Positions 1-64,000 of a DNA stretch of 64,000 bases are shown piece after piece; the stretch's first letter is position 1, and every line of letters begins with the position of its first letter. Under the pieces are notes generated by a model. The model ran no database searches. It had not been told where the DNA came from and saw nothing but the letters and a program-made list of their open reading frames with translations. Origin of the DNA: an uncultured Verrucomicrobiae bacterium (lineage in GTDB: Bacteria; Verrucomicrobiota; Verrucomicrobiia; Limisphaerales; Palsa-1400); contig CAVPOM010000015.1 of assembly GCA_963707025.1 (NCBI GenBank), positions 192,001-256,000 on the forward strand. Direction: 5' to 3'. A program made the position numbers and the translations under genes.

Positions 1-580
1 TCACCATCGCCTCAAGTTGGCGCACCAGGTTGCTTTGCGTGTCCAAGGCCTGTGCGGTCACGATGTTCGTCAGGTCCAGATCGCGCCGCAAATCCAGTCT
101 GGCATTATCCAGCAGGGCCACGTCCTGCAACTTCTTGGCCTTGGCCTGGTCCAAAGCCGCCTGGAACGGGCCGGGATCAATCTGCGCCAGCAAGTCGTTG
201 GTGCGGACATCCTGCCCTTCCGTGAAGGCGACCTTGATCAACTGGCCGTCCACGCGCGGTTTGACCGTGACCGTGTTGAAAGCCTGGACGGTGCCCAAGC
301 CGTCGAAATAAATGGAAACCTCCTTCTGCATCACCGTCCCCGGAGTAATCGGAACGGCGGGATCCACTCGTTTGGCCGCGGCGGCGGCGATGGCCTTGGT
401 TTGCTTGGCCCTCCAGACGATGAAGCCGATGCCCCCAACCACAAACAAGAGAATGATGATCCACATGAATCCTCCCGCCTGGCCGGAAGCCGGCGGGGAG
501 GGCTGGTTGGCGCCGGAAAGTTTTGCGGAGGGTGAAGTTGCCGGATTTTGCGTTCCAGGCGGTGTGTCAGTTTGCTGCAT
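1..580 (-). CDS. mdtA: RND efflux periplasmic adaptor subunit (MdtA-like), runs off the left edge
   Basis: Translated by hand from ATG at 580: MQQTDTPP...MWIIILLFVVGGIGFIVW (TM)...GLGTVQAFNTVTVKPRVDGQLIKVAFTEGQDV...LAQIDPGPFQAALDQA, a typical MFP lipoyl/hairpin motif. No stop within the window. Confidence 0.85.
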   Translation of the reverse strand, partial: MQQTDTPPGTQNPATSPSAKLSGANQPSPPASGQAGGFMWIIILLFVVGGIGFIVWRAKQTKAIAAAAAKRVDPAVPITPGTVMQKEVSIYFDGLGTVQAFNTVTVKPRVDGQLIKVAFTEGQDVRTNDLLAQIDPGPFQAALDQAKAKKLQDVALLDNARLDLRRDLDLTNIVTAQALDTQSNLVRQLEAMV

Positions 581-744
581 AGTGGAGAATTCTCAATAGC
601 CCATAAGCCGGGCCAAGGCATTGAATTTCATGGCCTTCGAACCGGCGGTTTTGGCAATTTCCAACTCATTGTTTGTGGTGCTTAGACCGACCAGCACGGT
701 TCCAGATTCACCAAAAGTGAGGGATTTGATGCACGGGCAGCCCG

Positions 745-1542
745 TCATGGTGAGTGCCCCAGACCGGGTTCATGCCAGTTGGCGGGCTTGGGTTGGGTGC
801 CTTCGACGGACGGACCGCTTCGGAACGTGGATTCCCGGATGATCAACTCACTGATCAACGCCGAGGCGCTGGCATACCGGGTAAAACCGCCCGGCGGGAC
901 AAACAGTTCCGGGGCCGGCAAATCCAAGCGGATGCCCGAGAAATCCACCGTGATCAACCGGCCCCCGCTCTCCGTGCGCAGGCGCACGGGAAACCGGTTC
1001 AAATCGTCGGCCCGCCATTCGGTCAATTTGGCGGTCGAACCGTCGCTCAATGCCACCCTCTCTTCGATGCGATGACAGGGATGGCCGTTGACCTGCTCGG
1101 GAACCGGCTCTTTGTTCTCCGGCGCCACGTTAGTGATCTCGGAAGCAGCGGAAATGGGCGCGAACCCCTGCAGCGCCTCGCTCACCACATAGCCGTGCTG
1201 GGCAACGCCGTCCCAAATAAAAAACATCCCGCCCCGCACGATTTTGCCCTTCTTCACCTTGGCGGTGCTGAGCGGTTGGAAGATCAGCCGGCCCTGCCGC
1301 TCGATCAATTGGCCGGCCGCCTCGGGCGCGCCTGGGGCGGACGGGGTGGTGGCGACGACATCGGCGCTGAAACCGTCGAAACCGGCCAGGGCAGTCGAAG
1401 CCGGGCCGGTGAGGAAGTCCGGCGGCGCTTCGTCGCCCATGTGAGCCAGGGCGGCCTCCTTGCGTTGCTCGCTGGCGCATCCCGCGAGCAACGCGGCCGC
1501 CAAAGCGATCCCCAAAGCCCCTGTGCCAGGCAAATTTCTCAT
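745..1542 (-). CDS. Hypothetical lipoprotein (DUF4412-like C-terminus)
   Basis: C-terminal part of ORF 745..2982. ATG 1542 gives signal peptide and lipobox (ALAAALLAG-C); motifs EQVNGHPC, WRADDLNRFPVR and PELFVPPGGF. Confidence 0.6.
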   Translation of the reverse strand: MRNLPGTGALGIALAAALLAGCASEQRKEAALAHMGDEAPPDFLTGPASTALAGFDGFSADVVATTPSAPGAPEAAGQLIERQGRLIFQPLSTAKVKKGKIVRGGMFFIWDGVAQHGYVVSEALQGFAPISAASEITNVAPENKEPVPEQVNGHPCHRIEERVALSDGSTAKLTEWRADDLNRFPVRLRTESGGRLITVDFSGIRLDLPAPELFVPPGGFTRYASASALISELIIRESTFRSGPSVEGTQPKPANWHEPGLGHSP

Positions 1543-1893
1543 TGCAACACCCCAATTTGACCGGAAACCACAAATGTCGCAAGGAGCATTGTGGGTCCCA
1601 TCCCCGATTCCCCACCTCGGCCTCATGAAGCCAAACCTCCCGCGAGTTGTGTCCGTCCAGTTCAGCAAATGGTTCATCGTGGCCTGCCGGGTAAAACGCG
1701 GCGGCGCAGGCTGCCAGCCGCCAGCTCGCTGGGCGTCCCGCCCGGTGTGCGCGGCTCTGCCCTCGTGCTTCCCTTTAACATTCCTTGCCCGCCATCGGCT
1801 TTTGGCGGCGGCGGGCGCATTTTGCATTTTGCATTTCCCCCGTCCCCTGATAACAATGCCCAATCCGAAAACCGGAATCTTGACATCTGACTT

Positions 1894-3177
1894 GTGAAAC
1901 TGACCGATCTGCGGGAAATCCTGCAATACATACCGCGCTTCCGCGAAAAGATTTTCGTCATCAGCATTGATGGGGCGATCGTGACCAGCGAGAATTTTGC
2001 CAATATCCTCCTGGATGTGGCGGTGTTGCGCTCGCTCAATATCCGCGTGGCGCTGGTCCACGGGGCGGCGGCGCAGATCAGCGCCCTGGCGGGCGAGCAA
2101 AAAATCCAGCCGTCCAATCTCGACGGCACCGGGGTCACCGACGCCGCCACGCTCAAGCTGGCCCTGACCGCGGCCAACCGCCTGACGCATGAAATCCTGG
2201 AGGGCTTGAGCGCCAATGACCTGCGCGCCGCCTCTTGCAACGCCCTCATCGCCCATCCCCTGGGCATCCTTCACGGCGTGGACCATTTGTTCACGGGCAA
2301 GGTGGAGCGGGTGGACGTGGAGATGTTGCAAGGGTTGCTCGCCCAGGGGATCGTCCCGGTCATGCCGCCCCTGGGTTTTGACGGCGACGGCAGGACTTTC
2401 CGCGTCAATTCGGATTCGGTGGCGCTGGAACTGGCCAAGGCCTTGAACGCCGCCAAGCTCATTTACATGGCCACCCAGGACGGGCTGATCTGTCAGGGCC
2501 GGTTGATCCGCCAAATGCTGGTGGCGGACCTGGACGCGCTGCTGGCCCAGCACAAAAATAATTTCGCGCCGGAAATTCTTTCCAAGGCGCAGCACGCCTC
2601 CGCCGCCTGCCGCGCCGGCGTGCCCCGCGTCCACGTCCTCAACGGCCGGGTGGATGAGGCCCTGCTGGCGGAGGTCTTTTCCAACGAGGGCATCGGCACC
2701 CTCATTTACGCCAATGAATACCAGCAGATCCGCCGCGCCATGAAGAAGGACGTCCGCGCCATCCTGTTGTTGACCAAGGACTCGGTGGAGACCGAGGAAC
2801 TGGTCCGGCGCAGCCGCGCCACCATCGAAAAATCCCTCGCCGATTTTTATATCTTTGAGACGGACAAGAATCCGGTGGCGTGCGTGGCCCTGCATCAATT
2901 GGACCAGACCAGAGCGGAGCTGGCCTGCCTCTACGTCAGTCCGTTGCATGAGAACCAGGGCATTGGCCAGAAACTCATTCAATTTGTCGAGAACAAGGCG
3001 CGCGATCTGGGCATGACCGAGTTGCTCGTGCTTTCCACCCAGGCCTTCACCTATTTTCAGTCCAAGGGCGGGTTCGCTGAAGGGTCGCCGGAGGATTTGC
3101 CGCCCCCGCGACGGGAAAAGTACGAGCAGAGCGGCCGAAACTCCAAGGTGCTGGTAAAAAAACTCGCGCCCAAATGA
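1894..3177 (+). CDS. argA: Amino-acid N-acetyltransferase (N-acetylglutamate synthase)
   Basis: N-terminal amino-acid kinase-like domain (YIPRFREKIFVI, LVHGA, NSDSVA) plus C-terminal GNAT domain (ELACLYV...NQGIGQKL). Stop overlaps the gltX start (ATGA). Confidence 0.9.
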   Translation: MKLTDLREILQYIPRFREKIFVISIDGAIVTSENFANILLDVAVLRSLNIRVALVHGAAAQISALAGEQKIQPSNLDGTGVTDAATLKLALTAANRLTHEILEGLSANDLRAASCNALIAHPLGILHGVDHLFTGKVERVDVEMLQGLLAQGIVPVMPPLGFDGDGRTFRVNSDSVALELAKALNAAKLIYMATQDGLICQGRLIRQMLVADLDALLAQHKNNFAPEILSKAQHASAACRAGVPRVHVLNGRVDEALLAEVFSNEGIGTLIYANEYQQIRRAMKKDVRAILLLTKDSVETEELVRRSRATIEKSLADFYIFETDKNPVACVALHQLDQTRAELACLYVSPLHENQGIGQKLIQFVENKARDLGMTELLVLSTQAFTYFQSKGGFAEGSPEDLPPPRREKYEQSGRNSKVLVKKLAPK

Positions 3178-4508
3178 GCGTCCGCGTCCGATTCGCCCCC
3201 AGTCCCACCGGCTTTCTCCACATCGGCGGCGCGCGCACGGCCTTGTTCAACTGGCTTTATGCGCGGCACACCGGCGGCACCTTTATCCTGCGCATCGAGG
3301 ACACCGACGTGGCCCGCAATACGCAGGAGGCGACGGAGGTCATTCTGAGCGGCTTGCGCTGGCTGGGTTTGAATTGGGACGAAGGGCCGGTGAGCGGCGA
3401 TCCGTCCGGCGCGAGCCTGGGGGACTGCGGCCCCTACTTCCAATCGCAACGCGGCGGGATTTACCTCCGGCGCGTCCAGGAACTCAAGGACAAGGGCCTG
3501 GCTTATGATTCCGAAGGCGCCGTCAAATTCAAAATGCCCCGCCAGCCGGTCTTGATTCCTGACCTGGTCGTGGGAAATGTCCTGCGCGAGCTGACGGACC
3601 GCGAGGCGGCCGACCCGGATTTTGTCATCGTGCGTTCCGACGGCCAGCCGGTTTTTCATCTGGTCAACGTGGTGGACGATCTGGAAATGAAGATCACCCA
3701 CGTCATTCGCGGCGAGGATCATCTCTCCAACACAGCCAAGCATATCGCGCTCTTCCGCGCCTTCGGCGTGGCGCCGCCGCATTATGCGCACATTCCGCTC
3801 ATTCTGAATCCGGACGGCGCCAAGATGAGCAAGCGCGACGCGGGCGCGTCGCTGCGGTCTTATATGGAAGAGGGCAGCGTGCCGGAAGCCGTGGTCAATT
3901 ACTTGTGTCTCCTCGGCTGGTCGCCCAAGGCAAACCGGGAAAAAATGCCGGTGGAGGAAACGATCCGCCTTTTCGACCTGCCGCAAATTCTCCGGCACAA
4001 CGCCCGTTTCGACCTCAACAAACTGCGCTGGCTGGACGCCGAATACATCCGCGAGATGGGCGAAGACCGGTTCAGGGAATTGGGCATCGCCGCGCTGGCC
4101 CGGGCGGGCCTTCCTGTCAACACTTATTCTGTGGATTACGCGCGCGCCGCCCTCGCCACCTGCCGGGGTAAAATCAAGCGCTTCGGCGACCTGCCCGCAT
4201 ACGCCGGTTTTTATTTCAAAGAAGAAGTGCAGATGGATCCCGTGCCGGCGGAAAAGGAATTCACGCCTGAGAACAAGGAGCGGTTGCGGAAGTTTAGCGC
4301 CGCGCTATCGCAGTTGCCGGAGTTCAACGCCGCCACCATCGAGCAAACCCTCAAGGCCGTGGCGGCGGAACTGGGCGTGAAAGCCGGCGTGCTGGTGCAT
4401 CCCGTGCGCCTGGCCTGCACCGGCGCCGCCGCCGGTCCGAGCCTCTATCATCTCATGGAAGTCCTCGGCAAGGAACGCGTCCTCAAACGCCTCGCGCCTT
4501 ATGTCTGA
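3174..4508 (+). CDS. gltX: Glutamate--tRNA ligase
   Basis: RFAPSPTGFLHIGG, LRIEDTD, ITHVIRGEDHLSNT and KMSKR class I motifs. Confidence 0.97.
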   Translation: MSVRVRFAPSPTGFLHIGGARTALFNWLYARHTGGTFILRIEDTDVARNTQEATEVILSGLRWLGLNWDEGPVSGDPSGASLGDCGPYFQSQRGGIYLRRVQELKDKGLAYDSEGAVKFKMPRQPVLIPDLVVGNVLRELTDREAADPDFVIVRSDGQPVFHLVNVVDDLEMKITHVIRGEDHLSNTAKHIALFRAFGVAPPHYAHIPLILNPDGAKMSKRDAGASLRSYMEEGSVPEAVVNYLCLLGWSPKANREKMPVEETIRLFDLPQILRHNARFDLNKLRWLDAEYIREMGEDRFRELGIAALARAGLPVNTYSVDYARAALATCRGKIKRFGDLPAYAGFYFKEEVQMDPVPAEKEFTPENKERLRKFSAALSQLPEFNAATIEQTLKAVAAELGVKAGVLVHPVRLACTGAAAGPSLYHLMEVLGKERVLKRLAPYV

Positions 4509-4786
4509 CACCTCTGTCAAACATACGAAAGAATCACGATTTCCGCCTTTGTGCCCTCCTCGGATGTTCGTAAACCTCCGAGGTTTTTTCGAACTCAGTA
4601 ATGCTGGTCACGGTTGCCAGTGGAACGAGGATGCGCCGTCCACGAACCGTCTTCCCAGAATCATTGCCGTGGCGACCCTCGATGAACAGCACCCCCTCGT
4701 AGCGATGCAAACTCGGATCTTCAACGACGGCAAATCCCTCGGTGACGCCATCAACTCCGCCGAAGGTCACGAGCGCAACGGGCTTA

Positions 4787-5790
4787 GAGCGTTTCCATAA
4801 ATGATATAGCTTGACTGGGGCGAGAGGGCTGGCAGGCTTGAGCCATGCGAGCGATACCCGTGTCTGCGCGCGAGCGCATCCTGCAACTCTATGAACAAGG
4901 CAAAAGCACCCGCGAGATCGCGGACTTTTTCGGCTTTTGCGTGGCGGCGGTGCGCCGGGTCCGGCAGCAGTTCCAAGAGCGCGGCACGCTCCAGCCGCAA
5001 ACCCATTTGTGCGGGCGCAAAACGCTGCTGAACGCCGGACGCCAGGCTCGCCTGCAAAAGCTGGTGGCGGCCCAGCCCGACGCGACGTTGGCCGAGTTGG
5101 GGGCGCGTCTGGACCGCCCTTTCGGGACCTCCACTGTGGATTTGTGGCTGCGCAAACTGGGGTTGAGCTATAAAAAAAACGCTCTGCGCCGCCGAGCAGA
5201 ACCGTCCGGACGTGGCCGAAAAGCGGGCCCATTGGCATGAGCGTCTGGCAAGTGACCCACCTGCCCGACTGGTCTTCGTGGATGAAAGCGGGGCCAACAC
5301 CAAGATGACCCGTTTTTGCGGGCGGTCACCCGTGGGCCGAAGACTGGCGGCCCACGTCCCGCAGGGACATTATCAGACCACCACCCTGGTCTGCGCCATT
5401 CGTCTGGCCGGGCCTGCGGCCCCCTGCCTCTTTGAGGGGGCCATGGACGGGGAAATGTTTTTGGCCTGGATCCAGCAGGGGCTGGTGGTGGAGTTGCGCA
5501 AGGGTGACTTGGTCATCATGGACAACTTGGCCACGCATAAGGTGACCGGAGTCCGCCAAGCCATCGAAGAGGCCGGGGCAACGCTGCTGTATCTGCCGCC
5601 CTATTCGCCAGACTTTAATCCCATCGAAAATATGTGGAGCAAGGTCAAACAAATTATGCGAGGTCTCGCGCCGCGAACCGCCAAGGAACTGCTCCAAGCG
5701 GCGAAGATTGCCTTTGAAGCCATCTCCACCGCCGATTGCCGGGGCTTCTTTTTAAACGCCCGCTACGCTACATGATTTATGGAAATGCTC
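4787..5790 (+). mobile_element. IS630-family insertion sequence, copy 1 (1004 bp)
   Basis: TIRs GAGCGTTTCCATAAAT / ATTTATGGAAATGCTC; TA duplication at 4785-4786 and 5791-5792. Confidence 0.95.
4845..5775 (+). CDS. IS630 transposase (HTH ORF 4845..5240 plus DDE ORF to 5775, joined at an A8 run)
   Basis: Motifs VFVDESG, VIMDNLATHK, LPPYSPDFNPIE. Frames join by a +1 shift at TATAAAAAAAAC, identical in both copies. Confidence 0.92.
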
Positions 5791-5861
5791 TAGTGAAGAG
5801 CTTTGGTTTCATTTTCTTGGCAACAAAGACTCACATAATGTGGTCATATTTCTGACAAGAT

Positions 5862-8723
5862 TTACGGCGCGGCGGCGAGTTGGCGGAGGACGAAGGGCAG
5901 AATGCCGCCGTGCTGGTAGTAGTCTATTTCTATCGGCGTATCTATGCGGCAGCGGACGGTCACATTCTCCGTCGCACCGGTGGCGCGGGTGATGCGGAGG
6001 GTCAGGTCTTGCTGGGGCTTGAGGTTGTTCGTCAGGCCGAGGACATCATAGGTTTCCGTGCCGTCCAATTTGAGGGTTTGGGCGGAAACATTTTCCCGGA
6101 ATTGCAGGGGCAGGATGCCCATGCCGACGAGGTTGGAACGGTGGATGCGCTCGAAACTTTGCGCGACGACCACTTTGACGCCCAGCAAGCGCGTCCCCTT
6201 GGCGGCCCAGTCGCGCGAACTGCCGGTGCCGTATTCCAGGCCGGCCAGGACAATGAGCGGCGTGTTTTTTTCGGCGTATTTGACGGCGGCGTCGAAGATG
6301 CTCATCGGTTCGCCGCCGGGCTGGAATCGCGTCACGCCGCCTTCCACTCCAGGCGTCATCAGGTTCTTGATGCGGACGTTGGCGAAGGTGCCGCGCGTCA
6401 TCACCCGGTCGTTGCCGCGGCGGGAACCGTAGCTGTTGAAATCCACAAAGTTCACCCCGTGCTCGATGAGATACTTGCCCGCCGGCGAAGTTTTTTTGAT
6501 GCTGCCGGCCGGCGAGATGTGATCGGTGGTGACGCTGTCGCCAAAAATGCCCAGGGGCCGCGCCCCTTTGATTTCAGCAATAACGCCCGGTTGCAGGCTG
6601 AAGTTCTCGAGGAAGGGCGGTTCCTGGATGTAAGTGCTTTGCGGGTCCCACTGATAGACCTGGCCGAGGCTGGCGGGGATTTCGTTCCACTTGGGATTTA
6701 GCGCGGCGAAATCCCGGTATAATTGACGGAACACTTCGGGCTTGAGGGCGGATTGCATGGCCTGGCGGATTTCGTGGGAAGTGGGCCAGATGTCCTTCAA
6801 ATAAACCGGCCGCCCTGCCAGGCCCGCGCCCAGCGGCTCGGTTGTCAAATCTATTGTCACCCGCCCGGCCAGGGCAAAGGCCACCACCAGCGGCGGGGAC
6901 ATGAGGAAATTGGCCTTGATGTTCTGATGGATGCGCGCCTCAAAGTTGCGGTTGCCGGAAAGGACGGCCGCGGCGATGACGTCGTTTTTGACCACCGCCT
7001 CCTCCACCGGCGCGGCCAGCGGGCCGGAATTGCCGATGCAAGTGGTGCAACCGTAACCGACCAGGTTGAAGCCGAGCCGATCCAGATAAGGTTGCAGGCC
7101 GGTCTTGGTCAAATAATCGGTCACGACGCGCGAACCGGGCGCAAGCGAGGCCTTGAGCAGCGGATGAGGCCTAAGCCCCTTTTCCACGGCTCTTTTGGCG
7201 AGCAAACCGGCGGCGAGCATGACGGAGGGATTGCTGGTATTGGTGCAACTGGTGATGGCGGCGATCAAAACGTCGCCGTGGCGCACCTGGCTGCCGCCGC
7301 CGGACGAGCCAACCGGGGCGGGCGCGACCGGGCCGGGGGTTGGCCGGTTGTTGGTCATTTCCAACTCGGTGAAAGCGTTGGTGTTTTGTTGCACGGAGCG
7401 CTGGGGCACGACCGGGTCCTGGCTGCCGCCGCCGGGCGCAGCAGGGCCATCGGCCAGCACCGGAAAGGCGCGCGGCAAATCGCCGGCCGCCTTGCCGAAG
7501 CCGTTTTCGGCGGCGGGCTTGGAAAAGGTCTTGGTGAATTCCTCCTTCAGCGCGGCCAATTCGATTTTGTCCTGCGGCCGTTTTGGTCCGGCCACACTCG
7601 GGCGCACGCCGGCCAGGTCCAGTTCCAGGTGAGTGGAGTAGGTGATGTCCCCCTTTTTGGGAATTCCGAAGAGGCCCTGCGCGCGGAAATAATTTTCGTA
7701 AAGGCGGCAATGTTCCTCACTGCGCCCGGTTTGGCGCAGGTAATCAACACACTCGGAGTCAATGGGAAAAAAGCCCATGGTCGCGCCGTATTCGGGGGCC
7801 ATGTTGGCAATGGTGGCGCGGTCCACCACCGGCAGGGCCGCCGCGCCGGGGCCGTAAAACTCCACGAATTTGCCCACTACTTTGGCCTGGCGCAGCATGG
7901 CGGTGACGGTAAGGGCCAGATCGGTGGCGGTGACGCCTTCGCCCAGCGCGCCGGTCAGATGGACGCCCACCACGTCGGGCGTCAGAAAATAAACGGGCTG
8001 GCCCAACATGCCGGCTTCCGCCTCGATGCCGCCCACCCCCCAGCCGACGATGCCCAAGCCGTTGATCATGGTGGTATGGGAATCGGTGCCGACGAGCGTG
8101 TCGGGATAATAAACGGGCGGCGCCTCCGGGGTGGCCAGGACGCCTTTGGCCAGATATTCCAAGTTGACCTGGTGAACGATGCCGATGCCGGGCGGGACCA
8201 CTTTGAAAGTGTCGAACGCTTGCATGCCCCATTTGAGGAATTGGTAGCGTTCGCCGTTGCGCTGGAATTCCATGTCCAGGTTGCGCGACAGGGCCTGGGC
8301 GGTGCCGGCGAAATCCACCTGCACGGAGTGGTCCACCACCAGGTCCACCGGAACGAGCGGCTCGATGATTTTGGGATTTTTTCCCAAACGCACCACGGCG
8401 GAGCGCATGGCCGCCAAGTCCACCAAGAGCGGCACGCCGGTGAAATCCTGCAGGACAATGCGGGCGACGATGAAGGGAATCTCCTGGGTGCGCGGCCCGT
8501 TGGGCTGCCATTGCGCCAGTTGGCGGATATTGGTTTCCGTGACCTTTTTGCCATCGCAATTGCGCAGGACTGATTCGAGGACCAGGCGGATGGAGACGGG
8601 CAGTTTGGAAACCGGCCCGAGGCCGGCTTTCTCGAGGGCGGGAAGGGAGTAAAAGGCGGCGGATTGGCCGTGGCCGGCGTCGAATTGTTGGAGCGAATCG
8701 AAAAGGTTATGTCTTTTGTTCAT
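5862..8723 (-). CDS. acnA: Aconitate hydratase A
   Basis: [37 protein letters not shown] and [10 protein letters not shown] motifs. Start set at ATG 8723 (MNKRHNLF). Confidence 0.97.
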
Positions 8724-8905
8724 GGCGTTCGTGGTCCGGCCGTGGTCTTGGGCGGACGTTAGAAAATGGCGTTTGGCCGGGGCGGTGTCAATCTCCGTTC
8801 GGCCGCAGCGCGCATCTTGAAAGCGCCACCCAAAAGTCAAACGCCGCCACCCGCAAAAGATTGCGGTTCCGCTGGTCTGGTGTAGGTTGGTCCAACATCA
8901 GCGAC

Positions 8906-11221
8906 ATGATAAGGACGGTTCGAGTTTCCATTCTAGTGACAGCTTTGGCCCTGGCCGGCGCGCGCCTCCCGGAGGCCCGGGCGCAAGGCAATGAGATCAT
9001 TTATTCCAACAGCTTGCAAAATGGGTGGGCCAATTGGAGTTGGGCGACCAATAATTTAAGCTGCACCAGTCCCGTCCTTCCGGGCTATTCCGACTCGATC
9101 AGCGTCTCCTGCAGTAATAACACCGCCCTCTATTTGCATCAGGCCCCTTCGGATTCGACGCCCTTCACCAACCTGACCTTTTGGCTCAATGGCGGGACCT
9201 CCGGCCATCAGGTCCTGACGGTGACAGGTACGCTCAGTGAGACTCACCAGACCCTTTATACCCTGCCGGCCCTGGTCGCCAACACCTGGCAGCAATTTAC
9301 CGTTTCCCTTGCGTCCTTGGGCGTGGCCGGCCAGCCCAACTTTGACGGCATTTGGATCTGGAACGACAACAATTTCACCATCCCGACCTTTTATGTCGAG
9401 GACATCGTCCTGGTGGCCGGGCCGCCGCCGGGGCCGAACCCGACTAATTTTATTGGAATTGACGCCGGCGCCAATCGCAAGCCGATCAGTCCGCAGATTT
9501 ACGGCACTGCCTTTGCCACCTCCAATCAACTGGCCGATTTGAATTTCACCATGAACCGGTCGGGCGGGAATGAAGAAACGACCTATAATTGGGAGATCAA
9601 CGCCCACGGCAAGGGCGCCGATTGGTATTTTGAGAGTTATCCCGACAGTTCCGCCACACCCGGGGAGTCGGCGGACTCGGTTGTGGCCAACAGCAAGAGC
9701 GGCGGAGCACAGCCGATGATCACCATCCCCATGATCGGCTGGTCGCCCATGCTCGGGGCCGGCCGGAGCATCCTCTACAGCTATGCCGTGAGCAACTACG
9801 GCCCGCAAACCTCCGTGGACCCGTACCTGACCAATGCCGGCAACGGCATCAGCATCACCAACGACACGCCCATCACCTGGAACAATCCCAACGACGCCAA
9901 TTTCCCCACCAACATCGCCTTTCAGCAGGGCTATGTGCAGCATCTCCTGGGCCGGTGGGGGGCGTCCACCAACGGGGGTGTCGGCTATTACCTCATGGAC
10001 AACGAGCACAGCATTTGGTTTTCCACCCACCAGGACATCCATCCCGTCGGGCCAACCATGCAGGAAATCTGGACCAAAATGCTCGCCGCGGCCAGCATGG
10101 TCAAATCCAACGACCCCAACGCGCTCGTGCTCGGTCCGGAAGAATGGGGCTGGCCGGGTTATTTCTACAGCGGCTACGACCAGCAATGGTCCGGTCAACA
10201 CTCGGATTACAACCCGGCCGACTATCCCGACCGCTCCAGCAACGGCGGGTGGGATTACATGCCCTGGCTGCTCAGCCAGTTTTATCAGCACAACACCAAT
10301 TCCGGGCAGCGCCTGCTGGATTACTTCACGCTGCATTGCTATCCGCAGGAAGGCGACGTGGGCAGCCAAGACGACGTCTCCACCACGACGGCCCTGCTGC
10401 GCAACCAGTCCACCCGCCAGTTCTGGGATTCCAACTATGTGGACCCGAGTTGGATCAACAGCGTCATCATGCTCATCCCCCGGATGAAAGGCTGGGTTTC
10501 GACCAATTATCCCGGCACCAAAATCGGCATCACCGAATACAACTGGGGCGCCGAGCCTTACCTCAACGGCGCCACCGCCCAGGCCGACCTTCTGGGAATC
10601 TTCGGACGCCAGGGATTGGACCTGGCCACACGCTGGACGACCCCCGCCAACACCACGCCGACTTACCTGGCCATGAAAATGTATCGCAATTACGACGGCA
10701 ACCGCTCCGCCTTCGGCGACACCAGCCTGCTGGCGGGCGGGCCGGATCCCGACAATGTCGCGGTCTTCGCGGCCCAGCGTTCCACCGACGAGGCCCTGAC
10801 GGTCATGGTGGTCAGCAAGTACTTGACGGGCACGACGCCGCTGGCCGTCAACCTCACCAACTTCCTGGGCAACGGCACCGCCCAAGTCTGGCAGCTCAAC
10901 GCCAGCAATGTCATCGCCCGCCTGGGCGATTTGACCTGGAGCAACGGCGCCTTGCAAACGACCGTGCCCGGCCAAAGCGTCACCCTGCTGGTTCTACCGC
11001 CCAGTTCCGCGCTGGCCCTCGTGCCCGGAGCGCCGCGGACCGACGGGCAATTCGAATTCTGGGTCAACGGGGAAATTGGACGCAGCTTTGTCTTGCAATC
11101 CTCCACCAACCTTTTGCGCTGGACCCCCGCCAGCACCAACACCTTTGCGGGCGCCAGCGCCCGTTTTCTGCTTCCCGGCGGCTCGCGCCCTCAATTCTGC
11201 CGCGCCGTGCTCTCGCATTGA
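8906..11221 (+). CDS. Secreted glycoside hydrolase family 44 (endoglucanase/xyloglucanase) with N-terminal CBM-like module and C-terminal beta domain
   Basis: Signal peptide; GH44 motifs RSGGN..TTYNW, DWYFES, MDNEHSIWFSTHQDIHP and GITEYNWG. Confidence 0.85.
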   Translation: MIRTVRVSILVTALALAGARLPEARAQGNEIIYSNSLQNGWANWSWATNNLSCTSPVLPGYSDSISVSCSNNTALYLHQAPSDSTPFTNLTFWLNGGTSGHQVLTVTGTLSETHQTLYTLPALVANTWQQFTVSLASLGVAGQPNFDGIWIWNDNNFTIPTFYVEDIVLVAGPPPGPNPTNFIGIDAGANRKPISPQIYGTAFATSNQLADLNFTMNRSGGNEETTYNWEINAHGKGADWYFESYPDSSATPGESADSVVANSKSGGAQPMITIPMIGWSPMLGAGRSILYSYAVSNYGPQTSVDPYLTNAGNGISITNDTPITWNNPNDANFPTNIAFQQGYVQHLLGRWGASTNGGVGYYLMDNEHSIWFSTHQDIHPVGPTMQEIWTKMLAAASMVKSNDPNALVLGPEEWGWPGYFYSGYDQQWSGQHSDYNPADYPDRSSNGGWDYMPWLLSQFYQHNTNSGQRLLDYFTLHCYPQEGDVGSQDDVSTTTALLRNQSTRQFWDSNYVDPSWINSVIMLIPRMKGWVSTNYPGTKIGITEYNWGAEPYLNGATAQADLLGIFGRQGLDLATRWTTPANTTPTYLAMKMYRNYDGNRSAFGDTSLLAGGPDPDNVAVFAAQRSTDEALTVMVVSKYLTGTTPLAVNLTNFLGNGTAQVWQLNASNVIARLGDLTWSNGALQTTVPGQSVTLLVLPPSSALALVPGAPRTDGQFEFWVNGEIGRSFVLQSSTNLLRWTPASTNTFAGASARFLLPGGSRPQFCRAVLSH

Positions 11222-11262
11222 AATCCGCACCTTCCCGGGCAAGGGTTGCACAAAGGGCAAAA

Positions 11263-11343
11263 GGTCAAACTATAGCTTCGCCCAACTTGTAAGTGAGAAA
11301 TGCACCTGAAAACACTCAAAAGGGACAAAGCTATAGTTTGACC
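11263..11343. repeat. Inverted-repeat element between convergent genes
   Basis: GGTCAAACTATAGCTT and AAGCTATAGTTTGACC form a perfect 16-bp IR. Confidence 0.7.
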
Positions 11344-11385
11344 GCTCACTTCCCCGCGCCTGGTTTCAGTGCGGTGACACCCGCT

Positions 11386-12291
11386 TCAACCATCCACCGG
11401 TCTCGGCAGCGCGTGCGAACCCGCCCCATGCACTTCTGCCAGCGCCAGGGTGCGCGCCGGGTCTTGATTGTTCTTGGCCGCCAGGCTCTCCCCTGCCTTG
11501 GCCGCCAGGGGGGCTTGCCGTACCCCGGCCCGGGCCGTTCTCCTTCCCATCCATACGTCCCAGCATTGCCGCAGGATGGCGGCGAATGTGCCGGCCAGAA
11601 TCCTCAGGTCCAACAAAAGGGACTTCTGCTCCACATATTGCAGGTCCAACTCCATCATCTTCTGGAAAGTAGTCCGGTTCTTCCCACGGACCTGCCAAAG
11701 CCCGGTCAACCCGGGCAGGGTCGCGCATCGCTGGCGATGTGGTATCTGGAACTTTTCGTATTCGTAAACGGTCGCGGGCCGCGGACCCACCAAGCTCATT
11801 TCGCCGCGCAAGACGTTGATTAATTGCGGCAGTTCATCCAATCCCAGGCTTCGCAGCCAGAGACCTCCCGGAATCAAGCGCGCGTCACCGCTGTTATCCA
11901 GCTTCTGCATCGGCCGGCCGGAAGTCATCAACTGGTTCAGATGCTCCCGGTGAACCGTCGTGTCCGCACCCATCTTCATGGTGCGGAATTTCAAACAAGG
12001 AAACCGCCCGCCCATGTGCCCGATTCGTTCCTGGCGAAACAAGGCCGGGCCGGGTGAAACCATCTTGATCAGGATGGCGATGAGGCCCGAAAGCGGCAGC
12101 CAAATCGGGGAAGCCAATAAAACCAAGGTTAAATCCAAACGGCGCTTCCACTTCGGCACCTGGCTCCGGGCGAGACGAGCCGAACGGACATACTGATTCA
12201 CTTGGGCCGGGTTTACCGGTGTGTTCGACAACGAATGCACTCGAAAACTGTAGCACCCCATCGGCTCGAAAACCATTGCCTGCAATTCCAA
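11386..12291 (-). CDS. Sugar transferase (Bac_transf, priming glycosyltransferase family)
   Basis: KRRLDL, single TM, FRQERIG, KFRTM, LDELPQLINVLRGEMSLVGPRP, PGLTGLWQV. Start uncertain. Confidence 0.9.
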   Translation of the reverse strand: MELQAMVFEPMGCYSFRVHSLSNTPVNPAQVNQYVRSARLARSQVPKWKRRLDLTLVLLASPIWLPLSGLIAILIKMVSPGPALFRQERIGHMGGRFPCLKFRTMKMGADTTVHREHLNQLMTSGRPMQKLDNSGDARLIPGGLWLRSLGLDELPQLINVLRGEMSLVGPRPATVYEYEKFQIPHRQRCATLPGLTGLWQVRGKNRTTFQKMMELDLQYVEQKSLLLDLRILAGTFAAILRQCWDVWMGRRTARAGVRQAPLAAKAGESLAAKNNQDPARTLALAEVHGAGSHALPRPVDG

Positions 12292-12476
12292 TCGTCATAG
12301 GGAAGTTTACGCATCCAGCCTAAAGGTTTACTTAGAAGCGCCGGGGACCGAAGCCTCCGAAACCGGCCGGCAAAACGACCGCCGGGCGGCGGAGGCGTTT
12401 TGGCGCTTTGGACGCGGGATTCATTGCAAGCCGCGGATTTGCAGGACGCACTCACCTTCCCGCCCCGGCCGATTTC

Positions 12477-13148
12477 TTATTTCTCCCACTGGACGGCAAA
12501 CCGGATCAACTGGGCGCTGTTCTGGAGATTGAGTTTCTTTCGGATGTTGGCGCCATGGACGGCGATGGTTTTGGCGCTGAGGTGGAGTTGCTGGGAAATT
12601 TCCTTGGGCGCCGCGCCCTTGCCGAGAAGCTGAAAGATTTCAAATTCGCGGTCGGTCAGTATCTCCATGGGCGACCGGTTCTGCTGCGGGTGTCCGGAAA
12701 AGCGGCGCAGGACAATCTCCGACACTTCCTCGCTCACATAGATCTGGTTGCTGAACACCTGGCGGATGGCCCGGATCAATTCTTCCGGCGGCCGCTGTTT
12801 GGTGATGTAGCCGCTGGCGCCGGCGCGCAGCATCCGCTCAGCGTAAAGCGATTCGTCATGCATGGAAATGGCCAGGATTCTTAACAGGGGATGCAGGGCC
12901 TTGAGGTCTTTGACCAGTTCCAGCCCGCCCTTGCCGGGCAGCGTAATATCCACCAGGGCCAGGTCCGGCGCCAGCTTCTGCACGGCCGCCAGGGCCTGGT
13001 GGGCATTCTCCACTTCGCCGCAGACCAGCAGGTCCGGCTCGCGGTTGATCGTGGTGCGCAGCCCTTCGCGCATCAAAGGATGGTCATCCACGATCAGGAT
13101 TTTCTTTCGCGCCGGCGGCTGGTGCGGGCCTGGCTTTTGCTTGGGCAT
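12477..13148 (-). CDS. NarL/LuxR-family response regulator
   Basis: REC domain (IVDDHP, VDITLP, GYITK) plus LuxR HTH (LTDREFEIF...LSAKTI). Confidence 0.93.
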   Translation of the reverse strand: MPKQKPGPHQPPARKKILIVDDHPLMREGLRTTINREPDLLVCGEVENAHQALAAVQKLAPDLALVDITLPGKGGLELVKDLKALHPLLRILAISMHDESLYAERMLRAGASGYITKQRPPEELIRAIRQVFSNQIYVSEEVSEIVLRRFSGHPQQNRSPMEILTDREFEIFQLLGKGAAPKEISQQLHLSAKTIAVHGANIRKKLNLQNSAQLIRFAVQWEK

Positions 13149-13149
13149 G

Positions 13150-15285
13150 TCAATTCTTTCTCCCGGGGGTTGGCCCCTGGCTCTGGCAGAGGCCCTGGCC
13201 GGACCGATGCACCGAACAGACGACCCGGGTGCCGCCGCCGGCCTCCCTCTGCACAGCGAAGGATCCGCCGATCATTCCCATGCGGTAACGCATGATGCGC
13301 AAGCCCATGCCTGCCTTCCGGCCGTTCCGGGCCGGGATGCCCGCCCCATCGTCTTTTACCGCCAGATTAATGCGTTCCGGCGTCTTGCTCAGGATGATCT
13401 CAATCCGCCCGGATTTGCCATGCTTGACGGCGTTGGTAATGGCCTCCTGGGCGATCCGGTAGAGGTGCGTCGCGACCGCGTTGTCCTCAATCAAGACCGG
13501 TCGCCGGCAGGAGAAACGGCATTGGACGCGGAACATGGTTTTGGTGCGCGCGGCCAGTGATTTCAGGGCTGCCATCAGGCCGTTGGATTCCGGTTCCACG
13601 GGATGCAGGCCGCGGGCCAGGTCGCGGGTCTGCGCGATGGCCTCGTAGATCACCTTGAGGATTCTGCCCAATTGCCGGGCTTCCGGCAGGCCCTTGGCGG
13701 CCAGGTTCATTTGCAGCGTATTGGTCATGTAAGCCGTGCCCGCCAGAAGCTGGCCCAGTCCGTCATGGATGTCATGGGCGATGCGATAGTGTTCCTGCTC
13801 GCTGATTTGCAGGATTTCCTTTTCCATCGCGATGCGGTCCGTGATGTCCCTCACAAAAACGGAGGAATACCGGAACTGGCCGTCGCTCCAGAACGAATTG
13901 GCGTCCACCAACACGATGCGGATCGCGCCATTCTTGCACCGCAGCGGCATGCGAAAGTTGCGCACCGTCTCCTGGGCCGCCAGCCGCTGCAACAACTCCT
14001 GGCCCTGGGACGGTTCCACGCTGAACTCGTTGAAGAAATGTCCCAGGTATTCCTCAGCCGGGCAGCCCAGCAGGTCCAGTTGCGCCTGATTGGCGCGCAG
14101 GATGGCGCCGCTGGCCGACAACCAGACCAGGCCGATGGGCGCCAGATTGAAGAAACTGGAGAGGGTGCGTTCGCTGGCGCGCAGGGCTTGTTCCGCCTCT
14201 TTGCGCGCGGTCAGGTCGGAAATCGCCGTCAGGGCAAAGGAAATGTCGTCGCTGACCTGGCTCAGGAGGCTCAATTCGCTTTCATCAAAGGAACCCGCGC
14301 GCGACGCATAGACTTGAAAGGAGCCCGTCACCCTGCCCGCGATCCGGATGGGAAACGCCGCCACATAAAACAGCCCGAACTTCATGGCCCGGTCGTGCCA
14401 TGGGGCCATGCTGGCGTCATGGTCAATATCCTCGATCACGACAGGCTGGTTTTTGCGGATGGCCGTGCCGACCGGCCCGCCCCCTTCCAGCTCGTCGCGC
14501 GCCACCACCCGGATGCCCTCAAGATATCCGGTCGCGCCGGCCTGCGCCACCGGTTGCACCGATCCGTCCGGCGAGACCATGCCGATCCAGGCCAGTTTGA
14601 AACCGCCGCTTTCCACGGCCACCCGGCAAATCTCATTGAGCAGTTTCTGCTGGTCGGGCACATGGACAATGGCGCGATCCACTCCGCCCAGGATGGCCCG
14701 CACCCGGTTGAGTTGGGCGATTCGTTCCTCCGCCCGCTTGCGTTCGGTGATGTCCGTGACGCTGGCCCGGCATTGCTTCCTGGGACTGGCCTTGTCGCGC
14801 ATCGCCTCGGCATGGACGAACAGCCGTTTGCCCTGCGCATTGACCAGGTCCAGCTCCACGCTCTGCCGCGCCTTCGCGCTGAACACCTGGCGGCAAAACA
14901 AATAAAACGCGTCCTGCCCTTCCGCCGGGACGAAGCGGGAGAACTTTTGCTGGATCAACCGGCCGCGTTCCAGACCGAGCAATTCACCGGCACTCACATT
15001 GGCTTCCAGAATCTCGCCTTGCCCGCCCAAGGTGAGGTGGGCCACCGGCGCAAAATTGTAGAGGTCGGCATAGCGATCCATCGCTTGCTGCAATTCCTGC
15101 TGCGTCCGGCGCAGTTCGTCATTCTGCATCTCCAGCTCGATCTGGTGGACTTGCAGTTCGTGCATCACCTTCTGCGCGTCATCCACCGGCATCTGCGCCA
15201 CTTCGCGCCGCGTCAGGGCCATCAACTGTTCCGCGCGGGCGCGCAGTCTTCCGGGAGAGACGGAAGGTTTGCGGTGCGCCTTCAT
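13150..15285 (-). CDS. PAS-GAF-PAS sensor histidine kinase (HisKA_3 type)
   Basis: HELQVHQIELEMQN coil, PAS, GAF, RIAHDIHDGLGQ H-box, EAITNAVKH and DDGAG motifs. Confidence 0.92.
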   Translation of the reverse strand: MKAHRKPSVSPGRLRARAEQLMALTRREVAQMPVDDAQKVMHELQVHQIELEMQNDELRRTQQELQQAMDRYADLYNFAPVAHLTLGGQGEILEANVSAGELLGLERGRLIQQKFSRFVPAEGQDAFYLFCRQVFSAKARQSVELDLVNAQGKRLFVHAEAMRDKASPRKQCRASVTDITERKRAEERIAQLNRVRAILGGVDRAIVHVPDQQKLLNEICRVAVESGGFKLAWIGMVSPDGSVQPVAQAGATGYLEGIRVVARDELEGGGPVGTAIRKNQPVVIEDIDHDASMAPWHDRAMKFGLFYVAAFPIRIAGRVTGSFQVYASRAGSFDESELSLLSQVSDDISFALTAISDLTARKEAEQALRASERTLSSFFNLAPIGLVWLSASGAILRANQAQLDLLGCPAEEYLGHFFNEFSVEPSQGQELLQRLAAQETVRNFRMPLRCKNGAIRIVLVDANSFWSDGQFRYSSVFVRDITDRIAMEKEILQISEQEHYRIAHDIHDGLGQLLAGTAYMTNTLQMNLAAKGLPEARQLGRILKVIYEAIAQTRDLARGLHPVEPESNGLMAALKSLAARTKTMFRVQCRFSCRRPVLIEDNAVATHLYRIAQEAITNAVKHGKSGRIEIILSKTPERINLAVKDDGAGIPARNGRKAGMGLRIMRYRMGMIGGSFAVQREAGGGTRVVCSVHRSGQGLCQSQGPTPGRKN

Positions 15286-18200
15286 GCCGGCGCCCCCTTT
15301 CCACGGCGGCGCGGCTTCTTTTCCGCTGGCGGTCCGGCGGTTTTATCTTCAAAGGCCAGCAGAATCATTTCCGGCACGCCCGGCTCCCGCTTCAGCCGCC
15401 GCGCATTCAAGAGCAGCGTGCGGCGCCCCAGGCCGGGGAAATCCTGCTCCACCTTGAAATCCTGGAAGCTGGCGTTGCGCGGCAAAATTTCTTCGAGCAG
15501 TTTGCGCAGGGCGGGGAGGTTCCATTGTCCGCCGCCCAGTTCGTAAATCAACTGGCGCTCCACTTTGCGGGCGGTCGTTTTGAAGGTGTGATAGAACGCC
15601 GGATTGGCCGAAACCACGCAGAGGTTTTCGTCGAGCACGAGCAAGGATTCGCGCACGGTGGCGACGATGCTCTCGGCGTAGGTCCGGGCTTGCTGGGCCG
15701 CCCGCTCGGCCAGCTTCAGCCGGTTGATGTCCACGAACGTCACCACCAGCCCGTCAATCACATTTTCCGTCGTGCGATAAGGCGAGATGCGCACCAGCCG
15801 CCACTCGCCCTGGCGCGTCCGCACCTCCTTTTCCTTGAATCCCAGCTTGCCCAGCACCTCGGCGGCGTCGGCCTGGAGCTGGTCGTATTGGAGATTGGAA
15901 GCCAGGTCGCCGATGGGCCGGCCCACGTCCGAATGGATGAGCTTGACCAGCTTGGTGGCCTCGGCGGTGAAGCGCTTGATGTGCAGTTTCTGATCCAGAA
16001 AAATGGTGGCAATGCTCGTGCTGTTGAGCAGGTTCTGCATGTCGTCGTTGGCCTGCGACAGGTTGTCCAGCTTGCCCTGCAACTGGGCATTGACCGTCTG
16101 CAATTCCTCGTTGAGCGACTGCATCTCCTCCTTGGACGTTTCCAGCTCCTCGTTGGCGCTCTGCAATTCTTCGTTGGTGGACTGCAGCTCTTCGTTGGTG
16201 GATTTCAATTCTTCGTTGGAAGTCTGCAACTCCTCCACCGTTCTCTGCAAGGTCTCCCGGGTGTAGCGCAACTCCCGCTCCAATTCGGGGGCGCCGCCCG
16301 GCAGCGGCCTGGCCGGATGACGCGGCGCTTTGCCGGCCGGCCGCTTCACCACCGGCTCGGTCCGGAAGGTCACCAGAAACAAGCCGCGCACCGCTTCCGG
16401 ATCGGTCAGCTTGGCCACGGTCAGCCGCACCGCGGCAAAACCGCCGTTGGTTTTGACCCGCAGGGCTTCGTGGACCACCTCGCCCTTTTGCGCCGCCGCC
16501 TGGCGCAGCGCCGCGGGCAGTTCCAGGCGCAACCCTTCGCGCGCCATTTCCAGAATGTTCCAACGCGGCTGGCCGGTGGCCGGTTCCAGATAATCGCCCG
16601 TGCGCCCGTGGATATGGAGGATGTCGCCGCGATCGTTGACGATGACGCTGGCCGGCGCGTAGCGCGTCAGCAGCACTTTCTCGACCATCGTGGAGAGAAG
16701 CTGCTTGGGCGGGTGTTCCACCGCGTCGGCTGGGCTGCCGGGGCCGCGCTGGCCGGGGCTGCCGCCGCGGTGAATTCAGGAGGCAAGGCATGACCCGCCC
16801 CGGCCTCCTGGCGCGCAAAGATTTTCCATTTCTTGTTCATAAAGGCGAAGTGGCCGCTCAGACCGGTGATGCTCTCGGACGATCCCAAAAACAGGATCCC
16901 CCCCGGATTCAGCGCGTAATGGAACAAGGAGAGAAGCCGCACCTGGGCGGCGGGTTTGAGGTAAATCAGCAAATTGCGGCAGGCGACCAGATCCAGCCTG
17001 GTGAACGGCGGATCTTTCAAAACATTCTGGGGCGCGAACACGACCATCTCGCGAATCTCCTTCTTGATGCGGCAGGCGCCATCCTCCTTGAGGAAGAACC
17101 GCGCCAGCCGTTCCGGGCTCATATCGCCGGCGATGCCCTCCGGGTAAGCCCCGGCGCGCGCGGTGTCAATGGATTCGTGGTCCAAATCCGTCCCGAAAAT
17201 CTGCACCGGAAAATGCCGCTTCAGCTTGTCCATCCCCTCCTGCAACACCATCGCCAGGGAATAGGCCTCCTCGCCGGACGAACAACCCGCCACCCACACC
17301 CGCACCGGCGCGTCCTCCGGGTGGCCGGCCAGCAGCGCGGGCACGGCCGTTTTGGCCAGCGCGGTGAAGGCTTCCGCGTCGCGGAAAAAGCTGGTCACAC
17401 CGATGAGCAATTCCTTGAACAGCAGGTCCAGCTCATGGGGATTTTCCTGCAACAGGCGCAGGTATTGCTCGGGACCTTTTAATTGATGCATGTTGACCCG
17501 CCGTTCGATGCGCCGGCGGATGGTGTGGGCTTTATAGAAGAAGAAATCGTGCCCGGCGCGCGCGCGCAACAAGACGAGGATTTTCTGCATCGGTTCGGGA
17601 AGCACCTCCGCGCCGCCAGGCCCGCTTTGGCTCGCAGCCAGATACCGCCCCCGGGTGGAGGCGGCCAGTTGTTCGGGCAGCCGTTCCGCCGGCAAAATGT
17701 AATCCACCAGCCCCGTGGCGATGGCGCTGGAGGGCATCCCGGAATACCTGGCCGAGTCCGGCGCCTGGGCCATGGTCATCCCGCTGGCGCCTTTGATGGC
17801 TCTCAGACCCAGCGTGCCGTCCGTGCCCGTGCCGGAGAGCACAATGCCGATGGCCTTCTCCTTCTGGTCCTCGGCCAGCGAATGGAAAAAATAATCAATC
17901 GGCAGCCGCAATAAACCCGGTTCGTCCAGCTCCATGACGTGCAGCGCGCCGTGGAGAATGGCCAGGTAGCCGTCCGGCAGCGACATGTAAACCGCGTTGG
18001 GTTCCACCGCCATGCCGTCGGCCGCGTGCCGCACCGGCATGCGCGTGCATTTGCCCAGCAACTCCGGCAGCAAACTGACGTGACCGGGATGCAGGTGCGT
18101 GACCACGACAAACGCCATGCCGCAATCGGCGGGCACGTGCAAAAAGAATTTCTCCAGCGCTTCCAGTCCGCCGGCCGACGCCCCCAGGCCGACGATGGGA

Positions 18201-18331
18201 AAGGATTTGAGGGCCAGGGGCGCGCCCGGAAAGGTGGACAGGACGGCGGCAGATTTCACCGGGATTTTCGTCCCCGATTTCTTGCCGCGGATTGATCGGT
18301 CTGCTTTCAGCACTTTCTTATTCCTCGCCAT
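15282..18331 (-). CDS. CheB methylesterase / CheR methyltransferase / PAS fusion, split by a frameshift near 16720
   Basis: GASAGG and LSGTGTDG (CheB), VTSFFRD, AGCSSGEE and CRNLLIY (CheR) in 16667..18331; EELQSTNEEL coil and PAS in 15282..16721. One base is missing. Confidence 0.88.
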
Positions 18332-18531
18332 AACACCAGATCAGCTCAGGGATTCTCTGCCATGCACTGAGGCAAGCATAGCAGGCCGGACACACCCGCA
18401 AAGAAGATTATTGCGCCTGCGCCAATTACTTTGCGGCTCAGGGAAATCGTCCCGGCCGCCACCGCCCGCTTCCGACAGGCCCGCCATTTTGCGCTGGCGC
18501 AGGGGCGGGCCCCATTGCCATCATCGGCCGG

Positions 18532-19422
18532 ATGGAATTTATCCGCGATATTCATGCCAGGAAAGCCGCCGCCGGGCAACCGGTCGTCTCCTTTGAGTTC
18601 TTTCCGCCCAAAACAGACGAGGGCGACCGCACCCTCCTGGAAAACACCCTCCCGGCCCTCAAGGCCGTGCAGCCGGATTATTGCTCCGTCACCTACGGCG
18701 CGGGCGGCGGCACGCGCGAAAAGACGCTCCGGATCGTGGATAGAATCCAGCGCGAACACGGCCTGACCACCATGTGCCACCTGACCTGCGTCCAGGCCAC
18801 GGTGGAGGAATTGCGCGGGGTGCTCTTGCAAGCCAGGGGGCTGGGCGTCAAAAATATCCTGGCCCTGCGCGGAGACCCGCCGGGCGGCCACGGCGTCTTC
18901 ACCCGCGCGGAGGGCGGATTTGAGTATTCCTGGCAACTGGTGCAATTCATCAAGGAGATGGGCGGGTTTGGCATCGGCGCGGCTGGTTTCCCGGAGGGCC
19001 ACATCGCCTGCCGGGAAGGGCGCGAGGCGGACTGGGACCACTTGAAATACAAGATTGATTGCGGGGTGGATTTCGTCTTGACCCAACTTTTCTTCGCCAA
19101 CGCGGATTTTTTCCGCTTCCGCGATTACCTCTGGAAGAAGGGCGTGACCGTCCCGCTTTGCCCCGGCATCATCCCGATCCTGAGCGCGCACCAGATCCAA
19201 CGCTTCACCGCGCTGTGCGGCGCGGCCCTGCCCGCCCCTTTGCTGGCCAGCCTGGAAAAATACAGGGATGACGACCAGGCCTGCGCGGAATTCGGCATTG
19301 AATACGCCACCCAACAATGCGCCGAATTACTGCGCCAGGGCGTGCCGGGCCTGCACTTTTACACCTTGAACAAAGCCCGTTCCGCCGCCGCGGTCGTGCG
19401 CAACCTCCCCCTGGGCCGGTGA
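18532..19422 (+). CDS. metF: Methylenetetrahydrofolate reductase
   Basis: SFEFFPPK, SVTYGAGG, HLTC, LALRGDPP, TQLFF and HFYTLN motifs. Confidence 0.96.
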   Translation: MEFIRDIHARKAAAGQPVVSFEFFPPKTDEGDRTLLENTLPALKAVQPDYCSVTYGAGGGTREKTLRIVDRIQREHGLTTMCHLTCVQATVEELRGVLLQARGLGVKNILALRGDPPGGHGVFTRAEGGFEYSWQLVQFIKEMGGFGIGAAGFPEGHIACREGREADWDHLKYKIDCGVDFVLTQLFFANADFFRFRDYLWKKGVTVPLCPGIIPILSAHQIQRFTALCGAALPAPLLASLEKYRDDDQACAEFGIEYATQQCAELLRQGVPGLHFYTLNKARSAAAVVRNLPLGR

Positions 19423-19510
19423 CGCCCGCGCTGATCGGCATGGCTTGGTAATCATGGTATTTAGAGATTAAAATCCTTTCTCTGACACGATTCGGTGCGA
19501 GATTATCGGC

Positions 19511-20727
19511 GTGCAATTCAAACGCTTCATCATCATCGGCGGCGGCATCGTCGGGCTGGCCTCGGCGCTCAAGCTGGCCGCGCGCTTTCCCGGTTCCCAC
19601 GCAGTTGTGCTGGAAAAGGAGGGCGACGTGGGGCGGCACCAATCGGGCAACAACAGCGGGGTGCTGCACGCCGGGCTGTATTACAAGCCCGGCTCCTTGA
19701 AGGCCCGCCTGGCGGTGGCGGGAATTCAGGAAATGACGGCCTTCTGCCGGGACAACGGCATTGCCCATGAGATTTGCGGCAAGCTGGTGGTGGCGGTGGA
19801 CGAAAGCGAATTGGGGCGGCTGCACCATCTTTATGAGCGCGGCCAGGAGAATGGGTTGAAGGGTTTGCGATTATTGAATCGCGGGCAGATGCGGGAGATC
19901 GAGCCGCACGCCGGCGGCATCGCCGCACTGCATGTGCCGCAGGAAGGAATTGTTGACTATACCGGGGTTTGCCGGGTCATGGCGCGGCAAATCGAAGAGG
20001 GCGGGGGGCGGGTGGCCACGCGCGCCAGGGTCATTGGCCTGCGGGAGCAGTCCGGCGGCTGGATCGTGCAGACCACGGCGGGGGACTGGGAGGCGGATTA
20101 TGTGGTTAATTGCGGGGGCTTGCATAGCGACCGGGTCGCGGCATTGGCGGGGGAGAAACGGGAGGTGCGCATCGTTCCCTTCCGCGGCGAGTATTTCAAA
20201 ATCAAGCCGGAGCGGCAATTCCTGGTGCGGAACCTGATCTACCCGGTGCCCGATCCGCAGTTTCCATTTTTGGGGGTTCATTTTACGCGGCTGATCCAGG
20301 GGGGGTGGAAGCCGGGCCGAACGCGGTGCTGGCTTTTGCCCGCGAAGGCTATGGGAAGACCGATCTCAATCCGCTGGACCTGTACGACGCGCTGAGTTTT
20401 TCGGGATTGTGGAGATTTCTGAACAAACACCGGGCCATGAGTTGGGCGGAAATGAAAAGATCATTCAGCCGCCGGTTGTTTTGCCAGGCGCTGCAACGGC
20501 TGGTGCCGGAAATCCGCCTGGAAGACCTGAGGCCCGGCGGCGCGGGGGTGCGCGCGCAGGCCATGTCGCCGCAGGGGGAGTTGATCCATGATTTCAGCCT
20601 GGTGCGCCGTCCGCGCGCGCTGCATGTGTTGAACGCGCCGAGTCCGGCGGCCACGGCGGCACTGGCCATCGGCGGGCAGATCGCGGAATTTGTGGCGGAT
20701 GGAAACGCCTTTGGCCCTGGCCATTGA
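19511..20727 (+). CDS. lhgO: L-2-hydroxyglutarate oxidase, frameshifted in a G7 run near 20300
   Basis: GGGIVG, HQSGNNSGVLHAGLYYKPGSLKA, YPVPDPQFPFLGVHFT, then GPNAVLA, AGVRAQA and NAPSPAATA in the next frame. G8 restores QGGVEAGPN. Confidence 0.92.
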
Positions 20728-20907
20728 ACCGGGTTCATAAACAACCACCCCCGTCTGCAAATTCGTGCTGAATCAACAACCATTAAAGAAGTGAGAATTG
20801 TGCCGCCGGAGGTTTTCCGCGATGCGCGAGGGTCTTAATGGCCGGAACGCCAAATCCCGCCCGCCGTGCAGCGGGTGGGATGACTCCCGCGGCGGGTCTT
20901 TTCTTGA

Positions 20908-22113
20908 TCAAGGCGCCGTCAGGCGGAAGAAGGAGTTGGCGCTCGATTCGGGAAGGATCACCTCGCATTGACAGTTGACGAGTTCCGGCACGTTGGTCAC
21001 ATTGCTCCAGGTCGCCCCGTTCGAGGTCGGGTTGTATTGGAGCCTGTAGCCTGCGGCGGCGGATGGCCAGGTGAGAACCACCGTATTGGTGCCGGTGATG
21101 GCGATCCCCAGAGAGGGCTGCGGCGCAAATTGGACATTGAGCGTTTCCCAGTAGATTTGGTAGTATTGACCCTGGCCGCTGGAATAGGTGGCGTCATAAT
21201 TGATGTTCTGGGAAACGTGGAAGATGCCGTGGGGGCGGCCCGGGGTTGTGCCCCAGGAATTGACCATAATCCAGGTTGGTCCGGCCGGATCCGTGTCGTC
21301 GTAACCCACACAGAGCGCGGCATGCGCGCCGCCGGAGGAGGTCCACCGCCCGCCGCAATCGAAATTGGTCCATTGGGCGCTTTCAGGCTGATTCTCCCAA
21401 AAATCATCAAAATTATTCCAGTCCGTTTCGGTTGGCATGTAGAAGGCGAACCAAACGGCCATGTTCTGGTTCAAAACGGCTTTGATGTTGGCGATGGCCT
21501 GGGCCTGGCTGACGCCCCAGGTGGGAATGGTGGTCGCGGACACGCTGAGGATGGGAAATTGCGGCGCGGTGGCGATGCTGCCGCAGGCGGCGCCGCCTTC
21601 TCCTGAGCTGCTGGACCAGACTCCGTTGGTGTTGTTCCAAGGAACGGCAAAGCCTTCGTAGGAGTAGAATTGCGCCACGTTAGCCAGCCAGCCACCGTCG
21701 CAGAGATTGACGAAGGGGTTGCAGGAATTGAGCAACTGCACCGACAGCCGGCTGGCCACCCCGTTCTGGACGTTATGCGCAATCTCCATCACCCCCGTGC
21801 CTGCCCACGCCCAGCAATTTCCGCACTCCCCCTGGTCGCGATCCGCGGGAATATAGGGCAGCCAGGAGAGCAGGCTCAGGGAGGGCGGGTAGTTCGGGAG
21901 GAGGATGGTACCGACCGGCACGTTTGGCGTGGCCTCGGCCTTGAGGTGGCTGACCAACATTTGTGTCATCTGATCCGGGGTCAGTCGCATCAAGGGGTGG
22001 CGCCCGGACGCGGCAGGCTGGGCGGATAGGGCCGTCACACAAACCGCTGTCAAACAGGAGAAGATGATCGCCTTGGCCCGGAGGGAGGCGCCGCGTTGTC
22101 CGAATTGAATCAA
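20908..22113 (-). CDS. Secreted papain-like C1 cysteine peptidase with C-terminal beta domain
   Basis: DQGECGNCWAWA (Cys), GAHAALCVGY (His), MVNSWG (Asn); signal peptide. Start uncertain. Confidence 0.85.
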   Translation of the reverse strand: MIQFGQRGASLRAKAIIFSCLTAVCVTALSAQPAASGRHPLMRLTPDQMTQMLVSHLKAEATPNVPVGTILLPNYPPSLSLLSWLPYIPADRDQGECGNCWAWAGTGVMEIAHNVQNGVASRLSVQLLNSCNPFVNLCDGGWLANVAQFYSYEGFAVPWNNTNGVWSSSSGEGGAACGSIATAPQFPILSVSATTIPTWGVSQAQAIANIKAVLNQNMAVWFAFYMPTETDWNNFDDFWENQPESAQWTNFDCGGRWTSSGGAHAALCVGYDDTDPAGPTWIMVNSWGTTPGRPHGIFHVSQNINYDATYSSGQGQYYQIYWETLNVQFAPQPSLGIAITGTNTVVLTWPSAAAGYRLQYNPTSNGATWSNVTNVPELVNCQCEVILPESSANSFFRLTAP

Positions 22114-22963
22114 GTTTTTAATCCAGTGTAAGTGTTGAAGTTTCCATCGTGCCAGGTGGCAACCAGCGCGTCTCTTAAGCGATCAGGCCGGCAAAACCGG
22201 CCACCGGAGCCTTTCGATGAGGACGCCCTGCTGCCGCACCGGCGCCGTCGGGCTTGTCGTTCCGTCCGAAAGAATCCTCCACTTTGGTCCGTTGCCCGTT
22301 GGGCTTTACCGGCGCGGTCCAGGCGGGGCGGTTGGGCATCGTGTCAATCGTCCCGATCCTTGGGAAAGGCAGCGCTGGTTGCGAAAAACAAGGTCCAAGG
22401 TTATTAAGTCCAAACATAATTCCATCAAGTCACTAATTCCCGGCACGACCCGCCTCAACGTGTCCCATTTTCGGACGATGTGTCTCATTTTAAACAACTT
22501 CGACAGATAAGCATGTTACGTGCCTATTGCAAGTGCGAAATCCATGGGAGTCGCTGCGGTCCAGCTCAGGAGGCTATTGAAAGTTGTAATCATCTGAAAG
22601 CAATTGACTTACGACATAAAAAGCATGTGACCGATCTGGAAACAGGATGGGCGCAGCATGGGAAATGCGACCTTTCAGCCCTTTCTTCGCGCAAGTAAGA
22701 TGCGGACGATATCATCCAGGCCATTCGTGACGTTCCCGAGCGCCATATTTACGCCGGTGAAGAAGTCCTGGAGAGCACCCAGGCGGGCGGCGAAGCAGGC
22801 CTGCCGAGGAGGAAGCTCGCCCGCAGGATCATCCCGCCGGACACAATCAGGGGCTGTGAAGCGGGATTATTCAGGGTTATGGCCATATAACAAAAGCAGC
22901 CTGATTTCATACCCGGGAGTGAGACCAGATTGGGTCCGGTTGATTTTGGAGCGGAGGCGTCAT

Positions 22964-24076
22964 TTACGATCGGGACGCGCCCATGAATTGGCGAATGACG
23001 GCGACCACATAGTCCGCCTGGGCATCGGTCAGTTCCGGATAGATGGGCAGCGGGAGAATTTTGCGGGAGATTTGTTCAGCGACCGGAAAATCACCGGAGC
23101 GAAAGCCCAAATCGGCATAGACTTTTTGGAGGTGAAGCGGCAGCGGATAATAGATGAGCGTGGCCACGCCCTGGTCGGCGAGGTGTTTTTGCAGGGCGTC
23201 GCGCTCTTCGCTGAGAACGGCATAGACGTGGAAGACATGCGTGTTGCCAGGGGCGGTGAGGGCAAGCTGGAGGGGAAGATCCCGCAAGCCGGCGGTGTAG
23301 CGGCGGGCGATGGCCACGCGGCGTTCGTTCCAGAGGCGCAAGTGCGGGAGTTTGACGCGCAGAATCGCCGCTTGCAACTCGTCCAGGCGGCTGTTGTAGC
23401 CGTGCAAGTCGTGGTAATAACGCCGCTCCATCCCATGCACGCGCAACATGCGCAAGGTGCGGGCCAGCGCCTCATCGCTTGTCACCACCATGCCGCCGTC
23501 CCCGCCGGCACCCAGATTCTTGGTCGGGTAAAAACTGAAGCAACCGAGCCGCCCGAATTGTCCGACCGGCTGGCCGGCAAAGGTCGCGCCAATGGCCTGG
23601 GCGCAATCTTCCACCAGAGCCAGGCCGTGCTTTTGGGCCAGGGCCTGAAGTTCCGCCAGAGGCGCAGCCTGTCCAAAAAGATGGACGGGAATAATGGCCC
23701 GTGTCCGCGAGGTGATTCTGCGGGCCACGTCAGCAGGGGAAATTTGAAAGGTGGCGGCATCAATGTCCGCAAAGACCAGGCGCGCGCCGACCTGGCAAAT
23801 GGATTCCGCCGGGGCGATGTAAGTGAAGGGTGTGGTGATGACTTCATCGCCCGGCCCGATGTCCAGGGCGCGCAGGGCCAGAGTGAGGGCGTCGGAACCG
23901 GAATTCACGCCAATGCCGAACTTGGTTTGAGTCAAGGCGGCGATCTCCTGTTCCAAGGCGGCGACATTGGGACCGAGGATATAATGGCCGCCGGCCAAAG
24001 CGCGTTGGACCACCGGCAAAAGCTCCGCCTGCAGCGACTGGTATTGCGCGGCCAGGTTTAAGAACGGGACGTTCAT
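22964..24076 (-). CDS. DegT/DnrJ/EryC1/StrS PLP-dependent sugar aminotransferase
   Basis: NSGSDAL, PVHLFG, EDCAQA, SFYPTKNLG and NSRLDELQAA motifs. Confidence 0.93.
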   Translation of the reverse strand: MNVPFLNLAAQYQSLQAELLPVVQRALAGGHYILGPNVAALEQEIAALTQTKFGIGVNSGSDALTLALRALDIGPGDEVITTPFTYIAPAESICQVGARLVFADIDAATFQISPADVARRITSRTRAIIPVHLFGQAAPLAELQALAQKHGLALVEDCAQAIGATFAGQPVGQFGRLGCFSFYPTKNLGAGGDGGMVVTSDEALARTLRMLRVHGMERRYYHDLHGYNSRLDELQAAILRVKLPHLRLWNERRVAIARRYTAGLRDLPLQLALTAPGNTHVFHVYAVLSEERDALQKHLADQGVATLIYYPLPLHLQKVYADLGFRSGDFPVAEQISRKILPLPIYPELTDAQADYVVAVIRQFMGASRS

Positions 24077-24240
24077 CAATTTGTCATTTGGTTGCCGCCA
24101 GAGCATGAAGGCTGCTGACCGTAAATAAAGAAAAAATGGCGGGGAAAATCAGGTGGGGAGAGGAAGTGGCCGGTTGGACCGGAAGTGGGCGGCAGAATCC
24201 CCTGATGCAAAACGAAGGTTTGTTTGACTTTTATTTCATC

Positions 24241-24269
24241 TTTTCTTCAGCCCCAAAAGAGGCTATACT
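24241..24269 (+). promoter_or_regulatory. Putative sigma70 promoter of DUF1573 paralog 1
   Basis: TTTTCT-N17-TATACT, 9 nt before ATG 24279; the same motif precedes paralog 2. Confidence 0.5.
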
Positions 24270-24278
24270 GGACCCCAG

Positions 24279-25628
24279 ATGAAGTCGTTCATTCGTTTTG
24301 CCTTGATGCTGGCCGGCAGCGCGGCCATCCCGGCTTCCTTGACCGCCCAACCATCGGGCGGGGTGGCGGGGGCGCCTCCCGCGCCCGCCGCCTTCTCCAC
24401 CAATGGCCAGGAATTTCCTTCCAATAGTGTGGACTCTAGTTTTTTTCCTCCCGCGCCTTTTGCCATCTCGACCAACGGGCTGGGAGCCAGGATTCAATTC
24501 AACACCGAAAACCACGATGCCGGCACCAACCTGGCCGGGGACCCGATCCGATACACCTTCCTGGTCACCAACACCGGGGATGAAATGCTCGTTCTGAGCA
24601 ACGTGCATGCCGGTTGCGGTTGCACCATCGTCGGCGGCACCACGCCCGCCGCCCTCACCCCGGAAGGGGGAACTGTGCCCGCCGCCACCACCACTTGGAC
24701 CCACCAAATTGCCCCGGGCCAAACTGGCATTATCCCGGTTCAGATCATCACCAGCAGCCTTCGGGGACAGATTAACAAGAACGTCACCGTGACTTCCAAT
24801 GACCGGACGCGCCCCAACGTGGACCTTCACATCAGCGGCGTGGTCTGGCTGCCCATCGAGGTCGCGCCCACCATGGCCTCTTTCAGCCTCATGCCGGACG
24901 CGACCAACCTGAACACCCAGGTGCTCAGAATCTTCAACCGGATGCAAACGCCACTCACCCTTTCCGACCCGCAGAGCAACACCAACGCCTTCTCCGCCGT
25001 CCTCAAGACCAATCTTCCCGGGCAGGAGTTTGAATTGACGGTCACGGCGGCGCCCTCTTTCCACTTGCCGCCCTCTCTCGGCATGACGGTCATTCAGGGA
25101 CAGATCGCCCTGAAAGCTTCCGCCACCAACATGAATCCCCTCAAGATCAGCGTTTTTGAGACCATCTACCCGGAGATCACGATTTTCCCGCCCAACATCC
25201 AATTGCCCGCCGGACCACTGGCCCAGCCCAGCACAAGCCACCTCCACATCCGCGGCAACGCCGCCAATTTGACGCTGTCCGACCCCGTGGTGAACGCGCC
25301 CGGAGTGGAGGTTGCGGTCAAGGTGTTGCAAACCAACCGTCAATACTATCTTGACATTGTTCTTCCCGCCGGCTTTGAAGCCCGCACCAACCGGAACCTC
25401 GTGCTGACCGTCAAGACCGACAACCCGCGCTTCCCCACGATCAGCGTCCCGGTCACGCCCGTGCCGGGCATGGCGCAACCGGTGCGGTCTCCGGTTCCGG
25501 CTCCGCCCGTGCGGACCAGCCTCCTGTCCCTTGGCGCCCGGGCCGGCCTGGCCGCCCCGGCGGCGGTCACCAACGCCCCGGCCTCATTGCCCAACCCGGC
25601 CCTGCGCGCCAACCCCCTTCAGCCCTGA
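24279..25628 (+). CDS. Secreted DUF1573-domain Ig-like protein, paralog 1
   Basis: Signal peptide; F.NTGD.ML.LSNVHAGCGCT, IAPGQTG and VTVTSND DUF1573 motifs. Confidence 0.8.
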   Translation: MKSFIRFALMLAGSAAIPASLTAQPSGGVAGAPPAPAAFSTNGQEFPSNSVDSSFFPPAPFAISTNGLGARIQFNTENHDAGTNLAGDPIRYTFLVTNTGDEMLVLSNVHAGCGCTIVGGTTPAALTPEGGTVPAATTTWTHQIAPGQTGIIPVQIITSSLRGQINKNVTVTSNDRTRPNVDLHISGVVWLPIEVAPTMASFSLMPDATNLNTQVLRIFNRMQTPLTLSDPQSNTNAFSAVLKTNLPGQEFELTVTAAPSFHLPPSLGMTVIQGQIALKASATNMNPLKISVFETIYPEITIFPPNIQLPAGPLAQPSTSHLHIRGNAANLTLSDPVVNAPGVEVAVKVLQTNRQYYLDIVLPAGFEARTNRNLVLTVKTDNPRFPTISVPVTPVPGMAQPVRSPVPAPPVRTSLLSLGARAGLAAPAAVTNAPASLPNPALRANPLQP

Positions 25629-25710
25629 AGCGGCGGCCCAGCGCCTTCGGCCGCCGGCCTTGCATGCCGCGGGAACGGGCCGCCCGGAGCGGAACCGCCC
25701 CCTTCCCCCT

Positions 25711-25739
25711 TTTACTTCCGCTGGAAAGGAGGCTATAAT
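25711..25739 (+). promoter_or_regulatory. Putative sigma70 promoter of DUF1573 paralog 2
   Basis: TTTACT-N17-TATAAT, 12 nt before ATG 25752. Confidence 0.55.
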
Positions 25740-25751
25740 CAATGCCACAAC

Positions 25752-26960
25752 ATGAAATCGTTCCTGCGATTTGCCCCGATCCTGGCCGGCACTTTGGCCG
25801 CCTCTGCATTTTTGCGCGCCCAGACGCCTCCGGCCCCCGCCGCGGCCACAAATCATGCCGGACCCGCCATCCAGTTCAACACCGAGAACTACGACTTTGG
25901 CAAAATCCTGGCCGGCGATCCCGTCAAATATACCTTTGTGGCGACCAACACCGGGGATGACACCCTGGAAATCAGCAACGCCAGGGGATCCTGCGCTTGC
26001 ACGGTGGTGGGCGAGGGTTCGGCCAAAAACGCCTGGACCCTGCAAAGAGTTGCGCCCGGCCAAACCTGCCGGATCCCCGTCGAAATCGCCACTTCCAACT
26101 ACGGCGCCCAGACCATCGCCAAATTCGTCACCGTGACTTCCAATGCCAAGGCGCGCCCATTGGTCAACCTGCAGATTCACGGCAAGGTCTGGCTGCCCAT
26201 TGAGGTCAGCCCCGCCGCGGCGGTTTTCACTCTCGTGCCCGGCGCCGCCACCAGCAACACCCAGGTCCTCAAAATCTTCAATCGGATGGAAAAGCCGCTC
26301 ACCCTTTCCGACCCGCAAAGCACCACCAACGCCTTCTCCGCCGTCCTCAAGACCAATCTTGCCGGCCAGGAGTTCGAATTGGCGGTCACGGCGGCGCCCC
26401 TTTCCAATCGGCCGCCCGTTTTCAGCACGACCCTGATTCAAGGGGGAATCTCGCTGAAATCTTCCGCCAGCAATATGAATCCCTTCAAGATCAGCGTTCT
26501 GGAGACCATCTACCCGGAGATCGTGGTTTACCCGGCCAGCATCCAGTTGCCCCCCGGACCGCTGGCCCAGGCCAACACCAACCATGTCACCATTCGCGGC
26601 AACTCCACCAATTTGATCCTGTCCGACCCCGGCGCGAATGTCCCCGGCGTGGAGATGTCCGTCACTGTGGTCCAGACCAATCGTCAATACTATCTGTCCG
26701 TGGTCTTTCCCAAGGGGTTCGAAGCCCGCACCAACCAGGACCTCGTCCTCACCGTCAAGACCGACCACCCGGGTTTTCCGGTCCTGAGCATCCCGGTCAC
26801 CCCCATGCAGACCGTCATCAACAGCCTGGCGGCCATCCCTCCGCCCAGGCGGACCAACGTTCTTCCGGCCTCCATTCTGGCCAACGTCCCGACGAATTCC
26901 CCAGGCGCCCCGGCCCCATCGCCCAATCCAGCCTTGCGCGCCAACCCACCTCACCCGTGA
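25752..26960 (+). CDS. Secreted DUF1573-domain Ig-like protein, paralog 2
   Basis: YDFGKI..GD, NTGDDTLEISNARGSCACT; collinear with paralog 1, with the same MKSF.RFA start and PNPALRANP end. Confidence 0.8.
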   Translation: MKSFLRFAPILAGTLAASAFLRAQTPPAPAAATNHAGPAIQFNTENYDFGKILAGDPVKYTFVATNTGDDTLEISNARGSCACTVVGEGSAKNAWTLQRVAPGQTCRIPVEIATSNYGAQTIAKFVTVTSNAKARPLVNLQIHGKVWLPIEVSPAAAVFTLVPGAATSNTQVLKIFNRMEKPLTLSDPQSTTNAFSAVLKTNLAGQEFELAVTAAPLSNRPPVFSTTLIQGGISLKSSASNMNPFKISVLETIYPEIVVYPASIQLPPGPLAQANTNHVTIRGNSTNLILSDPGANVPGVEMSVTVVQTNRQYYLSVVFPKGFEARTNQDLVLTVKTDHPGFPVLSIPVTPMQTVINSLAAIPPPRRTNVLPASILANVPTNSPGAPAPSPNPALRANPPHP

Positions 26961-27012
26961 AGACATTGCTTCTGCCAGACCGGCCGCCAACGGGAACAGG
27001 AACCGCCGGATT

Positions 27013-27678
27013 ATGATGGATAACCCGGCTCAACCAGCGTCGCGCGGCTGCGGGTGTCAACTGGGCAGGATCCTGCGCGAAGCCGTGATCGTGGGCGCGC
27101 TCGGCCTCGGCTTCGCCTTTTTGGCCAACCAATTCTCCCCGCGCGGCCTCAATCCGGCCAGAAACTACTTTCCCGGCGGCGCCAAGGCTTCCGCCGTGGC
27201 GCGGCCCGCCATCGTGCCGTCCGGAGCCTCAGGCCCGACCAACGCGTCCTCGCCCGCCGCCTTGCTCGCGGCGCGCCTTAAGGAAAATGGGCTGCATCTC
27301 CTGGAACGCGCCGGGGTGGAAAAACTGTTCCACGACCCTCGCCGGCAGCAGGACGCGATTATGTTTATTGACGCGCGCGACGAGGACGAATACCAGGCGG
27401 GCCACATCCCGGGCGCCTTTGAATTCTACCATTACCACCCCGACAAATACCTGGCGGACGTTCTCACGCCCTGCCAGCTCGCCGAGCAAATAATTGTTTA
27501 CTGCAACGGCGGCGACTGCGAAGACAGCGAGTCCGCCGCCCTGTTCCTGCGCGACCGGGGCGTCCCCGCCGGGAAACTTTTCATTTATGGCGGCGGCATG
27601 ACCGAGTGGGAGGCCGCCCGGCTGCCGGTGGAAAGCGGCCCGCGCAACAGCGGCAACATTCGCAACCCCGCCCCATGA
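27013..27678 (+). CDS. Membrane-anchored rhodanese-like protein
   Basis: N-terminal TM; FIDARDEDEYQAGHIPGA, IVYCNGGDCEDS and YGGGMTEW motifs. Confidence 0.88.
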   Translation: MMDNPAQPASRGCGCQLGRILREAVIVGALGLGFAFLANQFSPRGLNPARNYFPGGAKASAVARPAIVPSGASGPTNASSPAALLAARLKENGLHLLERAGVEKLFHDPRRQQDAIMFIDARDEDEYQAGHIPGAFEFYHYHPDKYLADVLTPCQLAEQIIVYCNGGDCEDSESAALFLRDRGVPAGKLFIYGGGMTEWEAARLPVESGPRNSGNIRNPAP

Positions 27679-28211
27679 AACGGCCCCTTCTGCCGGCCGG
27701 CTTGACCGCCCTGGACGCCGCCACCGTGCTGGCCCGCTGGCTCCTGGGCGGGCTTTTCATCTACCTGGGATGGCAGAAGGCGCTGCATCCGGAACTCTTC
27801 CTCAAGTTCGTGCGGGAATATCACCTGGTGCAGGGTCCCCTGGCCTTGAACTCAATCGCGATCAGCCTGCCCTGGTTCGAGATTTTTTGCGGCCTGCTCC
27901 TCCTGGCCGGCGTGGCGGTGCGCGGCACGGCTTTGCTCCTGGCCGCGATGCTGGCGGTCTTCACCGCCGTCCTCCTGCATCGCGCTCTGGGCCTGCAAGC
28001 GGCGCAGGCCATTGCATTTTGCGCGGTGAAATTTGACTGCGGCTGCGGCGGCGGGCCGGAGTTGATCTGCGCCAAGCTGCCGGAGAACATTGTCATGTTT
28101 GGCGCAAGCGTCTGGCTGCTGGCCGGGCGTGGCCGCGCTTTTTGCGCGCTTTACACATGGCCCTCGCGCTCCGGCCCGCCGCGCCCGGGTGCGCTTCACT
28201 TTTTTGGGTAG
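27675..28211 (+). CDS. DoxX/MauE-family membrane protein
   Basis: ARWLLGGLFIYLGWQK, LPWFEIFCGLLLLAG, DCGCGG; ATGA overlap with the rhodanese stop. Confidence 0.85.
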   Translation: MKRPLLPAGLTALDAATVLARWLLGGLFIYLGWQKALHPELFLKFVREYHLVQGPLALNSIAISLPWFEIFCGLLLLAGVAVRGTALLLAAMLAVFTAVLLHRALGLQAAQAIAFCAVKFDCGCGGGPELICAKLPENIVMFGASVWLLAGRGRAFCALYTWPSRSGPPRPGALHFFG

Positions 28212-28222
28212 CGGTTTCCTGC

Positions 28223-28362
28223 TCCTAATCCTAATCTTAATCTTGATCTTAATCCTGATCCTAACGGAGAGATTAAGATTAAGATTAGGATTAAGATTAA
28301 GATTAGGATTAAGATTAGGATTAAGATTAGGATTAAGATTAGGATTAAGATTAGGATTAAGA
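28223..28362. repeat. Inverted hexamer microsatellite: (TCYTRA)x7, short spacer, (GATTAR)x15
   Basis: Read directly; the arms are reverse complements and the array ends about 11 bp before the trpS ATG. Confidence 0.95.
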
Positions 28363-28372
28363 ACTGACCAAC

Positions 28373-29339
28373 ATGCGAATTCTATCCGGCATCCAACCCT
28401 CGGGCGCGCTCCACCTGGGCAATTATTTCGGGATGATGAAGCCGGCCATCGAACTGCAGGAGCAGGGCGAGGCCTTTTATTTCATCGCCAACTACCATTC
28501 CATGACCTCGCTCCTGGACCCGGCCCAACGCCGGCAAAACACCCTCGACGTGGCCCTGGATTTCCTGGCCTGCGGGCTGGACCCGGCCAAGGCGATCTTG
28601 TTCCGCCAATCCGATGTCCCGGCCGTCACCGAACTGGCCTGGATACTGACCACCGTGACCCCCATGGGCTGGCTGGAACGATGCACCAGCTACAAGGACA
28701 AATTGGCCCGCGGCCTTTCCCCCTATCACGGCCTGTTCGCCTATCCGGTGCTCATGGCCGCCGATATTTTGATTTACGATTCCAACCTCGTTCCCGTGGG
28801 CCGCGACCAGAAGCAGCACGTCGAAATCACCCGCGACATCGCCATCAAATTCAACGAAGCCTACGGCCGGACCTTCGTCGTGCCCGAACCCCGCATCCGC
28901 GGCGAGACGGCCGTGGTGCCCGGCTGCGACGGCCAGAAAATGAGCAAAAGCTATGGCAACACCATTGAGATCTTTGGCGACGAAAAGCCGCAGCGCAAAA
29001 AAATCATGAGCCTGGTCATGGACAGCCGTTCCCCGCAGGAACCCAAACCGGACGCGGAAAAAAACCTGGCCATTCAATTGCTCAAACTGGTGGCGCTGCC
29101 TGGCGGTGTCGGCTGATTTTGAAGACCGGCTGCGCGCCGGCGGCCTGGGTTATGGCGACTTAAAAAAGGCGCTCTTCGAGCACTACTGGAATTATTTTGC
29201 GGCCGCGCGCACCCGGCGGGCCGAGTTGGCCGCCAACGTGGATTTTGTCGAAAAAGTGCTGCGCGACAGCGCCCTCAAAGCCGGAGGTGTGGCGGCAAAA
29301 GTCCTGCAGCGCGCCCGCCTGGCATGCGGTCTGGATTAA
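28373..29339 (+). CDS. trpS: Tryptophan--tRNA ligase, frameshifted near 29100
   Basis: SGIQPSGALHLGNY, YPVLMAADIL, VPVGRDQKQH, KMSKSYGN; C-terminal GYGDLKK in 29106..29339. Confidence 0.95.
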
Positions 29340-29395
29340 TAACTTTTTTTAGGCGCGCCCCCCGCGGGGAAGTCCGGAGTCTTGGGCTTCCGTTT

Positions 29396-31774
29396 TCATG
29401 AAGGCACGCCGCGCCGGTCCGCAACATCCGCCATCATTGTTTGGGCCGCTGCGCCTCCGTCAAAAAGGGACGGCACCCTGGGGATGCAGAGAGGAGGGTC
29501 GGCCTGCGGGAAATGGGCCGGGATACTCACGGCCTGGGGCGCGCTTTTGATCCATCCCATGGCTTCGCGCAGGAGAATCCGGGCTGTGACCCAGTTAAAC
29601 CAGTATCCCTCCGCCAGGCCGCCGGCGGTCAGCCCGGCGTGGAATTTGGCTTCGACCAAGGCCCGGCCTTGTTTGAGTTCGGCCAGCGCCTCCCCGGCGT
29701 TGCCGAGACGTTGCTGACACAGGGCCAGGATCATGTGGACGGTGGCGATCCTGGCCAGATCGGTGTCGGCCCGCGGCAAAGACCGGCACTGCTGGGCCGC
29801 CTCGGCCCAATGGCCCTGGCGATATTCCAGCAACGCCAGGGAAACCAATTTCCAAGGCGCCGCAAGGCTGGAATTGGTGTCAGCATCGCTGCCGGCAAGG
29901 GATTTCACCACGATCTGAGCGGGCCCCTGCAGGGATTGCAAGGTTTCCGGATTGGCCGGCAGGAGCAGGCTGCTGCGGATGAGCCGTTCCGCCGCCAGCG
30001 GATCCCGGGTGCTGGCAAAACGGAGGATCGCCTGCTGGCGAATTACCCCGTAGGCCATGGAGCCGTGCGGACCGGCGGATTCGATCAGGGAGACGCCCGC
30101 CTCCAGCAAATCCCAGATCGCCGCCCGCGAGTTATAGTTCCGGCTGTACTGGTTGACTTGCAGAAGTCCTCCAAAAAAACTGGCCGCGTCCTTCCACTGT
30201 TCATGGATGGCATACCAGGCGCCGAGGTCGCGGTAAACCTGGGCGGTTTGCAGGGAAGGAGACAGGGCGGCGCCCGGTGGAATCCTTTGCACCAAGGCCG
30301 CCGCCTCGGGGAACTTGCCCGCATCCAACTCCAAGGCTGCCTTCTCGATATTTTGCATGGCTTCATCCTTGGCGCGCAAGTCTTGTTCGGCCTTCTTTTC
30401 CCGTTCGGCTTCCTGGCGGGCGGCCCGTTCCTGGAAATAGAACACGGTGGAGAGGCTCAGCCCCAGGCACAAGGTCGCCAGGACCGCCGCGCCGGCGGCG
30501 AACATCCCCTGGTTGCGCCGGACCAATTTTTGCAACAGGTACATCCGCCCGGGCGGACAGGCCAGCACCGCCTCGCCATTGAGGTAGCGCTGGATGTCCA
30601 AGGCCACCTCGTGGGCCGTCTCATAGCGCCGCGCGCGGTCCTTCTCCAGCGCTTTCATGACAATCCAGTCCAGATCGCCCCGCGCCAGTCCGATGAGCCG
30701 GTCCGGCTCGATCCCGCGCCGCTGGGCGACCGCCGCCAGGTCAACCGCCGGCAGGGCGCCGAGCATGGTGGAGGGCCGGGGCGGCTCCTTTTCCCGCAGC
30801 GTGCGCTGCAGTTCCTCCATGCCGGACTTGACCAGTTCCTTGCCATCGAAAGGCGTATGGCCGGTCAGCAGTTCGTAGAGCAGAACACCCAGACTGTAAA
30901 TGTCGCTGCGCGTGTCAATGTCCATGCCATCCATCTGCGCCTGTTCGGGGCTCATATAGGCGGGAGTGCCGATGAATTGTTCGCAGGCGGTGAACACGGT
31001 GTTGTCGGCCAAGCGCTCGCCGGTGATGGCCTTGGCCACCCCAAAATCAATGACCTTGGGCATCGGCGTCCCATCCTGCGATGTGACCAATATGTTTGAC
31101 GGCTTAATGTCCCGGTGGATGATGCCTTTCTGGTGGGCGTGCTGCACGGCGTGGCAAATCAGGATGAACAATTCCAGGCGGCGGCGGATGTCCAGATTTT
31201 GCTGATCGCAGTAATCGGTGATCCTCTCTCCCCGCACCAGTTCCATGACGAAAAAAGGCCGGCCCGTCTCGGTGGCGCCCGCGTCGAGCGCGCGCGCGAT
31301 GTTGGGGTGGTCCATCAAAGCCAGCGCCTGGCGCTCCGCGCCAAAGCGGGCAATGAGATTTTTGGTGTCCATGCCCAGCTTGATGATCTTGAGGGCCACC
31401 CTCCGCCGCACCGGCTCCTCCTGTTCGGCCAGATAGACGATGCCGCACCCGCCTTCCCCGATCTTTTGCAAAAGTCTATAATGCCCGATGCGCGCCCCAA
31501 GGCGTTCGTCCTCGGGCAGCTTGACCCGGCTGTCCCCGGCCAGGGCCCCGCCGTTGCCCCACTGGAGGGCCTCGGCGGAAATCTTGAGGGCCGATGCGCC
31601 CTCCGCGAAGAACCGCTCCGCCTCGGCCTGGGCGGACAGCATCTTCTCCACGCCGGCGCGCAACTCGGCATCGCCCACGCAGGCCTGATCCAGGAAGATC
31701 TTGCGCTCGCCGGCATCCTGCACCCGCAGCGCCGCCTCATAAACCAAATCTTCCCATTGTGACGCGGCCTTCAT
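29396..31774 (-). CDS. Hanks-type Ser/Thr protein kinase with TM segment and TPR-like C-terminus
   Basis: IGEGGCGIVY, VALKII, HRDIKPSN, IDFG, GTPAYMSPEQ and DIYSLG motifs. Confidence 0.95.
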   Translation of the reverse strand: MKAASQWEDLVYEAALRVQDAGERKIFLDQACVGDAELRAGVEKMLSAQAEAERFFAEGASALKISAEALQWGNGGALAGDSRVKLPEDERLGARIGHYRLLQKIGEGGCGIVYLAEQEEPVRRRVALKIIKLGMDTKNLIARFGAERQALALMDHPNIARALDAGATETGRPFFVMELVRGERITDYCDQQNLDIRRRLELFILICHAVQHAHQKGIIHRDIKPSNILVTSQDGTPMPKVIDFGVAKAITGERLADNTVFTACEQFIGTPAYMSPEQAQMDGMDIDTRSDIYSLGVLLYELLTGHTPFDGKELVKSGMEELQRTLREKEPPRPSTMLGALPAVDLAAVAQRRGIEPDRLIGLARGDLDWIVMKALEKDRARRYETAHEVALDIQRYLNGEAVLACPPGRMYLLQKLVRRNQGMFAAGAAVLATLCLGLSLSTVFYFQERAARQEAEREKKAEQDLRAKDEAMQNIEKAALELDAGKFPEAAALVQRIPPGAALSPSLQTAQVYRDLGAWYAIHEQWKDAASFFGGLLQVNQYSRNYNSRAAIWDLLEAGVSLIESAGPHGSMAYGVIRQQAILRFASTRDPLAAERLIRSSLLLPANPETLQSLQGPAQIVVKSLAGSDADTNSSLAAPWKLVSLALLEYRQGHWAEAAQQCRSLPRADTDLARIATVHMILALCQQRLGNAGEALAELKQGRALVEAKFHAGLTAGGLAEGYWFNWVTARILLREAMGWIKSAPQAVSIPAHFPQADPPLCIPRVPSLFDGGAAAQTMMADVADRRGVPS

Positions 31775-31837
31775 GGTTCAAAGATGCATGTCATTTCACG
31801 CGCTGGCAAGGCGGACGGTTCACCGTCTCACCCTGCC

Positions 31838-32395
31838 TCATTTTTGTTCTTGAATCCAGCGGAACAGCCTGGCCTTGGCGCAAGCCCACTGGCGGTCCAC
31901 CGTTCGCTCACTGATTCCCATGCTCTCGGCCACCTCCTGGTTGGTCAACCCGCCGAAAAATTTCATCACCACAATGCGCGCCTTTTCCGGGTCCTCCCTT
32001 TCCAGCCGTTCCAACGCGTCATTAATCAGCAACACATCCTCTTCCGGCGCTTTTTCCGCCACCTGCACCTTGTCAATGTCCACCCGCATCTGGCCGCCGC
32101 CGTGCTTGAGCCGGGCTTTGCGGCGGGCGTTATCAATGAGGATGCGCCGCATGGCATCGGCCGCCGCGCCGAAAAAATGGGCGCGATTCTGCCAATGGCG
32201 GTCCCCGTTGCCCACCAACTGGAGCCAGGCCTCATGCACCAAAACCGTCGCTTGAATCGTCTGACCCGGCCCCTCGCGGGCCATGCGGGCCGCCGCCAGC
32301 CGGCGCAGCTCCTCATAGACCAGCGGCATCAACTCCTCCGACGCGCCTCCTTCGCCGCGGTCCATGGATTGCAGCACCAGTGTGATCTCGTTCAT
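31838..32395 (-). CDS. ECF sigma factor of the STK-associated (TIGR02999-like) type
   Basis: LMPLVYEELRRLAA, GQTIQATVLVHEAW, AMRRILIDNAR and ISERTVDRQW; lies directly upstream of the kinase. Confidence 0.92.
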   Translation of the reverse strand: MNEITLVLQSMDRGEGGASEELMPLVYEELRRLAAARMAREGPGQTIQATVLVHEAWLQLVGNGDRHWQNRAHFFGAAADAMRRILIDNARRKARLKHGGGQMRVDIDKVQVAEKAPEEDVLLINDALERLEREDPEKARIVVMKFFGGLTNQEVAESMGISERTVDRQWACAKARLFRWIQEQK

Positions 32396-32700
32396 GCTAG
32401 ATAGGAACATACACCGTTCCCAGTCCGCTGGCGAAACCTGAATTGACCGTCGGGCCCGGCGCAGGCGGGTTCCGTCTGTTTGGAACTGAAAACAACTGGC
32501 GGGTTTTGAACTGCCAACGCCGAGGCGGATGGGGTAATGGAGTGATGGAGTCATGGGCATGGTGGCTCCAAAAACAGACTTGCTTTTATGGTTTGACCGG
32601 TTTGACCAAGCCTGACCGGGCAAGATTGGGCAAGGGCAGCGCGGAGCGTAAATGGTTCATGGAAAGTCACTTGGCTCGATTTGTTGTAAAAGGCTGCATC

Positions 32701-32800
32701 CTTCGCCAAGCCTACGGAGGACAGGTCCTCCGTTGCCTGGCCTGCGGAAGACAGGTCCTCCGTGGCTTGGCCTGCGGAGGACAGGCCCGCCATCGCCAAG
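32701..32800. repeat. Three tandem 30-bp palindromic repeats
   Basis: CCTACGGAGGACAGGTCCTCCGTTGCCTGG / CCTGCGGAAGACAGGTCCTCCGTGGCTTGG / CCTGCGGAGGACAGGCCCGCC... Confidence 0.8.
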
Positions 32801-33206
32801 CTTCCGCCGTCGTTAAAACCATGGCGGACAAGATGGCAGGACAAGCCGGCGCGGCCTTGCAGCATCTCCCGGAACTGCCGGAAGCTCCTTTTCCGGCCCT
32901 GCCCAAGCCTGTCCTCCTCTTTTGACATTGCCCTTCTCACTGAGGAAAGATTAGAGTTTAAGGGCCTGGCGGTCAAAGGAAAAATGCGGATTTTTGCAAG
33001 GCGCCAGGCATGGGTGGCAGGGCGCGTCCCGAAATATCGGGACCCGGCGCACGACGGCAGCGCGACGTTGATTCTTCGTTATTTCAACCCCACGCCCCGG
33101 TTTGGGCTTGAACCGCAATCCCATGACGAGCTGGATCAAGCCCGGTTGTGGTCTGCCAGGGAAATCCAGAAAACGATCCACCCACGAACAAGGAGGGCCG
33201 GTGAAT

Positions 33207-33626
33207 TCAGGGCCAGACCACATTTGCCGCCAATCCCTGGAAGTGGCGCGTGTTGCGTGTGATAAGTTGGTTGGACTTCGCCTTATTCGATACCAGGGCG
33301 TGCCAATAGTCATAAACCCGCGCTCCTTGGACGCCATGGCGCTGGGCCTTGTCCAGGCCGTTCAACGCTTCATCTTTGGTCAACTCCTCAAAATCAAGCT
33401 TGTCCGCGAATTCTCTCAACCAGGTCGCGCATTCATTTTGAGTGAACACCATCCGGTCGGTATTTCCGGCTTCGTCGGTAATCTCGACGCCGCGTCCCGT
33501 CATGGTGGCAAAGAATTCAGCCAGAAGATGCAAGCGGGCCACATGCTCTCCCTTGTCCAGCCGCCGAAAGACTTCAGGCGAGAGGGCGGCGTTGATGGCC
33601 GCCGATGTGTCCCAATAGGTCCTCAT
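33207..33626 (-). CDS. vapC: PIN-domain toxin (VapC-like)
   Basis: YWDTSA, LAEFF, VYDYWH and LITRNTRHF acidic PIN motifs; ATGA overlap with the upstream antitoxin. Confidence 0.85.
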   Translation of the reverse strand: MRTYWDTSAAINAALSPEVFRRLDKGEHVARLHLLAEFFATMTGRGVEITDEAGNTDRMVFTQNECATWLREFADKLDFEELTKDEALNGLDKAQRHGVQGARVYDYWHALVSNKAKSNQLITRNTRHFQGLAANVVWP

Positions 33627-33880
33627 GAACGGCTATCCTGCTCCTCGGTCACCGCCTTGCCGATAGCTTCCGGGTCGAGCCTGTACCCGGTGGGAACCTG
33701 GAAAAACAGCCCTCCTCCCCGTTTGACCAGTTTGGCAACCACCCGCCTCGGTCCCGGTTTCGGGATCACTGGAACCAGTTTTATCGTCCCGTCCAAGTTC
33801 GGTTCGTATGCGAAAACCTGTCCCGCCTTCGCTTTTGGGAGTCGAACCCGCTGCCGGTCATCCACAGTCAGTGTCTTCAT
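33623..33880 (-). CDS. AbrB/SpoVT-like antitoxin
   Basis: MKTLTVDDRQRVRLPK swapped-hairpin N-terminus; translationally coupled to the PIN gene. Confidence 0.7.
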   Translation of the reverse strand: MKTLTVDDRQRVRLPKAKAGQVFAYEPNLDGTIKLVPVIPKPGPRRVVAKLVKRGGGLFFQVPTGYRLDPEAIGKAVTEEQDSRS

Positions 33881-33953
33881 GTTATGGGGAAATTCCCACA
33901 AGACATGGCTTGATTCAAGTTTTTTGTGTACGAAGAAGGAGGGCCAGTGAAGT

Positions 33954-34032
33954 CGGTAGGGCGAGACTCCGTCGAGGCGAAACTCGATTTACTGGGGAAA
34001 AGTCACGGCTCGAACGGAGTCTCGCCCTACCG
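33954..34032. repeat. GTAG-type REP doublet (REPIN-like)
   Basis: CGGTAGGGCGAGACTCCGT and ACGGAGTCTCGCCCTACCG form inverted arms. Confidence 0.75.
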
Positions 34033-34076
34033 TGATATGAAGCAGAGGAAACAGAGTTCTTCTTTCTCCGTTCTCT

Positions 34077-34133
34077 GTTCTGCACCATGCCCAAGTCCAC
34101 CAGCCAGATTTCACCGCGCCGGGCGGAGGGCAT
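34077..34133 (-). pseudogene. mazF: 5' remnant of a MazF/PemK toxin
   Basis: MPSARRGEIWLVDLGMVQ matches the PemK N-terminus, then similarity is lost. TAATG coupling to the upstream gene. Confidence 0.65.
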
Positions 34134-34288
34134 TAAGAGCCTGCCTCCTCCTCTTTATCGTAAAGAGAGAAGATTTCGGCGGAAGCATTGACCATTTGCT
34201 GATACTCATCCAGCCAGGCCGCCAGTTCGTTCACCTCAGCAGGCGAAAGCCGCTCAATAGCCGATTCAATCTCTGCGATGGCCGTCAT
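34133..34288 (-). CDS. Small putative antitoxin (51 aa)
   Basis: Hand translation MTAIAEIESAIERLSPAEVNELAAWLDEYQQMVNASAEIFSLYDKEEEAGS; acidic tail; coupled to the mazF remnant. Confidence 0.7.
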   Translation of the reverse strand: MTAIAEIESAIERLSPAEVNELAAWLDEYQQMVNASAEIFSLYDKEEEAGS

Positions 34289-34396
34289 CGTGGAACGATA
34301 CATCATCCCCCATGGGGGAGCAAGCCGGGAACCGCCAGGGGCCGGGACGGTTTTCAGAGTTGATTTTTTGGGGGAAACAAGACGAAACTATGGCCG

Positions 34397-34594
34397 ATGA
34401 GTGCCGCCGAAACGACAGCGGAAGTTTTTGTGACCGCCTTCAAATCGTTGAACCGCCGCCAGCGCGAAGCGGTTCTGGAACGAATGCTGGCGGACGCGGA
34501 GCTTTCGGAAGATCTGGCTGACACGGTGGCCTTGGAAGCGCGGCGGCAGGAGCGGCGTCATTCCTTCCGTCAAACTTTGAGGGAACTGAGATGA
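34397..34594 (+). CDS. Small putative antitoxin (65 aa), toxin partner missing
   Basis: AEVFVTAFKSL..QREAVLERML...EDLADTVALEARRQE; resembles RelE-partner antitoxins. Confidence 0.6.
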   Translation: MSAAETTAEVFVTAFKSLNRRQREAVLERMLADAELSEDLADTVALEARRQERRHSFRQTLRELR

Positions 34595-34596
34595 TA

Positions 34597-34688
34597 TACC
34601 GTTTCCAGTTTGTAACTGCACTATTGCCAAGGCGATTTGCGGCGGTCGCAGACCGCCGCTACAGTGCAAAAGCAAACCGGAAAAGGTA
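34597..34688. mobile_element. Putative MITE containing a GTAG-REP hairpin
   Basis: 26-bp imperfect TIRs (20/26), TACCGTTTCCAGTTTGTAACTGCACT / AGTGCAAAAGCAAACCGGAAAAGGTA, around GCGGCGGTCGCAGACCGCCGCTAC. Confidence 0.55.
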
Positions 34689-34747
34689 ATAGTCATTGAA
34701 CTGAGCATGCCGGATGAAGTTTACGAGAAGCTGGAAAACCTGGCGTC

Positions 34748-36240
34748 TGAGGTGGACCCCATCCTTTAGACCACGGAGCGCATGAAATAAGCGCGACTTT
34801 TGCCGATTGCTGTCATTACTAATTGTAGTTGACTACTGTTCATTCCGTGTTTCAAAACCCTTTCGAAAGAGAGAACGAGCGATGCGGAGCACTGCCCGTC
34901 CTCCCTCTCCGTTTTCTTAGGGTTCTCAACTCTACCGCCGCAGGCGGTCTGATTTCAAGCCTTTTCCTGCCGCCTGCCTCTCTGTCAAGTGCTGCGATCG
35001 CTCCTGCCTCTGGCAGGTTGCATCGCTTCCCATTTGGCCGGTTGGGCTCCATGCGTGCCGGGATCAAAATACGCGTCCGCCGGCGTCGCATAGCCCAACG
35101 CCTGGTGCGGTCGTTCCCGGTTGTAGCCGTCAAACCACCGGCCCAGTCCGCGCCCTGCCGCCAACCCGTCGCCATAGTCTTGCAAATAAATGTCCTCATA
35201 CTTGGCGCTCCGCCACAGCCGCTCGATAAACCGGTTGTCCATCCAGCGACCCCGTCCGTCCATGCTCACGTCCACCCCCGCCGATTCCACCGCATCGATA
35301 AACATCGGGGAGGTGAACTGCGATCCCTGGTCGGTATTGGAAATCAACGGCGCCTGACGCCCCGCCCGCAACGCCGCCTCCCAAGCGTCCACACAAAAGT
35401 CCGCCTCCAACGTGTTGCTCAAGCGCCATCCCAGCACGTAACGACTCCACCAATCCATCACCGCCACCAAATACATAAACCCAGTTGCCATAGGCACATA
35501 CGTAATGTCCGAACACCAAACCTGATCCGGTCCCGTCACTGCCAAATTGCGTAACAGATACGGATAAATCTGGTGCCCCATCTCCCGCAGACTCGTCTTG
35601 GGCTTGGCGTAAATCGCCTCGATCCCCATCAACCGCAGCAGCCGCACCACCCGTTTGCGATTGATGGTCAAACCCTCCCGGCGCAACAGCACGGTCAGTT
35701 TGCGGCTGCCATAAACCGGGTGGTCCAAATGCATCTGGTCCAACCGCCGCATCAGCGCCAGGTTCTCCTCTGTCTCCGGACAGCACTGGTAATAATAACT
35801 GCCACGGCACACCGCCAGCAGCTCGCACTGGCGCCGCACGCTGAGCTGCGGATCGGGAGCGATTAAACATGTTAAAGCCCCAGTTGCCTGGACTTTTTTT
35901 TAAGCCAGTCCAAGTCCACCGTCAGTTGGCCAATCTTCTCATGCAGTTGGGCAATCAACTGTTCCTGATCCTCCGTGCGGGGTTGCCCGGGCTCAAACAA
36001 TTCGGGCATGTGATCCCGAATCGTCGCCCGCCACTGCGTGACCTGCGCCGGATGCACCGCATACTCTCGCGCCAATTGCGCGACCGTCTTCAGCCCCACC
36101 AGGGCTTCGAATCCCACTTTGGCCTTGAAGGCCGCACTGTGTCTTTTCCGTTTTGCTTTCATAAGTCTGCTCTTTCTTATCTACAGCAAACCGGCAAAAA
36201 TCGAAACTTACCTGTGGTCTAAAAATAGGGGTCCAGCTCA
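34748..36240 (-). mobile_element. IS3-family insertion sequence, copy 1 (1493 bp, no TSD)
   Basis: TG...CA ends; TIRs TGAGGTGGACCCCATCCTTTAGACCAC / GTGGTCTAAAAATAGGGGTCCAGCTCA. Confidence 0.95.
34985..36162 (-). CDS. IS3 transposase OrfA (35872..36162) / OrfB, -1 programmed frameshift
   Basis: A_AAA_AAG slippery site at the end of OrfA; WCSDITY, NTDQGSQF and DNRFIERLW DDE motifs. Confidence 0.93.
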
Positions 36241-36242
36241 CT

Positions 36243-36602
36243 GGAAAATTACGAGGCGCACTGGTCAAGGTTGGAAGATGGAAGTTCAGATTCAAATTTG
36301 GCCCGGTCGAATTCGCGAAAGAAAACGACATCTCCGTTCAGGAAAGTGAGAAATGCTTGCCCCAGGTCCGGGCAGACGCGCAGAAACGTATGGATATGAC
36401 GTTGAGGCGTGCGCGCGAAACCATATTTGAATGGCACGAACAAACAAATGATCAAACCGGCAAAACTCGATTTGTGCGCAGGCTGCGTTTCAGGACTTTT
36501 CTCCCAATTGTTGAGCCTGTCGAGTGGAGTAGGATTTACAAGCGGGTCGAGCTTTGCCCCATGGAGCAAGAATCAAGGCCTAACTCTCCAACCGCAGGCT
36601 AA
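36243..36602 (+). pseudogene. 5'-truncated hypothetical gene abutting IS3 copy 1
   Basis: Frame is open from the IS end for about 120 codons (GKLRGALVKVGRW...NSPTAG*). Confidence 0.4.
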
Positions 36603-36606
36603 GTTA

Positions 36607-37425
36607 CTAATGGGTGACGGTTTTGATGGATTGCCGTTCAAATTTGCAGTTGAAGTGATGCGAAATAATCGCACACCATCGGCCCTTGTGGAACTTCCAA
36701 CTTTTGTCTTTGTCAAGAACCTGGATGAAAATGTCCCCCACAAGTGTCAACGAAAGGGCGTGAAAATACACGGCCAGAACAATGTCCAGCGTTCGGAAAA
36801 CGTCTCGGTTTAGTCAATGCAAGTCTTCAGTCGCCTCAAAACCACTAAAGCGTCCCGCCTCGGCCTGTCGTAACCTTTCCTCAAGCTGATGTGCCGAAGG
36901 ATGAACGAACTCACATAACAAAGAATAAAGCTGCGAAACATCGTTGATGAAATCCAATCTCTGAGCATCATCAAATGCCTCGAACTGTGTGTTCGCCAAG
37001 AGCTCGATTTTCGGTTGGCGACCCAGTGACCGCAGAAAAGCCAGCCTCTCCTCCAACGGCTTGTCGAACTGCTGAATATCTACGTAATAGTGGGTGCAAA
37101 CGGTCTCAAGAACGTATCTCAACTCTCGTCTCGTGACGTTCAAAAAACCCTCTGGGACGAGTGCCGCGTACGAGAGAGCCGACTGAAAGATGTCCTCTGC
37201 ATCGGTGAAAAGAAGGCTCTTCCGGCAAAGATAAGGAGACGGTGACGAGTAAAAGGTGACAGCCGTAAACGCCTCGAGGAAGCTATCCCGAGTCCGCTGA
37301 AGAAACTTCAGCTCGTCCTGGAACTCTTTGGAATTCCTCAGTTCAACATCTGCTTCAGGGGGTCGCCCTGATTGTTGAGAGGATCCGGCTTTGAAACCGG
37401 CGGGGTTGTCGGAGGGCAATCCCAT
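36607..37425 (-). pseudogene. Degenerate HEPN-like / DUF5677-like protein with an internal TGA
   Basis: RRELRYVLE and YSLLCEFVHPS motifs. The frame continues 68 sense codons past TGA 36814-36816 to TAG 36607. Confidence 0.5.
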
Positions 37426-37438
37426 AAAAAAGGCGAAG

Positions 37439-37624
37439 TTATTTCAGGCCGTAGCGTCTTTTGACTTCACTGTGGGTGAGGCGCGGTTTGCCTTCGTCGC
37501 GCAGGCGGGCTTCGGTCAAATCCAGATAATCGTTCAGGTCCTCCAGTTCCTCGCGCAGCGTGGCAATTTGCTCGCGCTTCCGGGAAATGGAGCGGACAAC
37601 GGTTTGTTGCGCGGTTTTAGTCAT
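37439..37624 (-). CDS. Antitoxin downstream of relE (61 aa)
   Basis: LREELEDLNDYLDL...LTHSEVKRRYGLK; start overlaps the relE stop. Confidence 0.75.
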   Translation of the reverse strand: MTKTAQQTVVRSISRKREQIATLREELEDLNDYLDLTEARLRDEGKPRLTHSEVKRRYGLK

Positions 37625-37721
37625 AAACATCTTTCCGATTGCCGATTCTGCGGATCACAATAACACCATCCGCCAGATCAAACAAGATTCGATAATCGCC
37701 CATGCGGAGGCGATACATGGC

Positions 37722-39215
37722 TGAGGTGGACCCCATCCTTTAGACCACGGAGCGCATGAAATAAGCGCGACTTTTGCCGATTGCTGTCATTACTAATTGT
37801 AGTTGACTACTGTTCATTCCGTGTTTCAAAACCCTTTCGAAAAGAGAGAACGAGCGATGCGGAGCACTGCCCGTCCTCCCTCTCCGTTTTCTTAGGGTTC
37901 TCAACTCTACCGCCGCAGGCGGTCTGATTTCAAGCCTTTTCCTGCCGCCTGCCTCTCTGTCAAGTGCTGCGATCGCTCCTGCCTCTGGCAGGTTGCATCG
38001 CTTCCCATTTGGCCGGTTGGGCTCCATGCGTGCCGGGATCAAAATACGCGTCCGCCGGCGTCGCATAGCCCAACGCCTGGTGCGGTCGTTCCCGGTTGTA
38101 GCCGTCAAACCACCGGCCCAGTCCGCGCCCTGCCGCCAACCCGTCGCCATAGTCTTGCAAATAAATGTCCTCATACTTGGCGCTCCGCCACAGCCGCTCG
38201 ATAAACCGGTTGTCCATCCAGCGACCCCGTCCGTCCATGCTCACGTCCACCCCCGCCGATTCCACCGCATCGATAAACATCGGGGAGGTGAACTGCGATC
38301 CCTGGTCGGTATTGGAAATCAACGGCGCCTGACGCCCCGCCCGCAACGCCGCCTCCCAAGCGTCCACACAAAAGTCCGCCTCCAACGTGTTGCTCAAGCG
38401 CCATCCCAGCACGTAACGACTCCACCAATCCATCACCGCCACCAAATACATAAACCCAGTTGCCATAGGCACATACGTAATGTCCGAACACCAAACCTGA
38501 TCCGGTCCCGTCACTGCCAAATTGCGTAACAGATACGGATAAATCTGGTGCCCCATCTCCCGCAGACTCGTCTTGGGCTTGGCGTAAATCGCCTCGATCC
38601 CCATCAACCGCAGCAGCCGCACCACCCGTTTGCGATTGATGGTCAAACCCTCCCGGCGCAACAGCACGGTCAGTTTGCGGCTGCCATAAACCGGGTGGTC
38701 CAAATGCATCTGGTCCAACCGCCGCATCAGCGCCAGGTTCTCCTCTGTCTCCGGACAGCACTGGTAATAATAACTGCCACGGCACACCGCCAGCAGCTCG
38801 CACTGGCGCCGCACGCTGAGCTGCGGATCGGGAGCGATTAAACATGTTAAAGCCCCAGTTGCCTGGACTTTTTTTTAAGCCAGTCCAAGTCCACCGTCAG
38901 TTGGCCAATCTTCTCATGCAGTTGGGCAATCAACTGTTCCTGATCCTCCGTGCGGGGTTGCCCGGGCTCAAACAATTCGGGCATGTGATCCCGAATCGTC
39001 GCCCGCCACTGCGTGACCTGCGCCGGATGCACCGCATACTCTCGCGCCAATTGCGCGACCGTCTTCAGCCCCACCAGGGCTTCGAATCCCACTTTGGCCT
39101 TGAAGGCCGCACTGTGTCTTTTCCGTTTTGCTTTCATAAGTCTGCTCTTTCTTATCTACAGCAAACCGGCAAAAATCGAAACTTACCTGTGGTCTAAAAA
39201 TAGGGGTCCAGCTCA
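37722..39215 (-). mobile_element. IS3-family insertion sequence, copy 2 (1494 bp)
   Basis: Same TIRs as copy 1; 3-bp TSD GGC at 37719-37721 and 39216-39218. Confidence 0.95.
37960..39137 (-). CDS. IS3 transposase OrfA (38847..39137) / OrfB
   Basis: Proteins identical to copy 1. Confidence 0.93.
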
Positions 39216-39417
39216 GGCCTCGGCTTCGTGCAGACGTTTGATGTTGCCGTGCAATCCGTGTTCCAAGCGTTGGATCTTTCGGAGAATTTGCGCGCGCTCG
39301 CGTGCGGGCAATCCATCGAGGTCATCCAAAGCCGAAGCACCGTATTCAATTTGGCAAGGATGACCGTTCATGGTGGTTCATTACAATTTCGTCAACTGCG
39401 TGCGTGAAAAGTGGTGA

Positions 39418-41706
39418 CTACCTCCCGCCCGCCGCCAGGTACTGTTCGAAAAAGCCGTAGCGCAGGGTGTCGCGGTGGGTGAAGTCCCGCGGGGTCAGGC
39501 CGTGGCGGCGGTTGGGATACTCCATGAAGCTGAATTGTTTGTCCAACCCGATCAGTTTGTTGATCAGGCGCTGGGTGCCCTGGAAATGGACGTTGTTGTC
39601 CCCGGTGCCGTGGAGGATGAGGAGCTTGCCCGTCAGTTGGCCGGCATAGGTGATGGGGGAGGCGGCTTTGAAACCGGCGGCGTTGTCCGCGGGCAGACCC
39701 ATGTAACGTTCCTCGTAAATGCTGTCGTAGAGGGACCTGTCCGGCACGGGCGCGCCGGCCACGCCGACTTTGTAGAGTTCCGGCGAACGGAAAATGAGGT
39801 TCAAGGTCATGGAGCCGCCGCCGCTCCAGCCATAGACGCCAACCCGGTCCAGGTCCACATAAGAATGCAGCGCGGCCAGCGAGCGGACGGCCGCGGCCTG
39901 TTGTTTGGAGGAGAGCACGCCGACCGAGCCGTAAATGGCCTTGCGCCAGGCGCGGCCCTTGGGCGCGGGCGTGCCCGCGTTGTCGAAGCTGGCGATGAGG
40001 TAGCCGTCGTCGGCCAGCGCCGCCAGGAGCAGCCGGTCGTTGCCGCCCCAGCTATCGTTGACCGTGGTCGCGGCCGGCTCGCCATAGACATAGACGATGA
40101 GCGGGTATTTTTTCCCGGGGTCAAACTGGGACGGGCGGATGAGCCAGCCGTCCAATTTCGCGCCGTCGCCGCCGTCCACCTGGAAAAATTCGGTGCGGCC
40201 GGCGAGGATGGGGGCGACCTTCGCCTTGAGGGCGGCGTTGTCCTGCAACACGCGCACGGTGCTGTGCTCCGGCAGGCGGATCAGCTCGGAAATGCCCGGC
40301 TCGTCAAACTTGGAATAGTTGTGGAAGGCCCAATGGCCGTCGGGCGAAATGGTGTAGGCGTGAGTGCCGGGCTGGCTGGCGGGCGTCAGCCTTTCGGGCC
40401 GGCCCGTGCCGTCCAGGCGGGAGCGCCACAGATAGCGTTGCGTGGCGTTGTCGGGCGAGGCGGTGTAATAGAGCCAGTGGTTGGTTTCATCCACCAGCGC
40501 CAGGGCGACGAGATCAAACGGCCCGGTGGTGATGAGCTGCGCCGCGCCGTCGCGTCCGACCGCGTAGGCGTGGCGCCAGCCGTCGCGCTCGCTGAGAAAA
40601 AGCAGCTTTTGGCCGTGGTCCAGCCAGATGAAACTGTCGTTGTAATCAACCCAGGCGTCGTCGCGGTCCTGGAACATGAGGCGGACCCGGCCGGTTTTGG
40701 CGCTGGCCAGAAAGAGGTTGTTGGTATTCTGCAGGCGGTTGAGGTGCTGGAGAATCACCTCGTCGGAATTGCCGGCCCAGTCCATGCGGGCGATGTAGGT
40801 GTTGCGCGGATCGCCGGGGGTTTTGATCCAGCGCGTCGCGCCGCCCTTGGCGCTGACGATGCCCACGCGCACGGCGGCGTTGGTCTGGCCGGTTTTGGGA
40901 TAGGGATACCGGGTGATGACGGGATAGAGGGAGTCGGTGTAATTGATGAGGGCGAACTCAGGCACTTTGCTCTGGTCAAATTGGAAATAGGCGATCTTGC
41001 TCCCATCCGGACTCCAGGCAAAGCAGGAGGCCAGGTCCAGTTCCTCCTCATCCACCCAGTCGGAGGTGCCGTTGATGATCATGGGCGAGCCGTCGCGGGT
41101 CAGGGGCGTGATCCTGCCGCTGTGGACATCCTCCACATAAATATTGTTGCCGCGCACGTATGCGGCGCGCGCGCCGTCGGGGGAAAGTTTGGCATAGAGC
41201 AGGCCGTTGGTGGATTCTCCGCCGAGCTTGTGCCAGGAGTTGTCCTTTTTATCCAGCACCCAATTCTCGTAGGCGGTCTTGCGGATCATGGTGGGATGCG
41301 GTTTGGTGGCGAAGAGAAGGTACCGGCCATCGGCGGAGGCGGCGCGCTCGTTCAAGGACAGCGGGCTGCCCAGTCCGGGGGGCGTCAGTTGCTCCGCCGT
41401 CATGGACAGGAGGATTTTGCGCTCGCCTGTGGCGGTGTCGTAACGGACGAGGTCGCTGCCGCCGTTGGTCCCGCGCTCGACGGCGGTGTAGCCCGCCCCG
41501 CCGTCCACCCATTCGCCGCCGCCGGCACCGCGCCCGGCGGCCCGGCGTCCGCCGCCGGCGCCGCGCGGGCCGCCGCTGAATTCCCCGGAGTTGAGGCGGC
41601 GCATCCAGGCCTGCACGTTGGTGGAAAGCTGGGCCGAAGCCGGCAGGAGCCCGGCGAGCAGGAGCAGCGCCGTCAGGGCGGTGCGGGGGGAGGTTTGATT
41701 TCGCAT
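39418..41706 (-). CDS. S9B dipeptidyl peptidase IV-like peptidase
   Basis: Signal peptide; NGTSDWVDEEE, YPKTGQTN, GWSGGG nucleophile, HGTGDNNVH and RRHGL motifs. Confidence 0.93.
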   Translation of the reverse strand: MRNQTSPRTALTALLLLAGLLPASAQLSTNVQAWMRRLNSGEFSGGPRGAGGGRRAAGRGAGGGEWVDGGAGYTAVERGTNGGSDLVRYDTATGERKILLSMTAEQLTPPGLGSPLSLNERAASADGRYLLFATKPHPTMIRKTAYENWVLDKKDNSWHKLGGESTNGLLYAKLSPDGARAAYVRGNNIYVEDVHSGRITPLTRDGSPMIINGTSDWVDEEELDLASCFAWSPDGSKIAYFQFDQSKVPEFALINYTDSLYPVITRYPYPKTGQTNAAVRVGIVSAKGGATRWIKTPGDPRNTYIARMDWAGNSDEVILQHLNRLQNTNNLFLASAKTGRVRLMFQDRDDAWVDYNDSFIWLDHGQKLLFLSERDGWRHAYAVGRDGAAQLITTGPFDLVALALVDETNHWLYYTASPDNATQRYLWRSRLDGTGRPERLTPASQPGTHAYTISPDGHWAFHNYSKFDEPGISELIRLPEHSTVRVLQDNAALKAKVAPILAGRTEFFQVDGGDGAKLDGWLIRPSQFDPGKKYPLIVYVYGEPAATTVNDSWGGNDRLLLAALADDGYLIASFDNAGTPAPKGRAWRKAIYGSVGVLSSKQQAAAVRSLAALHSYVDLDRVGVYGWSGGGSMTLNLIFRSPELYKVGVAGAPVPDRSLYDSIYEERYMGLPADNAAGFKAASPITYAGQLTGKLLILHGTGDNNVHFQGTQRLINKLIGLDKQFSFMEYPNRRHGLTPRDFTHRDTLRYGFFEQYLAAGGR

Positions 41707-41867
41707 GGGTAGAAGCAATAAAGGAAAAATGCCAATTGCAAAATGATAAAATTCGGCCCGGCCCGCCCAAACCCCATCGTTCCTGTTTGGCAGTGTCCCA
41801 ACTTTCGGTCGTGTACTACCAGATTGTTGATGAATTTGCAAATTGTGGGCAAGATTCAGAAAAACCC

Positions 41868-42236
41868 ATGAAATTTAAAATTGAATTGGATGACGACTCC
41901 GCCCGCCTGCTTCTGGCGGCAGAGCCACCGCCCGGCGTCACGATCAAGGGTCCGCCACCCATCAACCCCGACGCCATAATAACAACGCGGCTGGGCGTGC
42001 CCCAGGAAACAATCCACGCGCTGACCATTTTAGCGGTAAAGGTTGGAACGGGCGTCACGATTTCTTTAGTTTCGGGGTGGCTTCTCAAGGTGCTGAAGAA
42101 TCAACCAGCCGATCAACCAGCCCACAATAAACGCAAGATAGTTCTGAAGACAAAGGATTGGGTACTCACGGTAGAGGATGAGATTGGAAAGGCAAACCCC
42201 CATTATCCCAGCGCCAAAACAAAGCGTAAAAAGTAA
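41868..42236 (+). CDS. Passenger ORF1, hypothetical with a hydrophobic helical hairpin
   Basis: ATG 41868; LTILAVKVGTGVTISLVSGWLLKVLK followed by RKIVLKT. Confidence 0.55.
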   Translation: MKFKIELDDDSARLLLAAEPPPGVTIKGPPPINPDAIITTRLGVPQETIHALTILAVKVGTGVTISLVSGWLLKVLKNQPADQPAHNKRKIVLKTKDWVLTVEDEIGKANPHYPSAKTKRKK

Positions 42237-42262
42237 GGATTTGTTCATTCTTGAAGAATGGC

Positions 42263-42345
42263 GGGGGCGGACAGCCCAAAATCCATCCAGTGGTATAGCT
42301 GGTGATAGGACGCCGCTTGTTTACGGCTGGGATGTCCACGCCCCC
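42263..42345. ncRNA. Predicted three-way-junction structured RNA
   Basis: Outer stem GGGGGCG-GACA-CCCA / TGGG-TGTC-CGCCCCC encloses hairpins CCAG-TGGTATAG-CTGG and GCCG-CTTGTTTA-CGGC. Confidence 0.4.
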
Positions 42346-42363
42346 TTAAAGATTTAAGGCGGA

Positions 42364-42516
42364 TTACTTCCGCACGCGCCATCGGATGGAAATCTGCACT
42401 TTCTGCTGCGGCGCGTTTTTTTCGACCTCGGCGGGGGTTTCCGAAAGAATCTGCTCAATTTGAGCGTGGGTGAGGCGCGGCCCCTGCGGGCGGCGGATTC
42501 GGGGCTTGGTTTTCAT
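42364..42516 (-). CDS. Passenger ORF2, 50-aa basic hypothetical protein
   Basis: MKTKPRIRRPQGPRLTHAQIEQIL...ISIRWRVRK. Confidence 0.4.
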   Translation of the reverse strand: MKTKPRIRRPQGPRLTHAQIEQILSETPAEVEKNAPQQKVQISIRWRVRK

Positions 42517-42596
42517 GTTCAATATCTTAGTGCGGGCTTCGATTGTCAGTGGGTTCATTTTTAAGATTGCCCTGATCGGGCAGCAAGAATAGCCTT

Positions 42597-44046
42597 CACA
42601 GCCATCCCACAGGAAATTGGAAAAAAGTGTTGGCTTGACCATTTGAACCTGCCACAAGGCAGGCATGAAAAACAAAAAAATCAAACCGACACGGTCCCGG
42701 TTTAACGTTTTGCGCCAGATTTGCAATCTCATTCCTGCGCATGAAGTCTCCAAAATAGCGCGGGAGACCGGGCTCTGGATAAGTCGCGCACCTTCAGTCC
42801 GTGGAGTCACACGGTCAGTTTGCTGGACGCGCAACTCACCCATTGCATCGGACTCAACGATCTGTGCGACTCGCTGCAATTGCATTCCGGGCCGCTGTCC
42901 ACTTTGCGCGGCGCCAGCGCCCCCAGCCGCAACGGCCTCTCCCACGCCAACCGGGAGCGTCCGGCCCAGATGGCCGAACAACTCTTCTGGCGGGTCCTGG
43001 AGCATTTGAAAGCACAGACGCCCGGCTTTGCCGCGGGCCAGCGCCGTGGCCCCGCCTTCCGTTTCAAGATGCCCATCCATGTGATTGATAGCACGACCAT
43101 GGAACTGGTGGCCAACTGCCTGGACTGGGCCAAGCACCGCCGGCGCAAGGCCGCCGCCAAAACCCATATGCGGTTGAATCTGCAGAATCTTTTGCCCGGT
43201 TTTGTCATTGTGGACACTGCCGCCGAGCACGACAACCGACGGGCGCGGGAACTGTGCGCCGACTTGAAGAGCGGCGAAATCGCCTTGTTCGACAAGGGTT
43301 ATGTGGACTTCGGCCACTTGCGGGATTTGGACGGGCGCGGGGTCTTTTGGGTGACGCGGGCCAAGGAGAACATGGGCTATGAGGTGGTGCGGAAAATGCC
43401 CGCCTCCAGAGACCCGAAGATTTTGCGCGACGAAGTGATCGTCCTGAGCAACGAGAACAAACCCGCGCCGGAGTTGATGCGCCGGGTGGTGGCGCTGGTC
43501 GAGATTGATGGAGAGGAACGGGAAATGACCTTCCTGACCAACAACCTGGAGTGGAGTCCGCGCAGCGTGGCCGACCTTTACCGCTGCCGCTGGCAGATCG
43601 AAGTCTTCTTCAAACAAATCAAGCAGACCTTGCAGTTGGCGGATTTTCTGGGCCACAACGCCAACGCCGTGCGCTGGCAGGTGTGGACGGCGCTGTTGAC
43701 CTACGTGCTGTTGCGCTACCTCAGTCACCTCTCCAACTGGGCGCACAGCTTCACCCGGCTGTTCACGATTTTGCGGGCGGCGCTCTGGGAGAAATATGAT
43801 CTGCTCAATTTGCTGGCGTGCTATGGGACAGCAGGCGGCAGCTTTCGCCACTTGGCGCGGCCCGAGCAGGCGTATTTCCCCGGCTTCCAATAAAGCTATG
43901 GGACAGCACACGCGCCCAAACAGGCGCATACCACACCCAAAAGCCAAACTCGGAAAAATCAAAATCTCATTTTACCCCGAAGACCAATTAAACCCTTGCA
44001 AATGAACAGGTCAGCACCAGACTTTTCCCCTTATGAGACGGGTGTG
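42597..44046 (+). mobile_element. IS4-family insertion sequence nested in the IS1-family element (1450 bp)
   Basis: Imperfect TIRs CACAGCCATCCCACAGG / CCTTATGAGACGGGTGTG; 9-bp TSD AATAGCCTT at 42588-42596 and 44047-44055. Confidence 0.88.
42665..43893 (+). CDS. IS4 transposase, frameshifted near 42770
   Basis: IDSTT, FDKGY and YRCRWQIEVFFKQIKQ (YREK) motifs; one extra G restores ETGALDKSRTFSPWSH. Confidence 0.9.
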
Positions 44047-44072
44047 AATAGCCTTCATAAACTCCTTATTTT

Positions 44073-44393
44073 ATGACCGACAACGAAACTCGCCTCAACG
44101 AGCAATCCATTTTTGACATTCTGGATGATCTCCGGCGAGCCGGATTTGTTGAGAGTTTCGTCATCAAGGAAGGGAGCGTCCGTGTCGAAGAAGCCAGGAT
44201 CACCTTCACCGAAAAGGGCCGACATTTGATTTCCGCATATGGAGACGCTTTCAGTTGCCTTGGGGACCACGACAAGCGGCACATAGAAACGCTTGACGAA
44301 TTCCTCCGTGCGTTTGCGGCCCAGCAAATCCGGTATATTTCCGGGCAAAGGCTTATCCGGGCCGCAGATGGTGGCTATATCCTCAGCCGTTAA
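44073..44393 (+). CDS. Passenger ORF3, putative winged-helix protein
   Basis: IFDILDDLRRAGFVE...ITFTEKGRHL fits the wHTH L..L...G.V...LT.KG pattern. Confidence 0.5.
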   Translation: MTDNETRLNEQSIFDILDDLRRAGFVESFVIKEGSVRVEEARITFTEKGRHLISAYGDAFSCLGDHDKRHIETLDEFLRAFAAQQIRYISGQRLIRAADGGYILSR

Positions 44394-44486
44394 GGTAATG
44401 GTTTTAGGAATTATCCGCTGAATCCTTATTGAAATTCTCAGGTACGGAGTAAAATCGTGCGTGGCTTTTTGGTATGGCATTTGAAT

Positions 44487-45448
44487 TTAGGTTGTTGATT
44501 GTGTCGTTTGTTCGATCAATTCCTCTACCGACCAAGAGTGGTCGGTGAGTTTCGCGCCCACAGCGGGCGTACATCCCAAAGTTGAATGGACCTTGCAGAA
44601 ATTATAGGCCGCCACAAACAGGCTGTTCGCCGCCTTGTGGTTTTCCAGCTTGCGGGACCAGCCGAGGCCGAGGCGCACAAACCGCTTGTTGAAATGCCGG
44701 ACGGTCAAATTGGCCCGTTCAACATGGCTGGTGCAAATTCTGTCCCGGCGTGGATTACCCGCCTTCACCCGAACCTTGACGCCGACGAAGGGGGCGGGTG
44801 AATATCGCCGGGCAGCTTCGACTTGGCCAAGCGGGGTGGCGAACTGCTTTACCATAACGGCATAATCCAGCCGCTCCAAGAGGTATTGGCGGATGATGGC
44901 CGGGTATGCCCGAAAGGCGTCGCTGGTGATTTGGATGCGCCCGACGATTCGGGAGGCCAAATCCTTTACGAAAACATCTGTATCTCGGCATCCCGTTTGC
45001 CCGTGTAATGGCTGACAATCAGCTTCTCCCGCGCCGCGATACCCAGGAACGTGTAAAAGTCGCCGCGCTCGGTGTCATCTTCCGTTGTGCGGCTCTGGCG
45101 GATTGCGACCCGGCTCCAGAGTTCGTCAACCTGAACCGAATCGGTGGTGATATTGCGAACGAGCCGATCATGCAGGCCAGCGCAGGCGGTGCCAACTTCC
45201 GACAGGACACCCAAAACCGTCCGGGTGTGGCAATCGGTTAATCGGCTGATGGCGCGGACTCCGCATCCCTCGGAGAACAGGCGGACAATCTGGACAATCT
45301 TCCCATGCTCGATCCTCACGCCTTCCAACGGCTGGGATTCGGAAAATGTTTTCCCACACCGGACGCAGCGGTAACGCTGGACGATTCGGTTGCGGTTCTC
45401 AAAATGGCCGAAACGCTGGGTTTCGCCCTGACAGCAATGACAATTCAA
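44487..45448 (-). CDS. IS1-family transposase (Zn ribbon-HTH-DDE), frameshifted near 44985
   Basis: CHCC...YRCVRCGKTF, EGCGVRAISRLT, VQVDELWS, TSDAFRAY and TSHVERANLT motifs. Probable TTG start at 45448 after GAAAGG. Confidence 0.85.
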
Positions 45449-45572
45449 CTTGCCTTTCCGGGCAGGATGAACTACTGTCAAGTCTGCATCTAGCGATGTG
45501 CGACCGAACGCAGTTCACGCTGCGCTTTGTTGCGCCCTGCCGGTGTTCAAGCACTGGCAGGGCAGTTTAAAT

Positions 45573-45660
45573 TTTAGGATCAGGGCGGGGTGTCTCCGGC
45601 TAATGAAGCTGGGATTTACCGTCTAAGGGAAGCCTTGCAAGCTCCCCGCCCGTTCCTGAA
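45573..45660 (-). ncRNA. Predicted multibranch RNA in the transposase leader (motif copy A)
   Basis: Minus-strand stem TTCAGGAACGGGCGGGG / CCCCGCCCTGATCCTAAA; inner hairpin CCAGC-TTCATTA-GCCGG followed by AGACA. Confidence 0.5.
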
Positions 45661-45681
45661 ATTACTTCGCAGAACGGGGGT

Positions 45682-45709
45682 AGTTTACCACATCCACCTT
45701 AAGACGCAA
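45682..45709 (-). promoter_or_regulatory. Putative promoter for the RNA/transposase transcript
   Basis: TTGCGT-N16-TAAACT with an extended TGn on the minus strand. Confidence 0.4.
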
Positions 45710-45769
45710 GCAAATGTTTATTGCGAATAGGGCATGTGCTTATGATGTAAAAGATTGTGCGAAATGGCC

Positions 45770-45798
45770 TTGACATCCATAAGCATGAGGCTTATCGT
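45770..45798 (+). promoter_or_regulatory. Sigma70 promoter with an overlapping palindromic operator
   Basis: TTGACA-N17-TATCGT; ATAAGC-N5-GCTTAT lies across the spacer and -10; ATG is 6 nt downstream (leaderless). Confidence 0.65.
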
Positions 45799-45804
45799 GC
45801 GGGT

Positions 45805-46206
45805 ATGGTTGATGATAAATTTGACATTTTAAAATCGAAATACTCGGAGCGCCTTCGCCAGGCAGAGCGCCAGGTGTCCGAATTAAAAGAGAAGCTCCGC
45901 CTTATCAAGGAACTGGAAGTTGAGGCCAACGCCCAAGCGGTGAATGGGGCCGACGCTGTGGATGGCCAATATAAAACCGCCACTCTTACCCCCGCCATTT
46001 TTGATGCCCTGTCGGTTCTGGCTAAATCCGATTGGATCACCGGCGGTGCGATAAGGAAACATCTCCTGGCGCACGGGTTCCAGCCGAAGGGAAATCATTT
46101 TTCCACTTCGGTCAACCTGACGCTAAGGCGGCTGGCGAAAAACAAGCAAATCCAGACAAAATTGGAGGAGGGAAGCCGACTTTACCAGAGCATCGAAAAG
46201 AAATGA
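45805..46206 (+). CDS. Passenger ORF4, coiled-coil plus winged-helix protein
   Basis: Heptad N-terminus LRQAERQVSELKEKLRLIKELE; C-terminal AIFDAL...IRKHLLAHG...SVNLTLRRL...SRLY wHTH pattern. Confidence 0.7.
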   Translation: MVDDKFDILKSKYSERLRQAERQVSELKEKLRLIKELEVEANAQAVNGADAVDGQYKTATLTPAIFDALSVLAKSDWITGGAIRKHLLAHGFQPKGNHFSTSVNLTLRRLAKNKQIQTKLEEGSRLYQSIEKK

Positions 46207-46289
46207 TTGCAGAAAAGGGGCGCGGAGGATAGCGTGGCACATTCACTTGCATCATTAGCAAGAGACAACGCGCCCCTTTTCTGCAATCA
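46204..46289 (+). ncRNA. Predicted structured RNA (motif copy B)
   Basis: Perfect 21-bp stem TGATTGCAGAAAAGGGGCGCG / CGCGCCCCTTTTCTGCAATCA encloses CTTGC-ATCATTA-GCAAG followed by AGACA. Confidence 0.5.
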
Positions 46290-46442
46290 CGAGACAGTAT
46301 GGCTTTTTGCAATGCGAAAGTCAAACAGAGTTTTAAACGAAGGTCCACACCGTGGGGCGGGACCGCCTTCGGGGAAAAAGGCAGGGTTTTTTGGAGGATT
46401 TTTCATTTGATTTTAAAAGTGAAAAATCTTTAAATCACGCCT

Positions 46443-46907
46443 ATGGAACCGTTGAAGCCTTCCGACCCTGATTATCTTCCGCCCACCAAGGGCAAGACAC
46501 CGGAAGAAATGGCGGACTGGATGGCCAAGAATATGCCGGGTAAGCCGGAATATCTGACATGCCTTTGCAGGGCGTGCTCTCAAAAATTGGAATTTCCCGT
46601 CGAATTGTTTTTCCAGAATTTTAAATGCCCGACGTGTGGAGAAGTGACGCGACTTTTCAATCGAGAATATGGCGATCTCGTCACGACGGAAATGGGGAGG
46701 CGGGTTGAAGCATATTCACGCAGGGTTGGATGTCCAAATTGCGGCTGCTTGGATTATGATCTCTATGAACCAGCAAGGCCGGTCGTTTTTGGTTCGATGA
46801 CTTTCACGGGCCAGCTTCTCGCCGGAATTTCAAACAGCATGGCAGATGCCATGTTCAAGCCGGAAAAGGTGTGCTGTAAATGTGGCCAGCACAGGCCAGA
46901 TTTTTAA
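46443..46907 (+). CDS. Passenger ORF5, double zinc-ribbon protein
   Basis: Four CxxC pairs: CRAC, CPTC, CPNC, CCKC; ends next to the right TIR. Confidence 0.7.
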   Translation: MEPLKPSDPDYLPPTKGKTPEEMADWMAKNMPGKPEYLTCLCRACSQKLEFPVELFFQNFKCPTCGEVTRLFNREYGDLVTTEMGRRVEAYSRRVGCPNCGCLDYDLYEPARPVVFGSMTFTGQLLAGISNSMADAMFKPEKVCCKCGQHRPDF

Positions 46908-47005
46908 GCATTTATCAACAATCTGGTAGTACACGACCCAACTTTCCACGGCTCCGCTTTTCCTCTTGCCTCTTGGCGCCGTCGGCGCAACATCCGCCCA
47001 TCACT

Positions 47006-48555
47006 ATGAAAATACTATGCCTCCTTCTGGTTGTGACCGTGCCGGCTTTCGCCCAGGGCCGCCGCGGGCGCGGCGCGCAAATTGATGCCACCGTCCCGTC
47101 CCAGCGCTCCGGAAGCGTTGACACCAATACTCCCGTCTCGGAGAAGATTGATGAAACGCCGGTCATCACGCATCACACCAATACGGTCGGCGGCAGGACG
47201 CTGGTCTATACCGCCACGGCGGCGGAGATGCCGATTTTCAACGCGGTCGGCGAAGTGGAAGCGCACATGTTCTATGTCGCCTACACGCTGGATGAGGCCA
47301 GCAATAATCCGGCCCGGCGGCCGGTGTCCTTTTCCTTTAACGGCGGGCCGGGCTCGGCTTCGGTCTGGGTCCACATGGGTGCCTTTGGCCCAGGCGGGTG
47401 AACCTGACGGACAGCGGCGACATGCCGCCGCCGCCCTACCATTTGGTGGACAACGAAGACACGCTGCTGGATCAAACGGACCTGGTGTTCATTGACGCGG
47501 TGGGCACGGGTTTCAGCCGCGCCAAATCGCCGGAACTGGCGCGCAAATATGAGGGGGTGCAGGGCGATTTGACGGCCTTCGGGGAATTTATCCGCCTGTA
47601 TTTGACACGCAATTCGCGCTGGCTCTCGCCCCTGTTCATCGTGGGGGAAAGCTACGGGACCTTCCGGGCGGCGGGCCTGGCCGGAACCCTGGTGGAACAG
47701 GGGATCGCGCTCAACGGCGTGGTTTTGGTTTCGACCATTTTATATTACGAGACCGCGCGCGCCAGCCTGGCCAACGGGCTGCCTTATGCCTTGAACATCC
47801 CAACCTACGCCGCCGACGCCTGGTATCATAAGAAGCTGGCCCCGGACCTGCAACGGCTGGAGGTGCCGGTCTTGACCAAGGAAGTCGAGGGCTGGGCCAT
47901 GACCGCCTATCTCCAGGCGCTGAACAAGGGGGACCAATTGCCCGACGGCGAACGCAAGGAGGTGGTGGCCCGGCTGGCGAGATATACCGGGTTGAGCACC
48001 AATTACGTGGACCAAAGCAACCTGCGCTTCGGCGTCGGCCAGTTCACCCGCGAATTGTTGCGCGACGAAAAATTGACCATTGGCCGCTACGACGGGCGGC
48101 TGACCGGGCCGTCGCCGTTGAACATGGGGGAAACGTCGGATTTCGATCCTTCCGGCTCACTGCCCCTGCCGCCCTTCCGGGCGACGTTCATGGATTACGT
48201 GCGCGGCACCTTGGAATTCAAGACGGACATGACCTATTATATCAGCGGCGGCACGGTGGGATGGGATTGGGGCGTGGTCAACGGCTATGTTGAAACCGGC
48301 AGCCTCCTGCGCAGCGCCTTTCAGAAAAATCCGCATCTGAAAGTGCTGGTGTGCGCCGGCTATTTCGATTTGGCCTGCCCCTACTTCGACGCCGAATATG
48401 CGCTCAACCACCTGGGCATTCACCCCGAGACGCAGAAGAACATCTCTTGGGCCTTCTACGAAGCTGGCCACATGATGTACATTGACCGCAAATCGCACGC
48501 CAAGCTCAGGCACGACATCGCCGCGTTCATGCAGCAGAACGTCCCGGCGCAGTGA
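47006..48555 (+). CDS. S10 serine carboxypeptidase, frameshifted near 47392
   Basis: FNGGPGSAS, FIDAVGTGFS, GESYG and YEAGHMMY motifs; one extra C restores GPRRVN. Confidence 0.92.
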
Positions 48556-48616
48556 GGACCGAGGACGAACGAGCCAAGAAAGCTTGCAAGAATTGGCCGA
48601 AGCATTACGTTGCCGG

Positions 48617-49273
48617 GTGTGCCGGGTACTTTTAACGGTTCAGTTTCTCCGCGACGAAGCAATTGCCTTTGCCAGAGTGGAGTCAAAATTCGCCGAGCCG
48701 TCTCTGTTTGGGGTTACGGATGGAAAAGCTGTCGGGACTTATCTTGAGCACAAGTTTCAAGCGTACCTACAAAGCAAATATCAATATGCCAAGGGAAGTT
48801 CGGCCAGGGGAATTGATTTCCCGGAATTGGATGTTGACATAAAAGTCACCAGCATTCGCCAGCCACAGTCCTCCTGCCCGTTCAAAAGCGCCCGCCAAAA
48901 GATCTACGGTCTTGGCTACTCACTGCTTGTTTTCGTCTATGACAAGCACGATGATCCGCAGACTCAGACGGGCCGCCTGGAATTGCAGCACACGATTTTT
49001 GTCGAAAAAGAACGCACGGCCGATTATCAGATCACCGTTGCCTTGCGGAACATGATTGAGAACGGCGCGAATCGTGATGACATTCTCGCCTGTTTCGAAG
49101 AACGTCTTTTGCCGGTTGACAATGTTGAAGCGGAAGCGTTGGCCGAGGAGGTTCTACGGAATATGCCGCCGATCGGCTATTTGACGATCTCGAACGCCCT
49201 CCAATGGCGGCTTCAGTATTCCAGGGTGATTGAACAAGCCGGAAAAGTGGAAGGAGTTTTGCGGCTGGAATGA
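48617..49273 (+). CDS. Type II restriction endonuclease (NspV-like, from recall)
   Basis: GVTDGKAVGTYLEHKF and GIDFPELDVDIKVTS (PD-D/ExK-like); ATGA coupling to the MTase. Start approximate. Confidence 0.72.
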   Translation: MCRVLLTVQFLRDEAIAFARVESKFAEPSLFGVTDGKAVGTYLEHKFQAYLQSKYQYAKGSSARGIDFPELDVDIKVTSIRQPQSSCPFKSARQKIYGLGYSLLVFVYDKHDDPQTQTGRLELQHTIFVEKERTADYQITVALRNMIENGANRDDILACFEERLLPVDNVEAEALAEEVLRNMPPIGYLTISNALQWRLQYSRVIEQAGKVEGVLRLE

Positions 49274-50810
49274 GATCGAATGCGAAAGTTGAGTTTGGGG
49301 ATTTTCAGACCCCGCAGGCGCTGGCCAACCAAGTTTGCGCGCTGTTGGCGCGACGCCAAATTGTTCCGGACTTCGTTCTCGAACCAACTTGCGGAGTTGG
49401 CTCTTTTCTTGTGGCGGCCGCCCACTCGTTTTCCCGCGCGCAATTGTTCGGCTGGGACATCAATGGCGATTATGTGGAAAAAACGCGCGCCGCTCTCCGC
49501 CAGGCAGGCGCGGCTGGGCGCTCTACGGTTGCGCGGCAGGATTTTTTCAAACACAACTGGGAACGGGAACTGGCCGGTTTTAAGGGCGAACTTCTCATTC
49601 TCGGCAATCTTCCTTGGGTCACAAATGCCGCGGTTTCCAGTCTCAACGGGGGCAATGTGCCTGTCAAGCGCAATTTTCAAGGATTTCGCGGCCTGGAGGC
49701 TCGCACCGGCAAATCCAATTTCGATATTTCGGAATGGATGCTGATTGAGCTGATAAAATCCCTGCGTGGAAGGCCGGCGACCATCGCAGTACTTTGCAAG
49801 ACGGCCATCGCCCGAAAATTGCTTCGCTTCGCATGGCAGAATGACGGACGGATCACGGCGGCATCGCTTTATCTCATTGACGCCAAAAAGCATTTTGAAG
49901 CAGCAGTGGATGCTTGCTTGCTTTTGGCGCGAACCGGCTCGGCAGGTCCGACGGAAGCGGCGGTTTTTGACGATCTGCAGGCCCAAACGCCAGCAAAGGT
50001 TTTGGGCTTGGCCGGCCAGGATCTTGTCTCCAATGTCCGGGATTACGAAAAGCTCAGGCATTTGGAGGGACTTTGCCCATATCAATGGCGGTCCGGTGTC
50101 AAACATGATTGCTCCTCGGTGATGGAACTCTGGCTCGAGGGGGAAACGTGCTGCGCAACAAACTCGATGAGAAAGTGGAACTCGAACCGGACTTTTTGTT
50201 TCCGCTCCTAAAATGCTCCGACCTGGCAAATGGCAGAACCGAGCCGGAGCGTTTTGTTTTGGTGACGCAAACGCGGGTTGGCGAAGATACTTCCGGGATT
50301 TCCACCAAAGCTCCTCTGACCTGGAATTATCTGGATTCACACAGAAGACTTTTCGAGGCGCGAAAGAGTTCCATCTACGCCAGCCGGATTCCGTTCGCGC
50401 TTTTTGGCATCGGCGATTATTCATTTGCGCCGTGGAAGGTGGCGATTTCGGGATTCCATAAGACACCGCGCTTTGTCCGGGTGGCGCCTTGGCAAGACAA
50501 GCCGGTTTTTTTTGATGATGCGTGTTATTTTCTGCCGTTTCAGAACCTGGAAGAAACCGAAGCCGTCGCCGATATTCTAAATTCCGAGCCATGTCTGCGT
50601 TTTATTGCGTCGCTTTTGTTTGAAGATTCCAAGCGCCCGATTACGGTTGAACTGCTGCAACGGCTCAACCTTTACGCAATCGCAGAAGAAGCGGGTTTGG
50701 CCGATAGATGGGCATCCGCTCGCAATCAGCGGAATTGTTATCCTTGTGAGAGCGAGTCCCGGCAAGCTGAATTCCTGATGGAACGACCAGCGTCCTCACG
50801 GCAAAAATGA
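49270..50810 (+). CDS. Amino DNA methyltransferase (gamma class, M.NspV-like), frameshifted near 50140
   Basis: FGDFQTP, LEPTCGVGSFL (motif I) and GNLPW (motif IV); G6 instead of G5 joins the two ORFs. Confidence 0.8.
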
Positions 50811-50965
50811 TGCCGCGGAGCACGCTTGGGGTGCTTTGCCGTCCGGATTGACGAGCCGCGAAATGCCGGATTTCTCCGGAGGGTGCGGGTTGCAGACGCC
50901 CGGGGGTTGCCAGGCCGGGAAATCACCGTTGCCGCCCGCCCCGTCCTGACGGACACGATGGATTC

Positions 50966-53247
50966 TCATTTGGTTTCGATTTTGAAAAGGGCAGAGGCGT
51001 TGGCCGCGAGATCAAGGGGGAATTCGGTGACGCCGTCGGCCACGACCGAGTTCTGCAAAAGGTCGGTGACGCGCGACGGGCGCGGCAGCTTGATGCGGCG
51101 CGAACCGCCGCCCGGCGCGTAAACGCCCAGGAAATCGCCGCCGGCGGAGACGACATCGCCGGCGTCGCTGTATATGTGACAGCCGGCGGCGCGGGCGATG
51201 TTGCGCAGCAGGTCGGCCGGAAGAATCGGCGCGCTGGAATAGACGGAGGTCCAGCCCGCCTGCTGCTTGACAACCAATCCGGGCCGGGCCAGTCCGGCCA
51301 GTTGGCCGAGAACGGCCGCGTCCGGGTCGGCGCCGAAGAAGCGCGGGCTGATGCGAAAGCCGGGCAGATCGCGTTGCAGGCCCGGATCGCGCGGGTCTTT
51401 GAGATAAACCTGGTGATCGTAGTAGCGGATGATGTCCTTGACGTTGACATCCGTGCCGTAGGCGGAATTCTTCAGGCTCCGGGTGTAAGGGGAGTTGGTC
51501 TCGGTGATGTCCACATGCAATTCGCCGGCCGTCAGGCTCTCTGCCAGTGTGATGCCGGCCAGGGCGCTCATGCTGTCCACGGAAAGTTGGTCGGTGATGT
51601 AGCCGGGGGCATAAACCCAGACGGCGGTGGCGTGGTTGCGTTTGAGTTTGGCGTGGATGGCGTCGCGCTGGGCGGGGGTGACGTGAAAGGTGTTCAGAAA
51701 AAGGTAGAGTTTGTAGTCTTTGAGATCCGGGTTGTCCAGGTCGCTCAAAAGCTGCGGTTCCCAGGGCGCGCCGAGGAAGCCCAACTGCCATTGCTTTTGC
51801 GCTGTCAATAATGCGTTGAAGAGCGGCTCGCCATCGCCGCAATACATGAAGCCGGATTCGTCGAGCACCACGGCAATTTCTGCGGCGGACTTTTTATTGC
51901 TGTCGAGGGATTGCGTGTCCACCTGGCGCAGGGCGGCGAGGAGGCTGATGATCCGGTCGTCGTGGTAATCGCCGCCCAACAGGTCGGTCCACCAGAGTCC
52001 GAAGCCCTTGCTCAGGGAGTAGGCGTAATCGCGGATGAGCAGGCCGCGGGTTTCCTCGAAGCTGACGGGGAGATGGAGGCCGTTGCCCCAGCGCCACTGG
52101 CGTTGCTGGAGGTGCGTTTCGGTGTCCACCTCGTTGAAGTAAAGCTTGCCGTGCATCTGGGCCGCTTCCGGCAGGGACTGGGAATTGTCGGGGCCGCCAA
52201 TTTCCTTGTTGTCATAAGTATAGGGGCTGGCCAGAAAATTGACTTCGGGCGCGGCCAGCACCTTGGTCAGGCCAAGCTGCCCGGAGTGAACCGCGCTGAG
52301 GTTGGGGAAATTGCACCAGAGATAGCCGTAAAAGGCCCCGGTGATTTTTTGGTGATGCGTGATTTCCTGGAGCCAGCGGCAATTCTCGATCAGCACCGAG
52401 GCGACGGAATCGTTGTAAAACTCAAAAAAATCCGGGACGCGCCTGCTGAGGGCCGGATCGAAAAAAATGCCGTGGGTGGTGGTGTATCGCGCTTTTTCAT
52501 CGGGGGGCTCGGCGGCATCGAGGCTGGTCTTGGGGTCGCCCCAGGCGCGGCGGAGGGCCTCATCGGTTTTATACTTGTCACCAAGCCAGCGGCGGAAGGC
52601 GGTTTTGGCGGCGGGGCTGTAATCTTCCACGCCGAATTTGGCGGGCGGCGGGGCCCGGGCGGGACTTCCCAGAAGGAATTGAAAGGGAGCCATTCGCCGC
52701 CGAAGCCGTTGCCGGCCTGGTAGCCCGCGATATTGTCCCCGTATTTTTCCTCCAGGTGGGTGACCAGCGCCTTCATGGCCTGGCGCGATAGTTCCCGGTA
52801 ATGCTCCGAGGAAAAAGAGGGATGGGTGCGGCCGGCGGGCATGCCCGCCGCAGAACCGTCGTCGCGCCGGGTGATTTCGTCCGGATACTCCCGCGCGAAC
52901 CATTCGTCGGGGGTAAGGAGGACGCGGCCGATAAAAAGCGCCTTGGGATTTATTTTCAAATAGGCGTCCAGCCGCGCGTCCAGGCGCGAGAAATTGTATT
53001 GCGCGTCGGAGGTCCAGGCGAAGCGGAAGTAGATGTTGTAAATTTGGATGCCGGCGCGGAGGAAATCGTTGTAGTCGTTGGTGCCCGCCTGGTAGGGGGC
53101 GGCCGCCATCTGGCTGGCCGGCTGGCCATTGATGAAAAGAGCCGGCACGCCGTGGAGCAGCTTGACTTCGGTGACCAGGGCGGCTCCGGCCTGGGGCTGC
53201 AGGGCGAGAGCAAGCAACAGGCAAAATAGAATACTCGCTTTTTTCAC
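50966..53247 (-). CDS. Secreted GH42/beta-galactosidase-like glycoside hydrolase, frameshifted near 52655
   Basis: Signal peptide; YNFSRLD, GFGGEW, DYSPAAKTAFRRWL, FYGY, YFNEVD and a trimerisation-like C-terminus. Confidence 0.7.
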
Positions 53248-53376
53248 GACGACTGGTTCGCCCGCAGGGTAGCAGGGCGGGGGGAAATGCAACATGCAAA
53301 ATGCGGAATGATCGCGGATAGGGATGCGCCCGTCACACCTTGTCGAAGTGGCGCCTGGCAGCGCCGCTTTGCAGGC

Positions 53377-53476
53377 AATTGAGAATTGAAAATTGACAAT
53401 TTCTAATTGGTAATTGAGCGGTCGGGGAAGTGGTCTTCAATTGTTAATGACCAATCTTCAATGACCAATTCTCAAT
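53377..53476. repeat. Inverted heptamer arrays (AATTGRN)x6 ... (NNCAATN)x6
   Basis: AATTGAG AATTGAA AATTGAC AATTTCT AATTGGT AATTGAG ... TTCAATT GTTAATG ACCAATC TTCAATG ACCAATT CTCAAT. Confidence 0.75.
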
Positions 53477-53529
53477 CCGAATCGGCCTTGGTCCGAATAT
53501 AAAATCGGAGGTTGTTTTTGCAGGGATCC

Positions 53530-54726
53530 TTATCTCGGGTCCTCAATCGCGCCATGGAAAAGAATCGCGCCGGTCTGGTTTTCCCGGATGGCCACATAAA
53601 AAGGCCGGTCCACGATCATGGTGAAAGGAGGCTCGGGTTCGCGCCGGACCAGCGAGGGCCTCATCGCGATGCCGCTGGCGGCGGCGGCTTCCGTTCCCTC
53701 CTCGTTCACCTCCACAAAGGTCTTTTGCACCACCTGGCTGATGTGCAAAGGCTCCTCGGAAATGCCGGCAAACTCCGCTTCGCGGCTGAAGGCGCGCGGC
53801 ATTCCCAGCGCCTTGAGTTCCCCGTTCAGCTCATATTTGTTTTCCAGCTTGAAGCGCGGCAGTTCCAGCGTTCCCTCCCTCGCACGGAACTGCGCCATGC
53901 ATTGCTCCCAATTTTCCGGCGTGAGGTCCTGGATAAACTTGTCCAGGTTTTCCTTGGGCAAAAAGACGCACAGGCTAGCCTGCCGGCTGGCGTAAGGCAG
54001 CATCACCGCCTGGAAACCGGCGCTCTCCAAATAGCTCATCCGGTCCTGGCGAGTCATTCGCGGATGCGGCACCGTTTGCCCGGCGCGCAAGGTGAAAGGC
54101 TGGTCGCGCGTCAACTTCTTGTCGAACGGCGTCTCCCAACTTCCCTTGAAATAAATCGCATCGAGCAGGATGAGGCGCAGATCCGGCGGCAGCGGCGGGT
54201 CGAAGATGGAGGGGATTTTGCCGTGGGTGTTTTGGCCCACCCAATCATTGATTCTCTTCACCGTGGCCGGATCTTTAAAATCCACCCCGGCCACTTCCGC
54301 CCGGTACGACTTCTCGCAACTGGAGACAAAGTCCGGCTTGATTTTTGCGTCCGCCTGCGTCCAAAGACTGTTGGCGATTTCCAGTTTGATTCTCGCATCC
54401 AGTCCCAACAGATGGTCGAGCAACAATTTGTTGCCCTCATTCCAGGCCGGGGCCGCCACTCCCGGCATTTGCAGCGTCCCGGCCATTTGCTCCAAGGTCT
54501 GGCCGCGCGCGCCGTTGCCGGCCATGGCCAGCGCCAGCGCCATTCCCACCGGGCTTTGAAAGACGTTGCGGCCGGGCGCCTCTTTTCTGGTTTCCGCCAG
54601 CAATTTGAAGCCGAAGGCGTTGTCCGCCCGCGCCGCCCTCTCCAGCGCGGGATTAGACCCCGGCAACGCTTGGGCGGACGCCAGTTCAGCAACCATCAAA
54701 CAACCAAGCAGGGCCAGGATCTTCAT
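53530..54726 (-). CDS. Secreted serpin
   Basis: NVFQSP, INDWV..NT.GKI, AIYFKGSW, LPRFKLE, VNEEGTEAAAAS hinge and DRPF motifs. Confidence 0.95.
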   Translation of the reverse strand: MKILALLGCLMVAELASAQALPGSNPALERAARADNAFGFKLLAETRKEAPGRNVFQSPVGMALALAMAGNGARGQTLEQMAGTLQMPGVAAPAWNEGNKLLLDHLLGLDARIKLEIANSLWTQADAKIKPDFVSSCEKSYRAEVAGVDFKDPATVKRINDWVGQNTHGKIPSIFDPPLPPDLRLILLDAIYFKGSWETPFDKKLTRDQPFTLRAGQTVPHPRMTRQDRMSYLESAGFQAVMLPYASRQASLCVFLPKENLDKFIQDLTPENWEQCMAQFRAREGTLELPRFKLENKYELNGELKALGMPRAFSREAEFAGISEEPLHISQVVQKTFVEVNEEGTEAAAASGIAMRPSLVRREPEPPFTMIVDRPFYVAIRENQTGAILFHGAIEDPR

Positions 54727-54918
54727 AGTGGTAGGGCGGGCCCCGGCCTGCCGGGACCCGCCGCTGGGATAATCTTATCACAAACTGCAAGCGGCGCAAT
54801 CCGCCACCCCCCATCACCGTTGGGTGCCTCGGACAGATCGGTCGGATTGGTCGGATCGGTCGGATCAAGCCCGGAAGTCGGGATTGAAAAAGCCGCGGCC
54901 CACTGGCAACCTGTGCCC

Positions 54919-55899
54919 ATGAATCATCTGGCGCGCGCGCGCAAAGTCTTCGACATTGAATTGCAGGCCCTCAAGGCCGTGCGGGCCCAACTGGACGGCG
55001 CGTTCGCCGCCGCGGTGGAAATCGTCGTCGAATCCCTCAAACAGCGGGGCAAGATCATCGTGGTCGGCATCGGCAAATCCGGCAACGTCGGCCAGAAAAT
55101 TGCCGCCACCCTCACCAGCACCGGTTCCCCCAGCGTCCTGCTCAACAGCGTGGACGCCCTGCACGGCGATCTGGGCCTGGTCAATGACGGCGATGTGGTG
55201 CTGGCCCTCAGTTATTCGGGCGCCTCGGAAGAGCTGCTCAACCTGTTTCCCGCCCTGAAACGCTTTTCTGTCAAAATAATTTCCTTCACCGGCGCCCCCA
55301 AGTCCCCGCTGGCCAGGTACAGCGACGTGGTGCTGAACATCAAGGTCCCCCGCGAAGCCTGCCCCTTCAACCTGGCCCCCACCTCCAGCACCACCGCCAT
55401 GCTGGTGCTGGGCGACGCCCTGGCCATGGCCGTCCTGCAGGCCCGCGGCTTTGCCGAAAAAGATTTCGCCAAACATCATCCCTCCGGCGCCATCGGCCGC
55501 GCCCTGCTCCTCACCATCCGCGACATCATGCGCACGGGCGCGCGCAATGCCGTGGCCGGCGAAGACCTGACCGTCAAGGAGGCCCTCCTGGTCATGGTCG
55601 CCGCCAAGTCCGGCAGCGTCGCCGTCGTCAACCCACGCGGCCAATTGACCGGCGTCTTCACCGATGGCGACTTCCGGCGTCAGATGGCCCGGGAAAAGGA
55701 CGAGGGCGCCGCCCTGGCCAGGCCCCTGGGCAGCGTCATGACCCGCCACCCGGTTTGCGTTCGCGACCAGGCCCTGGCCGTGGAAGCGCTCAAAATCTTC
55801 AACCAGCGCAACATTGACGATCTCATCGTCGTCAACGCCCGGCGCCAGCCGGTCGGTTTGATTGACCTGCAAGATTTGCCCAAACTGAAGCTGGTGTGA
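54919..55899 (+). CDS. kdsD: Arabinose-5-phosphate isomerase (KpsF/GutQ family, SIS plus 2 CBS)
   Basis: GIGKSG, HGDLG, SYSG, EACPFNLAPTSSTT, HPSGAIG and FTDGDFRR motifs. Confidence 0.93.
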   Translation: MNHLARARKVFDIELQALKAVRAQLDGAFAAAVEIVVESLKQRGKIIVVGIGKSGNVGQKIAATLTSTGSPSVLLNSVDALHGDLGLVNDGDVVLALSYSGASEELLNLFPALKRFSVKIISFTGAPKSPLARYSDVVLNIKVPREACPFNLAPTSSTTAMLVLGDALAMAVLQARGFAEKDFAKHHPSGAIGRALLLTIRDIMRTGARNAVAGEDLTVKEALLVMVAAKSGSVAVVNPRGQLTGVFTDGDFRRQMAREKDEGAALARPLGSVMTRHPVCVRDQALAVEALKIFNQRNIDDLIVVNARRQPVGLIDLQDLPKLKLV

Positions 55900-55914
55900 A
55901 GCAACGCAGAGGCG

Positions 55915-56454
55915 TCACATCGGCCGGTAATAGTCCGCCCGCCGCAAAACCGCCCGCACATACTCGCGCGTCGTTGGAAAACCAATTTGCCCGACGAAGA
56001 TCCCGCTCTGCCGCGCCCCCGGCCCGTTGAGCCACTTGAGCACGTTGCTGCGTCCGGCATTGTAATCGGCCAGGCCGTAGGCGGCGGGATTGTCCGTGTC
56101 CTGATAACGCAGCAACAGCTTTTTCAAATACCACGCCCCGGCCAGCGTGTTGGTGGCCGGGTCCAGACAGGCCCGGTGTTCAAAGGAGGCCAGGTGCTCC
56201 GCCTTGGCCCATTCCGCCGCGGCCGGTTCGCGGATTTGCATCAGGCCCAACTCCCCGGCCCGTCCGCGCGCGTCCGGATTAAACCGGCTCTCGCGCCACA
56301 CCACCGCCTTGACCAGCGCGGGATCGATTTGATAGCGATTGGCCGCCGCCACAATGACCGAATCAAACCGGCGCTCGCGCCAGTAATCCCAGCCCCAATA
56401 CGCCATCACGCCCAGCGCGAGCAGCACTGCCATCCATCGTAAACGGCGTCGCAA
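55915..56454 (-). CDS. Lytic transglycosylase (SLT domain)
   Basis: TM anchor; AVVWRESRF, GLMQI, GAWYL and YNAG motifs. Start uncertain. Confidence 0.9.
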   Translation of the reverse strand: MRRRLRWMAVLLALGVMAYWGWDYWRERRFDSVIVAAANRYQIDPALVKAVVWRESRFNPDARGRAGELGLMQIREPAAAEWAKAEHLASFEHRACLDPATNTLAGAWYLKKLLLRYQDTDNPAAYGLADYNAGRSNVLKWLNGPGARQSGIFVGQIGFPTTREYVRAVLRRADYYRPM

Positions 56455-56618
56455 TTTCAATTTGGCAAAAGTTTGTTCGGGCCCGGTTTTGAGCACTGAA
56501 CACCAAAACGCCGCCACTGGCAACCTTCCCCTTCATCGGGCAGTGCCCTGAATTGATTGTTGTAGTGTCGGCGCTGTGCGCCGATGTCGAGCCACAGGCT
56601 CGACGCTACACCAGATTA

Positions 56619-57622
56619 GAGCGTTTCCATAAATGATATAGCTTGACTGGGGCGAGAGGGCTGGCAGGCTTGAGCCATGCGAGCGATACCCGTGTCTGCG
56701 CGCGAGCGCATCCTGCAACTCTATGAACAAGGCAAAAGCACCCGCGAGATCGCGGACTTTTTCGGCTTTTGCGTGGCGGCGGTGCGCCGGGTCCGACAGC
56801 AGTTCCAAGAGCGCGGCACGCTCCAGCCGCAAACCCATTTGTGCGGGCGCAAAACGCTGCTGAACGCCGGACGCCAGGCTCGCCTGCAAAAGCTGGTGGC
56901 GGCCCAGCCCGACGCGACGTTGGCCGAGTTGGGGGCGCGTCTGGACCGCCCTTTCGGGACCTCCACTGTGGATTTGTGGCTGCGCAAACTGGGGTTGAGC
57001 TATAAAAAAAACGCTCTGCGCCGCCGAGCAGAACCGTCCGGACGTGGCCGAAAAGCGGGCCCATTGGCATGAGCGTCTGGCAAGTGACCCACCTGCCCGA
57101 CTGGTCTTCGTGGATGAAAGCGGGGCCAACACCAAGATGACCCGTTTTTGCGGGCGGTCACCCGTGGGCCGAAGACTGGCGGCCCACGTCCCGCAGGGAC
57201 ATTATCAGACCACCACCCTGGTCTGCGCCATTCGTCTGGCCGGGCCTGCGGCCCCCTGCCTCTTTGAGGGGGCCATGGACGGGGAAATGTTTTTGGCCTG
57301 GATCCAGCAGGGGCTGGTGGTGGAGTTGCGCAAGGGTGACTTGGTCATCATGGACAACTTGGCCACGCATAAGGTGACCGGAGTCCGCCAAGCCATCGAA
57401 GAGGCCGGGGCAACGCTGCTGTATCTGCCGCCCTATTCGCCAGACTTTAATCCCATCGAAAATATGTGGAGCAAGGTCAAACAAATTATGCGAGGTCTCG
57501 CGCCGCGAACCGCCAAGGAACTGCTCCAAGCGGCGAAGATTGCCTTTGAAGCCATCTCCACCGCCGATTGCCGGGGCTTCTTTTTAAACGCCCGCTACGC
57601 TACATGATTTATGGAAATGCTC
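56619..57622 (+). mobile_element. IS630-family insertion sequence, copy 2 (1004 bp)
   Basis: Same TIRs as copy 1; TA duplication at 56617-56618 and 57623-57624; one synonymous difference from copy 1 was seen. Confidence 0.95.
56677..57607 (+). CDS. IS630 transposase (two ORFs joined at A8)
   Basis: Proteins identical to copy 1. Confidence 0.92.
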
Positions 57623-57722
57623 TAGGATACTACCCTTCATCGGCAGGGCGGGACTCCGCCGCGCCGCGACTGGATTGCACAGGCGGCGGGCATGGCTCCT
57701 TCCTTCCTCTCTCCCGGCAGGT

Positions 57723-58486
57723 TCACCACCATGGGTTCGCTATACTGACCGGCATGTTTCCAGGAGTGGCGAGCGGAATGCTGAAGGCGGCGACGTGGCT
57801 GTCGCCCCACAACATGACCGTCCAGCTTTGCCCTTTGTAATTGTGCCAGACGCTGCGCACGTCGGTGTTCCCTCGATTGGGATGCCAGATCCAGTCGCCT
57901 TGAATGATCTTGGTGCCCGGCCTGACGGCGATGTCGCCGCTTTTCATGGATTTGCCTTGGTAGGTATCGGCCGGGCTGCCAAGGTCGCCAAAGGGGTGCT
58001 CCACCCCAAAAGCGTCGTTGGCCCAATTCACCAAGTAGCTGGTCCCAAAGACACTCCAGCAATTCGAGCCGGGCGGTGTAGGATGGGCCGGGAAGTCGTC
58101 ACCCTGGTCTGCCGGGCATTGAAAAACCTGGCTGTTCCCTTCGTAGCCGTAAAGCCCCCGGTCAGCGGTCGCGACGAAGAATTCGTATGTGCCGTCCTGG
58201 CCGCCCAGCGCGTTCCAGTCCCAGATGCGCGGCAGGATGTCAGAGTTGTCGCCCGTATAAAGCGCCAGGGCGATGCCAATTTGCCTTTGGTTGGACACGC
58301 ATTTCTCCTGCTGCGCCTTCTTCTTGGCGTTCGACAAGGCCGGCAGGAGCAGCGCCGCCAGTATGCCAATGATCGCAATCACCACCAGCAATTCCACCAG
58401 CGTGAAGCCGCTGGCGCGTTCTCCCGCCGGGCCGGGCTTGGGGCGGCGAACTGCCGCGAAGGCGGCTTTTTGTTGGTCAGGCGCAT
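57723..58486 (-). CDS. Prepilin-type N-terminal cleavage/methylation protein (PVC pseudopilin), frameshift in the leader
   Basis: [40 protein letters not shown] and WH...WGDSHV motifs. ATG 58486 is one base out of frame. Confidence 0.88.
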
Positions 58487-58490
58487 TGTG

Positions 58491-60530
58491 TTAGTTCCCC
58501 CGGATTCGATAATACGCGCGGGAGCTGGCATTGGTGGTGGTCAGGCGAAACTGGCTGTTGCTCACCACGGTTTGCAGCGCGGCAAGGGTATCTGTCGTCC
58601 AGAGTCCGTTCGGGTCCATCGCGGTCAGCACCAGCAAGGGCATGCCATTGCGGTAATTGCCGACATTAAAAACGGCTTGCACCTGGTTGCCGGAACGGCT
58701 GGGCGAACCGGCAAATTGGATCGTCACCGGCGGCAGATTGCTGGCCGCGACCTGGGTCACCGGCCCCCACGGCAGCGCCCGTCCGGGCAGCAACGCGCGC
58801 GCGCTCAACTGATAGATGCCGGCGTTGGTGGGATCGAAGACCAAGGAGGGCCCGGGGATGCTGTTGGTGACAGAGCCTCGCGTCTGCAGCGCACCGGAAA
58901 TGGCAATGTTATCCAGACACAGGCCAACGTCGGGGTCCGTCTGGGGATAATAGCTGCCGCCGATAAACTCCCACGCAAACTGGAACTGGGCGGTAAGGCC
59001 CGCATAAGCAGCCAGGGAATTGGTGATGTTGACAAACGAACTGTCCGAGGTGTTGCCGCCCGCCTCCACCCAGAGGTCCACCCAGGACAGGCCGCCATTG
59101 GTCGAAATCTGCGCATGCGCGACCTGGCTGCTGGTAGCCAAGCCCAGCATTTTTTCGAAAGTGAGCTGGCTGCCGGCCGACAGCACCAGGGCCGGTTGGA
59201 GGGTTAGATATTGCGAGGTGGGTGGAGTAGGCTGGGCCAGATGAAAACAATAATTGCCCGGCTCCCCGGGGGTGTTCGTAATCACAGAGTAAGTCCCCGA
59301 ACTGATCACGGCGAAATTGGTCAATCCGTTCGGGGCCGCTACGACCTGAGTGTAGGGCGTCAGGAAAGTCTCCAGCCACTCATAATTGGTGGCGCCGCCA
59401 ATGGCATGGAAGGAATAGGCGTTGCTCTCATTGAGGGCGGCGGGATTGGATCCCACCAGCACGGGCGGCGAGTAGGCCGGGACAAAATCCACTTTCACAT
59501 TGGCCAGGCCGGAGACGGTCGCGACCTGTTGCGTGGTCGTGAAGCCGGCGCCGGAAAAAATGATCGTATAATTTCCGTTGGTCGTCACGGGAACGGTGTA
59601 GCCGCCCGAATTGGCGGTGAGGGCGAAATAGGTGGAGCCGGGGACTTGCACGGTGACCCCTCCGATCCCCTCCCCCGGATCGTAAAAGCCGTTGCCGTTC
59701 AGGTCGTAATAAGCCACCCCGGTGAGAAAGGGGGTGCCGGAAAAAGTCGCGCCGAAGTCCTGCGTGACCAACTGCGGCCCCACCGGCCCGTGGGAGCCGT
59801 CCACCACGCCGACCCCCACTTCGCGGAAGGCGCTGTCGTGGATATTCTCGCGGTGCCCGGGCGGGCTTTGCATGCCGCCGGTCGCGGCCGAACCGCCCCA
59901 ATCCACCTCAAACCCGGCGTGACCGTAAAAGACGGAATAGGAATAAGCGAAAACATTCTCGCCATAAGTGGACCAGTCGTAACCCTGGGCCATGATGCGC
60001 TGGCCCGGATCGGTGCCATCGCTGTTGGTGTGGCCCTGATACTCGTTGGTGAACATGTCCCCGCTATGCAGCCGCGCCGCGGTCATCAGCTCGACGTTCA
60101 TGGCCAGCGGTGGCGCCGCGGCGATGGCGTCAAACTGGCTCTCCATCAGGCTCAGGTTCACCCCGAAGTAAGAGTAGGCGGCCAGGACGTTTGTATCGGT
60201 GGTGCTGGCGAGAATGGCCCCTTCGGCGGGCGGGTTGGCCCTGGCCCGGTTGAGGTACTCCAGATACTGCTGTTCCTCATCGGTCGGCTGCCCTATCGAA
60301 TAAGGCGTGGCCCCTTCCGGCGCAGGCGTCTGTGGGATCGGATGAGAGCGAGGCTTGGCCACCATGATCGGGGGCGCGGTGGGCGGGGCTTGGGGCGGAC
60401 GGGCATCGCCCGGCACCGGAGCCAATTGAGCCGCGGCGCAAAGCGGGAGCCACGCCCCGGCCACAGCCGCCAGGATGGCAGCGGCTCTTCTCCCGGTTAA
60501 GTGCAATGCCTCAAGGCTTGATGTCTTCAT
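58491..60530 (-). CDS. Secreted CAP/SCP-domain protein with beta-sandwich modules
   Basis: LEYLNRARANP, AARLHSGDM, GENVFA, PGHRENI..FREVGVG and YYDLNGNGFYDPGEG motifs. Confidence 0.85.
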   Translation of the reverse strand: MKTSSLEALHLTGRRAAAILAAVAGAWLPLCAAAQLAPVPGDARPPQAPPTAPPIMVAKPRSHPIPQTPAPEGATPYSIGQPTDEEQQYLEYLNRARANPPAEGAILASTTDTNVLAAYSYFGVNLSLMESQFDAIAAAPPLAMNVELMTAARLHSGDMFTNEYQGHTNSDGTDPGQRIMAQGYDWSTYGENVFAYSYSVFYGHAGFEVDWGGSAATGGMQSPPGHRENIHDSAFREVGVGVVDGSHGPVGPQLVTQDFGATFSGTPFLTGVAYYDLNGNGFYDPGEGIGGVTVQVPGSTYFALTANSGGYTVPVTTNGNYTIIFSGAGFTTTQQVATVSGLANVKVDFVPAYSPPVLVGSNPAALNESNAYSFHAIGGATNYEWLETFLTPYTQVVAAPNGLTNFAVISSGTYSVITNTPGEPGNYCFHLAQPTPPTSQYLTLQPALVLSAGSQLTFEKMLGLATSSQVAHAQISTNGGLSWVDLWVEAGGNTSDSSFVNITNSLAAYAGLTAQFQFAWEFIGGSYYPQTDPDVGLCLDNIAISGALQTRGSVTNSIPGPSLVFDPTNAGIYQLSARALLPGRALPWGPVTQVAASNLPPVTIQFAGSPSRSGNQVQAVFNVGNYRNGMPLLVLTAMDPNGLWTTDTLAALQTVVSNSQFRLTTTNASSRAYYRIRGN

Positions 60531-60934
60531 AATCGTATTGGCGGCGGAAACTTTGTTCGGCACCCGTCCCGAAAGCATGCCAGTTGCTGATTCTGTTTGC
60601 AATCCCGCCGCGCCCAACTCATCGCTCATCACTGTCCAAACCCCTCAGCATTCTCATTTTACCATTCGCCATTCAAAATTCACCATTCCTCATCGAGAGA
60701 GGGCGGCGGGCCAGACGGCTGGCGACCAAGGGAATATGCGACGATGCGGGCCTGACCAGTCTCGACTCGTTTCTGGCGAAAAGAACTTAAACAAGCCAAT
60801 AATACGGTTTGGCCCCGACGACGTGCCGAAAATACCTCACCACCCGAAAAGGCCAACAAACGGGCAGTAATTGCCAAGAATAGGGGAGCTTTCCACACGA
60901 TGCCCGGGCGATATTATCAATAGGGTTACGAATC

Positions 60935-62940
60935 ATGGTTTCAAGAAATCGCAATCCAAGGAAGGTAAAGACGCAAACTTTAAACGCTTCATTCGGCGTA
61001 GGCATTCTCATTCTGGCAGGCTTGTTGCCCGGCCCACTCCAGGTTTGCCGCGCCCAAATCCTGGTCGGCGGATTCACCAACCAATCGGACACGCTGGCGC
61101 CACTTTCCACGGTCCCCGCAAGCGGCACGTTTTGGAGCGCGCAACTGAACATGCCGCCGTGGCCGGTTGACTGGCTTCCGCAATTGCCGGTCTATGCGTA
61201 TGGACCCGCAGCAACCAAATGTTCGTCATTGACGACCGGAATTGGGATTACCCCTCGTATTGGGCCTCCGTGGCGGCGACCGCCACAAATTACGGCGGGA
61301 TGGGCGCAATGATTGTCGGTGGCCCTCCCCCGCTGCCGACAAATGCCTGGACCAACTCCTCAGGCGGCGGCGGCGTGCCCAGTTACGCATTTCCGATGTA
61401 CTTGCCCGATGATTTATACCTCACGAACTTCGCGCTGGCCAACGGGACGACGGCTGAGTTCGTGATTCATCAGCCTTCCAACATTACCGCCACGAACGGC
61501 ATGTGGGATGTTTTTTACACGACCAACCTTGCGCCGCCGATCTCCTGGCAATGGGTGTTGACGAACGCGCCGGGGTTGACGACCCTGTACGTGACCAACG
61601 CGACGAACGCCCAAGGCTTTTACACCATCGGTTTTCCATCTGCGGGCACGGATTTCTGGCTTGCGTTTATGAATACCGAACAAGAAGGAAGAGGTTCCTA
61701 CATGCTTTACATTTCCAGTCAGGTGGCAACCAGTGGAACCGTGTGTAATCCCTCTGTACAGGGAACCGGCTTTACAAACAATTTCACCCTAATGCCTGGG
61801 ACTGTGACCAACATAATTATTCCAAACGGGGTTCCTATTAACCCGGACTTTTATGATGAGACTACACCCAACTATGCCATACATGTCATGGCCACCCTCC
61901 CGGTTTCGGTGTACGCGCTAAACCACCTTTACGCCGCAAGCTGGGCTTTTAGCGCTTATCCGACGCCGATGCTGGGAACCAATTACCGCGTCATGGCCCG
62001 TCCGGCTCTCGACGACTGGTACTACGGTCATTCCCAGTTTGCGATTGTAGCAACCGTCAATAATACCACGGTGTGGATCACACCTTCAACGAACGCCAAT
62101 CTGCTGGCATATTCCGGTGGAACCTACAGCAACACGTACCCCATCACCATGAACCAAGGAGACGCATATCAAATCTACAGCAGCAGCAATACCGACGATG
62201 TGACTGGAACACTGATCAGATCCACTAGCCCAATTGCGGTATTCGCAGGTGCGAATGATGCTTATGTTCCCGCCACGACCAATGGGGACTCAAATCCACT
62301 GTGCCAAGAGCAATTGCCGCTCGGCTCCTGGGGGAACCAAGCGCTGGCTCTGTGCTTTGGTCGGCCGGGTGGCGACAGCTATCGCGTCCTCGCAGCGACT
62401 GACGACACGACCCTGACCACAACGACCAGCAATGGCGTGGTGACCAACAACCTCGTGGCCGGCCAGTTCTTAGACACCATTCTGGATGGCTGGGTTGAAT
62501 TCCAGGCAAACAATCCAATCCAAGTAGCCCAATTCGCCCAAGGAGGCAAAAGCGACTACGATGATGGAGATCCATGCGAAATGTTGTTGCCTCCCACTGG
62601 TCGTTATTTGTCCTCCTATACCATCGCCATTCCGCCCTGTCCTTTCCCTGAAGGAGGAGGCTTTAACAACAATTTCCTGAATCTTATTGTTCCACAGTCA
62701 GCGATAACAAACACGTTTGTCAACGACGAACCCCTAACCAATTTGGTGGCGATTAGCAATTTCGTGGCGATCACGAACAGCGGTTACTGGGCAGCGCGAC
62801 TGTCGGTACCGGCTGGAACAAATTATACGATCAACTCTTCGCAACCGCTTGAAGTCCAGGTCTACGGATTTGCCGATAGCGCTTACACAGGATTTGATGA
62901 TGCCTATTGCTATATTGGCGGGTTCACTGTTTTTCCGTAG
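60935..62940 (+). CDS. Secreted IgGFc-binding-domain protein, frameshifted near 61210
   Basis: Signal peptide in 60935..61312; GTDFWLAF, PVSVYALN, PTPMLGTNY, STSPIAVFAG, EQLPLGSWG and GDP motifs in 61219..62940. Confidence 0.78.
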
Positions 62941-62986
62941 GCAAAGCACTCTGAAAGATCGCTATGAAGAGAAAGAACGAACTATT

Positions 62987-64000
62987 ATGAAAAGGGTGAT
63001 GATCGTCGCGAGGATTGTTTCGATGGTGGCGCTGTTAGCAGCGCCGGCAGTGGTGCAAGCCCAATACAGTTTCACCACGAATGCTGACGGCATCACTGTC
63101 ACCCTCACCGGGTATTCAGGCGTTGGGGGAAATATAACCATTCCAGCCACGAACGACACCGGCCTGACCGTCACGAGCATCGGGACCAATGCGTTCGCCA
63201 ACCTCACCAACCTGACCGGCGTCGCGATTCCAGGCAGCGTCACCGAGGTCGGGGATTCTGCGTTCCAGAACTGCTACTTTCTGATAAATGCCACCTTTGC
63301 CAACGGCCTGGTCAGCATCGGGGACTATACGTTCGAAGCCTGCACTAGCCTGACCAGCGTCACCATCCCTGGCACTGTCACCAACATTGGGGATTCTGCG
63401 TTCGGGAACTGCTACAGGCTGACAAACGCCACGTTGCTCAACTGCCTGCTCAGCATCGGGGATTCGGCGTTCTCTGGGTGCATTAGCCTAACCAGCATCG
63501 CGATTCCCGCCGGCGTCACCAATATCGGGGATTCTGCTTTCGCGGGATGCACCAGCCTGACCAATCTTATCATCCCCACCAGCCTGACCAGCATTGGCAA
63601 CTCTGTATTCATGAATTGCAGCGCCTTGCCCAAGCTCACGATTCCAGGCAGCGTCACGAGCATTGGAGACAATGCGTTTTCTTGGTGCAATCACTTGACG
63701 AACATGACGATTCCCGCCAGCGTCACCAATTTCGCGGCTGATGCTTTCGAAGCAACCCTCCTGACCAGCCTCCACTTCCAAGGCAATGCTCCAACCATTA
63801 GTCCGCCCAATGGGCCGCCTGTCGGAATTCCCCTCATGGGGACGGTCTATTATTTACCGGGTACGACCGGGTGGAGCAACTCCTTCGACGGATGTCCCGC
63901 CGTTCTCTGGAACCCGCTAATCCAAACCGGCGATGGCAGCTTTGGCGTGCAGAACGGTCAATTTGGCTTCAACATCACCGGCACCACCAATATCCCCATC
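62987..64000 (+). CDS. BspA-type leucine-rich-repeat (LRR_5) surface protein, runs off the right edge
   Basis: Hand translation MKRVMIVARIVSMVALLAAPAVVQAQY... with repeated LTSVTIPGTVTNIGDSAF..C units; ends ...GQFGFNITGTTNIPI. Confidence 0.9.
   Translation, partial: MKRVMIVARIVSMVALLAAPAVVQAQYSFTTNADGITVTLTGYSGVGGNITIPATNDTGLTVTSIGTNAFANLTNLTGVAIPGSVTEVGDSAFQNCYFLINATFANGLVSIGDYTFEACTSLTSVTIPGTVTNIGDSAFGNCYRLTNATLLNCLLSIGDSAFSGCISLTSIAIPAGVTNIGDSAFAGCTSLTNLIIPTSLTSIGNSVFMNCSALPKLTIPGSVTSIGDNAFSWCNHLTNMTIPASVTNFAADAFEATLLTSLHFQGNAPTISPPNGPPVGIPLMGTVYYLPGTTGWSNSFDGCPAVLWNPLIQTGDGSFGVQNGQFGFNITGTTNIPI

Follow-up and report, generated by a model that had tools for sequence, protein, structure and literature searches.

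What kind of mobile element lies between two divergent peptidase genes in this verrucomicrobial DNA, and what limits its transposition? The window, meaning the whole 64-kb stretch that was analysed, supplies the coordinates used below, and strands are relative to it. The initial annotation had described a transposon with 29-bp terminal inverted repeats (TIRs), an 8-bp target site duplication (TSD) and a nested IS4, about 3.7 kb long without the latter, and these boundaries were confirmed. The TIRs, at 41807-41835 (+, tnp-downstream end) and 46910-46938 (-, tnp-upstream end), are identical at 28 of 29 positions and start with GGTCGTG in the clade consensus. The duplicated 8 bp, CAACTTTC, are found at 41799-41806 and again at 46939-46946. 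A control run of the TIR and TSD finder at 60 random genome positions gave no match. The element measures 5132 bp, or 3673 bp once the nested IS4 is removed together with one of its target copies, and its G+C content (0.52) is lower than that of the flanks (0.65 and 0.61). The domains of the flanking genes (DPPIV_N and Peptidase_S9 for one, S10 for the other) agree with the claimed position between divergent S9 and S10 peptidase genes.

The empty site that had been proposed as a check was found in a genome of the same genus (G003, L084). There the sequence runs uninterrupted through a single copy of the target (CAACCTTC), with 263 of 290 positions identical and no gap. The element entered the divergent promoter region of the two peptidase genes as one block, and the IS4-family element (42597-44046, +; NF033592, 225 bits), flanked by its own 9-bp TSD AATAGCCTT, arrived in it after that insertion. 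Forty-five near-full copies of this IS4 are listed in the genome. In contigs from the sequencing runs, the IS4 was well covered and the element was recovered in pieces, with no joint spanning the insertion.

The internal transposase gene (44487-45448, -) encodes a zinc finger (CxCC..CxxC), a helix-turn-helix (HTH) and a D-D-E triad (VDELW, TSDAF, HVERAN). The motifs and the IS1 models uphold the Zn-HTH-DDE architecture first proposed, the best models being NF033558 (E = 1.7e-13), NF050000 and, weakly, PF03400. The start codon appears to be TTG, preceded by a Shine-Dalgarno-like GGAAAGG read from the sequence (45453-45459, -), whose A-A-x-G core is nearly invariant among leaders. A possible promoter, TTGCGT-16-TG.TAAACT (45682-45709, -), was chosen by eye and lies under the scan threshold. 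The nearest plasmid transposases, at 36-38% protein identity, are annotated as IS1 family transposase. The ends have the short TIRs starting with GG and the 8-9 bp TSD of the IS1 family, and with the Zn finger-HTH-DDE transposase they liken the element to single-ORF IS1 members, with which it presumably groups (ISfinder grouping, ISMhu11 subgroup). The sequences run scored below curated cut-offs: the two transposase halves, split by a frameshift, reach 50.9 and 15.6 bits against 100 bits for the IS1 HMM, and an intact relative scores 22.7 in Pfam against 24.1. Elements of the clade differ from that family in being 2-4 kb long, with passengers on both sides and a conserved RNA leader, and in being without the insA/insB programmed frameshift. 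In classical IS1 (insA/insB), a programmed -1 frameshift occurs at A6C between HTH and DDE; this arrangement was rejected here, the transposase being one ORF in 64 of 69 relatives and the break in our copy falling inside the DDE domain, at no A-run. Membership of the IS1595 family, defined by the DDE_Tnp_IS1595 domain in the accessible part of PMC8101967, was also rejected, as the transposase gave no match to this domain in Pfam or NCBIfam.

The idea of a unique new element was not supported. This genome holds eight IS1-type elements delimited by TIR and TSD among 13 transposase sites. Relatives were delimited in the same way at 26 of 80 loci and at 9 of 17 loci, and 29 distinct ones, of 2.1-4.2 kb, were found in other genomes, mostly of Verrucomicrobiota. 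The comparison of cargo among copies suggested earlier was informative: a sibling in this assembly (C2) has a 91% identical tnp and different cargo, with only orfE and orfB retained. The element belongs to a clade, mainly of Verrucomicrobiota, that has GGTCGTG ends and in which copies exchange the contents of their passenger slots; cargo-carrying IS1s occur on alphaproteobacterial plasmids as well. The delimited element, the empty site and the sibling with other cargo together establish the claimed IS1-family cargo transposon. Its passengers lie inside the TIRs of one IS and move as a unit, as in a transporter IS (tIS), and it is a passenger-carrying IS1-family tIS. Cargo transposons are already known as a kind of element: in the available parts of PMC9330008 and PMC5704250, tISSag10/MTnSag1 and tISCpe8 are transporter IS of the IS1595 family. 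As far as those parts go, the shared features are one DDE transposase with passengers within a TIR pair of about 25 bp, and 8-bp direct repeats. The clade differs in that its transposase is of IS1 and not IS1595 type, and in that its cargo consists of regulators, toxin-antitoxin, defence-type or unknown genes, whereas that of IS1595-family tIS consists of resistance genes. Because the 33 TSDs showed only a loose S-R-W-W-W-Y-Y-S tendency and the flanks were unrelated, there is no evidence for site homing in the clade. Neither the clade nor its leader was described in the literature searched.

The five small passenger ORFs are present as described. The first, orfA (41868-42236, +), encodes 122 aa with a hydrophobic segment and is an orphan with no family match; just four weak partial matches (E at least 7e-4) were found in 300 order genomes. 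The basic 50-aa ORF of the initial annotation is orfB (42364-42558, -), with 50 aa from its second ATG or 64 aa in full, no family match, and a weak homologue in C2 (E = 0.009, L001:5428-5634). Directly after it, a candidate folded non-coding segment (42262-42350, -; z -3.4) is 83% conserved in C2; the candidate is based on these two sequences, being common to the C2 sibling only, and searches gave no other convincing match. Both predicted winged-helix (wHTH) proteins were recovered, one of them weakly. This is OrfC (44073-44393, +; 106 aa), convergent with tnp, which is PadR-like (Pfam PadR, E = 0.042) and whose sole homologue found, 72% identical, is named PadR. The other, OrfD (45805-46206, +; 133 aa), combines a coiled coil and a winged helix: its AF2 model has a mean pLDDT of 85.8, and the best Foldseek rows are wHTH proteins of ArsR, MarR and Fur type (E at least 2.7e-3). 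The double Zn ribbon is that of OrfE (46443-46907, +; 154 aa), an N-terminal ribbon followed by a C-terminal CPxCG-hydrophobic helix-CxxCG domain. The top hit of its fold search, the ZitP zinc finger (Z 4.1), covers the N-terminal ribbon only. C2 has an 81% identical orfE, the homologue search returned one sequence besides orfE itself, and the region upstream of the gene (46373-46460, +) is 90% conserved with C2.

A promoter scan placed the orfD promoter, TTGACA-17-TATCGT, at 45770-45798 (+), with the palindrome ATAAGC-N5-GCTTAT over it (45779-45795, +). As the orfD ATG is 7 nt after the -10 box, the transcript is probably leaderless. A homologue search with orfD returned nothing beyond orfD itself; a similar palindrome precedes a 40%-identical homologue elsewhere (L104). 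OrfD is probably an autoregulated repressor, with the palindrome as putative operator.

The start of the transposase gene is overlapped by an element, R1, absent from the initial annotation. R1 (45434-45580, +), about 145 nt long, comprises four covarying hairpins: H4, over the Shine-Dalgarno and start codon, then H3, H2, and H1 with a U-tract. It spans the Shine-Dalgarno and start codon in every case. Whole-genome searches covered 30 family genomes, and 16 of the 19 strong matches had the transposase or a remnant of it directly downstream. Its reach was 13 of the 30 family genomes, 2 of 150 order genomes and a single weak match in 150 phylum genomes, and it was not matched at the six loci of GGTAGTG-ended IS1 elements tested. 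Compensatory changes affected 22 of 44 pairs in a sequence-only alignment and 31 of 40 in a model-fitted one. Slid controls paired 34-46% of cells, compared with 82-87%, and no shuffle out of 500 matched the covariation, although such counts are not probabilities because the sequences are related. RNAalifold on plain alignments recovered pairs only in H1, just 3 on the sense strand and 8 on the antisense strand. A structured RNA at the transposase start is a feature common to the clade.

The R1 fold is best on the strand antisense to tnp. Antisense folds had z < -2 in all 46 leaders (mean -5.7), with an MFE lower than that of the sense strand in 41. Wobbles read as G-U on the antisense and sense strands numbered 79 and 30 in H1, 75 and 9 in H2, 39 and 1 in H3, and 33 and 18 in H4, a count in which antisense G-U is favoured because the helix set was initially read from antisense folds. 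H1 and its T-rich tail (45534-45563, +) resemble a terminator for an antisense transcript, with six or more T in 10 nt in 37 of 48 rows. The mRNA strand can form two mutually exclusive helices, hiding or freeing the ribosome-binding site, and both folds are populated. Among 30 leaders less than 78% alike, strand X paired better with its own Y than with mismatched ones (-15.0 versus -10.8 kcal/mol), as did Y with its own Z (-12.0 versus -9.0 kcal/mol), neither difference being reached in 5000 permutations each; in 4 of the 30, the own X:Y partner ranked 18th or lower.

Such covariation of X:Y and Y:Z would also be expected if the leader worked in the mRNA alone. It would then switch translation between two states under the control of a protein, of ribosomes on the upstream gene or of the length of the transcript, with no antisense RNA and with sense A-C mismatches that simply weaken H1-H3. 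This alternative, which we consider possible but doubtful, gains from several elements without R2 that have strong sense promoters (scores 8-12) 10-40 nt ahead of H1. It gains too from the antisense promoter search, in which the best sigma70 score over the first 270 coding nt averaged 5.90, versus 5.89 in synonymous shuffles; the sole hint of a conserved promoter was that the VQR glutamine is encoded by CAA in 44 of 56 cases, versus 381 of 628 elsewhere. However, the wobble bias extends to H3 and H1, neither of which would need weakening, and only on the antisense strand is H1 followed by the T-rich tail. R1 is probably an RNA switch with a predicted antisense RNA, like IS10 RNA-OUT or IS200 art200. 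In the portion of PMC4513863 available, RNA-OUT, and art200 with the tnpA 5'UTR stem-loop, provide precedents for control by structure and antisense RNA, and the art200 -10 box is nearly unrecognisable. R1 shares with them, as described there, a structure over the transposase ribosome-binding site covered by an antisense RNA (here predicted), and it overlaps the translation initiation region as cis-antisense transposase regulators do. It differs in its unrelated transposase and sequence, its four hairpins, its covarying alternative helix and the second module upstream, and in being a prediction from sequence.

This second module, R2 (45571-45668, -), abuts R1 on the upstream side and forms a three-way junction in which a 7-nt loop carries an invariant CAU; a gene of wHTH type usually lies on its other side. 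Covariation was seen at 16 of 20 pairs, and in the family genome searches all seven non-self matches adjoined an R1 match. Of 67 loci with sufficient upstream sequence, 32 lack R2, which indicates that it is not required. Rfam 15, searched with the element, two sibling loci and eight relatives, had no meaningful match for R1 or R2. The literature search did not find them either, although the 1.5 million motif clusters of a noncoding atlas, a 2026 preprint whose accessible part discusses IS110 only (10.64898/2026.10.21.760802), could include both.

Phages use antisense RNAs in several systems (P1 C4, P4 CI, IsrK, P22 sar, lambda OOP), and the C4, P4 CI and IsrK RNAs have loops complementary to up- and downstream sites on the same transcript. 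R2, which forms a three-way junction and lies between the gene for a DNA-binding protein and a gene under regulation, is reminiscent of these, as is the predicted R1 antisense RNA with an intrinsic terminator at its end. Yet R2 did not match the Rfam models of the C4, P4 CI or IsrK RNAs; at the 14 loci examined out of 33, its complementarity to targets consisted of scattered 6-7-mers, none consistent, and viral contigs had no match for the exact R1 and R2 patterns. The last point bears on the phage-like divergent regulation proposed earlier, with which the divergent promoter region and the conserved palindrome over the orfD promoter agree, whereas orfD homologues in other elements are co-oriented with tnp. 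We regard it as improbable that the cargo is a phage-derived, lysogeny-like module, coherent and governed by the two wHTH regulators, for example for membrane-based superinfection exclusion. The divergent promoters, operator-like palindrome and probably leaderless repressor would suit such a module, and relatives carry Bro-N, Rha, P63C and IrrE+HTH cargo, with PADLOC matches for 11 of 80 cargo ORFs; in this genome, a superinfection-immunity domain (E = 1e-13) is present in a Zn-ribbon protein that another IS1 element carries. Against it, PADLOC matched none of the five cargo ORFs of this copy, the closest sibling retains just two of them, and the transposase matched one phage record, at 26%. 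One coherent module is thus not borne out by cargo that is swapped across the clade and carried on plasmids.

A second R2 copy (46201-46287, +; 53.8 bits) coincides with the orfD stop and lies within a perfect inverted repeat of 21 bp. Two inverted copies thereby bracket orfD, whose homologues elsewhere have the other orientation, as though the hairpins acted as single-stranded DNA, for instance as recombination or cassette-capture sites explaining the cargo swaps and an orfD inversion; G-T wobbles are possible in DNA too. This seems very unlikely to us, since R1 always covers the Shine-Dalgarno and start codon, no recombinase is among the 22 cargo ORFs with Pfam matches (81 scanned), and attC-type ends, judged by eye against the consensus, are absent.

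We think it fairly likely that this tIS-type IS1 element is controlled by a leader RNA switch, with an antisense RNA as its probable partner, together with OrfD repression and R2 as an accessory. Transposase output would then be limited mostly after transcription. In the OFF state, leader strand Y would pair with Z and bury the Shine-Dalgarno and start codon; in the ON state, X would quit hairpin H2 and pair with Y, freeing both. The opposite strand is predicted to form four stable hairpins and a terminator. A cis-antisense RNA would be expected to have this form, and it might bind the leader and keep it OFF, a step we judge about evenly balanced. OrfD would repress the promoter of its own gene and perhaps also the divergent one of the transposase. 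R2 could be, as a weak best guess, a protein-binding site in the leader transcript. A far bolder reading, which we hold to be a long shot, joins R2 and R1 into one signal-responsive unit: the CAU loop would mimic a methionine anticodon loop, sense stress or phage attack (through, say, anticodon-nuclease activity or a factor that binds initiator tRNA) and flip the R1 switch. A threat to the host would then set in motion a cargo transposon that carries toxin-antitoxin and defence genes. The novelty here lies in two strongly covarying RNA motifs that, in one IS1 clade, accompany the start of the transposase gene. They are a marker for a clade shuttling regulators, toxin-antitoxin and defence-type genes in peat and soil Verrucomicrobiota, and the R1 switch, if true, would give transposase control an ON fold of its own, which goes further than the plain occlusion described for IS10 and IS200.

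The copy in the window has its tnp interrupted by a one-base frameshift near 44975-44985, on which the initial annotation was silent. A genuine frameshift, making this copy a dead element, is rather unlikely in our view, even though tnp is broken in both close copies (window and C2) of this assembly: the two break at one site in opposite directions (-1 and +1). In the IS4, one same G is absent from 12 of 44 copies regardless of haplotype and present in contigs of three sequencing runs. The frameshift is probably an assembly error; the adjacent S10 peptidase and methyltransferase genes are split too, and the TIRs and TSD of the element are intact.

The element spans positions 41807-46938 of the window. 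Its 29-bp TIRs are identical at 28 of 29 positions, and an 8-bp TSD, CAACTTTC, flanks both ends; the TIR and TSD finder gave 0 matches at 60 random positions. An IS4 with its own 9-bp TSD is nested at 42597-44046 (NF033592, 225 bits), leaving 3673 bp without it. The five small ORFs reported in the initial annotation (orfA to orfE) are present, and the empty site it proposed to look for exists, as a same-genus genome carries the unoccupied site with one copy of the target. The element is real and well delimited. Its type is already known, that of a transporter IS (tIS), an insertion sequence with passenger genes inside one TIR pair; passages of PMC9330008, PMC5704250 and PMC8101967 served for the comparison with tIS and IS1595. 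The novelty of the locus would lie in the tandem RNA leader of the transposase gene (tnp), known here from comparative evidence.

TIRs and 8-bp TSDs delimit 8 of the 13 IS1-type tnp sites in this genome, over 2.7-5.6 kb. Four of the eight have GGTC-type ends, like the present element, and four have GGTAGTG ends. The closest sibling (G000:C2:89923-95217; L001:1024-6318; TSD TTATTTCT) shares with the element tnp (91% at the nucleotide level), orfE, the region upstream of orfE and the orfB region; its remaining cargo slots hold different genes. The element is a unit transposon with exchangeable cargo. In the C2 sibling, an IS3-type element is nested, and orfD is replaced by a 310-aa gene that matches no Pfam family. 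Locus L002 (G000:C16:63028-67146) has same-clade TIRs and a TSD around a short tnp remnant only, and is a non-autonomous derivative; inside it are a 202-aa ORF and two insertion elements, an IS4 and one of IS3 type. L125 (G000:C4:72624-75331), an IS1 element of the GGTAGTG type, carries genes for a proteasome-fold protein and for a superinfection-immunity protein with a Zn ribbon. Two further IS1 elements, L127 (G000:C16:74283-79841) and L126 (G000:C9:13485-16448), carry a Schlafen/AlbA_2-HATPase protein and an HTH-IrrE protein; a tRNA gene lies immediately outside the latter element. Within the IS1 element on C14, a short tmRNA/tRNA 3'-end match (L124:2279-2348) scored 28.9 bits, below gathering, and ARAGORN called no gene there. 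IS4 is present in about 45 copies of >99% identity, at AT-rich 9-bp targets, reflecting a recent burst. An IS3-type element (rve, HTH_21) at window positions 37960-39137 also occurs as a nested insertion within three other IS1 elements here.

Two conserved structures lie at the start of tnp. The first, R1 (45434-45580), covers the 140 nt preceding the first tnp cysteine, which are conserved among 46 distinct leaders (47 were found, and L018 was removed as unrelated). Read antisense, the leaders form four hairpins, H1 to H4, with z < -2 in 46/46 and a fold more stable than the sense one in 41/46. Pairs with compensatory changes number 22 of 44 in the MAFFT alignment and 31 of 40 after model fitting, far exceeding slid controls, and wobble pairs in all four helices are biased to the antisense strand. 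RNAalifold recovered only H1 from unrefined alignments. A T-rich tail directly follows H1; an antisense promoter was sought, and none was detectable. Segment Y can pair in two ways on the mRNA strand, with Z, which covers the Shine-Dalgarno sequence and start, or with X out of H2, both pairings being specific to their own leader (30 leaders less than 78% alike).

The R1 model gave 54 full-length matches in 85 sources, mostly training sequences, and matched 14/14 genome loci with an intact tnp start, several of which duplicate training loci. It revealed a third, previously unseen copy in this genome (68 bits). Thirteen of the 30 family genomes have R1, and 16 of their 19 matches scoring 40 bits or more lie on tnp; R1 is seldom found beyond the family, and was not found in six GGTAGTG-type loci. 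At L148 (G001:C277:461-588), the H1-H2 half precedes an ORF that by eye resembles Rha and not a transposase, and the motif may serve other mobile genes too.

Directly upstream, R2 (45571-45668) is a three-way junction; C-A-U and G-C are invariant around its 7-nt loop, and compensatory change occurs at 16 of 20 pairs in an alignment of 29 of the 33 matches, from which four length variants were excluded. Of the 67 loci whose upstream DNA is long enough, 35 have R2, duplicates counted, and it often begins at the stop codon that ends a wHTH-type gene. R2 is absent where the upstream gene belongs to a ~300-aa family without Pfam match that is HEPN-like by motif. All seven R2 matches in the 30 family genomes adjoin R1. 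The two copies in this genome both lie within the element, inverted on either side of orfD. Neither R1 nor R2 has a match in Rfam 15.

ISfinder subgroups, C4/CI/sar/OOP systems and attC ends provide background for comparison. The leader probably acts as a two-state switch, judging from its alternative helices. Whether a cis-antisense RNA also acts there is an evenly balanced question, and it is doubtful that R2 would bind a protein or sense a signal. The closest characterised parallels to the leader are IS10 RNA-OUT and IS200 art200 (PMC4513863); the motif clusters of a noncoding atlas (10.64898/2026.10.21.760802) may bear on the novelty of R1 and R2.

Relatives were fully delimited at 26 of the 80 metagenome loci and at 9 of another 17. 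Once duplicates are removed, these amount to 29 distinct elements, 2071-4199 bp long. Verrucomicrobiota or a subgroup is named in the titles of 18 of 23 genome loci. Cargo sets were hand-picked from 94 ORFs plus sibling ORFs, leaving out apparent shadow frames. Pfam matched 22 of 81 cargo ORFs (Panacea, PIN, NYN, IrrE, DNA methylase with Mrr, GIY-YIG, Bro-N, Rha, P63C, SecB, DUF5343 and others), and PADLOC 11 of 80, with no match for any of the five ORFs of the present element. Non-defence cargo includes an indole-3-glycerol-phosphate synthase-like gene (L031:3417-4286) and a hemerythrin (L044:3303-3764), and a same-clade element, L054:4654-6907, has a tRNA-Arg(GCG) gene. Two alphaproteobacterial plasmid IS1 family transposases, from Acidiphilium multivorum (L181:1237-3870) and Mesorhizobium loti (L182:766-4135), likewise lie in TIR- and TSD-bounded cargo elements, annotated as single genes only.

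OrfD combines a coiled coil and a winged helix. Its homologues in L104, L110 and L111 (29-40%) lie directly upstream of tnp and co-oriented with it, unlike orfD, which is divergent. The palindrome in the orfD promoter, also found ahead of the L104 homologue, suggests that OrfD may repress its own promoter, a reading we somewhat favor. The OrfE family is modular; across 44 representatives its C-terminal CPxCG-hydrophobic-CxxCG domain is conserved. Since the nearest Atlas clusters all scored under the 0.9 mark, one being LITAF-like, the idea of a membrane-associated Zn protein is no more than a lead. OrfC weakly resembles PadR, and OrfA and OrfB are near-orphans.

The transposase has a CxCC/CxxC Zn finger, an HTH and a D-D-E motif; its best-scoring models are IS1, yet below cut-off. 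A one-base break splits tnp within the DDE domain. Classical IS1 uses an A6C frameshift. The C2 sibling is broken at the same site in the opposite direction, and the frame is intact in 64 of 69 relatives with alignments spanning that site. The assembly contains context-specific indels: the same G is absent from 12 of 44 IS4 copies and present in contigs of three sequencing runs. The break is probably an assembly error. Downstream of the element, the S10 peptidase gene (47006-48555) and an adenine methyltransferase-like gene (49270-50810) are each in two pieces, probably by assembly indels; the 263-aa ORF that precedes the latter (48482-49273) has no Pfam match and may encode a restriction enzyme.
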